Shown here one piece after another: positions 1-64,000 of a stretch of 64,000 nucleotides of DNA. Made by a program: the position numbers and the translations under genes. Origin of the DNA: Lingula anatina (Eukaryota; Animalia; Brachiopoda); contig CM120640.1 in the NCBI GenBank assembly GCA_051362555.1, positions 46,230,788 through 46,294,787 on the forward strand. Reading direction: 5' to 3'. Numbering within the stretch: position 1 is the stretch's first letter; the number at the start of each line of letters is the position of its first letter. Below the pieces are notes generated by a model. The model worked only from the letters and a program-made list of their open reading frames with translations, did no database searches and was not told the DNA's origin.

Positions 1-538
1 TAATTGAAAATAGTTATTAAAGGTTATGGTTGCTAATTTATATGTCTTATAGACTTTTTTATAATAGTTCAAGTGTACGTTCATGCCAATTTGGACTTTT
101 TAAGAGAGAGGAGTCGCTAGTTTTGGTTTATCAGGCACGTAGTCGGGGGTTGATCGTGGGGTTTTTACTAACCGCCATTTTTGTCGGGCAAAATTGCACT
201 TTTGGGTAATATTTGTCTCCTTTTTCATAAAAAAGAATTTCCCCCTTGGAAATAGATGGCTACGGGACCGTATATTGTTATTATATTGGAATGAACGCCA
301 CCTATGGCGGGAAGCGCCAGCATTTACCGGAGCGTGAAGAGAGTAGCGCGTTACTGGATACATTTGCATATACGTAACAATCTAGCCGTCGTATGCCAAC
401 TGCACCGGAAACTCTCTATTAATTTTATTATTATTATACATTACAATTTTGGTCGAAGAATATTGATAATGCATAGAATTTATTTTATTTTTTTTATATG
501 AATTTGTTGTTTCCATGGGGTTTTTTTCTGTGTTTCAG

Positions 539-3351
539 ATTGGTTTTCCATTTTAGCAGCATTCAATATAACCCTGTGTTGTTCAGTGCGAATAGGATGC
601 AAGATAGTATTGGATAAGTGGTGGTAAGTGATAAAAGAGATGAAACACGTGGTGTAATCTTTAAAATGATACTTTTAGAAAATACTAATGAAAATACATG
701 TTCATGTTAATGAAATGATTTATAAGATTAAATTAAAAGGCAAATTAAGCTTTTCTTGTTCACAGTGATTGTTTGGGTGTTTACATGTGTCAGGAGACTC
801 AAATTCCTTTGATATTTATTATTTGTAATATGTAATCGGTGTGATAAAAAGTAAGAATTATAACATGCAGAATATCACATTGTGAAGCTTTTTCAAATAA
901 TAAGGGTCATGGCAAGAAAAGAAAAAACCCAAAGTGGTGTTGCCAGAGAGTGGCAGCTTGGTACAAGGTTCACATCCTCCTAAATGCATTGAAAAATTTT
1001 TTTTTCTTTTTTTTTTCTCAGGATCACCATCATTGTTTGCTTGCTTGTTTCTCTGTTCTTTACATTCATCCCTTGGGCAGGGAATGCATATGGCCCAGAT
1101 GGCCTTGAATATGGAATGTGGTGGTAAGTCTACACATCATGTTATGATAAACGTAACTATACTTTACTGAATATACTGTTCTTACAATTTTGTACTTCAG
1201 AACTTTCTGGACATGAAAACTTAATCATGAATTCACAAGATATATTGTGCAGATGCTAGCCATCAAAACAAAATTTCCATTGCATTCTCTAGATTATAGT
1301 TTGTACTTTTTTTATCATTTCCTATGATTTTATTGCCATTAAAGCATTAATTTGCATTTCCAGCTGGATTCGCAATGATAAACTTTGGTGGCAGTTTGGA
1401 ACGTAAGTATTGATATTAGTTTTGTTTGAACATGTATTTGCTGTGTGCAGTAGAATATGTATTTTGTGATAAAGAATGTAGAGGAACAAGTGCATATGGC
1501 ATTCAGTCTGATGATATACTTGAGACAGGAACCAAGTGTAGCTGTTTTATGTAAAATTTTGTGCCAAAGTAAATGATCATTATCACTAGAATCATTAGCA
1601 AATACAATTCCATGGAACCATAAACAATCTTATTGATAATATTGATTTATGTTGAAATAGAAACAAATATTAATTTTATTTAATAAAAACTAATTTATGA
1701 ATATTTTTATTCTTATATTTCAGGTGGTATATTTGGTTACTCATAGGGATATTGCTGATGTTTTTTATGCCCATCATTGCATATTCCTGCAGACGAAAAT
1801 GCGTAAGTTGATATATGCACTACTAGTAAAACTGTATTGATTTTTAAAAGTTTTTGGCCCCTTTTGGAGTAGATGCCCGATTACCATCTCCTCCCTCACC
1901 CCTTTAATCCCAGCTGTCACCCTTTAGTGAGGCATGTTACAAACAAGTAAACTAAATCATGTTTTATTGTATATTTAGCCATTTTTTGTAAGAATGCATT
2001 AAAATGAAGTCAAATTAAAAAGTTATTTACATACTAGTGTGTTTTGCCTTGACACTTTAATTCCCAGCAGCTTAGTGTTACCAGTACAACTTAAACATTT
2101 GTTAATTGACGTTTATTATTTTTATTTACTATTTATTCATTACTACTTATTCACTTATTCATTCATACTACCGTTGCAACCACCACAATTAAACTTATCA
2201 GCTTTTAAAAATTTTGTGCCACATTTGTGGGTCTGTGATTATATAAACTTATTTGATTCAGTATTTTGGAAGTTTCCACATTATGCGATGTTAGTTCATT
2301 GTGATGGAATTTCACAGAATTCTTGAACATAAAAGTTAATCTTATGATTTTAGGATGACCATGCAAAAGCAGCCTTGTGCATGGTGCTTTATCCAGTACT
2401 TTATCTCATTTGTTGGATTGCACCTGCAGTAAACAGGTAACTCCTTATCTAAAACTTGATAATTTGGTATTGTTATGATGAAATAGGAATTAATGTATGA
2501 ATAACTTATCAAGATGTTTTTTGAAAAGTAGACAAAAACTATAGTTGACTTCAGTTTAACAAATCAGAATTTATGATTAATCCAACATTTGTGCGATTTC
2601 TTTAGATAATATTCCAAACCTTATTTAGTATTGAGGTGATTACCTCATTTATTTATTAAGGTGTTTGCTAAGCTTATGAATATTGGTCAGTTAAGTGTGA
2701 GTTATTAAAGATTACAGCAGGATGGCATTTGCAGTGAAAAGCATAGACTTTCGTAACTACCAGCTTTATTCTCAGTGCACAGATTTGAAGCATATTATTC
2801 ATAAATCTACATGTTCCATTAGTCTCCAGAGTTACCTTTTCTAGATATCAAGAACTTGTACACAGCTGTGAGCCAAGAATCTACTCCCATGTTTTAGGAC
2901 ACACAGTTTCAGTCAGTCTTTATGGTATGTTATTTTCATTCATGTTTAATATATTGTTGGCTGGGAGTGATGGGAGTGATGAAATCTGTACTCGAAAGAC
3001 TGGGAGATTAGAAACATTTTTAATGAATAACATTTAACCTTGGAGACGGATTATAGTCTTTCAGAAGTCTAGGCACTGTAGTTAGGGGAAAAAACCAAGG
3101 ATTGCCAATTTATTAGTCATAAAATTACATGCATATTTTTGTTGGAATGATGCTTTTAACAATAGAAAAGCACCTGATGCAAAGGTAATCGAGAGCCAAA
3201 AGTTGCAATTTCCATATACTTCATAAGATAATAACTGAATATTTTATTTATTGTAGGACTTCTGATAGCAATAGCATACATAGTTACATCAAAATGTATC
3301 TGTGATGGAGGAGATGGAGGCGGGGCCACAGAAATGCACGCTCGTTATTAG
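539..3351 (+). CDS. cAMP-receptor-like (Dicty_CAR / GCR1 / GPR157-type) 7TM receptor, 5'-partial (about TM3-TM7); exons 539-623, 1022-1123, 1364-1402, 1724-1802, 2354-2436, 2845-2924, 3257-3351
   Basis: GT-AG exons join in frame: WFSILAAFNITLCC...W|ITIIVCLLVSLFFTFIPWAGNAYGPDGLEYGMWC|WIRNDKLWWQFGT|WYIWLLIGILLMFFMPIIAY...|LYPVLYLICWIAPAVNR|Y...LYG|LLIAIAY...HARY*. The YGP..G.WCWI and YP+.Y++CW..A.+NR motifs are typical of this family. The N-terminal exons were not found and presumably lie upstream of the window. Confidence 0.75.
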
Positions 3352-5091
3352 AAGGTGAAGATTGCATTAGGAAAATATTAAGATGACAAGTCCTCTTTAT
3401 GTGCATGGGTATAAATGCAATTTCAATATGATGATGTTTATACCAATACATGGATGTGCATGACTATTTACAATAGCAGCTGAGTGACAAAATACCTGAA
3501 CAACTGAATGGAAGTTTTTTCAAGTTTAAAATACAATACTACAAGTGATGTAAATATAGATTATTATTTGTGATGTTGATGTGCTACAGGTTATTCTTTA
3601 TCAACATCTTGGGGAAGAAAATAGGATATTCAGTTTTGGGATTTCTCTAGCCCGAAACCAGATATGAAAATGATCTAAATGGCAATATAAAGCCGACTGA
3701 AAGCACTACAAAATACTTTAATGAAATTCTCTAAAATGACTTTTTTTTTTATAAAATTAGCTTTCATTTGAAAATTTTACCACATAAGAATTGGCTGTAA
3801 AAGTTATAATTTTCAATTTCGACAATCCCTGAAAGCCATCTTTGACCCATGAGAAGATGTACTTGAAACCAAATAACAGATCTTATCAATCTTGCAAGGT
3901 TTAACGAACAAACAAAACAAAAAGAACATTGACGGGCAGTTTAACTAAGCTTAATATAAAGCTTAATATTATAAAATATTAGTTTTATAGTTTAAAAATG
4001 TTAGTTTTATATCTAATGCATCACTGATTTGTGAGATATGCTTCATAAATGTTTATTTTTGCTGACATTTCTGACTTCTAACCCAGGTATTTGCAAAGAC
4101 CAAATGCATATGGCACAACTCTCATTCATCTATCTACTGTATTCATATATCTACTGTAAATTGTATGAGAACATGCAGTTTGAGCAGTACTTGATGTGAA
4201 CAGATATTTTTTTACTCATTCTTAAATTTATTTTATATAACATATTTCAAATAACATAGAAGCTGATATATTTTATAATTGCAGTGTGATTTTAATTTCT
4301 GATTTACAAGTGTCATTTGACCAATGTAGAGGTTTAATGGAAATGTATGAAAATGACTGACTCAGAGGTGATATAATTAGTTTTGTTGTATATAAGCCTG
4401 AACCAGCTGAATTTAGATTTTGGAATATAAGCAATTAGGTTATAGTTCAATATTTCTGGACAGGGTGTGACCAAGCCTTACCAGGTTCAAAAAGTCATGG
4501 CATACTTCCAACATTTACACCAGTAATGTAGAGTACCTGACCTGACTACCATACTGTGTTACTTAACAGTATCATTGTACTTTTAAAATAATTTAAATTT
4601 TTAAGAATTTTAGTGATAATAACATTTAGGAACTTTGTATACACATTTATATTTGTAAAACTATTTTAAATTAAGAACTGAGGGCCAAATAAATGTTTTT
4701 AATATACATCTTTATTATTTTATCATTTACAACTTGTACACAGGTAAATATTCCATGAATTTACTTCATAATTTGAAATGATAAAAAAAAATAAATGGAT
4801 GAGTATAATTGTTATGTAATTTTTTGTGAATGATATACTTGTTACAAATCTTGCCTAGTGTTTTCAACTAAAGACAAGTGTCCAAGCAGCTAGAATCTGA
4901 AAGTCTTGTTTTTCTTTATCCAAGTTACAGGGCATGAACAGTGATCCTATCTGCATGAAGCCCATGCATAAAACTTTGAGCTGGTCCTCCCATGATGTGT
5001 AACGATAGTTCATCTTCCCTGCTTACATTGTGACCATAAACACCAAGCAGAACTGCTGTACTCTGAGCTCTAGGATTAGAGTTCCTTAAAC

Positions 5092-7003
5092 CTACACATA
5101 TAAGTCAAAGTCAATCCGCTTAGATGTGTAAAAGAGTCCACTTTCTCCTGCTTTCCGACAAAGGACACCATCTTTAAAATAATCCTCTTCTTGCCATTTT
5201 AACATCTGAGAACTGGAAAAGGGTCCATGAATCTCTGCATCATCTTTGTCTTCCCACTTGAACACCCACATTACTTCATCTGCCCCTGACAATGAGGGAT
5301 CTTTGTTTGTTTCTGGAAATCAAATTTGTTTTAATCATTATCACAAAAGACTTTTTTAAATTAAATTAATTATAATTCAACTGAGATCTTTCATATTTTT
5401 ATCAATGCTCTAAATAGAACTTTTAATGAAGTTACTTAATAATAAACGATATCAAATGAAAGGCTAAATACAATTTTATCAATACCATCATCAGAGATGA
5501 GACAAATTTTTGATGATATATAAGTGAGATAAAAAGACAAAGTTCTCTAAAATTTGAACAAGTTATTTTTTATTTTAAAAATAGATTATTTTAAAGATAT
5601 TGATGATTAAATTTACCTGCTTTCGTAGGTTCCTCTTTGCTTTCCTTAGTATCCCTTTCTTTAACAACGCCCTCCTTTTCATCAAAATGTTCACCAAACA
5701 TGTCCAAAGCATCATCATCCTCTGTGCCTTCTGGAATTTGCAACTTTTGCTGTTCTTTTACTTTTAATGAATAACTGATGCCTTCATATGTTTCTTGGTA
5801 GATATCCATATTCCCATCACTAACCATTTTATCAGCAAGTTCTGTCAATTTCAACATGGCTTCTTTATTTGCTTTTTCCTCTTCTGTCTCTTCAACCTTC
5901 ATTTTCTTAGCTTTCCATCGCTGACTGGCAGACATGGATTTCTTGCTTCCAGCTAATCGTTTGAGCGCTTTCTGAACTGTTTCTCCAGGCTTCATAATTT
6001 CAAGCATTTTAGAGTAAATTTCAGTGTGGTCAAGTGGTGGTGGATCTTCCTCGTCATCTTCCTCCTCAGTGTCTTTCTTATCCATTGGTTTTACTTGGAC
6101 CCAGTCAATGTTATCAATCCAGCTATCATAAACCCTGTCCTGGAATTGAATAATTCTTATAAATCTGTATGGGAATCCAATAAATATTCAGACTTCCTTT
6201 TTGTAACGCACTAAGAAATATTATGTCAGAAATATTATTGACTAATTATCAGTGTTATCCTATATGCAAAAGATTAACAATACATTTCTGATTCACAACA
6301 AATTGCACTGGGGTTTTTACAAGGTTCAGATGGTACACTAATTTTTATCCCATAATAAATCAGTGACAGTTAAAAATGTATGTGTGTGTGTGTGTGTGTG
6401 TGTGTACTAGCTGAGAGGGGTTGCATGATTATTTTACATCAAAAGAGCATCAATATTTTTTTTAATCCTGTCATGGTACATGGCTCTTTAGTTCATTATT
6501 GAAAAACATGCAAAATAAGAGAAATAACAATGTGCGACAATTTTCCGTTTCCATTTGGATTAACTTACTCTTTTATCGAATATGAATGTGCCCTCTTTAT
6601 CAAAGTGGCCCTCTTCCATTTCATCCTCCATGTTGAAAGGTGTGATCTTTATCCCCTCATCAAAATCAATCGTCCTTTCTTCTTGGCCTAAAACAAAATT
6701 AAAACATAAAAATAATGAACACATTCAATGCCTTTTTACTATGTACAGTATATCAGTATCTGTCATCTCCAATCCCACACCCGGAGGACAAAATCTGACA
6801 GACACAGGGAGGCAAAACTTGTTACATTTCCGTAAACCCATACCTTCAATATCTTCATCATCAAGACGGTCTCCATCGTCAACATTGTCCTCCTCGTCAC
6901 TGTCTAATGTATGCTTCTCTTTAAAACGTCGGGCTTGCTTCTCACCCTCCTGGTCGTGAGAGCCCGCGTCACCCTCATCAAAGCGCACTTTTCTGTTTGA
7001 CAT
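5092..7003 (-). CDS. CD2BP2: CD2 antigen cytoplasmic tail-binding protein 2 (U5-52K/Lin1), GYF domain; exons 7003-6844, 6687-6569, 6139-5617, 5312-5092
   Basis: [10 protein letters not shown]...[58 protein letters not shown] and the C-terminal GYF domain VMWVFKWE...[23 protein letters not shown]...KRIDFDLYV*. Splice sites are canonical and phase-consistent. Confidence 0.95.
6377..6405. repeat. (TG)n microsatellite in a CD2BP2 intron
   Basis: Directly visible TG run. Confidence 0.95.
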
Positions 7004-7119
7004 TTCTTGACCAATTGATATTTGGAAATAAAATGGTATCTGATTACTATATATATCACACGATTTTTCTCTTCTTGTCCCTTGGTTTGAAACAGGAATC
7101 AACTAAATATTTTAGGGTT

Positions 7120-7330
7120 ACGTTACTGATGCACGCCAGAACCTTTGAATATGGCGGCTTCTCGCGAGATCTCGCATGTTGTATACCTACACAACTATGT
7201 ATTGGAAGAATTCAGTGGGAAGATTTTACAGGAGTTTGGCTCGAGTCGTTACTCGATAAGAGGGAGAAATCGATGAACGTATAAAACAAGTGTTGGTAGC
7301 AAGAAAATCGTTTGTTTTTTATCCGTAAGT
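7120..7330. promoter_or_regulatory. Bidirectional promoter shared by CD2BP2 (-) and SANBR (+)
   Basis: CpG-rich patch between head-to-head genes. It contains AATATGGCGGC (YY1-like, 7148-7158) and the palindrome TCTCGCGAGA (BANP/CGCG element, 7160-7169). A + strand donor C|GTAAGT at 7325 probably ends a non-coding first SANBR exon. Confidence 0.65.
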
Positions 7331-7476
7331 ATTCATCTGAGGGGTATATTCAAGAATTTGTTACACTTTTGAGAAGGAATTAAACTAGTTAGCAATGGTA
7401 GTCGTGAGTTCGCTCAATTTTAAGTGTCTTGATTTGACTCGTCTTGTTATGAGGCTGCGGTGTCAAGTCTGCTTGT

Positions 7477-7480
7477 TTCG

Positions 7481-7544
<64 letters not shown>

Positions 7545-7565
7545 CGAATATATATATATATATAT
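7477..7565. repeat. (AT)n microsatellite with palindromic flanks
   Basis: TTCGAATT-(AT)n-AATTCGAA (7477-7548), followed by a second short AT run. Confidence 0.95.
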
Positions 7566-8077
7566 TCCAAAGCACACCTTTACTTGAAGTTAACGTGCAG
7601 TTTAGAGGCAAGGGGCGCAATGGCCCTGGGCGAGACGCTGGTAAATATAAATACCTATAATTTCATGTAGTCTAGATGTGACTCACATTGAATATTTGGA
7701 AATCGATATAGTTATATAGTGTGGCAATACTGTTGCACAGCCCCAAGTTTCAGTATCTAAGGTATTTCATACGAGGGGGGGGCATGCCTGGGAGATGAAA
7801 GGGACCCGCAGACATGGGAAGTTAAGGTGCTGGCAAGCTGTATTGCAAAATGTTTACTTGCCTGATAAATTTATCTCTAGCTTGATATCTTTCAATGTCC
7901 ACCTAGATGCAATGGTTAACTTTATTTTCTTATATATCATTTTTAATAGTAAATGCCATCTGTCTACTTCAAGATAAAGAGACTTTTCTAAGTCTGCCCT
8001 TGTTATTTAAAATGAAATCTGTGGTGTTCAGAAATCAACAGTGTACAGTATATTTTTTCAGACTCCTTTTCAGCAAC

Positions 8078-21459
<13,382 letters not shown>

Positions 21460-22319
21460 CCATGTGCATCACCATGGGCAGCAACCATAATAACAACTAT
21501 GAAAGACATTTGGAATTACTGAATTCTGAACCACATAATACCAGGGTGTTCAAGCTGTTTATCTATACAGTGTTGAGTTGTGAAGGTGTTTTGTTGAGGG
21601 GAAAAAGTTCATATATGTATATGAAATATAATCAGAGCTAGAGAGGCAATATGTATGGGTCAATTTTAGTCTGTGAAGTAGAGAAAATAAAAGTATGCAT
21701 TCAGTAGATTGCACAGCTGTCACTTGATAATACAGCCATCCTTTTTTACTGCAATGATCTCTGTACTACCTCAGATATTAAAGTAAATAAAAGTTTTGCA
21801 CATCCATTTCTGAGGAAAAAAACTGTGTTCAGTAATATGTTAAATGCTGAAAAAGTCACCATATACACACAATTGTTACCAGTGGACTTTTTTCAGCATT
21901 CATTTCAAAGAATATTGCTCTTAGACCTTCTTGTTTTATTGTTTTCCTTCTGATGGCTGTGCATGCTCTTTATTGTGTTGCTGCTGTAAGCATTAAAATG
22001 TGTCCTGTTTGTGATATAATGATTTTTGTGTGTAAAATGGAAATGTTACAATTGTAACACATTTTATGTGGCCCTCAGAATACTTTTACAGAAAAAATAA
22101 AATATTGATTTAAGTTGCTGTTGTTAATGCATCCATTTTTTTTAATTTTTATTTATTTATTTATATTTATCATTATAATTATTATTTTGTGCACATTATC
22201 ATCTGAGAATATTCAAGTTATGAAAATATTCAAGATTTACAACGGGCATTCATAATGACAAAGAAACAAAATTCTGCAAGTGACTCAAATTGGGCTGCCT
22301 CTAATAACGGTGGGCTTGT

Positions 22320-22451
22320 CAGGCCTGTAGCCAGGGGAGTTCAAAAGAACCCCTTTTTTGTTGGGAAAAGGTCCCCTCTAGGTAAATTTTTGTCATGTTC
22401 CACTTTTCCACAAAAAGAATCCCCCTTTTGAAATTGCTGGCTACAGGCTTG
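22320..22451. mobile_element. MITE, hAT-like CAGG termini, 5-bp TSD
   Basis: TIRs CAGGCCTGTAGCCAG ... CTGGCTACAGGCTTG, flanked by CTTGT on both sides. Confidence 0.8.
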
Positions 22452-22767
22452 CTTGTAAAATGTTCAATGTAAAATTGTTCCTTTTCAATGTAATTATAGG
22501 TCTGAAAATAGGTTTAATTTTAATATTCTTTCTGCAATAAAGACAACTACAAGTTTTTAACTAAAAAATAAAAGATCGCATCTACTTTTCCGTGCCGTCA
22601 CAACCGGGGGCATTCGCCTCAGCGCAACTATCACATTTTACAAGTTCTTTTACGTGTAAAGACTTGGAAGTTTCCCTGTTAGGTCCTCTCACTATTTCTA
22701 GAAAAAATTCACTCGTTTGAAATTTGATGTTAGGGGAATACGAGTAAGAAATATCATACCGGAAGGA

Positions 22768-25700
22768 ATGGATACACAAGAAATAGTGAATTCTGACCAG
22801 TCAGACGACGGCATGAGTTTGCATTCTGGTGAAGTATTGAATGCGTTAACAAAGTAAGTAGATCTAATATTATCATGTCTTTGTTGACTCTATATTATGA
22901 CACTTGCTTCTAGACTGGGATCCGAACTTTTTGTCTGATCATCTTAAAAACTTCTAACTTGGCACAGGTATTTTGATTTCTATTTTTTTTTTTTTTTTTC
23001 ATTTCCATTTCTTAAAATTTCTCTAATGGAACAAATGTTATCATAAATTTGATAAGCAACACTATTATTTAGAACTAGATCTAAAATTTTGCAATTTTAT
23101 TGGCCCATAGTCGTTAGGTGAAATGGGAAAAATACACAGGAAAAAATACAGTGTTTTAATATAACTGGATAAATGTGAGGGAAATCGGGCAAAGTTCCCC
23201 TCTTAAGAATCTGAAAAGAATGAAAAAATAGAGCCCCCCCCCCCAAAAAAAAAAAAAAAAAAAAAAAGATTAAAAAAAAGCCTTTCTATCAGCCAAAAAT
23301 TTGCATGTAGTTTGGAAGTGCATCGAAATTAGAACAATATCAAAATGAGAATTTAAAACTCGAGTGTATGAGACATGGCACTTTAGTCAGGTAAACCTGA
23401 GACTTAGAAGATGTTTTTTTCCCATTAAAATAAGTATATAGTCACCACCTAGGTTTTTTTTTTTTTTTTTTTAAATTTCAAAACAGCAACTGGTGTTAAA
23501 GATAATTATAATTGAAGAAAACAATCAGCTTTTTGGTATGTTGATTCTATGTATAACAACCTAATTTGATTCTTTATTTTAGATCTTTCTGGAGTAAAAT
23601 CAGTGACTGCCAAAATGAAGGTACTAGTATGATTCCTGTGTCGGCATTATTTACATACTGTACTGGTAACATGAAATTGTTCTATATAATTACATATTTT
23701 AAAGTTAGTGAGTCTGATTGAACTTCACTTCAAACTGTCATTATTATTATTATTGTTAATATGTTACTTTAAGATGCATTTTAAAGCTCACAATTAATGT
23801 AATATATGTTGTTGTTGTTTTTTACCTTCTCTTTTCATCATTATGGTGGTCAAGTTTTTAAAGAAAGTTCCTTTGATATGGTGTATTTATGATTTAATGA
23901 AGTATGCAAAATACTTTAAAATAGTGAACTTTACAGAAACTGTCTCACAAGAAATCCCTAATATGATGATGTCTGGTAAACAGGTAGGTCATTTTAAAAT
24001 GCAAAAATATTCATGCATTCAGTGAAGTAAGTAATTGTACTGCCTTACAATAAATGAGTGACTAAATTATTGACATATTAGTAAAAAAAATTACATTTCA
24101 GTTATGAAAGATACATGTGCACATATACTTTCCAGAGTATTTTTCATTATTGTTAATAGATTGCTCATAATTTCTTTAAGGAATGTATTACCAGTAGTTT
24201 GAACAGTGCAGAAGATATGACTATGGTAGAAACAAACAGAGTTAAACTGGACCAGATGTCACTGTGTCACAATGGGGATGTCACTATGAACATTCAGAAC
24301 TCAGATAATTTGAACAAACAAGAAAGCTCTGCTGTCATCAAGGAAAACCCAGAAGATCTTGACGAGGAATCCAATGACTCCCAAAGCACTGTTTTCTCCC
24401 TTTGTGTGAGAAGTTACAGCACTGCAACACTCAAAGATGTGGAGATCATTCCTAATGCTTCTGGGGATTCAAGTTTTAGTCCTGACCTACTAAATCCACC
24501 ATCTCTGAGTAAAAAATGTGAAGACAAACAGATAGGGGAGCATGATGTGGAAAGTGATGATGAAACTGTCTTGGACTTTGAGGAATCATTTTTTCCCCAC
24601 TCACAACCACCAGTTTTATCACATGAAACCATTCCTGTACCAGGGACTTCTCAGCCAATTGAAGATGTAGAAAGCGATGTCTGTGAACTTGACATAAGCC
24701 AAAGTTTGCTTGAACCTAAAAATTATTCGCCTATCCAAACTTCTCGACCATCCAGCCAGATAGCAAGAGGTATTTATTTAAAAGAAAATACTTCTAGTCA
24801 ATCAGGCCAGAAAAATTTTGATGAAGAGGACAGTCTTCAAACTGAAAATGAGATTACACATTTGAATCCGAGGAATTCAGCTAGCTGCTCAGATACTAAA
24901 ACAGAGATTGGTCATAGATTGGATGCAATGATTGTGGAAGACACAATAAGCCAGAGCAGTAGTAGAAGCAGTGAGTCAAAGGAGATTGATGTAGGGCATT
25001 TGATAAATGAGGTGAGGCACTGTGGTGTTTGATTTCTTACAGCCTTGGTAAATCATGATATTTGCCACAGCCATAATTTCTAAGTTGAAACAGAAAAAAA
25101 TTAATCATATTTTCTAGAACAAGGTTTTGTTTGTTTTCCTTTTAAAATTTCTATATGGTGGGAATTACTTTCAATTGATTTCATTTTTATGTACAAATAC
25201 AGATGTGCATAATTATTAAAATTTGGTGTTGGCTTTGTTGTTAACCATTACGTAATATTGCATCAAAATTGACAAAATAACTTATTTTTTGCATCATGTT
25301 TTCTGGTTTTTGGCTGTACATTTGACAGCTTTGTTGCCTTGTTTAGGCATAGAAATCTCTTTTTTAATATTTAAATTGTAAATGGTTTGGTAACAGTGAA
25401 GAATGTGCTACATACCAGTACTCATATACATATTTATTAAGTTAGCTATTTCTACTGAGACAGTTCACTATAGTGTAGATACCTTTATAAAAATTTTAAT
25501 TGGCTGCTTTTTTTCAACTTTTAAATCATGATTTTACCATAGAGACATGAAAGAGAAATGGCAGCCCTTAACAGAATTGAAAAGAAACTCACAGAGCTTG
25601 GAAATGGACCGCTGGACTCAGATTCCAAGTTGGGTAAGTCTCTCATTTCACTCCCTTTGTAGAAAAAAGGGAAATATTTTACAACAATTTTACAAAAAAA

Positions 25701-28700
25701 AAAAAAAATAATAATAAATAAATAAAGATAAATAGGTCCTCTTTGTGATTTTTTCATTTTCCATAATGATGTATTACCTATGATTATCAAACAATCTGTG
25801 ACCTTTTTTATTTTGAAATGTTTAAGCTGCTGTTCAGAAGGAATTGGACACCATTAGCAAAGTGATGAAACAGCTTGGAAAAGCCCACTGCCAGGAGAGG
25901 GAACGGATCACTGCAGAGCTGAATGTAGTCTATGATGCTGAGCAGAAAAACAAGTACAAAAAACAAATCCAATTGATCTGCATTCGACAGAGGAAACTTG
26001 GTCAGTGTTTCAGGTTACACGCACAGATATCAATGAAATGGAGAAAAACCAAAAGAAATCTTCCAAAACCAACAGCCGTTCAATCCATTCAGAAGAGGTC
26101 ATTGCTAAGGAGTGTTCCTATCACTTGCGCCAAAGAAAATGAGTTAGAAACAGTCAGGAAGAAAATGAAGGAAATCCCACTGGATGTGAGCAAAGGGAAT
26201 AAGGAAAAATCCAAGGAACCTGTGGTCATCTATTTACAACCCAATTCAAGACAGCCACAAGAGGAAGTGATGTCAGGTAAATTGCATGATATGGCACATA
26301 CTAAACCATCAGACTTACTGATATCTTGTCATCAGACTGGTACTCAAGCAGTCACCATACTTGAAGAAAGCTACACTTCTTCACCCTCAATAAGAGCTAC
26401 CCCTGGTAGCAAGCCAGTTTTTCCAAGCCACATGGATTCTCATAAGTTATCTTCTAATTCTGCCATCAGTCTGTCCGGAGATTCCGAGCTGCGCGTGCAC
26501 ATTGACTGAAGCGACGGCCATTTCCGCACTACTTTCAGCAAAATCGAGTGAGAATGGACGACTTTTGATCTCTTCTTGTTTTCATGTGTATTTTTGTCAA
26601 CTGTTGATGTGATTAAACGATATGTATATAAAAGGAAGCGGGAATGTCTAGGGATTCGGAATTTTAAGGTTAGTTGTCATAAAAATAGATTTAGAACTGT
26701 AAAATGGGAGATTTATCCACGCGGGTGATTGCAAATGGAGCCCCGTTTCAGGTGTCCGCAATTTTCTATTTAAAGATTTCTGTAAGAATTTGAAATCTCA
26801 CAATTTTTTAAAAACTAAATCATGAAAGCCAATTAAGCTGGGTTTCTGGCAGTATATATGTTTTGTAAATTCAGCTTTGTCCATTTTTTTTTAGCGCGAG
26901 GTGAAATCGACGCCAAGCACTCGCATTTCTGAAGCGTGTCACACTAGTGCGTTTCAACTATTACAAAATTGCTACAATGTTTATTTCACCAGCGTTTTAC
27001 ATATATTCTAAAAGCTAAACAAGTGGGCTTCGTGTTGAAATTAAATATATGTTGCGTTCGGGTCCCAACTGGCTGGCAAAGTGTTAATAATCCCGTGAAG
27101 TCTGTGTAAAAGTTGCAAAACCGATTATTTCAAGTGCAGTAGGTTACTGTGATTATGTATCGCAGGAAACGCAAAATATTTTCAAACAATTATATCTTGC
27201 AGAAAGACGAGATCATAAACTTTCAAATGCTATATCATAAGGTATGTCTCCTACAATTTTTACCCATTTTGTGTGGGGAAATAAGTGAATCTCCAAAACG
27301 ACGACAAAATGGAACCCCATTTTCGTCATAATTTATAGCGTCACGTGACCAACCTGAAGCACTGACCCGACTTAGAAAGACTACAAGTTTTCTTAAATAT
27401 TCTGAATATCAGAGCAAACAGATTACAATGAAAATAAAAATACGAACAAGGACTGTACATCAAACATCAGATTTATTCCAAGAGTTATATGCTTCATTCT
27501 GAAAACATCAAAAATGGTATAGTTATGATCCACCCCACAAGAAATCCAGTGTGAATTTTGACTAATATAGGAAGATATTGCTATATCTAGTAATAAATAA
27601 AACACGATTTTTTATTTGGATATATATTTACTGTACAATGAAGTACTGGCCTATGGCCAGGTTGTACTTTTTAAAGCCTGAAAGGGTTTTGATAATAAAA
27701 AAAATCATTCAGCACCGGTTTATTCATTATATTAAGATCTGCACTAATGCCTTGTTCTCTTATTTTACTGCTCAAGATTTATTTCTATGTACTAGTACTA
27801 TTTTTGTCTCTTACATATTAAACTATTTAAAATGAGGCCCTTCCAATTATGATTTGAAAAAATCCCTCATCTACTTAAATTTACATGCAAAATATTAAAA
27901 TCTGTGTAATAAACACAACTAAGTAAACTTGTGTCCTTAAAACACTGTTCCTGGGAAATGTTCATTCAGCCTCATGAATATGCACTGAACTTTATCAAAG
28001 TTTGCCTTTTAAATCAAAGCAGTTAACAAGGCTGCAATAAACTATTTGGCAAACTTGATCTGTCTATTCTAGGGGCAGGAGAAGCACCTGCCCCATCAAG
28101 TCATGAATATTACTTTAGCCAAAACTGACATACAAATAAGATCCTCCCCAGCTGAAAATTCTTAAATATAATTTGTAATTAAATAGTCTACATATCAAAG
28201 TAAAATGCATTAAAAATGAAAAAAAAAAAAAAAAACTTCAGTATTGTATACGAGTATGTTTCAATTTTTTATTTCCCTAGAATCTTCATTTACCTGGATA
28301 TGACAATCAGAAAACTAAACCAATTTTCAAGTTCAAAATTGTGCTGTTTTCCCTGCCACCCAGTGGTTGATAGATTCCTTGACTAAATGATCATCAAAAC
28401 TTGGCCCCTTAAAACTGCCGTCAAAAATTTGTTAACTTAAGCATAATATTCCCCAAACTGACCTCCAGTCAGATTTGATTCTTTTGAGAGCACTGTATCC
28501 TCTCTCCACCTGAGAAGTGGACAGGCTGAACAAGGCAATTTCAGTTAGCATTATTGTATGTATTCTAATCTTTGTCTGGTCTCCTAGCCTTGAAACAAAT
28601 CGGTACACGTCTTTTTTTTTTTAATTCACTATAAACCTGCCACCTATGTACTCTTTAAAGGCAGGCCACTCTCAATGGAAGTCTTTTGGGTCAAAGCCTA

Positions 28701-31700
28701 TCCTGTTTAATACTGCAGGGGTCAAAACAGAATTTGGGCAGGACTGGCCAATACGGACCAGTGGATCTTAGAGGTACTGGTCCGTACCAAGAAGTACTGG
28801 TCCGTAAAATTTTACGTTAAAAATTAGTAGTTTCAAGCTACTAGATATAACGTAAATGCATACATGTTTAACATCCATTTTTATTTCTATATGATTATCT
28901 AAACACATTCATATTCTAGTCAGTTCCTTTAACTGTTTGTACACATCCTCCTCTGCTAGCTCATCATTATCATAATATATAAAAAATAAAATGGATATAT
29001 AAAAAATTATTATGAAATAAATATAACTTCTACATATATCCATATTTTAATCTTAAAAATTTAATTTAATTTTAATTGCTGGGGTTGAACGCGAGACGAA
29101 AAAACTTCTCTCAAACTTTACTAGCCCGAACCAAAAAACACTAGCCCAATTTAAATAATTCATTTAAAAAGTTTAAGCAGATGCTGTAAAGAGTTGTGGT
29201 ACCATACTGTACTTTCTTATAAACCTTATTATAGAAGTAGAGCAAGTGAATAACAAAGTCAATCAGGTTAATTTCCAGTTGATGGGGTGGTAAAATTAAT
29301 TAAAAACATATTTAATTCTTTTAATATTGAAAAAATTATTTTTTAAAATTTGTAATACTGAATATAGTTACCCTTACTTTTCATATTTTTATTATATCTT
29401 TTTTTCCATTTTTTATATGCAATCAAAATGTTTTTTAAATTCCTATTCTTTTTATTGACAATGGCTCTTTTCTGACAATTTATTTCCAATTACATCGGTA
29501 TATAATGCCACTTCTAATTTAAAATACATAGGTGCTGTAAGGGTAATTAAACAAACGTCTTACAATTTTTTTTTGGTAACAATTCTTTTGGTTATATATT
29601 TGTAAAAACAACTTTTCAAGGACTTTACCAGGACAAAGTGTGGAGGGGTAGCCATGGCATAAACTGAACTATCCCACATTGTCAAGAATAGTTCATAGGG
29701 TATTTATGTAACTGCCATGTATTTACTCATGGACATTAAAATTATAAATAAAAAATATAAACAAAAAAGGAAATACAATACTCCACCCCTCAGTCTGCTA
29801 AGTGGTCCTAACCTAAATGTTCTATGAGATAACGCATACATTACACTTGCTTCGGAGACAGTGTTGTTTTGACAAAGAACCTGTTGCTAGTACCAAAGAA
29901 TTCCGGTCTGATCCAGTTTCTTGATTGACAGCAATTTGTAGTCATGACAACAAACTGGTCAAATTAAAAGATGCCGACACGCTGATCAGACAGACTGCTA
30001 CTATGAATAACTACAGTGAAGTTATTTATAGCAACTAATCAATATTCAGTAGTTTGAGCTAGGTGTGAGTTTTTTTCAACTGAGAGGCATATCATACTAT
30101 CTAGAAACGTCAAATAAGAGGCAGGGACAAAGAAGACTGGCGACTCATATTTTTGAAATCTTACTGAGTGTTAAAATAGGTTCAAAATTACAGCTAGTGC
30201 TTTATAAAATTTCATCTTTTTTACTAGCCCGGTGCCACTATAGGTGGGCAATTGCCTCGGGCTAGTGCTTAACGTCGCAGACTGTGGGTTTGGCAACGAT
30301 GTTCGGCACTTTTCAGCGGTCGCCAAAACGGACCAGTACCCCTGACAGGTAGTCGCCCGGGACGTTTCTAAGTCGCATTGGCGAGTGGGCGACCGTCTGT
30401 TTTGACCCCTGATACTGGAAGAAAATAATGTTCCAGAACTAGTCTGCTATGAGAAAGGTTTCTAGGGTAAATAATATCCAAGACTCTACAAAACACCATC
30501 TCTTGTTCAGTCACACCTGCATCAACAGCACCATCACACAAAATTGTGTGGAAATAAATTTTCCCTGGTCTTGACTAGAACACCTCTTCCCTTATTGTCA
30601 GCTGATATGAAATTCAGGAATCTGTTAAAAATAATTATAATATAATGATAAAATCATACATGTGGAAACAAATTTATACAAAGCAGATAAAAACTGAAAT
30701 TTAATGAAAAATCTATAGATTAAAAAAAAAAAAATCACCTCATTGTCAGTCTCACACCAGTTGTTTATCAAAGTACTGTATAGTATTAATAATTCCTTGG
30801 TCCTACTAGTTATAGGCCAGTTATAAAAAAAATACAGAAGTATTGGCTTTTTTTTTTTTTTTTTTTTTTTGATAAACACTTAATTACCTTCTAACTGGTA
30901 TCTTTTCATTTCATGCCATCAAGTCCATTCTCATGCTATAGCTTAGGCAGGGATAGACCTGTATGCTGTCAGCATTTCACTAAAACTGAAAAAGCACAAT
31001 GCATAGGTCATAAAGTATGCTTTGGTCATAAAGTGTGGCTGTGCCTTGACAAACTATTTTTTAAAAACTTGTTTAATTTAATTTAAACTTATTTCATTTA
31101 CTTTTATTTTAATACCAACAATTTCAGATATTAATAGAGAAAAATTGTAAAAAAAACACAATATTTAAACTTATAATGTAAAACAACTTTGGAACCTGCC
31201 CTAGAAATTAGTACACCTGTAATGCTGATTGCGCAATATGCTAGTTAACAGGTGTGTATAGACACACACCCCCTATTTTGGAAAATGTCTAGATTCCAAC
31301 TCCATAAAGGAAATAGAAGGGATAAAGGTACGCAAGTACACATTTTACAAAGTGCAACTGTAACTTTGCAACAAAATGTAACATTTCACTATGACTGAAC
31401 GTCAACAAGTGCATTTGAACTATGCGAAGGGAGGTTACTCCAAAATCATTTCTATATATTTCGGCGCTTCTATGAGACTTAGTGAATGCAAAAAAGACTC
31501 ACCTTTTAGTCTGCAAACCCAAAGCTATGTAACTTGAAAGGCAAACGGCAAAATTTTCCAGTCCGAAACCATGTTATGGCAGCGATATGGTCTATCTGCA
31601 GCACCGATGTCGTTTCTTCATGTATTGTTTTCCATAACAGCTCTCACTATGACAGTGACACACTGTATACTATAAATATACACTTGAAAAGCTGAACATT

Positions 31701-34700
31701 CCATATTTTCAACCGAAATGCAAGATTTACCGAGAAAAACGCTCTCGAGTCACTTGCTCAGTGCAACGTGACAGTCCCAATTTCGACTGACCTACATAAT
31801 TCGCACTAAAATAGAGATTTTACAAAGAAGGAAGGTCTCACAAAAAAATTATTCTTCGTGGTGTAATTTGAGCATATATAGTTTCATAAATCATTATAAA
31901 ATCAAAAAATTAGGTTTGTCCATTTTTTCTGCAATCATTTCATTTTTGGGTAAAAAATTCCAAGGTCAGCTTGGGAAAAACGCGTGTGCTATTTTTAGAC
32001 AGCTGATACAAATTTTTCCACGGAAATGAAATGTTAATTTTACATTGTGCGTTTACATCAAGTTCTAAATTTTATTTTTTGAAAGTTTCAAGCAGAATAA
32101 TGGGCTATTCACAGAGTTTCATGGATTTTCATAACAGATATGGATTTTGCAAAATATGGCGCGAAACACACGTCGCGGACTATTTTGTGCAAGCGCGTAG
32201 GATTTTTTGTAATAATCACCGCTTACGCATTGATATGCCAGATCTCCGGACAGACTGCATAGCCCCTTTGGGTAGAGCACCAGTTGCTGACTCTGCCCCA
32301 ATGGGAATGCTGCAGACAAGTACATCATCTAGTGTAAGTTCTGAAATAGTTTTTAGTGCGACACCTCTAGGGATAGGGGCACCATGCGATGGGTTTTTCA
32401 CAACTGGAACCAGCAGTGCACCTGATTCAAGTAGTCATGGTTCCAAATACCTGTCAACTGAACAAGGAAAGGCAGTACTGGCAAAGGCACAGAATTCCCA
32501 TGCCATCCCAACACCTGTGACACCAGTTACAGGCAAAGTTAACTTGACCACTTCGTTTCCCCCAACTGCACAGCTGCCTTCATCAGTGCCTACAGTGTCT
32601 GGTGGGAACCCCTTAGTTTTGCAGCCTGAGTCAAGACTAAGCCTAAGTGACAAGCAAACTATGACTGCAGGCACAGGGCAATCGACCACTGTGACAGTGT
32701 CTGCTGTCCAACAACAAATCACTTCAGTGGCCTGTAGTACAGCTTCCACATCAGGTATGCCCATACCAGGTAATGAGAACTGAAGCTACATTCACACGCC
32801 ACTACGTATTTCGGGAATCAGTATATAACTGCTATCTGGTCACTGATTATATTAACACAAATTGAACTGATTTCTGATCCAAAGTAGTTCCTCATAAACA
32901 GAGCTTCAAGCATTATATTTTCAATTTTGGGTGTTTTTTCCTTGAAGCTTGCGCAGGTTGAGAGTAATGCTAAATTTTGATACATTTATGCCATATAGTA
33001 TTTTAAAACTTGCAATCTTATGAATTAGTTGTGGGTTGAGAACAAACGAAGACATTTACAACCACGGTAGCATGTTAGTTTGTTCTTTTTTCCAGGATAT
33101 ATTCTACCACCAATGGCTTCAAAATCATCTGCCTCTTATCTTTTATCAGCTGAGGTATGTTTTCTTTCATGACACAGTGTAAAGCAAGCTAATTTTTGAA
33201 ACATGATAAGCAGTAGGCTACAAAAGATTTTCCACTACAGTAGGATCAATGAAAAATATTGGTGAAACAGACATTTAATTCGGCATGAAATGGTTTTGCT
33301 TGCAGACATGTGAAAACCATACTCATATTTAAGATATCCTGTTCGAAATGTTGTACAGGTACATTTTAATTAATGCTATTTTTTCTCATCTGGTAATTTT
33401 CCCTTAGATTCTGAATCCTCATAAGAAGAAGGAGCTTAGTCAATACCAATTAACAAATACAACAGTAACAGGGACTACAAAAACTGCAGCAACTGTGACA
33501 TTGTCTTCCTCAGTGTCTGCTGTGAAGCCAGCAGCATTTCCAACTCTGAAGGAACTGATAAAGAGCAATGTCATTACACCAGAACCAAACTCTATGTTTA
33601 TCATCATGCCTGTAAGCTACCAACTGATTAAACTGATCACAATTTGTTCATTAAATTTTTATAGCTTTTGAAACATTTAGTAAGTCCTCAAATTATAATT
33701 ATCATTCTTTGTTTTCTTTGATTTATAGCTTCATTGTAGCATTTACACTTGCAAGAAAAGAATGTTTGAATTATATCTCACATAAATAATTAAATATTTT
33801 TTTCCAAAATAGTGGCTTCAAGAAAATATATTAATGTTTTGAAAAAATTAAACATTGCTTAGTTCATTTATAAAAAATTTTATACCTTTACAGAATAAGA
33901 TGTATGTTGCTAGCCTGCTACCCAGTGGCCAGATTCAAGGTGCAGGAGGGGAGACATTTAAGACCCCCACCCAGTGGTGCAGTGCTGTATTGCCTGTGCC
34001 AGTCAGGAAGTCTACAGCCTATCAAAGGGTAGGTGATCTCCAGGGGAGGAGGAAGAGGAGTTGGTGTAATATTGCTGTGTGTGCCAGTCAAGTAACCGAG
34101 TCTCATTGATTATAAATTGCTATCAACGTAACCCGGCTTAAATGCCTGTCACGTCTAGTAAAGCTGTTACAGGGGCGGATCCAGAGATATTTTCTGACAG
34201 TCTTCTAAATTATCTTTGTTGATCCGTCCTCCATTTTTGACCGTCTTCCGACAGAAAAAATTGGATACCCATCAATGTTAACTTTAAAATCTGACTGTCT
34301 TCCGGAAAACCCAGAAGACAGCCTAAATCCGCCCCTGTGTTAGGGGGTAATTATCTTTACCCCCTGGCTGATTCGGTAGGCGTGACAGACTTTTAAGCCT
34401 CTTGACCTGATAGCAATTTAGTGTGAACCCCCAGGGAGTTAGGTCGATCCAGATGGATTGATCTAAGTATGGGAACCCAGTCTTAGTGGTGCACTCCTGT
34501 GCCTATTAATATTATATTATCATATGTGCTTCAAAATACAATTATGCAATCATAGTTGATGAAAATGGATTTTTTTTTAAATTTTTGACACTAATTTACC
34601 CCTACACTTAAATGCAATATGAGTGATGTTCGGAGTATCATATTTTCTAAAATCACAGGTCTTCTACAAGAGCAAGCCATTGTCCAGCTACAAAATCCCC

Positions 34701-35564
34701 ATACCAGAAGTTATTCAAGGTTATATATTATAAAATGTAACAAGAGCTATAAAACATGTCAGTTTTTTTACAATTCTCTTTTATATTCGTATATGATGAG
34801 AAATATTTGAAATAAGCATGTCTTTTTTTAACTTAAAGATTCATTTTTAATCGTTTAAAACATTTATCATTGCTTCATATACCAATCATCTCACATGTTT
34901 CCATTCTTCTTTATTATTATTATTTTTTTAAATTTCAGACACTAGCATTCAACCACTTCGCCAACAACCTGTGACATTGAACACTGACTGTTCAGAAAAG
35001 TACTCTGCTTTAAAATTTTTTTTAATTTTGTGTTAATTTTCCACAATTGTAATTTTATAATGTCTGTGATGGTGCAATGTATTCATATTATAATTTGTGT
35101 ACAAAAAAGTGTACAATACAATATCATACCTTAATTTTGGCACATACAAGAGCAGGCACTGGTACATATCTAAGTAACAGATTTGAAATTATTTAAGTTA
35201 TTTAAGTTTAAGTGAGGAATTGTTTAAGAAGCCTCCTGTTTTAAAGAGAAAAAAATGGTAATATTTATGTCCAGCATGTGCTCACATCCTTAACATATTT
35301 TTGCCGCATTTTAGTGTCTCCCAAGCTCCACCAGCACTAGAAGTACCTGTTAATACACAAGCTGCATATTATCCAGGCACAAAAGAAAATGTGGAAGAAA
35401 AACCTGGTCTTCACAATTTGCTCAGAAAGTGCACCATTTACCTGACTGGCACTGAGGAGCTATTGCCCTCTGATTCTTATCTCCCAGCAGATTTTTGGAC
35501 TGCAGACTGTTTTCAAGATGTTACACTTAGCCAAGATCTGATAGCAGATATTGATAAATGGTAG
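22768..35564 (+). CDS. ANKRD31-like protein without ankyrin repeats (~998 aa once the insertion is removed): acidic disordered N-terminus, coiled coil, RAMA domain, ANKRD31-type C-terminal motif; exons 22768-22853, 23583-23620, 23937-23983, 24181-25011, 25543-25633, 25827-26466 + 32261-32754 (one exon split by a transposon), 33096-33154, 33408-33611, 33894-34028, 34659-34719, 34939-34999, 35315-35564
   Basis: Phase-consistent exons sum to 2997 nt. RAMA-like segment TLKELIKSNVITP...MYVASLLPSGQIQGAGGETFKTPTQWCSAVL...AYQRVFYKSKPLSSY. The coiled coil QERERITAELNV...QIQLICIRQRKL...QISMK and the C-terminus TIYLTGTEELLP...DFW resemble, from memory, conserved regions of vertebrate ANKRD31. Confidence 0.7.
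25230..25345 (+). repeat. 3'-end fragment of the same HINE-like family as 17905-19600
   Basis: GTTAACCATTACGTAATATTGCATCAAAATTGACA...TGTACATTTGACAGCTTTGTTGCCTTGT matches ~19195-19225 and ~19515-19598. Confidence 0.75.
28340..30520 (-). pseudogene. Decayed hAT (ZNF862-like) transposase C-terminal region, itself interrupted by the element at 28716-30411
   Basis: Minus-strand translation across the nested insertion: LEHYFLPVLNRIGFDPKDFH*EWPAFK...MLTEIALFSLSTSQVERGYSALKRIKSDWRS...GPSFDDHLVKESINHW, which matches the hAT dimerisation motif (S...ERGFS.LK.IK...R...GP...W). Stops and frameshifts are present. Confidence 0.75.
28716..30411. mobile_element. Nested non-autonomous hAT-like element, 16-bp TIRs, 6-bp TSD
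   Basis: ATACTG|CAGGGGTCAAAACAGA ... TCTGTTTTGACCCCTG|ATACTG, with subterminal repeats (GGACCAGT/ACTGGTCCGTA, GTCGCC). Confidence 0.85.
34113..34420. mobile_element. Small inverted-repeat element (MITE) carrying a second MITE
   Basis: TAAATTGCTATCA...TGATAGCAATTTA ends plus the imperfect inner IR GGCTTAAATGCCTGTCACGTCTA / TAGGCGTGACAGACTTTTAAGCC. Confidence 0.65.
34170..34337. mobile_element. MITE, CAGGGGCGGAT termini, 5-bp TSD TGTTA
   Basis: TGTTA|CAGGGGCGGAT ... ATCCGCCCCTG|TGTTA. Confidence 0.8.
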
Positions 35565-36542
35565 TGTATTCCCAGCAGCAAAAAACGTGGGAATTAATAG
35601 TGAGGACTTTTTTTCCTTGATTAACCTCAGACAGGGAGAAAATATTTTTAAAAAGCATGATTGAATATACAATAAAGTAGGACATTTTTGTGTTCTTCCT
35701 AAGATTCAGGGCAAACTGCAGTGATCATTGATTGAGGATGGTGAAGTTTTTCTCAGCAGCAAAAAAAATCAGGGATTAAGGAAAAGGGGCTATTTCTTTC
35801 CTTATAACGGTGAGAAAGGAGAAAAAATATCACAACACTATTTTGTAGCTCTTCTCATCAAATTCAGGGTCAACTGCAACAGTTTTTGATGATTGAAATT
35901 TTTTACTTTGTTTTTGAAATTTTCCAGATATACAGATACAGTTGTACATAATAGTACGTGTACATGTTCATACTGTACTAGGGAATAAGTTTGAACAGGC
36001 GTGGAAAGGCCTGGCATAATTGCTGGTACATTGTATATTGTTTTGTGTTCTATTACAAGGTTACGTCAGATAGAGAATGCTTTTATTTTAATAGCCTTAA
36101 TTCCTTCTTAACCATATTCCTGTTTAGTTTTTATTTCTGTTTGTACCTGTTATTGTATTAGATGGATGTTGCCAAAGTGCAGTAATTGTATAGTGTATTA
36201 TTGTTTAAGCTTGTATAAATTACTTGTTTTTATTTTTAATTAAAGTTTAATAGCAGAATAGTTTCCTGTCTATTACCAAGTTACTGATTTTTGTGCATAA
36301 ATCGATTGTTAAGGCAAATCAAAATCCGCGCGTTCTTGACGCTAGGCCACCTGTCAATAAATTCCACCGATTCAAGGCTCGGCAGGTCACGGTTATGCAT
36401 AGTTGTCCTTTTAACGCGACTATTAAAGCGGTCGTTGTTAAGGCCCGATGCAGCCAATGGGCTTCGCGTAAACAAGAAAGTGCGGGGCGAGTTAGATTAC
36501 TGGTGTCCAAGTGAAAACAATCTGGTGGTACAGCTTTGCAAA

Positions 36543-37590
36543 ATGTCATCTTCACTGGCATCGCGAAATGTGACGATATATCGTAGCAGTGATGGGACAT
36601 TTCAAAGTAATATGAGTTACCTGTTGCCTTGGAAAACTGATAGGAATCCAGGTAATTGAAAAGCCTTGATTGTGTTTAGTTAGTGTTGAACGTACCTGCT
36701 TAATTAATTGTGATAAGTTCGCGTGTGACACCTTCAGCCAAGGTAATGGTAATTAATTCGCTATTAAAGCTGTGTCAACTAAAAGCAACTGAAATGAAGT
36801 ACTAATAGGGAACGAAGAAAGAATAAGACTGTCAACTGTAGTTCAACTTCAGATGTTATAACTGTATCATTTGATTGATAAATTAGTATTATACGACACT
36901 GCACCAGAGCGTGGTCTTTTATTGGACACAGTATATAACAACGCAACAAAAATATCTAGATATCGGAATATTTTTATCTTGGTTGTAGTGATTGAAGTGA
37001 TCAATATTCTGTCTCATAAAGTTGGTTCACTGTACTCAATCGCCGTCTAGTGTAACTGCACGTTCTGCTACATTCTAACGTGTATATCGATTCAATTACA
37101 TGTACATGTATGTCAATTTTTTTTACCACACGTGTTATTAAGTGTCTTGTTTATTATAGATCCGGCAAACCACCTGTTGTGGGACAGCCGGCAGAGAGTG
37201 CTGCCTCCGAGATACCGCACGTTAGCTTACATGAGATCAGAAGGTAAGCTGTTACTTAGTATTTTGAGGTTTGAGAGAGAGGCCGAGCATTTCGTTTATT
37301 TTCCCGTAGATACATGGTTTGCTTGTCGATCGTTGTACACGTTAATTTGGATTGATTTTCTGTATATGTTAATGATTTTGTGATCTGCTTGCAAAGTTTT
37401 ACGGCTCTTCGTTAATCTTGTGCTAATAGTTGTTTTAAAGTCCATGTAAAAATAATGAAATTGTTTAGGAATAAATGGTAAACACACTGTTAATTCGTTC
37501 ATTTGTTCGTTCATTTCAGATCTTAGGAAAGAAATCCCCGTAAATCACGGACCAAACACTGGGCAATACGACTTTCAGTTTACCTACTAG
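36543..37590 (+). CDS. Small unknown protein (87 aa), exons 36543-36651, 37160-37243, 37520-37590
   Basis: Strong splice sites (CAG|GTAATT, TAG|, AAG|GTAAGC, TTTCAG|), both introns phase 1: MSSSLASRNVTIYRSSDGTFQSNMSYLLPWKTDRNPDPANHLLWDSRQRVLPPRYRTLAYMRSEDLRKEIPVNHGPNTGQYDFQFTY*. AATAAA at ~37673. Confidence 0.6.
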
Positions 37591-38594
37591 ATTTGACCTT
37601 CAACAGTTAATTGCTGTTAGTCCTGGAGACATGTTCAATCATAGACGGCTAGTCCTAGAGACATATTAAATAATAAATAGTTCTACTACCTGTGTGTTAT
37701 AATACTTGATGTAGCTATCTTTAACTTGAAAATAGAGTTTACTTATTTTTGCCACATTAATCACGTGGGAATGAAATTCACTGCTACTGTTGCAGATTTT
37801 TTTCATATCGAACAATTATGCTGTTGATTTAGTGGAGCTGTGTTTTCCTTTTTTTAATTCAATGTTTTAAAGGTTAAATGTTTTTCTTTCACGCTTGAGA
37901 TGATTTTTCTCAACAAGAATGAGTTATTTTTCAATTATTTGAGATACATTATGATGTTCATGTATTTCCTCTTAAGTTGCCATACGAGCTGAAATGACGA
38001 TTCTTTGATGACTGTATTTTTTTTTAATTCTTATTTGCTCACGTAAGCCATAATTGATTCTGCACTTTTTGGGTGCATTGCTCATTGGGATTTGTTACGC
38101 GCTTGATTTAATATATATTTTATTTATTATGATTATTTTTTTCAATAAAATGATGTAAGTAAGATCAGAGATTCCTTCATTTTTGTGTTGATGGTAGACT
38201 TGGATCACCTTTAATAAGTGCGATATGACTGAAAGAAGAATACCTTAAATAATTTAACACTTAATTCCTGAGATAAAGTTATCATATCAATTTATTTCAA
38301 TATGATACAAAATTAAGAGAAAAAATAGTACAGAAAGTGATCGATTTTTTCTTCATGCAATTAGAATTACAGGGGTGCATATAATCTCTATGCAACTCGG
38401 GCGACAGCAACGCGAACAAGTTTGAGACCTTTTTACTAAAACGCGAAATAAATTTTGCAGAGTCTATTTTAATTTTTACTTCTCATCTAACATCAAGCGG
38501 CCATGGTCCTGTCCGACATTGAGAAATTTTGATATATTGTCATTCTTCCCCGTGAAATTGGTCACTTTTCCGTTGTCTATCACTTCTTGTGCAT

Positions 38595-39601
38595 TTACCG
38601 GACAAATGTCGACTCTTGGGGTACTGATAATCAAATAAAACACCAAAGTCAATATGACATGCTTTTTTAGATAGATGGATATATTGGATAATAATAATAA
38701 TAATAATAACAGAATGTTTAAAGAATGATAGATTAGCAACACAAAGGAAAAATAGTTTTTACAAAACGTGCCATCTTCCAAATCTTTTGGTTTCAGCCAA
38801 TCAAAATGAAACAAATCGTTAATGATCTTTTTTAAGTTGAAATAATGTTCTGCAGTTAAACTTGATACGTTTGAATATACATAAATCGTACATGTTGATT
38901 TTATTATGATAAATAATTTGATTAAATAACATAAATCTGATATTGAGTGGGTCTTAATGTACTTACAGATCTTCCTCAATCCTGGCACTGCCTTCAGTTC
39001 TTTAACTAAACCATACTGAGTCGGCGTGTTGCTGATGTAGTAATATTGTCTTGGATCGGGGTAAAATCTGGTCATGGCTGATAAAGAATTTCTGTTGTTA
39101 AAATTAATTACTGTATAAGTATGAAATAAAATAGCCCCCTATTCATGCATATCTCTTGAAACATGTAGTATTAGGTTTAAAATGGAATTAACTCTTATGA
39201 CTTGCCATTTTTCACTGGCAGTTTTGTAACCTTTGAAAATTACTGTAACGTGTTATAACTGTTAGGAATAATCGAAACTTTTGTCAAAATGTTTATTCAA
39301 AAATGAACAACTTACGATTATGCCTTTCTCCTATCACAGTACAAGGGGTCCGCTGATCCTTGTAGTAATAATATGGGAGAGAACGAGCTCGCTCTGAAAT
39401 GACAATCAGATTGCACTTACCTCCCCTAACTTTATTTTTTTATTTGCATCTACAGCAACACGGTACACTACTTATCATGTAACTGCCCTGTGGTACTGTT
39501 TAGCCGCCAGGCCAATTTACAGGATGTTTTCATCCCCTCGACATCTTACTTCTTCTTGGTCTGGTCGTTGTCTGATATGAAGACTTTGTTTGAACCGACA
39601 T
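38595..39601 (-). CDS. Small unknown basic Tyr/Arg/Pro-rich protein (~89 aa), exons 39601-39550 (first exon uncertain), 39393-39316, 39077-38967, 38623-38595
   Basis: Phase-1 GTAAG/CAG junctions give MSVQTKSSYQTTTRPRRKRARSLPYYYYKDQRTPCTVIGERHNPMTRFYPDPRQYYYISNTPTQYGLVKELKAVPGLRKILPQESTFVR*. An alternative first exon ending at CAG|GTGAGT (~39627) is also in phase. Confidence 0.5.
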
Positions 39602-40088
39602 TACAGTAACGTGTACCTGTACTCACCTGTAGTTATCAACTTCATTGGTAAACTTTCACCATTTCGTCCCCCAGAATGCGCCAGGCTTAGAATCAAGGAA
39701 TGTACGTCCACGAGTTTGTCTATGTAAATAATTGATAAATAAATGAATGGTTGAAAATATATAATAATGAATATTATAATGAATATAATAATATTACGTG
39801 GATGAGTCTATGAATGAATCAATGAATGAATTAAAGTAGATAGATATATTAATGAAATAAATGAATTAATAGATACATGAATAGAGAAATTAATAAATAG
39901 TAAAACAGATTATTTGCATGCATATGATAAAATAGGAAAAGTTTGTTGAAGAATAACTTGAAAATTATCCCCTTACGAAGGCACGGAACCCCATTATAAT
40001 GATTCTGGTTTTAAAGCAGCAGAGTGAGAAGAGGCAGCAATGTTCTGTAGCTAGCAGCAGACGGAATGACCGTAGTCCTGATGAATTA

Positions 40089-40383
40089 AGCCTCGGTCAC
40101 AACCGGCCGCACGGGCTCTTACAGTCTTTTTGCGTCCAAAATTTCCGCAGAATCTCACGTGCCACGCAAGTCCTTCTTGCGAAATTTGGAGTTGGCATAC
40201 AGCCCGTAAAATACGATTATTAGTAGAATCTTTTGGACATGTCCAACATCCTCCGTACGTGCATCCGGGCTGTCAGCGAACTACAAATTTCGCAAGAGGG
40301 AATTGCGTTGCACGTGAGATTCCGCGCAAAATTTGGACGCAAACAAGTCGCAAGAGCCTGTACGGCCGGTTGTGACCGAGGTT
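40089..40383. mobile_element. PIF/Harbinger-type MITE
   Basis: ~30-bp TIRs AGCCTCGGTCACAACCGGCCGCACGGGCTCTT / AAGAGCCTGTACGGCCGGTTGTGACCGAGGTT, flanked by TTA. Confidence 0.85.
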
Positions 40384-41363
40384 TTAGAGACCTATGAAAT
40401 CATCCAGCGGCCGAGGCTTCTTCATTGGATTAAACCCTACCTTCGTTTCTGTAGAATCGGATTCTTTTATCCTGCCCATAGTTAGGGAATATAAATCCCT
40501 GTGGTAGGGCCATTTCCAGGGGGCGGCTGTTCCTGAACTGTTAAGCAAATGGTTTCATTTACAGCAGTGTTGTTCGCACTGTCTTCCTAGCAATGTGAAT
40601 CAAAGTCAAACATAAACAGAAGCTAATCGATTTTTCAGTGCCTACTAACAAGAGACCGAAACTAGGTGCGAAAATCGTTAATTTTGTATGATGTTTCATT
40701 GTTCCACCGAACCGAGCCAAAGAAAGGCTATGGTGAGGTGTTCATTAATTCATTTTATCCAACATGGTATAATGGAGCGTCTCGTTCTTAACAAACTGAA
40801 ACAAGATGGTCAACTATTGAGACAAAACCTACTAGTATATGTGCCGTAGTTAATTTTGCTGAAATAAAGTTTTATAAGAATTTTTATGCTAAGGTTGGTG
40901 TTTTTATTCATTCGCATCGATCACGTTTGGCTGTCACCCAATGTAGGAAATGAACCTAAAAACCACTGAAAGCGATTTAAAATACCATACTAGTGTAAAG
41001 AAAAAAAGAAAGAAAGGATCAAAATCGGTTAAATATTTTTTAACGAAACTAATTAAATCGTCATGAAGACCATAAAATAGTGGGCATCGCAATTGTAACG
41101 TAGGCTTTACCTTTACAAAATACCGTTACAATATTTTACCGCAGACAGCATGCATAATTCGTCTTATCGTGTGACTTGTCAACGAAACATGCAAAGTGTA
41201 AAAAAAAGTAGATTTTCCAAATAGTTTATCTAAGTGAATGTGAACAAATGGCCTTGGCAATAGAAACAATATCACCTTGTCACATGGAGTTTTAATTCTT
41301 GCCACCACAGTTTACACCGAGTTGTTTCATGACAGGTGTGGTCAGCAAATTGAGACAATAAAT

Positions 41364-41365
<2 letters not shown>

Positions 41366-41408
<43 letters not shown>
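41366..41408. repeat. (TAT)n microsatellite upstream of the VTC gene
   Basis: Directly visible. Confidence 0.95.
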
Positions 41409-41410
<2 letters not shown>

Positions 41411-41885
41411 ACAGTGGATATAATGGTGCCATAACCAGGTTTACCTTAATAGACCAGTGTTGAAATGCATACAGCTGTGTCTATCGCCGCATAGCTTGGT
41501 TTTTGGTGTAGGGTCTACATACAGAACGAGTGCATGCTAATAAGTAGTATTTAGCAATAATGTTGAATGGTTCCTTCACGTCATTTTATTAACGACTAAG
41601 GGGGCTATGGCACCAGCTGATACATGGATGGAGACATGGTGATTTGTTACTGGGATAAAGAGGAGGTGGTGAAGTGTTTTCTAATGGTGCACTGTACGCT
41701 CTTGTATATTAACGCCTGTTTAGAATGGTGTTTAAACTGTGAATTTCTCTGACAATAAGATACATACAAGCATGGGAATAAGCTGTTCAAAGCCAACTCG
41801 TGAAACTAAATAGCGAAAGGAAAAACTAACGAGGACGAAGCATCATCTATCTCCAGGATTTTTTATTACTAGTTTCAATACAAGA

Positions 41886-44800
41886 ATGAAGATATGTGAA
41901 TCAATTAGTCGCTTTTGTGCCGAATCGAAAATTGGTCAACACTGTATTCATTATGACTCGCTAAGACAGAGCATGCAAGGTGCTATCGGGAAAAATGGCG
42001 AAAGGGATTTTGTGAAACTTCTCAACAAGGAGCTAACAAGACTTAAAACTTTTATCACACTTAAGTTAAAAGAACTGCACATTTCTTATAGGCAACTGAT
42101 ATACCGCACTATGCCCAACTTGAAATCGGGTAAACTCCCCGACAACGAAACATTTTGCGGTCAAAGAGGAAAAATAATTGATAAATTTGTTGAAAATTTA
42201 AAAGACTTGGCCAAATTTACGTACCTCAATGGCGAAGCCTTCGCAAATATCATCAGGAAACACGACAAAATTGTAGGAAGCACGAGCACCTGGTACTTTG
42301 TGCAGAATCATGAGCAGTTCTTCTATAAAGTTTTAAGTGAGTTAGACGTGTTTCTCTACCACTCCAGTGTCATTTATGATTCAGTTATAAGAAAGCTGGG
42401 AGATACTTATGATGATAAGGACGAGACCGTCAAATCTGATGACCAAATTAACCAGGAATATTTTGAGAGAAAGAGCGCAAAGTACTGGGTAAAACCAGAG
42501 GATGCTTTCGCAGTGAAGGCTGAAATAGCAAAACAATTACCCATACATGTATTCAGGTAAGATATCTTGTATTTTCACGTGGATAAAGAAGCGAGTGATT
42601 AAGGTAATATTTCGGCATGTGACCTCTAATATAACGCAGCAAGGTACCGTTATGAGGAACGCTCATCATTACATTCATTTTTTAATCATTTATTTGAAAC
42701 AAAAATTGGAACACACCGTGTAAACAAACGAATATGTAATTAGATAGAGTTATTTCTCCACCTGCTTCTCACATTTGTGTCCTTCAGAATGGGCAGTTTG
42801 ATGCCGTTGATGTTTTGATGTTATATATAAAAGGGTGCATTGTATTTGACACGTTCACTACCCACCTAACGTGACGCAAGTCACGGTCTCTAAAATGCGT
42901 GCGTGATTATGACGTTGAGTTTAGTGTCATTCTGGTTCTTAATACAGAGCAATGTTTTTAAGTATTTTGTTAATGTAAACACTGACATTGGTTTGGAATC
43001 AGTGACGCTCAGTGGCACGTATCTCAGTGGGAGCTCTCATGCAAAAGTTTTTTTAAATTAAAATTAATGTCGTTCCATTCTGTACTATGTTAAAGGTATA
43101 TAGGGCGGTTTTTCAACTCAAACACACTGTTGTGGAGAAAACAAAATTTTGAGATAAAATATGGAGACGTAAAATGGCTGTAAAGGTAATGAATTGATGC
43201 TGCGATCACAAAAATAAAGAGTTCTGAAAATCACAAAAGTAAGTTCAAGTTTACATTGGATATTTAATTGGAGAAAAGTATCGTTTCCTGCAGTATTTCT
43301 CTCCAGTTATTTTCCCCTCTAGTAGGCTTTAAAAGTTATTATGAACTTTTGGCTGGAATGTTTTTGAGAAACAGAGCGACACTTTTGCGCTCAACTATCT
43401 ACCATTTGGTTGTAAGTTACACATATCCTCTATTATGAAATTTTCATAAGTGTTCTCTTTTCTTTTTTGTCTTCTTTTTTATTTTTACTTTTGCCACGGG
43501 CTTTACAGGGACGAGAAACCACTTCAACACAGCAGATTACTTGAGGAAAACGCGCCAGAGCGCACTCGACCGCCAACCACATGGGTGTCCTCGGTGTACC
43601 TGGACAATTCCGATCTCACCTGCTATCACAAACGCGTCAGGTTGGAAGAAGGTGCCACTCTGATTCGTCTGCGATGGTACAACACTCCACACAGGGTAGA
43701 GGTTAGTGTGTACACACACATACATACAGGCACTCTGAGTCACGCAAGCTAAAGGGCAGAGGAGAATCCATTTCAGTGCTGGCTGTGCCTGATATATTCA
43801 GTTCACTAAGATCATCGGTTGTGACTCATTTCCTTTTGTGTTGTAAAGAATAAAAATGCTGATCAGCTGCAGAGGCTTAATAATTTTTTGTTATTTTATC
43901 TTATCTTATTTATTTATCTTGCTATTTGGATAAATAATGTTTATGCATGAATAATAATGTGTGCCTATGCTTATTTATCCACATAAACATGATTAGGCCT
44001 AGGTATGGCAAATTCAAGAACCGGTACTTTTCAAAAAGGTAAGAAAAGATGATGTGAAATCCACCAAAGCATGTTGCGCGTTTTCAGAAGTGCAAGATGG
44101 CCTATATTGCACTGAAGTACTGAAAGGAATAGGACAAAACATTCACACATTTACACTTAATTCAGTCTATAATATTCATATCCTCCACACATACCTGTTA
44201 ACCGTTTGGTTTGTATTCTCTGTAGTCCCTACAGATTGCCGGACCTGTACATCAAAAGGTGTATGTAGAGAGGAAAACACACCATGAGAGCTGGATATGG
44301 GAAAACAGCGTGAAAGAGCGGTTTCTTCTGAACGAAGACAATGTTGTAGGATACATACAAGGTGATAGATAATGCTACAGCTATAGAGTCATCCTGACTG
44401 ATATTAAGTTGAAAATTAAAATAGAATAACGAAAGGTGCACGCAACTATGAAATAGACACAGACAAACAAAAGTAGTTATTAGCTATATAGGTCAATATT
44501 ATTATTAAAGACTTTAACCCCCTCTTTAAATTATATAAAAAAATCGTTTGTTTTATTTAGGAGATTCCAAATCGCATCCACGCGACATATCTAACACAAA
44601 AACATTGCTGGCAAAGGACATACAAGAGCAAATAAAAAGAGAAGAGTTACGTCCGATACTCAGAACGGTCTATAAAAGGATGGCGTTTCAACTCCCCGAT
44701 AACAACGACGTACGCATTACCGTGGACACAGATTTTACCATGGTAGACGAGGACGGGAATTTCGATTCGAAAATTGAATGGAAGAGGCACGAAAAGGGTT

Positions 44801-47800
44801 AGTCTTTAAAAGTTTTGTCATGAGATTTGGAGGAAATATGCATTTGATCAAAAACAAACAAACAGAAAAAAAAACGTGCGCTGCAAAACGATATTTGCTT
44901 TTTTTCTTAAATAACCCTCAAGATTTGTTATTGTTCTACTACACGTTTTAATTATTTTTGTTTTTAGAAATATTAGACAGGCACGACTATCGGATATTCC
45001 CACTTGTCATTCTTGAGGTGAAGCTGAAGGCCCCTCCGCCTCAATGGCTTGACGATCTTATGGAGTCTTCTCTAGTTCGCCCCGTACCAAAGTTCTCCAA
45101 ATTTCAATTCTCAGCGGCTTCGTTCTACCCTCACAAGGTCAACAAGTTGCCATACTGGTACAGCGATGATTCCATCAAGAGGAATAATGAAATGTATAAC
45201 AAGGTGCGGCACCTTGAAGTTACGAATCCATACTTTCTGTTCAATTTTGTATATCATACTGTGATACAAGAGGATAATGAATTCACATACATGTATGTAA
45301 TAACTGGAGCTTTCGGGAAGAGGAAATTAAAATACTACTCATTTCAATCGTCAACTTAAAAGTCTACAGGAAATATAATTTGGTGCAGATAATGCTTTGA
45401 AACAATATTTTCGGTTGATGAAGGTAAACTAAAGCAAGCCCTCCATACTAGTCACTAACATTATGTTAACGTTAAGTGTTACTACAGTGTTTTAGTGGAA
45501 ACCTCGTTTTACTAAGAAAATCACCAAGTGGTAGATAAATCATGGCGTAATCCCAGACAGTGTCCTTGAAGATTATATGATATATCGACCAAGTTACCCC
45601 ATCTTTTATTCCCAGGTGATCACGCATCCCAGAAGCGCGGAGTGGAGCTCGCATGACATGAAGCCTGCTCTGACATCAGGGGTCTTGTATTCCGTGTCAA
45701 ACGCTGTTTCGAGCAGACAAAGTAATGCAATGACGGCGGAGAGCAACAGGAGCCCAGGAATAGCTCAGATACCATTAAACGAAAACAGTAAGATTGTTTT
45801 TCTTTTATAATGCTTGTTCGATCAGTTGTATAGGGAATAAGTCATCTTTTAAAATTATTTGAAAAGTCCAAATCATTTAAATAAGGAGTCTGTTGCAAAA
45901 TATCATTTTAAAGTTAATATATATATATGCTCGTAAGGAAACGGAATATACTACTCATTTCTTTCTTTAAAGAGCTCATTAACAGGCTTGGCCTACTTCC
46001 AAAGTTTCATGGGTCGAACTCGGATGATGAGGCGCTGAAAATCAAGCCTATCCAACGTTTGAAAGTAGAGCCGAAAACATACTTCGCAAACGAAAGGACC
46101 TTTATTCAGTGGTTGACCTCATCGCTTCTGTTGGTAATACTTTTTTTCGCGGAGGACATTTTTCGAAATGCCTGAAACGAAGATGTTAGAACAATTTGAT
46201 TTTTTAAATCTGTATAGTTTCTTGGGAATTCCTTGCTAGTATTGCCTAAAATAGTCACTGCATTGGGATTTTGCTTCTTATTAAACACAGGGAAATTTCA
46301 GTTGCTGTTAAATTTGTGTCAGGGTTTCTGTCATTCTGTTTACAATGGTACATAGTATGCAGCTAGGTTTCCGCTATTCATGCTTGTATGGTGGATTATA
46401 TCTAGTGTGCCGTGCGCTAAATGGTGTTACTTGATCTGCAGGTGTACTCGAGCACCTTAACATAACACCCACAAGTATATATTTAGAATATGGCGCCATT
46501 TTTTTCCAGGTGACACTCAGTGGAGCATTGGTAACACTTGGTGACACTGATGCTCAAGTCACAGGCTTACTCTTCATGCCACTGGCGATACTGATCTTGT
46601 TGTACGCCACAGTAATGTTTTATGTAAGTTACTACACTAAGAGAATTTACGTAGATGTAGTACATTTTGTTGAACGCTGCCATTTGTATCTTTGGCATTG
46701 GTATCCAGCGTTCTTAACGATATAAATAGCTGTGACCTGAATAATTGTGAAACTGTTAGTTGCTCTTCAGTGAGAGGGAGGGGGAGAGTTAGATAATGAA
46801 ATGGGGTTTTCAATTGAAAAACTAATACTTTCCAACTCTAATACCTTATCAAATATCACATTTTCTTTTTCGTTAGTTAAGGCTACACCGGATCAAACAT
46901 AACTGTAAGTCCGGTTATCACGATGTCTTTGGTCCGGCCATCCTGACTGTGTTTTTGTGTGCAGCAATGATGGCGACCTTTTGTTTGCACTTTAAAAGTT
47001 TTTCTTCGTCTTTTAGTAAAAAAGACTTAGATGAAAAAGGTAAGTTTAATATTATTGCTCAATGTCAACAAAGACCATAAAACCAGAAGAGCTATTTTGA
47101 TTGGGTTAATATTTGTTTTAAAAGCATTGAGCAGGGGAACTCTCTAGAAACCTTCTCTTACGTATAAAGTTTACTGAATAACATCAACATGTGGTATATA
47201 AAGTAAGCCCTTAAAGAGTGCTTTTACAGTTTCATTACAGACAAAGTGCATGTAAGTTTGACTTAAATTTCGTTTTACAGAATTTCGACTGCTACTTCAA
47301 GAATCCGGCCACTGCCACAGAATGCAAACGAAGTTGCCTCTCTTTTTTGAGCCAAGCGATGTGGTTTTAGATCCATCTGGTAAATTCTTGTGGACATGTT
47401 CTGGGGGCGTTCTGGCTAAGATTGACCTGGAAAGCGAGGCTGTGATTGAATATATCCTTGTCAGTGGTGAGTGAAAATCTACATGTATAGTATCTATGCA
47501 CATTGTCCTACATGCTACCCAAAACAATCCGAATAACGTCATGTCATACGTTTTTGTTATTTCTGTTTAGATAAATTGTAGAACGTTAATTTGAATATGA
47601 AACAAACGCAAACGAGTGGAAATATACATACTAGTAGGCGGCAATACAAATTATGCAAGATGGCAACAAAAGTAAAAATAAGCGGGATTTTTACATGTGG
47701 GGTTTTATTCCATTTGTTTTGAAATTGTGTTTGATTACATTACAGATAAGAAAAAATATGACTTCGAAGGGCTTTCCTTTGGGAATCCGTTTCTGCCACA

Positions 47801-48601
47801 TATAATCTACATTGCCGCCGAGTTTCCAAGCAACCAAATCTTAATTTACGATCTTAAAACGAAGCAGATTTTAGAAGTTGTAGAAATGAATCAGCTGTTG
47901 GGTAAGAAAGTAAAAGAGAAAAACAACCAATTGTGACTTAGACTATGGTATTTTGCTTATAGTGCACCATGTAATTACAAAGTGTTTTCCTTGGTAGTAT
48001 TTTTAATGACATGTGTATGTACTATACAACTTCACCTTCACATTAAAAAAGGTATAAAATAAAGTCTTTAGTATAAGGACGATTTTGTGCTATCGGTGAA
48101 TATGATTTTGCATATTACGACTCGGCGTCTTTATCATTTATTTAAGGACGCAATCCCAGCTTTGAAGGCATAACCTACAGTGACACGGCCTGGAGTAACC
48201 ACTCGTTTTACCAGAGCTCTGGAACATTCTTTGCAACTTCAAAAGACTTTATCCAGATCTTTAGTTTGAATCCCGATAGGTCCAGCAGCCAGCTAGACCC
48301 TCTGCCATTGCAGGCAGTTAAGACAGACGCTAAAATAGGGGCTTTGACAGTGCGCAACAATACATTGTTTGCGCTGTTGGACAACATACACACCCTAAGG
48401 GCTTGGGATCTGAGGACCGGAGAGAAGCGAGACTTCCCGCTACCTTCTGCCAGTAAACAGTGGGAGGGTATAGCATTTAGCCCAGGGGGTGCTGATATTT
48501 CTACCTCACCTGACGAAACTGTCGTGTACCTTGCAATGGACTCACCGCCGCAACTTTGGCGGCTTGTGTTTTCTGATTCAATAGGATTTTTAGAATGTTA
48601 G
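41886..48601 (+). CDS. VTC4-like polyphosphate polymerase (SPX - VTC catalytic - DUF202 3TM - C-terminal beta-propeller-like domain), ~959 aa; exons 41886-42556, 43509-43701, 44226(or 44235)-44361, 44561-44797, 44968-45203, 45616-45787, 45973-46133, 46510-46623, 46877-47039, 47281-47466, 47746-47901, 48147-48601
   Basis: Twelve GT-AG exons sum to 2880 nt with no internal stop. SPX: MKI...HYDSLRQ...FTYLNGEAFANIIRKHDK. VTC: FERKSAKYWV, VSSVYLDNSDLTCYHKRVRLEEGATLIRLRWY, VYVERKTHHESW...SVKERF, LRPILRTVYKRMAFQLPDNNDVRITVDT, FPLVILEVKL, PVPKFSKF, LPYW. DUF202: KVEPKTYFANERTFIQWL, three hydrophobic helices, YHDVFGPAIL. Confidence 0.93.
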
Positions 48602-51599
48602 TGCATGTGAAGGTTAAATGACTGGGAATCGTTCTTGACTGTTTGGTATAGAATTACAAAATGTCGTGTAGAATACGAATGCAAATGGATATAAAGATTT
48701 AAGATATAAAGAATCCGACTTGTGGTAAAGCAAACATTCAAAAGTCCCTTTCATCATGTTTCCACTATGGTGCAACATGACATATACAAAGTGCATAAAA
48801 GTTATATAAAAGCGGCATTTCTTCTGCAAAATAACAGTAGGCCATAGCTGCCCCATTGAACTGGCCAAATTATAAAAATGTGACTGTCATTATAGTCTCA
48901 ACCGGAGCTTCGTATGTACCAGTAGTTACCGTCAATACATAATGCCAGTATGTCTGGTCTGTAAATCATCCTGGTACACGAAGTTGCTTGGCATTTTGAC
49001 CTTGTCGTTCACTTGACACACTCAAGATGAACTATGTGTCTGAGGTGTAGACGTGCTGCGATGCTTAGCTATAGGCCTATATGTACATCGTCGCCATCGC
49101 AATGCTGCCATTGTGATTTAGTGGTGTGTATTTGACCAAAAGAGGTCATTTGTTTAATATGCATTGCCGTAAACTGGCATTTGGATTTTCCTAAATAGAT
49201 ATGGCAAATGAAGTATAATTCGTTTATCACGTAGCTGAACATTTATTTATTTGGTCATTTGAGGGCAGATCGCTACACCGAGCCGTTAAAGGGACACGTT
49301 CCTTTAGAGACAACATATTTGATTTGTGAACTTACAATATGCAGTAGGTCATAAGATATCTGATACTTTTTTTAAAAAAGTAAACGTCCTAAGGTATCTC
49401 TATGTTAAAGTAGACATGCTGTTAAACTACCACGTCGAAAAAAATAGCTTATATTTATTCCTGCTCCGTAACTAAACGGGTTGATCTTCTAATATTTTGC
49501 AAAATGAAGTCGTTTTCACCTCAGGCTCTATTGGGTCCAGATCTAAGCTCTGGTGGGTTTTGTACCATCTCATTCTAAAAGGTATATGACTAAAATTGAG
49601 AAAGATGGTCGTTCAGTTATTATGAGCAGGTTATTAACGACCAGTTTATTTATGTTTATTCAAAGTAAATCAAGTAACACAAATTATGCATTTGTTTCAC
49701 TTCAAAGACATTCATGTGTACGTTCCAATATTTAAAACCTTCACACATACGGTGTTTCTTCTCGTTAATTTTCATCGCAGTATCGCAGTGTTATCTGTCA
49801 TCATCTCAAATAGGGTTCATTTGGATGGATACGACGATTGTTGAATGAAGTATTATCGTTAATCTGCGAATAAAGTTCGTTTTTAATGCCTTTTAGTTAC
49901 AAGGTCTCTACGCCATTTCTTTTTGTCTGTTACGTTCAAAGCTTTTAAGACATTTGAAATTACAGAAAATAATAATTTTATATAATAATGTTTTTCATCT
50001 TGGAAATATTATTGTAGCATTTGAAAGCGCCTATAATTATTCCGATTGTCCAATAATAAATATGCATTTACTCAATCCAGATCACGAGTGGATTGGACCT
50101 AACTGCGAAAACTACTTTAGATTTCGTCTCATTCTCAGAAAAATGACCCCGAAATATCTACTTCGAGAACCCAAGTCCCGTCCACTCTCCTTTTCTTGAC
50201 AACACATGTTTTTTTATTTTTCTTTTGTTCTTGCCTTTTTGGTCCCAACTTTTTCATGGATCCGTCAACGAAACCACACAAACAACTGGCATGCATGGGC
50301 TGTAATGACAGAAATTCTGTTTTAGATTTTTGTGGACCATTAAGAATCAAGGACCATATTTTTCCCTTTTCTGGAAAGTTTGAACCCTTCCAATATTGAT
50401 TTGCTCGAGGCCTGGAACGAACGTCTTTTAATTGTAGTGTCACGTGGCTGCTTGAAGTGCGATACATTCAAGTCCAGGTTTTAATAGAATGCTATCCTTT
50501 GGACTTTCTAAAATATGGCGTACAAGTTATCATTAGGTATGAAGTGCATTACTTTTGTGCTCAATGTTTATATTAAGATATGTAACTTTTCAAACTTAAA
50601 GTTTGTGTAAATCACACTTTTATATTTCATAAGTTATATATAACACTAAACATCAACTTTTTATCTTGCATGGTCTTGTGCATCCACAGACAATGTCACG
50701 TGTAAAAAAATCTAACAGTCTTACGAAAAATGTCATCCATTTCAAAGGGATTTTTCAAACGCTCGTGATGGGTGTCGTATATCAGCAATGCATCATTTGG
50801 TCGATGTCTTCCCATGAGGAATAATAGTACGTGTACTAGCGACTGCATCAAATGTCAATTCTTCTCTTTCAACCAGCTCATGATCTGAAAAAGTTGCAAA
50901 ATAGTTTTATGTTTATCTAAAACTGAGGACGTGATGGGAGTCACGATCAGCTAAAATGGGCCTACTCACTACTGGCTCACGTGTTATATATTTATAAATA
51001 CAATGTGTTATATCAATTATAACCAGTCCTGTCCCCAAGTGCCCTTTAAGAAAACTCACAAAAATGTAATGATACTAACCATTAACCACAGACGTGTAAA
51101 CCACCTTTTCTGACATTGTTTCTTCCTACAATGGCGTGTCCGATCCTAATAACAGAAATAGCCCAGACGGACTGAACGGCAGGACCTAGGGCTTGAAAAA
51201 TGGTGGAAATTTCACGTTAAAACGATGATCTGAGTCCGATTCAACGATCTCGTGTGAACGATTCTTTAAAAAATTATGAGCTTATACAGACTTGACATTA
51301 AATATGGAATATTTAAGTTTCGAAGGTATGCCTAGGTAAAAATGCGTTCTTTTTTTAAAGAAATCCGATCTCATATAAGATATGTGAATGGAAAAGTGTG
51401 TTGTCAGGTGTGTCTCTACTAATTAACTGACTACCATGTTTATTGCACTGCTGAATTGTGTAATATGCAATGATTTAATTGGGTAGTGCTCCTTTGGACT
51501 GGTCCAAGCTTAGGTGTGCCAAAGCATGCTTCTATCAAAAAAGTATCCATATGTCGGTAACTACTGCATAAAATAATTGGAAATTTTGCATGTTTTGCA

Positions 51600-52620
51600 T
51601 TGCGTAAAATGAACTGAGTGGTGTTTTAAAAATGCTTTATCTGTGGTAGAATGGTGCTAAAAAGAAAGACGTGAGACAGATTATTGCGTCAAACAGAACG
51701 GTCCGCATAGTTTTATGGAGTAATGCCCAGACTGATGTACCTACACAGAAGCCATACCCAATGTATCAAAATCATGCCACCAGGGTACAGGACTCACTGT
51801 CTTTCGGGATATGCTGCTGCAATTAAACAAAAACCACCCAGTCCGTTCAGAATGAGGGGTAAATTGCTCTCAAAACGCGTTTTTCAAGGCCCTTAGCGAA
51901 CAACAAACTTGTTTTAGCAGGTAAGAATACCAGACGACCTCCGGGGAACCTACTGTAAACGGCAAAACAGCGTCGTCTGTTTCTTTAATGAATTGGGGAC
52001 CATGACAGTTTCTGGGTAAAACACTGAAACCGCGTGGCTTTCTTTACTGAGGTCAGATTTCACCTGTACCGCTCAATTAGTCAAAACAAAGTTTACAGAC
52101 ATCCAGAAGAGGCCTATGATGAAGAGTGTGCCAAGTCTAAAGTGACTACGGTCATTGACAGCGTCAGTATCTGGACTGGATACCACATTGGTGTCAAAAC
52201 ACCAATAGTAGTCATCAATGAAAACCTGAACCAGATCAAATAAAGGAATTATCTGGGAACCACTTGACTATCATTTTATAGAGGGGCACCTTAGGAACAA
52301 TTTCAGGTAGCACGGTGAGAGTGCCGGATCACACAGAGCACTTTTAATAGCAGATAACTTACAGCACCAGCAGAATGAGCAGCTACCTTGGTCATCAACA
52401 TCGCCAAATTTGAACCACATAGACAATATGTGGGTGGGCCATTACTAGCCGAATCAACGGCCTACATGTCGTGCAACAAAACTGAACCAAATTGGACAAG
52501 TTTTGGTCAATGCCTGGAATGTTATTCCAGATTGAACTCTAAAAACCTATCCCAAGAAATGCCTAGCCGCTTCAGAGACCTGGTAGCAGCTAGAAGAAGT
52601 CAGGCGTAGCAGCGACAGTT
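51600..52620 (+). pseudogene. Decayed Tc1-family (DDE) transposase
   Basis: FFTEVRFHL...KVYRHPEEAYDEEC...SVSIWTGYHIGVKTPIVVINENLN matches the Tc1 motif FTDE.RF.L...V.R...E.Y...C...SVMVWG; PWSSTSPNLNHIDNMW corresponds to WP..SPDLNPIENLW. Frameshifts and stops are present; TIRs were not resolved. Confidence 0.8.
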
Positions 52621-55600
52621 GCTGTGACTAGACACTGACATGAGGGTCCTTTGTGGGGCGTGTTACTCTTTTACAGACGTTCATTTGTAAAATATGGAGA
52701 TTCAAAATACCAATTTTAATGGTTGTTGTATGACATGTTTTTCTGTTTGCTTCACTGGCGAATTCAATTAAGGAACTGATGCCACAATTACATCAAAGAG
52801 GTCAATTAAAGTTATTAAAACACGATTTTAATCCCTATTTTTATTTATCAGTCAGCTAAATAGGAAAAATTTGATGAAAAGTGATTCGAAAAAAAATCGA
52901 TATTAAAGGTCAAGTCTGTAACTTTGCAGCATGGCATAGGCCCTATATTTTTCTGAATCCAAAACTATCCCGAGTCTACACATTTCAATGTTACACTATG
53001 CAAACATCTGTGACGGGACGGGAGCAAGGATTTTGACTAAAAGGGATAAGTTTTGTCAATTAATACAGTACAGCTCAAATACATGTATATCAAAATAGCC
53101 GTTAAAGTTTACCACATGGACATTAAATCAAGCTTTTTTTTTTAGGAAAACGATTGCTGATTACTTGGAAGACAAGGGGAAGAATTATAGAAGCACTAAA
53201 CCCCCTGCCCTTAGACTGACACGAAAGCTCTGTTTCCACTTTAAATCTAGGGGGAAAAAAACAACCTACAAGAAATCATCTGTACAACATATCAATTCAC
53301 TGGTTCAAAATGATAATGTTATAAATACATTGTATAATAAAGCAAGGTCACCTGTTTCTTCTGGACGTCCGTAATTGTTTCCTATTTACCTTTGAGTAAT
53401 GTGCGGGAACAAGCTTTTCAGTTTGAGTTGCCGTGTCTTCTAATCTGCGCATAAATGACTGCATTTACACGAACACTTGTTTATTCTTCTTTGCCCGCAA
53501 AACTATTCACGTGTCTGTATTGACACGTGTATTTTCACTGTCAGTCATTGATCATTTAACAATGTTCTGCGAATTCTGACAACAGTTGTGTTAAAATGGT
53601 TACGGCTTCACAATCGGTTGTCCGTTTTTAGTTAACACATCTAATTCGAACCGAAGCTACGTTTCATTAGTTATATGAATTTTTACTTACAAACCTTGGA
53701 GGCAATGGGTTAATGTACTGGTGAAAAGAGCTTTTGGGTGAACAGAAACTACAATCACAACCTTATTCACAGGGACCTGTGCAGGAACAATTTTAGAAAG
53801 AGACGAAAAATAATTAATGAAATATTTTTGTCCTGTACAGTAACATATAACCATTAGAAGGGCATGATGGTCAAGGCAAATCTCTTACTAATATCACTGT
53901 CATAACAATGCGTATTGACACCTGGAGTAAATGTTAGTCCATATAGTATATATTAAGCAGGTGTTCTCTTAACCAGTTGTAAATCTAATTTTTTTTTTCA
54001 TGTCGAAAGTAAGAGTCATGTTTTAAATTATTTTGGGTAGATTCCATTGTCCTGTATGTGAAAATGATATCATTGTAAATGGCAACATTTGTATTTTATT
54101 CGTTCGTTGCGCAATTATGACATCTGTAAGTTATTTGTTTTAAGAAGTAATACAAACTGTATGGCCTGACGTATCTACTGGTAAATATCTACTGGTAAAT
54201 ATATCCAGAAATCTGAACATTGGACCGACGACAAAGACATGCGACGTGGTTCCTTGTCCTTTCTATTTGACGAACTCTAAAATAACAAGGTCATGTAAAA
54301 AAGTAACATTGATAACACAATAACAATGCCTAACGCAGTTTACCTACGCTCACGTGCCGCCTTTCGTAATCGATCCTGCCTTTGTGTTGTTGTAAATTAC
54401 TTGTCTGTTTTCTGTAAATTTAACACCGTTGCATGTTTTGAAAAGAATTGACTGATGTTTTTATTGTGTGCCTTCTCAACACCTACTAAGCGTTGGCAAG
54501 ATTTAAACGTAAGAAAAACCGATTCTTGGCCTTTTCATATAGGTAACATAGTTAAGAAACTTTGGTCATTGAATGTAAATCCTGTCATTAGCAAAAAAGG
54601 TGTTTGGTTCGTGTTTAGTCTCCGTGCTCCATGCAAGCTATACGCCCAGTAAAAAATTAATGGCGTTTTAACTTTGTAAGAGTAGCAAAATAGTATAATG
54701 TATAAATAAAGATATATTACTTATCTATACTTTAATTATAGACATATAAGACTCAAACGCAACATACTCAAACGCAAAAGAAATATATTGTATCTTCTAA
54801 AATGACAGAACAATGAGCGATACACCTATACTACAAATTATCTAGCTTTGAAATAAAACTCCTATTACATCGGTCTGAACTAGTTAACATTTCTAATATA
54901 TGATGATCAGAAGGTTGTATTTTTTGTTTTCACCTTTGTTAGTGATGTACAAAAAAACTTAAACTAGCAAAGCATTTGCTCAAATGTATCAGAGGCTATA
55001 CTGTCATCAAGAGAAAAATGCCTTTGAGAACAAATTGTTCCATTTTTTATATCAGGATAACAAAAGTTAATGTTTTGTGATTTATTACTTATTATTTAAT
55101 TTAGTTGTATGTTTACTTTTGGTACTTAGTTTTATTTTAATATCAGCAAAATTGTTTAAGAAATTACGGTATAATAATGATAAAGCCATCAGATTTAGAT
55201 GTTTTTCGAATTTATATAAGGCAGATTAGAATCCACCAAAAAGTACTGGTTTTGTTTTCAACAACATAGATATTGTATAAGATATCAATTAAATTATCAT
55301 CATCATTTTCTAAATGTTTTTTTTTTGCAGAAAAATTACTTGGAAATAGAGGAGCACTGCAAATGGCACCCAAATTTGATAATGGTTATAGTATCTCGTT
55401 TCCTGTTTTGATGTCTGAAACCCAGACCTAATTACTACACGCACGCAGCCAGCAACTTGTTAACAACAATACCAAGCTTAGTGTGGTCAGGGATCCTTAA
55501 CCTTGAAAGATGAAGAGTCCATACGATATTTCATAATAATCTGTTCTTGTCCCATTTCCCTCATAAAGATGGAGTAGGGCCCAAAAAGTGACAAAGCGAA

Positions 55601-57766
55601 ACTATGACAAGATGGGACATAGCTTTTAATGCTTATCGTTTTCGGCACTTCGCTTACAGGTATATCACTAAGAGCTCGTGCAAGAAGGAGCAGACGCATG
55701 TACGTAGAAGGGGTGGTCTCTAGCCTTGGTGTATTTCACCTTCCATACAGGGTATAAGCGCACCCTATGTACATTCTGAGTCATATGCAAGGACGTTTTT
55801 TCTAAACAAAACAATTACCTGTGCTACTCTAGCCAAAAACAAACAAACAATTTATCATTACCACACGTGAGCAATTGTGAAAGGCGGCACGTGACCATAG
55901 ATAAGCCTGCTGTCGTTGGTATATCGATGGTATTGATGCTGTTGCCATTGCCTGTATTTTGAAATTTAGGGCTCATTGCCAATGAAACTATCGTTCTACG
56001 TTTTTCGATCCAACTCCACGAGGACTCTCACTGAATACAATCAGTTTAACAGATTAACATGCCTCCCCTTGTTCAAATGTATCTTTATAAAAAACCCAGT
56101 ATTCTACGAAACGCCAGGAGGAGAAAGAGCCCTTCTTAATTTTTATGCCTTGACAGCTGCACATATTTAAAAACTGAAGAGGCCTATATGAAGATTTTAA
56201 AAATTCTCTTAAAGAGCTGGATATAATCAGATTATGTACTAGATGTATCAAGCAATAAAGACGAATTCCATCAAACTATGTGAGCGAGAAAAAATATATC
56301 CTGCTGACGCAAGGAGCAGGTTTTGTGATGTTCTAAGAAGGGAGGAGTCTAGAGATATGTTCTCCTCTTACAAATGCCTTTGATAGTCATTTCAAGGCAG
56401 TAGATACGTGCAAAGAAGCATTTTTAAGTGGTGCCATTTAAAGGAGACAGAAGTATCGGTTATGCCTATTTACACTTGATTTCTGCTGAATTTAGATCAA
56501 CAAATTCAATCCATGATTCAACTATATGCCATGGGTGATCAGATGGGTATGAGTCTGTGATGATTCCTGATCAGAACAAATAATGTAATCTTGGACACAA
56601 TTTAATTCATTGTTCTACACACTTTCCAGGTATTAATGTTAAAGTTATCCAAATCTAGGGATGTCTCGTGTCTGTTTTATCTATTAAGCGATTAGAAACC
56701 GCAATAGACTACAACTCAAGCGTGACGAACTAATAAACAGAGTAGACATATGGGTGTAAACAACGTCGCCCTGTCGTCAGTTCATTATCAGATTTCAATT
56801 GCGTTTCAGGCAGAGCGTGTTTTCAAAAATAAGTTAAAACCCTTCCAACTTTTCCATCTTCGAGATAAGACATCTTGATACCGCCTCTCAGCTCTCAGCT
56901 CTCTCTCGTGTGTCACGTGTCGCGTGTATGTGTGTCAAAAATACAATTGTACTCTTGTAAAATCAAGGTTTAGACACCAACCTAGCAATTACAGCAATTT
57001 TGTATCGAATTCCAGGTCTTATGATTTTAATCTAGTAGAAGCAAAATACCAATTTGATTACTTGCACCAGCGTTGCCTTTGCCTTTTTCTTGCGAAAATA
57101 TCGATTTATGAAACATAAACGAAAACATCCGGACCTTAATGTCAAGCTAAAAATAGCACGTGTCTAGAAATAAATACATCCCCGTAACCTATGATACCAT
57201 ACCATCTTAAACTTTTTTACAACTATCCCTAGAAAAAGTTGCTATCACAGCATGAATTTGACAAAGCACCAGGAGAACACTCGTCTAAAAATTCGTTCAG
57301 GTGATTTAATTATGAAGCGCAGAAATTGTGGACTTTTCTCCAGCCTACTACTTTGCAAGTCTTTTTTTATCGTTCTTTTACCTTATTTTAGTGTGTCCCG
57401 CTGCCCAATCACATAATAATAATATTGTGCACTTGTTCATCTATTTTGGTGTGTACCTGTAGAAGTAGCCGTCTGGGGTAGTATATCTTGACGCCTTCCC
57501 AGCCATTCAGTCTAAGTGTTTACTGACTTTCCTAGTATTCAGTATAATAAGTGCACCAGCGTCAGAATAAGTCTTCAGTGTATAAGTCTTCAGAATAAAA
57601 AAGCTTTGAAATGAAATATTAAAATTAAGAGAGATCGGTGGTTTTTTTCCGCTTGAATATTGCAGAAATAAACATTGACTTGTTATGACATAATGCCGTA
57701 TCATCAAAACGTATCGGGGTGAATTAGATAACCTGATGATGCAATGCGTTTTATTATTTATTACGC

Positions 57767-57810
57767 GTGTGTGTGTGTGTGTGTGTGTGCGTGTGTGTGT
57801 GTGTGTGTGT
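57767..57810. repeat. (GT)n microsatellite
   Basis: Directly visible. Confidence 0.95.
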
Positions 57811-60800
57811 TGGGGGGAGGGGAGAGGTGAAGACTGTAATACCGATTTCAAATAGATATCCTTCACCTGTACGGCCAACATCGCCGTTTCGACGCCTATT
57901 TAAGCACAAAATAAGTACTACAATCCAGTGCCTGATAATTTTCTTTAAAGGTTTATTCCTGTTTTTATTAGTAAGAAGGTGAAATAATGACTTTGTTTAA
58001 TGGAACATTGAGATTAGGGGCTCCTATGCCGTAAACAAGACAATTTAAAAACAAATTGTGGTCACCAGATTGTGGTTCACACCTTTGTCGTCAACCATGC
58101 CAATTTTCATGGTCACATTTTACTCAGACCCGAATTTACGTTAGAAACTAATCATTATCCCACACCAATTTACAAGACAGCGAAGTTGACGTGTGATCAC
58201 CCTATGTGCAGAAGTGTTTGGGGTGGTGCATAAAGCAACCAAAGGAGGCCGTAATCTAGTACTGCAATTTTTACTGCATTAAGATAAGTATTTAACATAA
58301 AAGCAACGGGGGAAAAAAGCTAATTTGCCAAATAAAAGACTACACCAATAGAAGCACCAATTTGAACAAATGGTATTTTTACCTAAAAACGAAAATTTTC
58401 GGAAATATGAACGACACCATCAGTTAAAATTTTATAGATGGGCATGGTGATTTCAGCCCTCATTCGTATCAAAACCATCAGAACGCACTAAAAGTTGTAG
58501 AACATATGAAGTAGACCCCCTATACATGTAGTTGTATCCAAACCCTTAATATGAGTGTTCCGCCAAAGTGACAGAAATCAGAATTGACAAGTCTTGTTTC
58601 CTTTTTTTACGTGCGGTCCTACTATAAAAATCCTACTAATGGAAAGTAATTGAGACGGTGGTTTCAAAAATTAACCCAACGAATACAACACTTAGGATCC
58701 ACTCATGCCATACATTCGGCGTAATTTGATGTCAGCATTCGTTATATACGTGTAGAAAGCTGTAGAAGGCTCTTATTTGATGGTTAATATTGCGACGAAA
58801 GAACGGAAATGCACCATGATATTCCGATAAAATTGCCTAAGGGGAAGCAGATGCGACATGTCTAGATAGAAAAGAATCGTCAATATCGATTTTGACACAA
58901 AAACCCCTCAAAGCCTCTTACATTAACTAGAAGTCTGCCCACGCTCAAAAGTCAAATATTAGTTATGAGTCTTATTTTATACACAATAATGACTGTAATC
59001 TTGAGAAAGGGTGCCTTGTTTTCCAACGGCACACTTGACGGTTTTCTCATGTCTGGATACGTGAAACGGAAAACTAGATAACAGACACAATGGCTACATG
59101 TAAATAACTGGTGATTGCATTTCGTCAATAGCAAGTAATATTACAGGTATATGTAGTTTCTGAATAATTTGTGTCAACACACCATGGAACTTTTTTCGCA
59201 TTTTCACTGGTGTTGCTCTTATGGAAAATAGACACCACCATTCAAATTGAATTTAAGGCGTGATTTTGCACGTCATACGATGCTTAGCGTTTTAAATCCA
59301 TCACACCCACCAGGCACTTGAACTTAAATTAATCAGTACATATTTTAATATTTAAAAATACAAAAGTGACGGAACATCGCGTGCTTAAAAACCAGGTCCC
59401 AGGGGTTGCTTTAAAAGTAACAGGACTTGTATCTGACGAAGCTCAAAAATAAATTATTGTTCTTCAATCCCTAAAATTCTCAACACATAAAAGAATTAGA
59501 AGAATTAGAAGAAATGCAATAAGTGATATAAACTTAAAAGAGAAGAACATGTTGGTGTCTTCCGTCGGTATTTTAACCAGCAGTTTAGTCAGAGAGATCT
59601 CCCTTAGCTGAGGTGTATGCGGTTGAAGGGAAGGAAGTTCTCACCATGCACTTATCAAAGGCCAGGGGGGATTGACGCTCTCATCAATCAAGGAAGCAAT
59701 TGCCTCATTCAAATTTTACGAGCACTGGAAATAAGAGCACTTATTGGCGTCTCTGCAATTTAATAGAATATTGCATTCTCACACAAGCTTTCTATAAGTT
59801 TTTCCATAGCACTCGCAAGGTGCAATTTGAGTGTTAACAAATGATATTTTCAGAATGGGATTTTATCATAAAGAACTATTTGTCATGGTCTAGGTGCGCG
59901 TTTTTGATATGGTGAAGCAAAGTACTCGTCATTTCCGAGTTGATTATGGCTTTATGCTGCTTAAATTGGTTTCTCGGCCAATGAAAGCATGGCATTTCGC
60001 CTTCTAGAGACAATCAAACACCAAATCAACAGAAAATGGCAGTTTTTCACACTTCTGATGCGCCCTCTTGCCATTATTATAAGCTTTGCTCTCCAGGCAC
60101 CTTGTGTTGGCTTTTGCGTAATTGCAAGTCGGTTGGGCAGACAAACAACATAACTTCTCGTAAACAGATACCACACTGAAACAGTAATCAGATTTATATT
60201 TATAAGCACATCCGCACTTTAGATTATCTACTATATGCAGTCGTAATCTTTAATGCAAACAGAGATTCAGTTTTTCTTTCAAGACATGTTTGCAATTGTA
60301 CATACATGTAGGCCTGCCTGTATGCAAGTGTTAAGGATGACTGATACACTATCATATCTGGTTATATTTACAAGTTGCACTTTTTACGACAATTCATTTT
60401 ATTTTTATATTGTTTAGTAAACTCACAGAGATAACTGTCAGCCACTAGCTTAACGGGTATTCCTTCACTTCCATTTGCCTTTTTTCTTTTCCTCCATGCA
60501 ATTATTTTGGAGAGAGGTAGTTGTTAAAGTCATTAAACAGATGTAAGCTATGTTAAACATGTCTGTAAAAACCATAGTGGTTTTGATATTTATTTACATT
60601 GAGAACTATTAGATTTTCGCAAACTTCATTATGAGAGTTATCTCTGTAGATTATTCAAAATATCCGAAAATTTTAAATCAAACTATACCCAATCAGTCAA
60701 GTAAAACCTAGCTCAGCATTTAAAGGGACGCACACACGTACTGGTAGCAAGCAGATGTTTTCTTGCTCTCCGCGATTTCCTGTTTTAAGCATATCGGTCT

Positions 60801-63800
60801 AAGGGTCTTGACTGGTGTTTATTCGAAATGAATCTTACAAGTCATTGAACGTGGATTGATATCCGGACAATGTAGGATTTATTATATGATCTACGATAAT
60901 GGTAAATACATGTATATCTTAATTATCATAACGGTGACGAAATTTACAATCGACATTTTCACTCATGTGTATCCGTTTTCAAGTGTTTCAAGGGGCATAA
61001 AAAGGTCAAATCGACCTTAAATTAGCAGGTCATGATGGTTCTCAATAATGGACACATTAGAATTAAAAGTGGAGCAAAGTAACTGAAAGAAAGCTTCATT
61101 AATTTCCACAGATACTCTTTGTTAGTAGTCTATTAGGTTAACAACTCTTCGTATGAGATCCATATTTCACAATAAATACATTGTAAACAAGGCATACAAG
61201 TATAATAAATTCTATTTATACCACCAAATCGGCGATTATCGCAATCATTCTGGAATCTGACCACGTGACCTCCATAGATTTCTACCCTCTGTAATAATCT
61301 CTTAAGAGATTTTTATGTCCCTTGAAACACTTGATATCTCTTAACAGATTAAAGCGCTAAAACGAAGAAAAAAGAAAAAAAAGAAAAAAGAAAAAAGCAG
61401 GGACTAGCTTTGAATGTTGGAATAGATTCATTAACCATTGGTAAGTGTGGGAAAATTTTTTGGCCAAAATGAATAGTTGTTATCCCTTTAAAGTAAACTA
61501 GTTGCAATGGGTTTTCCATTACCACTATTTTGTCAAAGTAACCCGTTCGAGCTGTAAGTTGATGCGATTTTAATATTGTGTTCAGTGCACAATTACATTG
61601 TTTACTCTTCCTCTCACGTCCCGTTGCGAATATCTTTACCGCCAGTACAAAGAGTCGCTCCTCTGAGAATTCAAATAAATGTTACTGGTTTGTAACGTTA
61701 GGGAGTGCAGAACTATACAAAGTGCTCTTATGAGCTGAGACGAATGCTTTTAACACGCTCGCCTTTATTCGCTGTTTTGGCCATATCATAATTTGGAAGT
61801 TCTGTCATGATTATGAGACGGTGTATGGTTTGCCGTTTTTCATTTTGTTCTGCTTTCCTTGTAAATATTCAAATCTTATTTTGGTCCTGACCATTTGCAT
61901 TGCTTCAAACGCAAAAAATCAGTATGTAGCCTGCATTGAATATAATACGGCATCAGCAAGTCTTAAAGAATCATGACCACGGGGAATTAATTTTGAAACA
62001 AACTACCATATGAGATATCCGCTAAAAGCCTCCTTAACATCTGAAAGAGAGCCAACATTCAGTAACTATATCTTAATAGCTCCTATTCGTCGTCCTTTCA
62101 GCCACTCTTAAAGTTAAAAGCCAAAGACATGCAGTTTCATGGAAAAAGGTATAAGAGGCGCCTATACACAGGTACTTAACTGTGCTTATGACTCACTCTT
62201 GTAGGCAGATCCTTAATCAAATCCAATAGAACGTATCTTCGTTCCAAGAATATATAACTCAAATAAGGACGCTAAGCTTTATCGCAAGCAGTCAGATTCA
62301 AAAGTAATGTGCCGTAGCATCACACCGAGCTTGGATTAACCATTGATGCGGTGTTCAATAGATTCTAGAGTACATGCCGTGGTTGTACAGGAAACGAATG
62401 AGAAGAAAAAGGTGGGTGCCTAAGAAATTATTCAAGAATGCTAGGTCTGCCAAAACATTTAGATAACGCAAAATTCTACACGAGCAAGCTTGCGTTAGTA
62501 TTTAAAATAGCATCATCACCAATCTGAATATTTTCTGACGTATGGATGAACCTGGTATGAAAAATGTGAGAGGAACCTTGCCATTAAGGCATTGTAATTA
62601 TTTTCCAGTAACAGATCTAAAAAAACCGCAACAATTCGTATTGACTTACATGTAGCATAGTCCCCTGTATTTGTCACGACATACGAACCCTCAGCATTTA
62701 CAGTTTTTGTTTTTAACAATGCGTAACCGGATATTAAAAGTTTAGGTAAAGGTATGCTTTCTTGTCATTTAACTAGGTAGCATTATTGTTTCGTTTTACA
62801 AGCACTTAGGCTAATAATGAATTATAGGAAATACTCTGAAGCTGTCATTCCTTACTTGTGTATACAAGTGAGTACGTAATGTGGGGTTCCGTGCACTGCT
62901 CACCTATAAGAGAGTGCCAATGTTGTCACAAATCACATTTTTAACAAATCAGACATTTCCTGCTCAGATGACATTTGTAAATGGTGAATGTTTTGTAAAA
63001 GGAAAGGTCAAATTACGGAAGCATGAAAGGGTCACTAGCAAACCTGAGTATTATGGGTATCAAGTTTACACCTGGTGACCACTCAAACTTGACCCACTTC
63101 AGTGGTCATTAAAAATTAATCAATCAGTTGTAACCCTTATACCCTTCCGTTTTAAATGGCGTATATGTTGTATTTAATCGTTTACAAACGTTGTTTTTGT
63201 TGGATCTGTAAACATGGTTGGTGCATATATAACATGTAAAGACTAGTAGGGATTTTGATTATTCAGTTTATCACCCAGCAAATTAATACAGTTGGGAACA
63301 TAGTCTGAATGAAAAGTCCAGGGGATGCGAGTCCCTATACGTACACGTAGATATTCAATGATCGTCATTAAGGAAACCTACATACAGGTAAACAGCTCTA
63401 ATCAGAAATAGTGTAAGGGCAGCTCTGCTCAATGGGAATTTATTGTATAATAAAGTGCTTTTTACGTCTTTAGGGCATTAAATAACATGCATGTCATTTG
63501 TACTGTCATAACAAATATAATGCATTGTGATAGGTAATGTATTTACTTTTTGTACAATCCTAAATTGATGAAATGGCAGCGTTCAATCTGTCATTACACG
63601 TCTTGCAGAAATCCTTTTAAACAGCTACAATAAATTATCAAATGATTGTACACAGGCATTTTACTAGGTTATATTTCACAATGGGTCTTGGAAACAGTTG
63701 TATGTTGTTATCTGTCGCAAATTCATTACGGTATTCATCATATCAAATGTTTATAAAAATGCTTCTATCCCTTAATACTAAGTGTATAGTTTCGGCACAA

Positions 63801-64000
63801 TAAAAGCCAATCATTAAATCAACACTTACAGTAACATGGATACAAAGTATCAGATGTCATAAGTGAATAACGTACCAAATATAGTAATTACGAACAAAGT
63901 CGCATGCACAGAGCTGTACATAAAATGAAATGTAAGGGTATTATGCTTTCGTGTCCAATATCTGGGTTTTGTCAGTCAATCTCGTATCCCAGCACGCTCT

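Follow-up and report, generated by a model that had tools for sequence, protein, structure and literature searches.

The window, a stretch of 64,000 nucleotides, contains a gene for a VTC4-type polyphosphate (polyP) polymerase that is the host's own: a genuine animal gene, spliced and transcribed. It occupies positions 41886-48601 on the + strand and consists of 12 exons separated by 11 GT-AG introns of 170-952 nt, with a GC content of 0.44 in the coding sequence versus 0.33 in the introns. The preliminary description had presented it as an intact, intron-bearing open gene of 12 exons, and this was borne out when the exon boundaries were refined by a search for GT/AG sites at most 6 bases around their approximate positions: the chosen model is an open frame of 957 aa whose only stop lies at its end. 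The search yielded eight open models, differing by 1-3 aa. Three introns were ambiguous, and for two of these, 3 and 10, the RNA agrees with the chosen boundaries. Single-exon searches of a word index gave no match for exon 1 (724 candidates) or exon 5 (12 candidates), and Rfam returned 0 matches. The exons are listed below with the evidence for each.

41886..42556, + strand: exon 1, carrying the start codon, the SPX domain (about aa 1-175) and the first part of the VTC tunnel; K199 = yeast K200 (Pfam; DNA contigs of X1, X3 and X4; no spliced read listed for intron 1)
43509..43695, + strand: exon 2, VTC tunnel, RLRWY motif; R277/R279 = yeast R264/R266 (Pfam VTC E 1e-9; yeast Vtc4 match)
44226..44361, + strand: exon 3, VTC tunnel, ERKTH motif; K303 = yeast K281 (Pfam; 4 spliced reads to exon 4 in X18)
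44561..44797, + strand: exon 4, VTC tunnel, YKRMAF motif; Y369/R371 = yeast Y359/R361 (Pfam E 4e-16; PDB Vtc4 E 4e-11)
44968..45203, + strand: exon 5, VTC tunnel, motifs LEVKL (E427 = yeast E426) and KFSKF (S454/K455 = yeast S457/K458) (Pfam E 3e-12; PDB Vtc4 E 4e-11)
45616..45787, + strand: exon 6, variable linker, likely disordered (aligns to the Lingula protein, whose linker has pLDDT <50)
45973..46133, + strand: exon 7, end of the linker and TM1; K581/R588 = yeast pore K622/R629 (DUF202 E 1e-5; 4 spliced reads to exon 8)
46510..46623, + strand: exon 8, end of TM1 and TM2 (DUF202 in Pfam; hydropathy)
46877..47039, + strand: exon 9, TM3 (hydropathy; 5 spliced reads to exon 10)
47281..47466, + strand: exon 10, in which the C-terminal beta-propeller begins (C704), with a predicted luminal position (9 reads spliced to exon 11; aligned C-termini; fold match)
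47746..47901, + strand: exon 11, beta-propeller (9 spliced reads to exon 12)
48147..48601, + strand: exon 12, end of the propeller (SdiA-regulated/YjiK-like), terminal C957 and stop codon (weak atlas match; 58% identity to the Lingula propeller)

The predicted protein combines an SPX domain, a VTC tunnel and a three-helix DUF202 domain with a C-terminal beta-propeller (~260 aa, exons 10-12). In a Pfam search run on the 12 exon pieces, the VTC tunnel domain (PF09359) was found on exons 1-5, with a best E of 4e-16 and three matches above the cut-off, and DUF202 on exons 7-8, while SPX was recognised on exon 1 with E 1e-5 and 26.2 bits, below the cut-off of 27.8. The SPX-VTC-DUF202 architecture first read from the sequence is confirmed by Pfam for its last two elements and, under the cut-off, for the first, but as a full list it had missed the propeller. 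The SPX-TTM-3TM order is that of Saccharomyces cerevisiae Vtc4 (8i6v, 7ytj, 3g3q/3g3r, 5iig), from which the protein differs by its additional C-terminal propeller of about 260 aa. All seven motifs that had been named as carrying catalytic residues are present, and each of the 15 positions compared in the catalytic site, tunnel and pore is conserved, the yeast numbering being taken from the alignment to 8i6v_E. For example, K199, K303, Y369, R371, S454 and K455 correspond to yeast K200, K281, Y359, R361, S457 and K458, which have catalytic-site roles. The equivalents of yeast R264, R266 and E426, the joint mutation of which impairs catalysis, are also kept, as are those of the TM1 pore residues K622/R629, both sets being described in PMC9911596. 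The same paper defines two residue sets of the yeast SPX domain, PBC (Y22, K26, K133) and KSC (K129, K132, K136), which correspond here to Y23, R27 and K125 and to N121, R124 and K128, respectively; the basic patch is mostly kept, Y22 and K133 being unchanged and K26 and K132 replaced by Arg, with one of the three KSC lysines lost (K129 to Asn). Identity over the tunnel is about 40% to a yeast Vtc4, as it is to Choanoeca and to one propeller-bearing homologue. The preliminary assignment to a catalytic Vtc4 rather than to Vtc2/3 holds, as exons 2, 4 and 5 match yeast Vtc4 first in the PDB and the catalytic residues are kept. A Vtc2/Vtc3-type identity was ruled out, since exons 4 and 5 score higher against Vtc4 than against Vtc2/3, exon 2 matches Vtc4 only and the catalytic residues are intact.

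A search with exon 4 retrieved 273 proteins at E <= 0.001, the best being the Lingula protein XP_013413499.1, already named "vacuolar transporter chaperone 4-like" in RefSeq, which is 54% identical to the window protein over its full length (SPX 45%, VTC 66%, TM 83%, propeller 58%). Two full-length copies are present in Owenia fusiformis (CAH1787178.1 and P0162), with 32-33% identity to the window protein. The Lingula and Owenia proteins share its four domains and terminal Cys, and are known as database annotations; no functional or evolutionary description of them was found in the literature searched. A search with the Lingula protein, limited to lengths of 535-1703 aa and scoring 7992 candidates, gave 392 matches, many of them in rows without a name. 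Among the 120 matches listed, the named animals are Lingula and the two Owenia proteins only, that is, two species, both lophotrochozoans; neither vertebrates nor insects are present among them, nor is the window's own protein. The preliminary description had foreseen that orthologues already widespread in invertebrates would remove the novelty of the gene, and these two named animal species do not show such a spread. Among the 30 named homologues are choanoflagellate proteins (Choanoeca flexa, Diaphanoeca grandis), one from the ichthyosporean Amoebidium and a CFRG identifier that we take to be Creolimax. Moreover, a Lingula isoform carries a 21-aa insert exactly at the position of intron 7 of the window gene, which hints that this intron site is common to both genes.

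An AlphaFold model (pLDDT 80, from a 40-row alignment) was built for the Lingula orthologue, not for the window protein. Its tunnel domain matches Vtc4 (3g3r) with Z 30.8 and an rmsd of 2.2 over 257 residues, its SPX domain matches 5ijp at Z 16.7, its membrane part consists of three helices and its C-terminus is all-beta. The best fold matches of this C-terminal domain, tied, are glutaminyl cyclase (Z 21.5, rmsd 2.6, 205 aligned) and YjiK (Z 21.2, rmsd 3.1, 213 aligned). The YjiK/SdiA-regulated and plant/bacterial glutaminyl cyclase propellers (3qqz, 3mbr, 2iwa) have the same fold as the Lingula domain, but only 13-16% identity to it; YjiK and glutaminyl cyclase propellers are five-bladed and bind Ca2+. 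In the window gene, exon 12 matches clusters of PF06977 (SdiA-regulated) with an atlas score of 0.92 and a recognition value below the 2300 mark, which is weak alone. Acidic blade positions are conserved in the aligned propellers. Three TM helices would place the propeller in the lumen, a predicted position with which the first and last Cys, conserved in most of the 18 aligned C-termini, and the two N-glycosylation sequons of the window propeller are consistent. The whole architecture recurs in propeller-bearing VTC4s of Pyramimonas and Mesostigma, of a Tryblionella-containing cluster and of marine transcripts.

The preliminary description had placed the gene among typical metazoan neighbours, which stands for CD2BP2 (GYF exon; Pfam E 2e-15, human CD2BP2 E 7e-22) and SANBR (BTB exon; E 6e-23), but not for the "ANKRD31-like" neighbour, which had no relevant Pfam match and one exon of which, at 25.8 kb, had no match in the atlas. 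It is extremely improbable that the locus is a contaminant or was joined chimerically to symbiont or food DNA. Such an artefact could be suspected from a step at about 36 kb, where the CpG o/e goes from 0.17-0.52 to 0.72-0.91 with a slight rise in GC, the gene lying in a block with CpG o/e of about 0.8 versus 0.34 at 8-35 kb. However, such a step is expected under the mosaic gene-body methylation of invertebrates, in which a high CpG o/e goes with unmethylated genes of restricted expression. A second ground for suspicion is that, among the contigs listed, none spans the whole stretch and none bridges a neighbour gene and exon 1. The contigs of X1 near the gene (37384-39804, 40294-41356 and 41416-42583) break at repeats, and the window contains high-copy repeats. 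Against contamination, all ten DNA datasets that match the window, from four studies, carry one organism label. Of the four mapped, one per study (X1, X3, X4 and X8), the first three (studies P1, P2 and P3) have contigs over exon 1, all or part of exons 3-5, and exons 8/9-12, and this coverage stands on P2 and P3 even with P1 left aside because it may be a source. Depth in X4 is low at 42.9-44.1 kb, a region covered by X1 and X3, and X8, of which a small share was used, matches mainly repeats, with depth in 18 of 30 bins; contig depth does not measure copy number. In X1, two alleles at about half depth are found inside the gene and in the adjoining DNA alike. The spliced RNA bears the same species label, and the proteins most closely related to that of the window come from animals, on scaffolds of 0.9-62 Mb, which also argues against a foreign origin of the DNA.

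Four of nine RNA runs were mapped (X12, X15, X17 and X18). The spliced transcripts on which the claim of a working gene depended were found in X18, where reads cross introns 3, 7, 9, 10 and 11 (4, 4, 5, 9 and 9 reads) at the modelled bases, so that 5 of the 11 junctions are covered in one of the four runs and 6 are without reads among those listed, a list that leaves out two joints. X12 and X15 have scattered reads over the gene and X17 none, and RNA depth does not exceed about 4, while a neighbour gene at 36.5-38.1 kb shows splicing in every one of the four runs. The VTC4 gene may be used in a tissue- or stage-restricted way. Low and patchy expression would also fit a real gene that is no longer a vesicular polyP polymerase, being instead a slowly decaying relic or a repurposed tunnel enzyme, e.g. 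a nucleotide triphosphatase. The SPX domain, degenerate in the window protein and more so in the Lingula one, points in the same direction, as do truncated Lingula paralogues that have lost the catalytic residues and the missense changes in 5 of the 10 polymorphic codons listed. Nevertheless, relic or repurposed status appears improbable, as every catalytic, tunnel and pore position checked is kept and every domain is conserved with Lingula at the identities given above. The variants listed include no stop and no exonic indel: all five indels within the gene are intronic, and the 11 exonic differences, which are small counts, leave five of their ten codons silent.

Trees of the VTC and TM region, which are unrooted, group the animal proteins in one clade (99 in a 198-row FastTree; 100/98 in a 36-row IQ-TREE mixture tree). 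The choanoflagellate group, with one further row, is the sister of the animals in all five of these core trees, with supports of 95, 90, 88, 85/88 and 94, and support is only moderate in the careful IQ-TREE tree (85/88). The tree with support 90 included a long-branch row (P0025), dropped afterwards, and the truncated Lingula paralogues were dropped after the first, 198-row tree. Recent transfer into the host genome is unlikely, because the window gene falls in a single clade together with its Lingula and Owenia orthologues. If inherited within animals, the gene most likely predates the Lingula-Owenia split. Inheritance from the common ancestor of animals and choanoflagellates, followed by many losses, has about an even chance of being correct.

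A serious possibility, to which we give somewhat less than even odds, is that an early lophotrochozoan acquired the gene long ago by horizontal transfer, the donor being an alga or another protist (perhaps prey resembling a choanoflagellate), and that most of its descendants then lost it. Vertical descent needs far more losses, the two named animal species among the 120 matches listed being both lophotrochozoans, and the animal-choanoflagellate pair sits among algal and protist homologues (dinoflagellate, haptophyte, diatom-like and green-algal), away from the fungal and ichthyosporean Vtc4s. Moreover, the propeller is common to the animal and algal-type proteins: its profile recognises algal-type VTC4 homologues (E 4e-33), but not the C-termini of the two named choanoflagellate VTC4s, from Choanoeca flexa and Diaphanoeca grandis, although these are nearest to the animals in the core tree. 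In a tree of the propeller alone, the animals again group together (94/91), but no sister group is resolved. In AU tests, a clade of animals plus algae was not rejected (p-AU 0.075), and neither was a single clade of the named opisthokonts with Rhodelphis left free (p-AU 0.175). The latter was rejected only in a test forcing Rhodelphis out (p 0.0009), which was set aside as confounded. The consistent sister position of the choanoflagellates speaks against such a transfer, as do the opisthokont clade that was not rejected and the failure of added metagenomic sequences to bring a closer algal relative. A scan with the Lingula protein alone found VTC4 in 0 of 104 metagenome stretches, and an alignment scan retained 80 of 289, with best-segment identities of at most 43%; 37 of the 80 had an unspliced ORF usable in a tree, and none of those retained fell within the animal-choanoflagellate group. 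With 38 ORFs from 81 loci added to the core tree, no nearer algal relative appeared and the animal-choanoflagellate support was 94. A viral donor was rejected: VTC4 was found in 1 of 59 viral stretches and was placed elsewhere, on a long branch. The preliminary description had proposed either transfer from an alga or protist or retention with losses; its transfer route is unlikely in a recent form, and the best trees place choanoflagellates, not algae, beside the animals, while both ancient routes are compatible with the AU tests. Of these two, descent from choanozoans has a slight edge.

By analogy with yeast Vtc4, the window protein is probably a PP-InsP-sensitive polymerase-channel that loads polyP into vesicles. 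The SPX-VTC-3TM-propeller protein, with its catalytic and pore residues kept, is the starting point. At the vesicle membrane, the tunnel domain would add the gamma-phosphate of ATP to a growing chain, and binding of inositol pyrophosphate by SPX would tune polymerisation. TM1 helices would line a pore through which the chain passes to the lumen, possibly in a homo-oligomeric ring, and the propeller, if luminal as its topology, Cys pair and sequons suggest, may bind Ca2+ or organise a Ca-polyP granule; tissue- or stage-restricted use would complete the scheme. The yeast VTC complex requires Vtc1 and Vtc2/3 (3:1:1; PMC9911596), which assemble with Vtc4 as a pore of five units. A four-copy model of the Lingula TM part (575-700) scored 0.46 versus 0.00 for the best control and forms a ring around TM1 with R598 (yeast R629) at its centre; its runs agree in at least 84% of contacts, with pLDDT at least 61. 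The mark for this score is reached by 21 of 30 solved homo-pairs and by 0 of 23 single chains (eukaryotes 17 of 29). The pass may reflect memory of a solved complex of the same kind, and the modelled homotetramer indicates likeness to the solved VTC pore, not proof of self-assembly.

A 2023 review places Vtc4, within opisthokonts, in fungi only (PMC10657179), and a 2025 review describes animals as being without VTC genes (PMC12526157). The window locus and its homologues in Lingula, Owenia, choanoflagellates and ichthyosporeans contradict these statements. No report of an animal VTC4 was found in the literature searched, subscription journals and bioRxiv supplements being outside its scope, and neither VTC nor polyphosphate is mentioned in the main text or one supplement of the paper on the Lingula genome (PMC4595640). 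VTC proteins are a known family, and that of Lingula has a RefSeq name already; the window adds a third animal genome with a propeller-bearing variant of Vtc4, undescribed in the literature searched. VTC4 leaves mammalian polyP unexplained, in line with the 120 matches listed, where vertebrates and insects are missing.

Plausible settings, without a link to the gene, are the polyP granules of sea urchin eggs (PMC2907711) and the Ca/P granules of phosphate-shelled brachiopods, proposed to be Ca-polyP (PMC3824353). In a broader scenario, which we consider unlikely, animals inherited the VTC polymerase from an ancestor shared with choanoflagellates, and a few marine invertebrates use it as a self-assembling channel with a luminal Ca2+-binding propeller, loading secretory granules with calcium polyphosphate; in Lingula it could fill a gap by explaining where the Ca/P granules, proposed as seeds of the apatite shell, come from. 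Biomineralisation cannot be the sole use of VTC4, since Owenia has no apatite shell. The route of polyP synthesis in animals is a long-standing question, for which the gene provides a named candidate synthase, and the proposal that brachiopod Ca/P granules consist of Ca-polyP becomes testable.

CpG observed/expected changes abruptly at about 36000, from 0.17-0.52 to 0.72-0.91, and this step falls between the CD2BP2/SANBR block and the remainder of the window. Two small spliced genes lie 5' of the VTC4 gene, and three high-copy repeats were identified:

34170-34480 (34.2-34.5 kb), transcribed high-copy repeat
36543-37590, + strand, small 3-exon gene with an 88-aa ORF, spliced in 4/4 RNA runs examined
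~38900-39700, - strand, small spliced gene with CT..AC joints at 39077-39316 and 39393-39627
40088-40384, high-copy MITE-like repeat, 297 bp long and carrying inverted arms of 119 nt
51280-52000 (starting at ~51.3 kb), very abundant high-copy repeat

The 3-exon gene has a long 3' UTR reaching ~38.1 kb, and a Pfam search of two of its exons gave no match. The minus-strand gene is oriented away from the VTC4 gene, and its Pfam search returned no convincing match.

Lingula also harbors two paralogues of 487 aa without the TM part, P0003 and P0154 (XP_013422057.1 and XP_013378586.1). According to sequence comparison, P0003 has lost the equivalents of yeast E426, Y359 and R253, and the two represent either decaying copies or dead subunits that evolved independently, like Vtc2/3. 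In the SPX domain of the full-length Lingula protein (P0001), M/E/Q occupy the positions of yeast K129/K132/K133, whereas Owenia has kept the lysines; PP-InsP control may be relaxed in Lingula.

A compact homolog was identified on a 66-kb viral (IMG/VR) contig, L001:

L001 2830-4512, intronless VTC4-like protein of 560 aa

It shares 28% identity with Lingula VTC4 over residues 94-686, and the adjoining ORFs are giant-virus-like.

Finally, VTC4 homologs were found in choanoflagellates and ichthyosporeans (P0165, P0188, P0125 and P0209), which contradicts the statement in a 2023 review (PMC10657179) that Vtc4 within opisthokonts is limited to fungi.

What the first reader, a model, noticed from the sequence alone, without database searches (positions are those of the whole stretch)
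47281..48601. VTC protein carries an extra ~265-aa C-terminal, probably luminal, beta-propeller-like domain
Seen: after the third TM helix the ORF continues over three exons with repeated blade-like motifs EPSDVVLD, DFEGLSF, SFEGITY, IGALTV, QWEGIAF, VYLAMDSPPQLWRL. Established: yeast Vtc4 has only a short tail after TM3, and repeated EG[IL][AST][FY] motifs are typical of SdiA-regulated/YjiK and phytase-like propellers. Inference: with three TM helices this domain would face the lumen where polyP exits. It could bind Ca2+/polyP, trim chains or nucleate mineral. The fusion is also a marker for the donor lineage.
Basis: partly seen in the sequence, partly recalled or inferred. Interest (0 to 1): 0.75.

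Follow-up and report, generated by a model that had tools for sequence, protein, structure and literature searches.

The report
Animal polyphosphate polymerase with luminal propeller
A gene, likely from an animal close to the lamp-shell Lingula, encodes a predicted yeast-type polyphosphate-making membrane enzyme and is spliced to three extra exons for a predicted five-bladed propeller that likely sits inside the storage vesicle, where its conserved acidic pocket would grip the emerging chain through metal ions.

Summary
A 12-exon gene (41886-48601, +) encodes a 959-aa SPX-VTC-3TM protein with the yeast Vtc4 catalytic residues; exons 10-12 add 265 aa. RNA reads in 1 of 7 runs join 47039/47281, 47466/47746 and 47901/48147. 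The Lingula homologue of the domain (56% identical) folds at pLDDT 93 into a five-bladed propeller whose best matches are propeller-type glutaminyl cyclases and E. coli YjiK (Z about 21); it misses the Pfam YjiK cut-off. Luminal side is well supported. Eight residues (D762, E764, E782, E815, K871, D887, E915, D940) are all kept in 46 of 64 relatives at 26% median identity, and are relaxed in a Lingula paralogue with a damaged polymerase. Best reading: a metal-bridged site that captures nascent polyP, possibly cutting it; untested. Against: 5 of 10 relatives found through the polymerase alone lack the site. The same fusion occurs in Owenia, a diatom, Pyramimonas and a malawimonad, and trees resolve no donor, so it is not a donor marker. 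A review says animals lack Vtc4; no paper on this domain was found. An earlier scan note on Owenia reached the same fold.

The parts
41886..42556 (+). Exon 1: SPX-like domain and start of the VTC domain (aa 1-224; K200 equivalent)
   Evidence: start ATG chosen by likeness to Lingula and yeast N-termini; 5' end not shown by reads
43509..45203 (+). Exons 2-5 (43509-43701, 44226-44361, 44561-44797, 44968-45203): VTC polymerase tunnel with R264, R266, K281, Y359, R361, E426, K458 equivalents
   Evidence: joint 44361/44561 in 4 reads; exon 2 end and exon 3 start have in-frame alternatives
45616..45787 (+). Exon 6: low-complexity cytosolic linker (aa 492-549)
45973..47039 (+). Exons 7-9 (45973-46133, 46510-46623, 46877-47039): three TM helices (DUF202), with K583 and R590 matching the yeast K622/R629 pore rings
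   Evidence: joint 46133/46510 in 4 reads
47281..47466 (+). Exon 10: linker, conserved C706, blade 1 (E718, P719, S720)
47746..47901 (+). Exon 11: blade 2 (D762, E764, E782)
48147..48601 (+). Exon 12: blades 3-5 (E815, K871, D887, N888, W914, E915, D940), terminal C959, stop codon
48602..49200 (+). Likely 3' UTR; end not defined
   Evidence: RNA depth continues to at least 49200 in X18 and to about 49350 in X20

Best explanation
Exons 10-12 are spliced onto a Vtc4-type gene and encode a predicted five-bladed YjiK-like propeller that likely hangs in the vesicle lumen beside the channel exit and would capture the emerging polyphosphate through bound Ca2+ or Mg2+. Steps: (1) shown: one frame links polymerase, three TM helices and the domain, with the last three joints seen in RNA; (2) predicted with high confidence, on the Lingula homologue: five blades; (3) inferred: luminal side, with C706-C959 forming a disulfide; (4) inferred from strand positions: seven carboxylates, one Lys, one Asn and one Trp ring one mouth of the central tunnel; (5) inferred: so acidic a pocket can hold a polyanion only through metal bridges, so it binds metal-polyP; (6) least certain: it is a hydrolase that cuts or releases the chain rather than only holding it. 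My odds: steps 1-2 above 0.95, step 3 about 0.9, a metal site about 0.75, polyP as ligand about 0.5, cutting about 0.3.
For: Joints in RNA. AlphaFold2 with an 80-row alignment: pLDDT 93.4, pTM 0.91, 20 strands in five groups. Best structural matches 3mbr Z 21.2 (rmsd 2.6, 205 aligned), 2iwa 21.0, 3qqz YjiK 20.9 (rmsd 2.9, 212 aligned), next fold 17.5; the profile finds 3qqz at E 3e-6. 3mbr holds Ca2+ in its central channel (PMC4396693, passage). Luminal side: the Vtc3 helix after TM3 lies on the vacuolar face (bioRxiv 10.1101/2023.01.27.525886, passage); terminal cysteines kept in 98% and 99% of filled rows; N-glycan sequons in all 5 animal domains; two relatives close the domain with a further TM helix and a basic tail (P0004, P0016). 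Site: all 8 residues kept in 46 of 64 rows with those columns filled (76 rows in all, median identity 26%); they are among the 12 polar columns at 80% or more. The Lingula paralogue with Y359C and E426K has lost 3 of the 8 plus N and W while staying 52% identical. In Leishmania a separate luminal propeller, VBP2, binds the VTC complex and is predicted to touch the luminal end of Vtc4 TM3 (PMC13375126, abstract and passages).
Against: No binding or activity data. The fold was predicted on the Lingula protein, not on the window's, and model coordinates could not be inspected, so the pocket and the disulfide are read from strand order only. Of 10 propeller-bearing proteins found through the polymerase search alone, 5 keep only 0-3 of the 8 residues although their polymerase motifs are intact; the 46-of-64 count is inflated by how those rows were found and by one large diatom-like clade. 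P0004 keeps all 8 residues with no VTC part, so the ligand need not be polyP. Yeast makes and stores polyP without such a domain. The degenerate paralogue is one case and rests on an older gene model. Junction support comes from 1 of 7 RNA runs, where intron-9 reads (4) nearly match spliced ones (5).
Confidence: 0.5

Rival explanations
1. The propeller is structural: it helps subunits assemble, fold or reach the right vesicle, perhaps standing in for Vtc1 or for Leishmania VBP2, and any metal is only a stabiliser.
For: 5 of 10 polymerase-found relatives keep the fold without the site; the damaged Lingula paralogue keeps the fold; VBP2 is proposed to be structural (PMC13375126); at least 7 other VTC proteins carry a luminal tail unrelated to this profile, so the slot tolerates different domains.
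Against: Near-invariant polar residues, including a Lys, across animals, a diatom and Pyramimonas at about 26% identity go beyond what a scaffold needs; the site relaxes where the polymerase is damaged.
Confidence: 0.22
2. The propeller is an enzyme for some other luminal substrate (nucleotide, inositol phosphate, pyrophosphate or peptide) that is only tethered to VTC.
For: Nearest solved folds include enzymes (glutaminyl cyclases); P0004 has the full site without VTC; one Owenia domain hits Phytase-like weakly (21.3 bits, cut-off 27.6).
Against: 27 of 29 short relatives whose N-termini were read by eye begin in VTC-type TM helices, so the domain nearly always travels with the polyP channel; no glutaminyl-cyclase or phytase family reached cut-off in 40 rows.
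Confidence: 0.13
3. The propeller is a luminal sensor of metal, pH or polyP load that gates the channel through TM3.
For: It sits about 25 residues after TM3; a carboxylate cluster would titrate in an acidic vesicle (general knowledge); the yeast channel is gated.
Against: The linker is variable in length and sequence, poor for force transmission; nothing tested here shows coupling.
Confidence: 0.1
4. The domain is an animal adaptation that nucleates calcium-phosphate shell mineral.
For: Nearest relative is Lingula; lingulid brachiopods have Ca- and P-rich granules proposed to be Ca-polyP (PMC3824353, passages).
Against: The same site is in Owenia, a diatom and Pyramimonas, so it predates any phosphatic shell; the host species and tissue are unknown; expression was low in all 7 RNA runs.
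Confidence: 0.05

Closest known systems
Saccharomyces cerevisiae Vtc4 (PDB 8i6v_E, 7ytj_D, 3g3q)
   Same: SPX-VTC-3TM order, catalytic residues and pore rings; the Lingula homologue aligns over residues 1-684 at E 8e-72.
   Different: Yeast ends 6 residues after the aligned TM3; here about 280 residues follow. Whether the host has Vtc1 could not be checked (no genome).
Lingula anatina XP_013413499 and Owenia fusiformis CAH1787178, CAH1773898
   Same: Same whole architecture and all 8 site residues; 54%, 33% and 32% identical to the window model.
   Different: Database entries only; Lingula's is named 'vacuolar transporter chaperone 4-like' and Pfam annotates no C-terminal domain.
E. coli YjiK (PF06977 SdiA-regulated; PDB 3qqz)
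   Same: Five-bladed fold, Z 20.9; profile match E 3e-6; hhalign probability 79.7 lines up D762, E764, E782, E815 and E915 equivalents with acidic residues.
   Different: 16% identity; K871, D887 and N888 positions differ; no terminal cysteine pair; the window exons and Lingula domain do not reach the Pfam cut-off; YjiK's function is not stated in its annotation.
Propeller-type glutaminyl cyclases (PDB 3mbr, 2iwa, 3nol, 3nok)
   Same: Fold, Z 20.1-21.2; central Ca2+ in 3mbr.
   Different: 13-17% identity; no Pfam match to the family in 40 rows; blade-start motifs differ (recalled, not tested).
Leishmania tarentolae VBP2
   Same: Luminal propeller attached to the VTC complex near Vtc4 TM3 (PMC13375126).
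   Different: Separate single-pass protein, predicted six blades; sequence kinship not tested.

Membership tests
Vtc4 (catalytic VTC subunit) | VTC tunnel domain with K200, R264, R266, K281, Y359, R361, E426, K458 | tested here: met
   All present in the window model; residue list from bioRxiv 10.1101/2023.01.27.525886
Vtc4 (catalytic VTC subunit) | Three TM helices (DUF202) with the two basic pore rings | tested here: met
   DUF202 28.1 bits over 23.4; K583 and R590
Vtc4 (catalytic VTC subunit) | N-terminal SPX domain | tested here: inconclusive
   25.6 bits, under cut-off 27.8; Lingula 1-176 matches a yeast Vtc4 SPX chain at E 6e-8
Vtc4 (catalytic VTC subunit) | ATP-dependent polyP synthesis and translocation in a pentamer with Vtc1 | not testable with these tools
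   No assay; no host genome to look for Vtc1
YjiK / SdiA-regulated (PF06977) | Pfam gathering score of 21 bits | tested here: not met
   No hit for the three window exons or the Lingula protein; 3 of 70 relatives pass
YjiK / SdiA-regulated (PF06977) | Five-bladed propeller with acidic blade-start motifs | tested here: met
   (Lingula domain as proxy)
Propeller-type glutaminyl cyclase | Five-bladed propeller | tested here: met
   Z 21.2, rmsd 2.6, 205 aligned
Propeller-type glutaminyl cyclase | Sequence profile of the family | tested here: not met
   Not among 14 Pfam families hit by 40 rows at E 0.1
Propeller-type glutaminyl cyclase | Catalytic and substrate-pocket residues | not tested
   No residue-level structural alignment was available
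Beta-propeller phytase | Six blades (recalled) | tested here: not met
   Model has five four-stranded blades
Phytase-like (PF13449) | Pfam gathering score of 27.6 bits | tested here: not met
   No window or Lingula hit; best relative 21.3 bits
Leishmania VBP2 | Sequence homology to the six-bladed luminal partner | not tested
   Sequence not fetched

The most novel reading that the evidence does not exclude
The luminal propeller is a metal-dependent polyphosphatase of a new family that cuts and releases the chain at the channel exit. Vtc4 in these animals and many algae would then be a single polypeptide that makes, threads and sizes polyP, and the first identifiable animal polyP synthase, a candidate source of the Ca/P granules of phosphate-shelled brachiopods.
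Probability: 0.25. Interest if true: 0.9.

Novelty: new variant of a known kind. Interest (0 to 1): 0.7.

Why it matters
A 2023 review states that within Opisthokonta Vtc4 is present only in fungi (PMC10657179, passages); here an intact, spliced copy forms a clade with Lingula and Owenia proteins. What happens to polyP on the luminal side of VTC has no structural handle in yeast Vtc4, which ends after TM3. This domain gives a soluble 255-residue module with a defined set of residues to mutate, shared by animals and marine algae. It also makes testable the proposal that lingulid Ca/P granules are Ca-polyP (PMC3824353).

Tried and rejected
Single-sequence folding failed (pLDDT 32.7). Word-index searches for the domain found only Lingula; the full HMMER search found 71. 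Foldseek's E-value order put WD40 proteins first, but their TM-scores were lower (0.40-0.55) than 3nol and 3qqz (0.63, 0.60). Phytases and apyrases were not in the top 50 of either VIA list, which does not exclude them. The complex-prediction tool and the protein atlas were not available, so propeller self-association and atlas look-alikes remain open. No RNA holder was listed among indexed runs. Direct PDB alignments to YjiK with one relative or a fragment alignment failed. The careful tree did not finish; the quick tree is reported, and a third AU test was left unfinished. The Choanoeca VTC tail is cysteine-bounded but scored 2.7 bits against the profile, so kinship is not shown. Seven unrelated protist tails showed no match to YgiF or to the VTC fold. 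Bacterial link: no propeller homologue near 11 VTC loci from 401 sampled genomes of one phylum; one locus has a Phytase-like gene downstream, but it does not match our profile (probability 1.3) and among the listed places only 1 of 10 VTC places in 121 family genomes had such a neighbour (12 matches unlisted). The HlyD-propeller operons of earlier notes were not reached. The 129-aa antisense frame 48208-48597 is taken as a shadow of exon 12. Literature searches: Lingula+Vtc4 0 papers; searches listed nothing on this domain or on animal Vtc4; listings only, unless cited; no supplements were read, and genome-paper supplements could list the gene.

Full report
1. The observation. Candidate splice sites give a 12-exon model on the + strand, 41886-48601, in which all 11 introns are GT-AG and one frame of 959 aa runs to TAG. 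Four of 24 boundary combinations tried kept the frame; they differ only at the exon 2 end and exon 3 start. Pfam places VTC in exons 1-5 and DUF202 in exons 7-8, SPX just under cut-off, and nothing above cut-off in exons 10-12. Yeast Vtc4 aligns to residue 715 of 721, so the tail is an addition.

2. Transcription. Seven RNA runs with the host's species label were laid. Run X18 (94 reads) shows five spliced joints: 44361/44561 (4 reads), 46133/46510 (4), 47039/47281 (5 reads, 2 starts), 47466/47746 (9) and 47901/48147 (9). The other six runs had 11, 2, 4, 14, 34 and 6 reads and no joint at the 3-read threshold. X18 also has 4 reads in intron 8 and 4 in intron 9: unspliced RNA, DNA or a retained-intron form, which would stop at 47080 with a short tail. 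No read spans polymerase to propeller. A DNA run from another study covers exons 8-12 with their introns, so the locus is genomic in more than one individual. Of 15 listed variants in exons 10-12, 8 are silent against 22% expected for random changes, and none touches a site residue; this is weak, as only 40 of 78 and 40 of 190 rows were shown and transitions favour silent changes.

3. Host. No genome is held. Neighbours are a GYF-domain gene and a SANBR-type BTB gene (2 of 135 frames over cut-off). The protein is 54% identical to Lingula XP_013413499 and about 33% to two Owenia proteins and groups with Lingula at 99. An alternative Lingula model has an insertion exactly at the exon 7/8 joint, which suggests a shared intron. 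I infer an animal close to brachiopods; the species is not determined.

4. Distribution. HMMER over 1.84 billion representatives found 71 proteins at E 0.001. Of the 70 besides the query, 19 have a VTC hit and 12 more a DUF202 hit; 27 of 29 short ones read by eye start inside VTC-type TM helices. Of the 120 listed hits to the polymerase region (559 found), 14 carry the domain. Named carriers: Lingula (2), Owenia (2), a Bacillariaceae MAG, Pyramimonas obovata, Gefionella okellyi and, by local profile, Rhodomonas salina. None of the named fungal hits carries it. At least 7 other VTC proteins have a long tail that does not match.

5. Fold. With an 80-row alignment the Lingula domain (56% identical to the window's over 261 residues) folds at pLDDT 93.4, pTM 0.91 into five blades of four strands, the last closed by an N-terminal strand. 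VIA-align against 48,161 chains ranks 3mbr (Z 21.2), 3qqz YjiK (20.9) and 3nok (20.1) above the rest (17.4 or less); the second look agrees. The family profile reaches 3qqz at E 3e-6 and hhalign aligns four blades with E. coli YjiK at probability 79.7. It works like a YjiK-type propeller by fold and motif but is not a PF06977 member by cut-off.

6. Topology. Three TM helices from a cytosolic polymerase put the C-terminus on the far side; in yeast the helix after Vtc3 TM3 lies on the vacuolar face (bioRxiv 10.1101/2023.01.27.525886, passages). Cysteines at both ends of the domain are kept in 98% and 99% of filled rows, all 5 animal domains have N-glycan sequons, and two relatives add a further TM helix with a basic tail. 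Lumen is inferred; the cell exterior is not excluded if the protein reaches the surface.

7. The pocket. The best-kept polar columns are S720, D762, E764, E782, E815, K871, D887, N888, E915 and D940 in window numbering. Against the strand list each lies at the start of a first strand or the end of a second strand, which in propellers is one face around the tunnel mouth (established geometry; coordinates not inspected). All 8 scored residues are kept in 46 of 64 rows. The second Lingula gene, whose older model has Y359C and E426K, keeps 5 of 8 and has lost N and W too: about what release from selection would give at 52% identity. Against this, 5 of 10 relatives found by the polymerase alone keep 0-3 of 8 with intact polymerase motifs (their alignments are less sure), and P0004 has the full site without VTC.

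8. Mechanism. The polymerase would make polyP from cytosolic ATP and thread it through the TM pore, as in yeast (inferred). The propeller, about 25 residues past TM3, would present a carboxylate ring loaded with divalent metal that bridges to the chain; Ca2+-bridged binding of a polyanionic phosphate substrate by beta-propeller phytases is the precedent (recalled), and 3mbr shows Ca2+ in this fold (PMC4396693, passage). Capture would draw chain out and start condensation; the Lys among the acids suggests catalysis, so cutting or release is possible. Leishmania places a separate luminal propeller at the same spot (PMC13375126, abstract and passages). Confidence 0.5; scaffold 0.22; other substrate 0.13; sensor 0.10; shell nucleator 0.05.

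9. Origin. In an 82-row quick tree of polymerase plus TM columns the 5 animal rows form a clade (99) with no supported sister. On 79 rows (3 long branches left out) AU tests reject neither animals plus Choanoeca (p 0.142) nor animals plus the 14-row clade holding the diatom MAG (p 0.332). In a 38-row propeller tree the animals again group (95), apart from the diatom-like rows. The sample is biased to hits of Lingula and mostly unnamed. An old fusion with many losses, or an early transfer into spiralians, both remain; the fusion names no donor.

10. Novelty. VTC and five-bladed propellers are known; the fusion and its pocket were not found in print in the searches listed under Tried and rejected. 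A review places opisthokont Vtc4 in fungi only (PMC10657179, passages), though RefSeq already names the Lingula protein Vtc4-like. Earlier notes of this scan on Owenia report the same fusion and fold; they are not independent support, and my fold result was obtained separately. Verdict: real, new variant of a known kind, interest 0.7.

Noticed in passing
window 47040-47280 (intron 9): 4 reads of run X18 lie in intron 9 against 5 spliced; retention would stop at 47080 and give a yeast-like short-tailed form.
   Followed up: partly
window 40088-40206 and 40266-40384: 119-nt inverted repeat arms, 84% complementary, 59 nt apart, 1.5 kb upstream of the start codon; looks like a small mobile element.
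   Followed up: no
window 5095-7102 (-), 9820-10065 (+), 33852-34106 (+): GYF-domain gene (CD2BP2-like, name recalled), SANBR-type BTB exon, and a weak RAMA hit under cut-off.
   Followed up: no
P0003 / P0191 (Lingula XP_013378591 and its older model): Second Lingula gene with damaged polymerase motifs and a relaxed propeller site; could be a Vtc2/3-like accessory subunit or a decaying copy.
   Followed up: partly
P0075, P0076, P0082, P0085, P0097, P0109, P0132: Protist-like VTC proteins with a different long C-terminal domain after TM3, no Pfam hit and no match to this propeller, YgiF or VTC.
   Followed up: partly
P0074 (Choanoeca flexa): A choanoflagellate VTC protein with a cysteine-bounded 240-aa tail; top non-animal hit to the Lingula polymerase.
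   Followed up: partly
P0004: Stand-alone copy of the propeller with all 8 site residues, between an N-terminal anchor and a second TM helix.
   Followed up: no
L028:4521-8620 (-) = G163:C9: Bacterial run DUF4956, VTC, PHO4 phosphate transporter, Phytase-like propeller on one strand; seen once.
   Followed up: partly
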